Source of the DNA: Naegleria gruberi
Lineage: Eukaryota
Reading direction: 5' to 3' (one strand)
Assembly: GCA_000004985.1 (NCBI GenBank)
Contig: GG739339.1
DNA: 1,714 nucleotides
Position numbers and translations under genes: made by a program. The notes beneath the pieces were generated by a model. That model made no database searches. It saw only the letters and a list, made by a program, of their open reading frames with translations, and was not told where the DNA came from. Numbering within the stretch: position 1 is the first letter of the stretch; each line of letters begins with the position of its first letter. Positions 1-1,714 of this stretch are shown here, piece by piece.

Positions 1-7
1 TGAAGGG

Positions 8-313
8 TCAACTGCCACCAATCTCTTCTAGTTTTCCAATGTTCAAAAGATACATGATGGAAATATATTCATTGTTATTAGTGGAATGTGTGGTCGTGTC
101 ATTGCTCTCTATTGAATTGAATGGTTGGTATTGAGTGTAAATCTGATCTACAGGCTGATATGCAATCACATTTTCTACATTATCGGTAGTTTTCTGAGAT
201 TGTTCATTATTTTCATTTCCAACATTCAATTCGGGTTGGTTATTCGAAACTTCTTCATGTGCTGGCTGAATTTTCAATGCATCCACCTTTTCAGAAGCTT
301 GCTCACTTGTTGT
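8..313 (-). CDS. In-frame continuation of the membrane-protein frame after the TAA at 314-316: 101 open codons, N/Q/T-rich and probably disordered (..YQPVDQIYTQYQPFNSIESNDTTTHSTNNNEY..), ending at TGA 10-8. The track's M at 286 is a GTG.
   Basis: Ends 610 and 286 are in the same frame (610-286 = 324). The only stop across 622..11 is TAA at 316-314. An open frame this long in AT-rich sequence is unlikely by chance, so this is likely current or former coding sequence of the same gene. Confidence 0.4.
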   Translation of the reverse strand, partial: TTSEQASEKVDALKIQPAHEEVSNNQPELNVGNENNEQSQKTTDNVENVIAYQPVDQIYTQYQPFNSIESNDTTTHSTNNNEYISIMYLLNIGKLEEIGGS

Positions 314-544
314 TTATTCAACTTGAATTTCTGGTGAATTATTTCCTTTTGAATTGGAAATTGGATGAACAGTTGCAGAGGAAGATGATTTAGTTCTAAT
401 TTCAGGTTTAGTTTCTTCTTTCGAAATGTGATTTCCCAAGTCAAAATCAAGATAACCCTCTCTGTAAACTAAAACCCCAGTGACTAAGAAAATGCAATAA
501 CAACACAAAGTGAACCCAATTGTCAATGCAGCAAAAGAATACAT
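314..544 (-). CDS. Small single-pass membrane protein, 76 aa from the first ATG (544-542) to TAA (316-314). It has an N-terminal transmembrane helix (YSFAALTIGFTLCCYCIFLVTGVLVY, about 464-541), then a charged Ser-rich tail.
   Basis: Track ORF 314..610 starts at TTG (610-608), not a real Met. The frame is open upstream to a TGA at 625-623, and the first ATG is at 544-542. A 26-residue hydrophobic segment is followed by REGYLDFD and KEETKPEIRTKSSSS. Same strand and orientation as the Cys-rich gene, about 100 nt downstream of its stop. Confidence 0.5.
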   Translation of the reverse strand: MYSFAALTIGFTLCCYCIFLVTGVLVYREGYLDFDLGNHISKEETKPEIRTKSSSSATVHPISNSKGNNSPEIQVE

Positions 545-646
545 GATTCCAAATTTGTAAGGTGTATATTCATTGGTTGTAGCAAATTCAGAGTATGATT
601 GACTGGCCAAAGAGCAAGATATTCATCCTCACAATAGTAATCTGAA

Positions 647-715
647 TTACAAGCCCGTAGCATTAGTTTGAGTTTCATATTTCATTGTAATTGTTGGTGT
701 CCAACATTCTCTACA
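647..715 (+). repeat. Copy A of a ~65-70 nt direct repeat (3' end of the Cys-rich CDS including the stop).
   Basis: Plus 661-710 (cattagtttgagtttcatatttcattgtaattgttggtgtccaacattct) against 1432-1480 (cattagttagactttcatattttattgtaactgttggattcatcattcc) is about 40/49 identical by hand alignment with one 1-nt indel. Confidence 0.7.
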
Positions 716-1003
716 TGTCACTGTACACAACCTGTCAGCCACACTATTACAACATCTACAACTATAAAAAGTACAACTTCCCTTATTGGAACAAGTTCTA
801 CAAGTATCACAACAAGTACTGCAACAATGATAACCATCACAACAACTTGAAGAGGAATTGATGACCAACATTTGTTGCATGATACTACAAGTATTTCCCC
901 CTCCACAACTACTGCAATAAGAGCAATCTTTGGTGCAACATTTTGATGACAAGACAGTAGTGGCTATCACTGTGCATGTTGTGGGCAGAAAGGTTTCTTT
1001 CAC
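647..1003 (-). CDS. Cysteine-rich low-complexity small protein (23 Cys in 118 aa; CC doublets, repeated TCCD units). Probably the terminal exon of a split gene: the track's M at 1003 is a GTG (Val), with no ATG at the 5' end of the frame. Stop TAA at 647-649.
   Basis: Longest open frame in the window (119 codons, open from 1018 down to 650). The stop and the last ~20 codons are conserved in a second copy at 1421-1490, and the substitutions between copies are conservative in this frame (I/V, M/I, T/S). The same ACA/TGT codon repeat gives Thr- and Val-rich ORFs in the other frames, which I consider artefacts. Confidence 0.55.
   Translation of the reverse strand: MKETFLPTTCTVIATTVLSSKCCTKDCSYCSSCGGGNTCSIMQQMLVINSSSSCCDGYHCCSTCCDTCRTCSNKGSCTFYSCRCCNSVADRLCTVTCRECWTPTITMKYETQTNATGL
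745..905. repeat. Codon-level low-complexity tract rich in ACA/AAC/CAA on plus (TGT/GTT/TTG on minus), with an internal tgttgtgat recurrence. It produces three overlapping ORFs in the track (Cys-rich, Thr-rich, Val-rich).
   Basis: Runs such as acaacaagtactgcaacaatgataaccatcacaacaact. Track ORFs 647..1003(-), 668..850(+) and 718..906(-) all derive from this tract. Confidence 0.6.
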
Positions 1004-1004
1004 C

Positions 1005-1133
1005 CTGATCTCAGCTGTTTAATAGCAGTTTTCTGTAAATTATAATACTATTTGAATGATTACGTACGATAGGTCTCCCTGATGAATTATGTTTCACATC
1101 ATTAATAAGATATTTAGGAAATATATTACTCAC
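1005..1133 (-). other. Putative spliceosomal intron (129 nt): donor GTGAGT at 1133-1128, acceptor cag at 1007-1005. Splicing joins gg|g and keeps the hydrophobic N-terminal exon in frame with the Cys-rich ORF (..IFFG-G-VKETFLPTTC..).
   Basis: The donor matches GTRAGT consensus. Only this acceptor (gatcag|G) of the AGs I checked preserves the frame. The polypyrimidine tract is weak. The better-looking tttacag acceptor (AG at 1034-1033) would instead give a 38-aa peptide ending KLLLNS* at 1011. Confidence 0.3.
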
Positions 1134-1205
1134 CCAAAGAATATTCCAATCCATATTGAAAACATGACAATCATTAAGGTTCCGACTGTTGTTAGCAAAC
1201 AGCAT
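1011..1205 (-). CDS. 64-aa ORF from the track (ATG start). It overlaps the proposed exon 1 and intron in a different frame, and is probably not a real protein.
   Basis: Its composition is the N/I/K-rich product typical of AT-rich non-coding or out-of-frame sequence. The overlapping +1 frame gives a coherent hydrophobic leader ending exactly at a GTGAGT donor. Listed because it has a genuine ATG. Confidence 0.15.
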   Translation of the reverse strand: MLFANNSRNLNDCHVFNMDWNILWVSNIFPKYLINDVKHNSSGRPIVRNHSNSIIIYRKLLLNS

Positions 1206-1228
1206 GCTATCATTGAAAACTGTCTCAT
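1134..1228 (-). CDS. Putative exon 1 of the Cys-rich gene. ATG at 1228-1226 in aaaatATG context. It encodes a hydrophobic signal-peptide or signal-anchor-like N-terminus (MRQFSMIACCLLTTVGTLMIVMFSIWIGIFFG), and the frame ends at a GTGAGT donor.
   Basis: Hand translation of the minus strand gives a 31-codon hydrophobic frame from ATG (plus cat at 1226-1228). Its TGA stop is part of a consensus GTGAGT donor (plus actcac 1128-1133). This frame (codon starts at 1 mod 3) is the same frame as the Cys-rich ORF beginning at 1003. Confidence 0.35.
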
Positions 1229-1307
1229 ATTTTCAATAAATTAACAGACAATAATTCGTCAATTGTTTTTCCGAGATTAAGATTGAAGTGCTAGCCCTCC
1301 TCTGCAC

Positions 1308-1320
1308 TATTTTTTAATTA
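1308..1320 (-). promoter_or_regulatory. TATA-like element TAATTAAAAAATA on the minus strand, about 80-92 nt upstream of the ATG at 1228.
   Basis: Plus 1308-1320 tattttttaatta. The whole region is AT-rich, so chance occurrence is likely. Confidence 0.12.
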
Positions 1321-1360
1321 TGGTGGAGCATGTGTTGTTCTTTGGAAAAGTACACTACTG

Positions 1361-1380
1361 TTGTGAACTTTTGTGAACGG
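1361..1380. repeat. Tandem 8-mer TTGTGAAC tt TTGTGAAC gg (minus: GTTCACAA aa GTTCACAA). It lies 133-152 nt upstream of the minus-strand ATG at 1228. GTGAACGG recurs at 1663-1670.
   Basis: Direct reading of plus 1361-1380 (ttgtgaacttttgtgaacgg) and 1661-1670 (gggtgaacgg). Confidence 0.5.
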
Positions 1381-1420
1381 ACAATAAGAGTACAGAAAAA
1401 AGAGCACAAGAATACATGTA

Positions 1421-1490
1421 TTAAACTGTTTCATTAGTTAGACTTTCATATTTTATTGTAACTGTTGGATTCATCATTCCAAAATAATCA
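1421..1490 (+). repeat. Copy B of the same direct repeat, about 770 bp from copy A.
   Basis: Same alignment as above. One codon indel near the stop. Similarity decays at the B-copy acceptor site. Confidence 0.7.
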
Positions 1491-1495
1491 GATTG
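1421..1495 (-). CDS. Paralogous 3' coding end (QSDYFGMMNPTVTIKYESLTNETV*, stop TAA 1423-1421). It is preceded by a nematode-style acceptor ttttcccttgcag (AG at 1497-1496). Either the terminal exon of an upstream paralog or a truncated relic.
   Basis: Nucleotide and peptide similarity to the C-terminus and stop of the Cys-rich gene (WTPTITMKYETQTNATGL*). Its frame is open only back to a TAA at 1555-1553, with no ATG before the MM at 1477-1472. I could not find an upstream exon in the window with compatible phase. Confidence 0.35.
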   Translation of the reverse strand, partial: QSDYFGMMNPTVTIKYESLTNETV

Positions 1496-1714
1496 CTGCA
1501 AGGGAAAATTGTTGCCATTCTCTCTTCGGCTCTTAACAAAGACATCAATAACTTAAAAAAACAACTACAAATTTTTAAAAAATGGCGCTTCCATCTTGTT
1601 CCAGTTATTGTAAAAATAGAGAGAATCACCAACAATAACTTCATTATGAATCAACAGAAAGGGTGAACGGTTAATGTATAGCACATTGTCTCAATGTCTT
1701 GGGTAACATATCTA

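What the first reader, a model, noticed from the sequence alone, without database searches (positions are those of the whole stretch)
647..1003. Unusually cysteine-rich (about 19% Cys) low-complexity ORF with CC doublets
There are 23 Cys in 118 residues, arranged as CC, CxxC and CxxxC spacings (KCCTKDCSYCSSC, SCCDGYHCCSTCCDTCRTCS, SCRCCNSV, CTVTCREC). This is typical of metal-binding, metallothionein-like or extracellular disulfide-rich structural proteins. I do not recognise it as a known family from memory. With the proposed upstream hydrophobic leader it would be a secreted or membrane-anchored Cys-rich protein.
Basis: partly seen in the sequence, partly recalled or inferred. Interest (0 to 1): 0.55.

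Follow-up and report, generated by a model that had tools for sequence, protein, structure and literature searches.

The report
Cysteine-rich membrane-protein exon, likely decayed copy
The cysteine-rich reading frame is real: it encodes the disulfide-rich outer domain of a two-pass membrane protein from an uncharacterised family found in amoebae such as Naegleria and in fungi, but this copy carries frameshifts and a premature stop and is probably a recently dead gene.

Summary
Observation confirmed. Shuffles give 4.2±1.9.

It is not low-complexity or metallothionein-like. It is the main exon of a spliced gene (1228→8, minus strand) from a conserved eukaryotic family. A family profile scores this frame at 114 bits (E 3e-37), and 18 of the 22 Cys lie in columns that are ≥80% Cys across 96 representatives. 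dN/dS against the closest relative is 0.18.

This copy looks degenerate. Deletions of 20 and 31 nt shift the frame and remove the family's C-x-Y-N-P-x-N strand. One conserved Cys is lost. An in-frame TAA precedes a still-conserved tail. Best reading: a recently inactivated paralogue.

The function of intact members is inferred only: a partner-binding membrane adaptor or auxiliary subunit coupled to ubiquitin ligases. Interest is modest.

The parts
1134..1228 (-). Exon 1. ATG at 1228..1226, short N-terminus MRQFSM, then the first membrane helix ending in the family motif W-I-G-I-F-F-G.
   Evidence: Sequence and translation. The motif aligns with P0002, L001 exon 1 and fungal relatives. The family HMM weakly matches this segment.
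1079..1133 (-). Intron A, 55 nt, GTGAGT...CAG. Absent in relative L001.
   Evidence: The DNA alignment to L001 shows an insertion here. Removing it restores the conserved peptide.
1068..1078 (-). 11-nt microexon GGAGACCTATC, encoding (G)ETY(P).
   Evidence: Near-identical to L001's exon end AACCTATC|GTAAGT. The spliced product IGIFFGETYPEIRVKETF matches L001's GVFFGETYPEIRVKETF.
1015..1067 (-). Intron B, 53 nt, GTACGT...ACAG. Same position as the 51-nt intron of L001.
655..1014 (-). Main exon, containing the finding's ORF. It encodes the N-terminal β strands of the ectodomain plus the Cys-rich β-hairpin insert (22 Cys), ending ...CWTPTITMKYETQTNAT.
   Evidence: Family HMM 114 bits, E 3e-37. 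62% amino-acid identity and dN/dS 0.18 against L001. AF2 pLDDT 91.7. Cys column conservation.
647..661 (-). First frame break. A net 20-nt deletion relative to L001 (about 7 codons, V-x-x-x-x-K-x, plus a frameshift).
   Evidence: DNA alignment and protein alignment.
592..654 (-). Homologous coding segment now in the +1 frame: ACNSDYYCEDEYLALWPVNHT (helix region of the ectodomain).
   Evidence: Matches P0003 ECKYDYGCVEEYLAAWPVNSS and P0001 TCNTDYTCVDNYLSLYQLNQT. The family HMM hits frame m1 here.
589..591 (-). Second frame break. A 31-nt deletion relative to L001 removes the family's hallmark strand (S-x-C-x-Y-N-P-x-N) with its near-universal Cys and returns the reading to the original frame.
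317..589 (-). EFATTNEYTPYKFGIM, then the second membrane helix (about 464..553), then the start of the cytosolic tail.
   Evidence: ORF 314..610. The N-x-Y-T-P-x-K-F-G-I-M motif is invariant among the heterolobosean relatives. HMM 19.5 bits.
314..316 (-). In-frame TAA inside the tail. It aligns to a TCA (Ser) codon in L001.
8..313 (-). Continuation of the tail in the same frame: 102 codons without a stop. It carries motifs shared with P0001 (YQPFN, N-N-x-Y-I-S). TGA at 8..10.
1432..1479 (-). 49-nt relic of a second family copy (..NPTVTIKYESLTN..) upstream of the gene.
   Evidence: 84% identity to 661..709. Score 55 against a maximum of 34 in 300 shuffles.

Best explanation
WHAT IT IS. The Cys-rich ORF is the central exon of a minus-strand gene (1228→8) in a eukaryotic genome with 34% GC. 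All nearest named relatives are heteroloboseans, so the source is probably Naegleria-like.

FAMILY ARCHITECTURE. The gene belongs to a conserved eukaryotic family of two-pass membrane proteins:
- a cytosolic N-terminus;
- a first membrane helix ending in W-x-G-x-F-F-G;
- a ~165-residue all-β ectodomain;
- a second membrane helix;
- a cytosolic tail.

The ectodomain has a DUF3592-type / BK-channel-β-type core. A ~100-residue set of long β-hairpins is inserted into that core. Its CC, CxxC and CxxxC cysteines (about 26 in the closest relatives) are inferred to form about 13 disulfides. The result would be a rigid, glycosylated spike or crown on the outer or lumenal face.

STATE OF THIS COPY. It carries several lesions:
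- two frameshifting deletions (20 nt and 31 nt), the second removing the family's most conserved strand, C-x-Y-N-P-x-N;
- loss of one conserved Cys;
- a TAA inside a tail that is still open and conserved downstream.

It is therefore most likely a recently inactivated paralogue. It lies next to a 49-nt relic of another copy, which suggests birth-and-death turnover of a small gene family.

FUNCTION OF INTACT MEMBERS (inferred, not shown). The membrane-helix hairpin and ectodomain would dock onto a partner membrane protein, as BK β subunits dock on Slo1. The cytosolic ends carry PPxY motifs, tyrosine motifs or, in some members, an F-box. These would recruit Nedd4/Rsp5-type or SCF ubiquitin ligases to control the partner's trafficking or turnover.
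For: Coding frame and homology:
- P0001 at E 6e-42 and P0002 at E 1e-26.
- The profile search finds 266 clusters at E≤1e-3 and 105 at E≤1e-10.
- The family HMM on the six frames gives 114 bits for the minus frame of the ORF.
- dN/dS is 0.18.
- Cys column conservation.

Gene structure.

Lesions:
- The 20-nt and 31-nt deletions and the TAA-versus-TCA difference in the DNA alignment to L001.
- The missing Cys columns 233 and 302.
- The frame-switch pattern in the HMM hits.
- The upstream relic.

Fold:
- AF2 model of the closest complete relative P0008 has pLDDT 96.2, with helix 7-41, a β domain, and helix 205-243.
- The window's own ORF has pLDDT 91.7 with the same order of elements.
- The top 10 Foldseek PDB hits are all BK β4 or β2N-β4 chains.
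- hhalign of the family against a KCNMB alignment gives E 5.5e-4, probability 30%, in the structurally equivalent C-terminal helix plus C-[YF]-[YF]-N strand.

Other family evidence:
- DUF3592 matches in 48 of 105 members, best 7.5e-9.
- 39 giant-virus DUF3592-like proteins share the fold.
- Cytosolic modules: PPxY/LPxY in 37 of 105 members, mostly at the extreme C-terminus; F-box in 4 members, including Naegleria fowleri FDP41_000578.
- Taxonomy of named relatives.
- Naegleria genomes have 33-36% GC (PMC8296547).
Against: Against the pseudogene reading:
- No transcript or second assembly is available.
- The two deletions sum to 51 nt, a multiple of 3.
- The out-of-frame stretch is bounded by GT...AG (650..603, 48 nt, in frame), so a spliced in-frame product cannot be excluded.
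- The tail behind the TAA is still an open 102-codon frame. Any inactivation must therefore be recent, or the lesions could be assembly errors.

Against the functional inference:
- The window's own protein gives no Pfam hit.
- The link to DUF3592 runs through relatives, mostly below the gathering score.
- The link to BK β is structural, with only 30% hhalign probability.
- The window's tail has no PPxY.
- No member of the family has been studied experimentally. The literature searches found nothing on it.
Confidence: 0.65

Rival explanations
1. The gene is functional. The out-of-frame segment 650..603 is a third short intron (GTAATT...CCAG, 48 nt). Splicing it out gives an in-frame protein of about 243 aa: first membrane helix, Cys-rich domain, second membrane helix, and a tail ending at the TAA at 314..316. 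This would be a shortened family variant that lacks the C-terminal third of the ectodomain core.
For: The segment is bounded by GT and AG. Its length is similar to the three confirmed introns (51-55 nt). It is a multiple of 3. The spliced model used as the query reads through cleanly. The Cys count in the resulting ectodomain (22) is even.
Against: The 'intron' still encodes, in its own frame, a segment clearly homologous to conserved protein sequence (ACNSDYYCEDEYLALWPVNHT against P0003 and P0001). It is therefore ex-exon sequence. Its 5' site, GTAATT, departs from GTGAGT, GTACGT and GTAAGT. The product would lack the helix and the C-x-Y-N-P-x-N strand that are the most conserved part of DUF3592-type domains. 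The conserved tail motifs lie behind the TAA.
Confidence: 0.17
2. The gene is intact in the organism. The two frame breaks and the TAA are sequencing or assembly errors, for example indels in a long-read assembly.
For: The first break lies at a GGG run (ACGGGCTT, about 655..657). All downstream frames remain open and homologous.
Against: Relative to L001 the differences are 20-nt and 31-nt gaps, not single-base indels. Even after correcting single bases, the protein would lack about 17 residues, including the hallmark strand. An independent in-frame 2-codon deletion also removes a conserved Cys.
Confidence: 0.1
3. It is a metallothionein-like or other intracellular metal-binding Cys-rich peptide, one of the first reader's options.
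For: High Cys content with CC and CxxC spacings.
Against: There is no Pfam match of any kind. The domain lies between two conserved membrane helices. It carries a conserved N-x-S/T sequon before CCDGY. It contains aromatic residues. It is predicted with high confidence as long β-hairpins in a BK-β/DUF3592-type ectodomain.
Confidence: 0.02
4. The plus-strand Ser/Thr-rich ORF (668..850) is the real gene and the Cys frame is its antisense shadow.
For: An open frame of 60 codons exists.
Against: It is the mirror of the TGT codons: 17 of the 22 Cys codons are TGT, whose complement ACA encodes Thr. The family profile gives it -12 bits against 114 bits for the Cys frame. Homologues conserve the Cys frame with dN/dS 0.18.
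Confidence: 0.01

Closest known systems
Hypothetical proteins of Heterolobosea: Naegleria gruberi D2VUP7/XP_002672235 and the 142-aa predicted protein P0003, Naegleria fowleri FDP41_000578, Acrasis kona AKO1_010316. Also two metagenomic eukaryotic ORFs, P0001 and P0002.
   Same: Same family by sequence: 37-62% identity over the domain. Shared features are the same Cys columns, the same W-x-G-x-F-F-G helix, the E-T-Y-P-E-I linker, the N-x-Y-T-P-x-K-F-G-I-M motif, the second membrane helix and the tail motifs.
   Different: The window copy has frame breaks. It lacks the C-x-Y-N-P-x-N strand and one conserved Cys, and it has a TAA in the tail. It has two introns and a microexon where L001 has one intron and P0002 has none. 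It has no F-box N-terminus.
Pfam DUF3592 (PF12158): two-membrane-helix proteins with a small β domain, found in bacteria, archaea, eukaryotes and giant viruses.
   Same: Helix-β domain-helix architecture. The C-terminal half of the ectodomain of relatives matches the model: P0005 scores 26.2 bits against a cut-off of 25.3, and 48 of 105 members match at E≤1, best 7.5e-9. Giant-virus proteins named DUF3592 are among the structural neighbours.
   Different: A ~100-residue Cys-rich hairpin insert with about 20 extra Cys splits the domain. Most members fall below the gathering score. The window's own protein gives no hit and has lost the matching strand.
BK (Slo1) channel β subunits, KCNMB1-4 (Pfam CaKB, PF03185; PDB 6v22_E, 9czh_E).
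   Different: About 11% identity. No CaKB Pfam match was seen in any of the 105 members. hhalign probability is only 30%. KCNMB4 has 8 loop Cys against about 26 here. No Slo1-type partner has been shown in these organisms. Membership is not established.
PY-motif transmembrane adaptors with Cys-rich ectodomains (the Shisa-like, WBP1/VOPP1 type). This comparison is from general knowledge.
   Same: A Cys-rich extracellular domain, membrane anchoring, and PPxY-bearing cytosolic tails in many family members. This suggests recruitment of Nedd4/Rsp5 ligases.
   Different: Those proteins are single-pass and have a different, smaller Cys domain. No sequence or fold match was found. The window's own tail has no PPxY.

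Membership tests
Unnamed eukaryotic Cys-rich two-pass family (Naegleria, Acrasis, fungal and Syssomonas hypothetical proteins) | Significant sequence similarity across the ectodomain with conservation of the Cys columns | tested here: met
   E 6e-42 to P0001. Family HMM 114 bits. 18 of 22 Cys lie in columns with ≥80% Cys.
Unnamed eukaryotic Cys-rich two-pass family | Flanking membrane helices with W-x-G-x-F-F-G (helix 1) and K-F-G-I-M (before helix 2) | tested here: met
   Both are present in the window, at 1134..1228 and about 464..553.
Unnamed eukaryotic Cys-rich two-pass family | Intact single reading frame through the C-x-Y-N-P-x-N strand to the tail | tested here: not met
   Two frameshifting deletions, loss of the strand, and a TAA in the tail. 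The copy is a member by descent but probably not a functional one.
Pfam DUF3592 (PF12158) | Match to the Pfam model at or above the gathering score (25.3 bits) | tested here: not met
   The window proteins give no hit even at E≤10. Relatives: P0005 scores 26.2 bits (met), and 48 of 105 match at E≤1, best E 7.5e-9 (bit scores for these members were not listed).
Pfam DUF3592 (PF12158) | Membrane helix, β domain, membrane helix architecture | tested here: met
   AF2 model of P0008. Both helices are encoded in the window. BFVD neighbours are annotated DUF3592.
BK channel β subunit (CaKB, PF03185) | Match to the CaKB Pfam model | tested here: not met
   No CaKB hit for the window or among the families matched by the 105 members. 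Human KCNMB4 scores 259.7 bits as a control.
BK channel β subunit (CaKB, PF03185) | Fold of the two membrane helices plus the extracellular loop domain | tested here: met
BK channel β subunit (CaKB, PF03185) | Profile-profile sequence homology | tested here: inconclusive
   hhalign E 5.5e-4 but probability 30%, over 50 columns in the equivalent region. Against the single KCNMB4 sequence the probability is 4%.
BK channel β subunit (CaKB, PF03185) | Assembly with and modulation of a Slo1-type α subunit | not testable with these tools
   This needs co-expression, electrophysiology or co-folding. No α subunit was sought in heterolobosean genomes.
Metallothionein | A small cytosolic protein with Cys in C-x-C / C-C clusters, essentially no aromatic residues, and a match to a metallothionein model | tested here: not met
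   No Pfam hit. Y, F and W residues are present. Membrane helices flank the domain. β-domain prediction.
TNFR-type Cys-rich domain (UniRef label on P0005) | Match to a TNFR Cys-rich domain model | tested here: not met
   No TNFR family appears among the Pfam hits of the window proteins or of P0005.
PY-motif ubiquitin-ligase adaptors | PPxY/LPxY motif in a cytosolic segment | tested here: not met
   None in the window's tail (sequence). Present in 37 of 105 relatives.

The most novel reading that the evidence does not exclude
Intact members of this family may be ancient, pre-metazoan counterparts of BK-channel β subunits. They would be auxiliary subunits that dock by their membrane-helix hairpin onto ion channels or transporters of amoebae, fungi and unicellular holozoans, and would cap them with a hyper-disulfide-bonded crown. 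Through PPxY tails or F-box N-termini they would tie the partner to ubiquitin ligases. The fusions to VWA + Cache (α2δ-like) ectodomains would then join two kinds of channel auxiliary module in one protein. On this reading the window's copy might still be expressed as a shortened variant.
Probability: 0.12. Interest if true: 0.65.

Novelty: new member of a known kind. Interest (0 to 1): 0.33.

Why it matters
For this window, the result turns an odd Cys-rich ORF into an annotated object. It is an exon of a spliced, probably decaying, membrane-protein gene. This explains the Cys bias, the antisense Ser/Thr ORF and the neighbouring ORFs in one model.

At family level, it flags an unstudied and widespread group. 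The group comprises 266 clusters at 50% identity and spans Heterolobosea, fungi and a unicellular holozoan, with fold relatives in giant viruses. These proteins combine a DUF3592 / BK-β-like fold with an unusually dense disulfide scaffold and with ubiquitin-ligase-recruiting cytosolic modules.

If the BK-β relationship is real, it would push the origin of that auxiliary-subunit fold well before animals. It would also give DUF3592 a first functional hypothesis.

Tried and rejected
Searches that gave nothing useful:
- Exact-sequence look-ups of the ORF and of P0003 in the assembly index found nothing.
- An exact 46-mer search of JGI metagenome contigs found nothing.
- The search for related loci gave only one 25%-identical locus. 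The source contig and any orthologue therefore remain unknown.
- Pfam on the window's proteins gave nothing meaningful.
- A profile search of PDB sequences gave only chance hits, dynein light chain at E about 0.5.
- The afdb50 fold library was unavailable.
- Literature searches for DUF3592, PF12158 and PF03185 found no paper on this family.

Ideas considered and dropped:
- A ciliate genetic code (TAA = Gln). This would explain the in-frame TAA, but the relatives are heteroloboseans and fungi, the TAA aligns to a TCA codon, and TGA codons also interrupt the out-of-frame stretch.
- A Euplotes-style +1 ribosomal frameshift at TTG-TAA. The shift must occur before the conserved TGT (Cys) codon upstream of that stop, so this does not fit.
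- A single 119-nt intron joining exon 1 to the Cys exon. It is either out of frame or skips the conserved ETYPEIR peptide. The two-intron and microexon model reproduces that peptide exactly.
- A tandem or internal repeat origin of the Cys pattern. Only short chance-level repeats occur inside the ORF.

Full report
**1. Observation**

The window is 1714 nt with 34% GC. The minus-strand ORF 647..1003 exists and has 118 codons. All the quoted peptide motifs are present. Mononucleotide shuffles of the same DNA give 4.2±1.9 Cys, with a maximum of 14 in 20,000 shuffles. The bias is therefore not compositional.

The plus-strand Ser/Thr ORF 668..850 is the antisense mirror of the Cys codons. Seventeen of the 22 are TGT, whose complement ACA encodes Thr.

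**2. It is conserved coding sequence**

A search with a spliced model found three relatives:
- P0001: 343 aa, from an ENA metagenome contig with 35% GC, E 6e-42.
- P0002: 359 aa, E 1e-26.
- P0003: a Naegleria gruberi predicted protein.

An exhaustive profile search found 266 clusters at E≤1e-3 and 105 at E≤1e-10. Every relative that carries a source name is labelled 'hypothetical' or equivalent:
- Naegleria fowleri FDP41_000578
- N. gruberi D2VUP7
- Acrasis kona AKO1_010316
- Syssomonas multiformis
- the fungi Rhizophagus clarus, Mycena floridula, Pluteus cervinus and an Auriculariales species

A family HMM run on the six frames of the window gives 114 bits (E 3e-37) for the Cys frame and -12 bits for the Ser/Thr frame. 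All 22 Cys align with Cys in P0001 and P0002. Eighteen lie in columns that are ≥80% Cys across 96 representatives. Against L001 the exon has 62% amino-acid identity and dN/dS 0.18, with dS near saturation.

**3. Gene structure**

Comparison with the P0001 locus L001 and direct splicing give this model on the minus strand:

| Element | Coordinates | Notes |
|---|---|---|
| Exon 1 | 1228..1134 | MRQFSM, then a membrane helix ending WIGIFFG |
| Intron A | 1133..1079 | 55 nt, GTGAGT..CAG |
| Microexon | 1078..1068 | 11 nt |
| Intron B | 1067..1015 | 53 nt, GTACGT..CAG |
| Main exon | from 1014 | Cys-rich ectodomain |

The spliced peptide IGIFFGETYPEIRVKETFLPTTC reproduces L001's GVFFGETYPEIRVKETFLASTC. 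L001 has only one 51-nt intron, at the position of intron B. P0002 has none.

The relatives are heteroloboseans, and the GC content agrees with Naegleria genomes (33-36%; PMC8296547). The exact source was not found.

**4. The copy is damaged**

- After ...YETQTNAT the window lacks 20 nt present in L001. Homology then continues in the +1 frame (ACNSDYYCEDEYLALWPVNHT, 654..592).
- After that a further 31 nt are missing. Homology returns to the original frame (EFATTNEYTPYKFGIM, the second membrane helix, then the tail; 589..317).
- The second deletion removes the S-x-C-x-Y-N-P-x-N strand. This is the most conserved element of the C-terminal half, and it is the part that matches DUF3592.
- An in-frame two-codon deletion removes another conserved Cys, column 233.
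- A TAA at 316..314 aligns to a TCA codon of L001. It is followed by 102 further open codons carrying tail motifs shared with P0001 (YQPFN, N-N-x-Y-I-S).
- There is no room for introns at either frame break.
- A 49-nt relic of another copy lies upstream at 1479..1432. It is 84% identical to 709..661, scoring 55 against at most 34 in shuffles.

The simplest reading is a recently inactivated paralogue. Three things keep alternatives open. The out-of-frame stretch is bounded by GT..AG (650..603, 48 nt, in frame). The downstream frames are still open. There are no expression data. A shortened spliced variant (about 0.17) and assembly error (about 0.10) therefore remain possible.

**5. What the domain is**

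AlphaFold2 on the closest complete relative P0008, with 105 family sequences, gives pLDDT 96.2. The model has a long helix (7-41), an all-β ectodomain with one short helix and a second helix at 169-178, and a long helix (205-243). The window's own 118-aa ORF models at pLDDT 91.7 with the same order of elements. The CC/CxxC segments form long β-hairpins.

Several lines of evidence argue for an extracellular or lumenal, disulfide-bonded, glycosylated domain with both termini cytosolic:
- conserved N-x-S/T sequons, for example I-N-S-S before CCDGY;
- the flanking membrane helices;
- cytosolic-type modules at the ends of relatives.

This topology is inferred.

**6. Relation to known families**

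*By sequence.* The window's proteins have no Pfam hit. In contrast, 48 of 105 relatives match DUF3592 (PF12158) at E≤1. The best is 7.5e-9, and P0005 exceeds the gathering score.

*By profile.* hhalign of the family against a KCNMB alignment aligns the structurally equivalent helix and C-[YF]-[YF]-N strand at E 5.5e-4, but with only 30% probability. The KCNMB4 sequence used was verified as identical to PDB 6v22_E. The KCNMB1 sequence in that alignment was from memory. No CaKB Pfam match was seen.

I therefore file the window's gene as a member, by descent, of an unnamed Cys-rich-insert subfamily of the DUF3592-type fold. That fold resembles BK β subunits. Membership of the KCNMB family itself is not established.

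**7. Likely function of intact members (inferred)**

- PPxY/LPxY motifs occur in 37 of 105 members, mostly within the last ~20 residues or in N-terminal cytosolic extensions. By my rough estimate this is well above the chance expectation of a few per cent.
- Four members carry an N-terminal F-box, including the N. fowleri protein.
- Several proteins of 730-890 aa place the module behind a VWA plus PDC/Cache ectodomain, with a weak VWA_N match. This arrangement is reminiscent of calcium-channel α2δ subunits. Two membrane helices lie between it and the module, which keeps the Cys domain outside.

Together with the BK-β-like fold, these features suggest a membrane adaptor or auxiliary subunit. 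It would bind a partner membrane protein and couple it to Nedd4/Rsp5 or SCF ubiquitin ligases. The window's own tail has no PPxY. It has tyrosine motifs (YQPV, YQPF, YISI) shared in part with P0001. Nothing here is experimentally shown, and the literature searches found no paper on the family.

**8. Verdict**

The object is a new, probably degenerate, member of an existing but uncharacterised family. Interest in the window itself is low to moderate. The family-level leads are the part worth following: a BK-β/DUF3592 fold with a hyper-disulfide insert, ubiquitin-ligase modules and α2δ-like fusions.

Noticed in passing
window 1432-1479 (minus strand): A 49-nt segment is 84% identical to 661-709 of the gene (..NPTVTIKYESLTN.. 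against ..TPTITMKYETQTN..). It is a relic of a second family copy just upstream of the start codon. No other family signal was found in 1229-1714.
   Followed up: partly
window 1015-1133 (minus strand): An 11-nt microexon (1068-1078) sits between a 55-nt and a 53-nt GT..AG intron. The relative L001 has a single 51-nt intron at the second position and P0002 has none. This indicates intron gain or loss within the family.
   Followed up: yes
window 668-850 (plus strand): The Ser/Thr-rich antisense ORF is the complement of the TGT-rich Cys frame. It has no family signal (-12 bits).
   Followed up: yes
window 1474-1644 (minus strand): A 56-codon ORF beginning MKLLLVILSIFTITG looks like a signal peptide. 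It lies upstream of the relic. Its significance is unknown.
   Followed up: no
relatives P0002, P0009, P0155 (Naegleria fowleri FDP41_000578): Some family members carry an N-terminal F-box domain ahead of the first membrane helix. This would make them membrane-anchored F-box proteins with a Cys-rich ectodomain.
   Followed up: partly
relatives P0079, P0087, P0140 (730-890 aa): In these proteins the module is fused behind a VWA + PDC/Cache ectodomain with a weak VWA_N match. The arrangement resembles calcium-channel α2δ subunits.
   Followed up: partly
105 family representatives (alignment A4): PPxY/LPxY motifs occur in 37 of 105 members, mostly at the extreme C-terminus. This suggests binding to WW-domain (Nedd4/Rsp5) ligases.
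   Followed up: partly
BFVD hits to model md2727f488c66: Thirty-nine giant-virus proteins share the two-helix + β-domain fold at E≤1e-3. They come from Pandoravirus, Pithovirus, Tupanvirus, klosneuviruses and Bodo saltans virus. Several are annotated DUF3592. A preprint calls one Pandoravirus cluster BK-β homologues.
   Followed up: partly
L001 3184-4356: The contig carrying the closest relative also encodes a divergent actin-family protein (PF00022). This is consistent with a eukaryotic origin for that metagenomic contig.
   Followed up: no

Follow-up and report, generated by a model that had tools for sequence, protein, structure and literature searches.

Putative two-intron structure with an 11-nt micro-exon joining a hydrophobic leader to a Cys-rich gene on a Naegleria gruberi contig

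The window analysed in this work is a 1,714-nt stretch of Naegleria gruberi contig GG739339.1. The Cys-rich ORF of this window is probably part of a spliced gene in which a hydrophobic leader exon is joined via two short introns and an 11-nt micro-exon to the ORF, and the product would be a two-pass membrane protein. The link between the leader and the gene exceeds chance, as given by a profile match and a shuffle control. The exon structure is drawn from the window sequence and its comparison with homologues, and splicing of the gene is predicted on the same basis.

The whole gene, including the leader and the Cys-rich ORF, is located on the minus strand. The start codon is ATG 1228-1226 (context gaaaatATGa), and an in-frame TAA (1243-1241) is located five codons 5' of it. 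The leader ORF opened by this ATG reads MRQFSMIACCLLTTVGTLMIVMFSIWIGIFFG and consists of 32 hydrophobic codons. A sequence-only reading that had proposed this ORF as a missed 5' exon gave its length as 31 codons, and the peptide written there also has 32 residues. The stop codon of the leader ORF (TGA 1132-1130) sits within GTGAGT (1133-1128), and the leader ORF and the Cys-rich ORF have a common reading frame. Both of these observations had been made in the sequence-only reading and were confirmed in the sequence. The mechanical ORF scan reported the Cys-rich ORF as GTG 1003..647. The frame of this ORF is open from TAA 1021-1019 and has no ATG near its 5' end, the first one occurring only deep inside it. 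GTG 1003 is an internal Val codon, as had been suggested, and the start codon of the Cys-rich gene is indeed supplied by the hydrophobic ORF (ATG 1228). The mechanical scan also contains the unrelated 64-aa ORF (1011..1205, minus strand) that had been pointed out earlier. No Pfam matches were identified for this 64-aa ORF, the upstream 56-aa ORF, and the overlapping plus-strand ORF, and the window exhibits no Rfam matches and no tRNA matches. Exact searches with three ORF products of the window returned no entries, and a 50-nt DNA pattern had no exact match in the metagenome, genome, and viral collections.

The conceptual product was used to search for homologues. The closest relative is P0001, a protein of 343 aa that exhibits 48% identity to the window product in the repaired alignment. 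P0001 is encoded on L001, a 5.3-kb ENA metagenome contig that is considered eukaryotic because an actin-family gene adjoins P0001. The second closest relative is AKO1_010316 (P0024) of Acrasis kona with 40% identity to the window product. Both P0024 and the window product exhibit the subfamily signatures CCTK.CSYCSSC, SSSCCDGY.CCSTCC, CW.PT, and C..DY.C..YL. The GC content is 34% for the window, 35% for L001, and 38.5% for the A. kona locus, which favours a protist origin, probably in a heterolobosean-like amoeba or another AT-rich protist or fungus. The profile search added P0002 (JGI) and P0003, whose locus (L003) belongs to a metagenome of deadwood sequenced with PacBio HiFi (accession JBBCBH). 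A search for related loci among metagenome contigs returned none. The exhaustive profile search identified 434 family representatives at E <= 1e-3 (counted at 50% identity) and 77 at E <= 1e-30. The named members are from Syssomonas, the chytrid Terramyces, Gigaspora rosea, Pleurotus, many Mycena species, Roridomyces, and Acrasis kona. The earlier hint at a nematode or metazoan gene is not supported by these named relatives, which comprise Acrasis kona, Syssomonas, a chytrid, a glomeromycete, and basidiomycetes and include no animals. The members are annotated as 'hypothetical' or automatically as 'TNFR-Cys domain-containing', and none of them has a described function. All invariant Cys columns of the family ectodomain are present in the window product (E = 4e-32).

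In P0002 (L002), P0003 (L003), and P0024 (L005), a single unbroken genomic ORF encodes both the leader and the Cys-rich domain, and the junctions read ..ALWLGLFFGLNYPEIVVHDTY..C, ..ITMGIFWGLNYPQIIINKYY..C, and ..AVWIGLFFGLNYSEIVVHETY..C, respectively. The leader is assigned to the Cys-rich gene because these homologues exhibit both as one ORF. Nearly all of 30 further members that were read exhibit the same order, in which a short stub and a hydrophobic helix with the ending ..LFFGLFFGLNYPEI precede the Cys-rich domain. The junction hallmark of the family is ...FFG-x-x-YPEI (..LFFGLNYPEI.. or near variants), which joins the leader to the Cys-rich domain. A. kona AKO1_010316, P0001, Mycena MIND_00117000, Gigaspora rosea A0A397VEZ2, and Pleurotus KAL4262164.1 all have an N-terminal helix with this ending, as does the window product; A0A397VEZ2 and KAL4262164.1 are the ones automatically named 'TNFR-Cys domain-containing protein'. 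In the window product, the helix ending ..FFG-x-x-YPEI before the first ectodomain Cys is exhibited only under the micro-exon model (IFFGETYPEI).

In L001, ATG 1700 opens a 32-codon leader ..VMFVVWIGVFFG (..VMFVVWIGVFFGETY) at about 165 nt 5' of the 'GTG start' of the homologue. The window and L001 leaders are thus both of 32 codons, with 12 of the 32 positions identical in the leader and 27 of 49 in leader and junction together. A six-frame search of the window (116 segments) was performed with a full-length profile of 80 members that contained neither the window product nor P0001, and the leader matches profile positions 46-73 with E = 6.5e-5. Shuffling the leader residues gave 68.4 +/- 3.3 bits with a maximum of 81.5, compared with 88.8 bits for the real leader, a score that was reached by 0 of 1000 shuffles. 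The continuity of leader and domain in the homologues and the profile match both support the earlier proposal that the Cys-rich gene has a missed 5' coding exon in the hydrophobic ORF.

Exon 1 (1228..1134) encodes M1 to F31 and the first two bases of Gly32, and its product consists of a short N-terminal stub followed by transmembrane helix 1 (TM1; ..VMFSIWIGIFFG). The predicted intron 1 (1133..1079) has 55 nt, reads GTGAGT...TTCATCAG with a CAG acceptor, interrupts the Gly32 codon in phase 2, and holds the apparent TGA stop of the leader. The predicted micro-exon 2 (1078..1068) consists of the 11 nt GGAGACCTATC and supplies the third base of Gly32, the codons of Glu-Thr-Tyr, and the first base of Pro36. 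The predicted intron 2 (1067..1015) has 53 nt, reads GTACGT...ATTAAACAG with a CAG acceptor, and interrupts the Pro codon of YPEI in phase 1. Exon 3 (1014..651) begins (P)EIRVKETFL..., encodes the Cys-rich ectodomain, and matches profile positions 78-213 (E = 4e-32), with the tblastn homology starting at 1012. Both introns are GT-AG introns with a frame-preserving join, both donors have G at +5 (GTGAGT and GTACGT), and both acceptors are CAG. The predicted junctions join 1134 to 1078 and 1068 to 1014 and remove 108 nt in total. The donor GG/GTGAGT (between 1134 and 1133) that the sequence-only reading had selected is the one used in this best model. The predicted product reads MRQFSMIACCLLTTVGTLMIVMFSIWIGIFFG-ETY-PEIRVKETFLPTTC.... 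and its N-terminal sequence is MRQFSMIACCLLTTVGTLMIVMFSIWIGIFFGETYPEIRVKETF.. The junction region (...WIGIFFGETYPEIRVKETFL) matches that of the closest homologue, and across the join the product (..WIGIFFGETYPEIRVKETFLPTTC..) is identical to L001 over GETYPEIRVKETFL.

The micro-exon is placed by family conservation. The acceptor 'ttaaacag' at 1015/1014 is in phase 1 and the donor GG/GTGAGT is in phase 2. A direct join of 1134 to 1014 therefore fails, since the differing phases produce GGC TGA and hence a stop, and the family motif ...FFG-x-x-YPEI resolves this conflict. In the six-frame search, the leader covers profile positions 46-73 and the ORF covers 78-213 (from EI, at 1012), and the gap between them (positions 74-77, 'lnYp') is what the micro-exon encodes. 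In L001, the corresponding join is TTT GGT GAA ACC TAT C/GTAAGT..(51 nt)..AAATAG/CC GAA ATT, which yields FFGETYPEI and then PEIRVKETFL. The window piece GGAGACCTATC/GTACGT is located at 1078..1062 with ..TTCATCAG directly 5' of it. The spliced GG+GGAGACCTATC/GTACGT matches GGTGAAACCTATC/GTAAGT of L001 at 16 of 19 bases (counted by eye), and the micro-exon restores GETYPEI as in L001. The DNA alignment of the junction region (MAFFT) left the micro-exon unplaced; it was located by a manual comparison with the L001 sequence and was then confirmed by profile scores.

Every GT..AG combination of one or two introns from ATG 1228 was enumerated, and the resulting 74 stop-free in-frame products were scored with a profile of 79 family members from which the window and P0001 had been left out. 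The micro-exon model ranks first with 88.8 bits, compared with 56.6 or 50.2 bits for the ORF alone. The second-ranked splicing is a variant micro-exon (1133..1075 and 1063..1015, giving GPIVPEI) that scores 82.6 bits, about 6 bits under the best. The same profile gives 97.1 bits for L001 with the GTAAGT donor (TATC/GTAAGT), for which the alternative donor TTTG/GTGAAA (77.4 bits) was dropped. Among the acceptors of the window, 'tttacag' (1033) was rejected because it gives a stop, and 'gggag' (1075) was rejected because it scores lower. A one-base error (an extra G at TTTGG/GTGAGT) had also been considered, since it would bring the 1015 acceptor into phase with the donor, and it was dropped since the micro-exon explains the phase without correction.

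The sequence-only reading had proposed instead that a single 129-nt intron (1133..1005) joins GG/G to GTG AAA and produces a secreted Cys-rich precursor of about 150 aa with a cleavable leader. We consider this reading very unlikely. The join of 1134 to 1004 is in frame and stop-free, has a GTGAGT donor and a CAG acceptor, and is the top single-intron solution with 59.8 bits. However, this score is 29 bits under that of the micro-exon model, and the join removes ETYPEIR although YPEI is near-invariant in the family. Immediately 5' of 1004, the codons CT GAG ATC AGG specify (P)EIR as in L001; the codons for E, I, and R differ only synonymously (GAG/GAA, ATC/ATT, and AGG/AGA), and both sequences read (A/P)EIRVKETFL. 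The homology to P0002 and P0003 also begins at 1012 (tblastn, EIRVKETF). The conserved EIR and the tblastn start at 1012 therefore extend the coding sequence past 1004 up to the acceptor at 1015/1014, and the acceptor at 1005/1004 is not retained. Removal of 1133..1005 does produce a stop-free product of 150 aa as had been claimed, but a final product of this size is not supported, for the relatives have 250-550 aa and include a further transmembrane helix followed by a tail. The earlier observation that the 'tttacag' acceptor gives a 38-aa peptide is correct, and under the micro-exon model this decoy falls inside intron 2.

An exon of 11 nt is uncommonly small. Neither intron 1 nor the micro-exon has a counterpart in the homologue loci L001, L002, L003, L005 (A. 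kona), and L006 (Mycena). Because it is absent from all five homologue loci that were read, intron 1 looks like a lineage-specific gain that created the micro-exon. Intron 2 has the same codon and phase as the 51-nt intron of L001 (GTAAGT..AAATAG, 1806..1856). In Mycena indigotica MIND_00117000, the annotated exon 1 encodes residues 1-30 (..GLNYP), that is, the leader alone as in the window model, and the 59-nt intron after it sits one codon beyond the position of intron 2 in the window. A leader-only first exon is therefore already established in the family. The sizes of the two predicted introns (55 and 53 nt) fit those of the relatives, namely 51 nt in L001, 59 nt in Mycena, and 9-95 bp in A. 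kona, where intron-containing genes have been reported to contain one or two introns each (PMC11589745).

Most of the 27 Cys of the product lie in the ectodomain encoded by exon 3. This exon also encodes two N-glycosylation sequons, NSS and NAT, and the strand CWTPTITMKYETQTNAT. Cleavable signal peptides have a core of about 7-15 hydrophobic residues and small residues at -3 and -1, and are usually poorly conserved. The hydrophobic run of the leader has 27-29 residues in both the window and L001 and is conserved in sequence (W.G.FFG). By inspection, the residues before ETY (F at -3 and G at -1) are unlike a signal-peptidase site. The charges put the N-terminus inside, as the protein begins MR.. 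or MKNSTK.. and has basic residues following the second transmembrane helix (TM2). The AlphaFold model of P0024, which was built with a 23-sequence alignment, exhibits residues 142-183 as one long helix that runs into a beta-rich ectodomain, and TM2 as helix 347-380, with pLDDT of 86-98 for most of 150-340 and 75-87 over TM2. The long hydrophobic run, the conserved sequence, the poor -3/-1 site, the charges, and the helix model of P0024 together indicate that the leader is most likely an uncleaved signal-anchor (TM1) rather than a cleaved signal peptide. A removable leader, as implied by the term 'precursor' in the earlier proposal, is at odds with a conserved transmembrane helix of this length.

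In the proposed mechanism, exon 1 would provide the ATG and TM1, and removal of the two GT-AG introns would join TM1 in frame to the Cys-rich coding sequence at 1014. The hydrophobic segment would direct the growing polypeptide to the ER and stay embedded in the membrane. The short N-terminus would then face the cytoplasm, and the Cys-rich, glycosylatable domain would be placed outside. The second helix (~544..464) would then bring the tail back into the cytoplasm.

The 3' half of the gene is interrupted. The juxtamembrane segment (650..603) contains the in-frame stops TAA 649-647, TGA 630-628, and TGA 625-623, and its neighbouring frame reads ACNSDYYCEDEYLALWPVNHT, which is homologous to TCNTDYTCVDNYLSLYQLNQT of P0001 (11 of 20 residues identical). 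The only GT..AG interval that bridges this first stop block in frame is 650..603 itself (48 nt, GTAATT..GGCCAG). The original frame resumes after this segment in a downstream exon (602..323) that encodes ..EFATTNEYTPYKFG, TM2, and the start of the cytoplasmic tail. TM2 is MYSFAALTIGFTLCCYCIFLVTGVLVY (~544..464) with a hydropathy peak of 2.21, and this region matches family profile positions 246-298 (E = 0.005) and aligns to NEYTPHKFGIMYTFAALTI of P0001. The gene may end thereafter at the in-frame TAA 316-314, or this stop may be bridged by one of several GT..AG intervals, such as the 57-nt candidate intron 322..266 (GTTGAA..AAAATTCAG). The bridging donors GTAATT and GTTGAA have no G at +5, unlike those of the two well-supported introns, and are weak. 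The tail ORF (265..8) is in the frame of the gene and is open for about 100 codons to TGA 10-8, and its YQPFN...NNEYIS resembles the C-terminus of P0001 (YQPFN...NNQYIS). Compared with the family order C[FY]YNP-YTxWKW-TM2, the window has YTPYKF and TM2 and lacks the C[FY]YNP motif, and comparison with P0001 reveals two frame breaks (~655 and ~595). Assembly indels, a very recent inactivation or truncation, and weak real introns are given roughly equal weight as the cause of these interruptions.

A further disrupted sequence is located upstream of the gene and outside it. This fragment (1468..1331, minus strand) reads PTVTIKYESLTNETV, a stop, ..SQQ, a second stop, and CTFPKNNT, and it is regarded as a decayed paralogue. 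It corresponds to residues 147-198 of the L001 protein (tblastn HSP, E = 0.001, two stops), and a DNA alignment is further evidence for it. A 37-nt direct repeat of 89% identity links 661-697 to 1432-1468. A decayed paralogue just upstream implies that duplicated copies have indeed turned over at this locus, and the locus may no longer make protein. With its interrupted 3' half, the copy in the window may be a decaying, recently damaged, or mis-assembled paralogue.

The main alternative to an intact gene is thus that the exon structure is real in evolution but that this copy was recently inactivated or truncated, so that the leader no longer serves a full-length functional protein. We regard this as possible, though not the likelier course. 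The decayed fragment immediately upstream agrees with it, as do the two frame breaks relative to both P0001 and the A. kona protein, the loss of CFYNP, the stops at 649, 630, and 625 together with TAA 316-314, and the weak donors of the sole bridging 'introns'. On the other hand, the 5' half is flawless with its start, two canonical introns, in-frame micro-exon, and all family cysteines, and the out-of-frame segment has kept its similarity to P0001. With some 100 codons of the tail still open, damage of any kind would be very recent. The frame breaks could also be assembly indels in this 1.7-kb sequence, and a short tail is tolerated in the family since the A. kona homologue stops a few residues past TM2.

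The fragment bears on the origin of the hydrophobic ORF as well. It ends with CTFPKNNT, which is similar to CFYNP, about 100 nt before the ORF, and in the family this motif precedes TM2, so the ORF could be taken for TM2 of the decayed upstream paralogue rather than the N-terminus of the downstream gene. This is highly improbable, given that the ORF contains WIGIFFG, a hallmark of TM1, and its profile match falls on the TM1 rather than the TM2 positions, that its ATG is at the same 32-codon distance as in L001, and that the ORF is separated from the fragment by several stops. AT-rich DNA does often hold short hydrophobic ORFs, and the leader could in principle be such a chance ORF, encoding an independent small hydrophobic peptide or acting as a uORF unrelated to the Cys-rich ORF. 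The sequence-specific similarity to the family N-terminus in the profile search and the shuffle control, and the position and length conserved in L001, leave this reading with next to no credibility.

The predicted product of the spliced gene is comparable to type II signal-anchor or two-pass membrane glycoproteins, with a short cytoplasmic N-terminus, TM1, a disulfide-rich extracellular loop, and TM2. The window and the relatives from A. kona, L001, Mycena, Gigaspora, and Pleurotus exhibit the same cysteine pattern (CC..C..C.., GY.CC..CC.TC.SC, and C.C.CC.S) followed by YTxxKF/W and then TM2. However, the window differs from these relatives in that it needs a micro-exon, which none of them has, lacks CFYNP, is frame-broken before TM2, and lacks the PPxY-type tail motif. 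Pfam DUF3592 (PF12158) is a domain of unknown function between two transmembrane helices. P0007 (33.5 bits) and P0031 (27.7 bits) score over its gathering threshold of 25.3 bits, and several other relatives match weakly. All of these matches lie before TM2, and the TM-domain-TM layout is common to both families. The window product and P0001 exhibit no match to DUF3592 at E <= 1. The link to DUF3592 therefore applies via the family only, since relatives pass the threshold and the window product does not, and the family differs from DUF3592 by an extensive Cys-rich insertion. No function is assigned to DUF3592 in the papers found. The ectodomain of the family is confidently predicted, and no solved structures resembling it were identified. 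The beta subunits of BK channels are a topological analogue only; the Foldseek match to Slo1 beta4 is weak (probability ~0.9, E ~0.01-0.07), with a TM-score of up to 0.45 when normalised to target length.

The findings in this work amount to an ordinary gene-model correction and leave current views of splicing and protein targeting unchanged. Prokaryote-style ORF calls on a eukaryotic contig split the gene into pieces and miss its start codon and membrane anchor, and a good donor paired with an arbitrary in-frame acceptor can yield a plausible but wrong product. Family conservation placed an 11-nt micro-exon that is invisible to ORF scans and to most gene finders. Only two details of the gene are unusual, the predicted micro-exon and the interrupted 3' half, and it is otherwise a normal spliced eukaryotic gene. 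A more far-reaching interpretation, which we hold to be unlikely and put forward only tentatively, is that the copy is functional and that introns have turned over very recently in this heterolobosean-like protist. If this were true, a new 55-nt intron would have arisen 11 nt 5' of a conserved intron of greater age, producing one of the smallest coding exons possible, and the frameshifted segment 650..603 would have been rescued by being spliced out ('intronisation'). The gene in the window is a member of a family of protist and fungal proteins that is uncharacterised though widespread.

The gene has a decayed paralogue, a fragment of which is located upstream of it on the minus strand (window 1331-1468) and reads PTVTIKYESLTNETV, a stop, ...SQQ, a second stop and CTFPKNNT. 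The fragment shares a 37-nt repeat with 661-697 at 89% identity. Because the fragment contains two stops and no Cys-rich part is found upstream of it, the sequence suggests that the locus underwent tandem duplication and decay. A 56-aa ORF is located farther upstream on the same strand (window 1474-1644), and its N-terminal start, MKLLLVILSIFTITG, is signal-peptide-like. The strong acceptor-like sequence ttttcccttgcag, which ends at 1496, is a short distance ahead of the paralogue fragment on the minus strand. The Pfam search of the 56-aa ORF returned zero matches. This region may represent either a further small gene with introns or a piece of the decayed copy.

The 3' region of the gene is also disrupted on the minus strand, at 590-660 and at 314-316, when it is compared with the closest homologue (P0001) and the Acrasis kona protein (P0024). 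Two compensating frame changes relative to both proteins were identified in 590-660, and one of them falls on the three consecutive Gs of ACGGGC. The window copy has lost the CFYNP motif. An in-frame TAA is present at 314-316, and about 100 open codons that are similar to the P0001 C-terminus lie beyond it. These disruptions could have originated from an assembly error, from very recent pseudogenisation, or from two weak introns, one 48 nt and the other 57 nt long.

The model of the Acrasis kona homologue (AlphaFold, m8d871ea10375) is of high confidence, with pLDDT mostly 86-98 for the ectodomain and both transmembrane helices. The search of solved structures with this model returned zero matches at E <= 0.001. 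In topology, the model resembles BK-channel beta subunits and PAC/TMEM206 only weakly. Many members of the family (e.g., P0009, P0014, P0025, P0030, P0035, and P0038) have C-termini that close with PPxY-type motifs (PPPPYNEIY, APPTYEE, PPPPYQ, PPPYKG, and LPPYSK), whereas the window copy and P0001 lack such a motif. PPxY-type motifs are typically bound by WW domains of Nedd4-type ubiquitin ligases.

P0001 is flanked in its metagenome contig (L001) by two genes (31-1419 and 3184-4356). The first encodes a multi-pass membrane protein whose C-terminal region is RGS-like, and the second encodes a divergent member of the actin family. Both neighbour ORFs are uninterrupted, which is consistent with a source protist that has an intron-poor genome. 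The annotated exon 1 of Mycena indigotica MIND_00117000 (L006 501-1698) consists of the leader alone (residues 1-30, ..GLNYP), followed by a 59-nt phase 1 intron inside the Glu codon. This intron sits one codon from the intron common to the window and L001, an offset that could have arisen if the intron slid or if a proto-splice site gained an intron independently.
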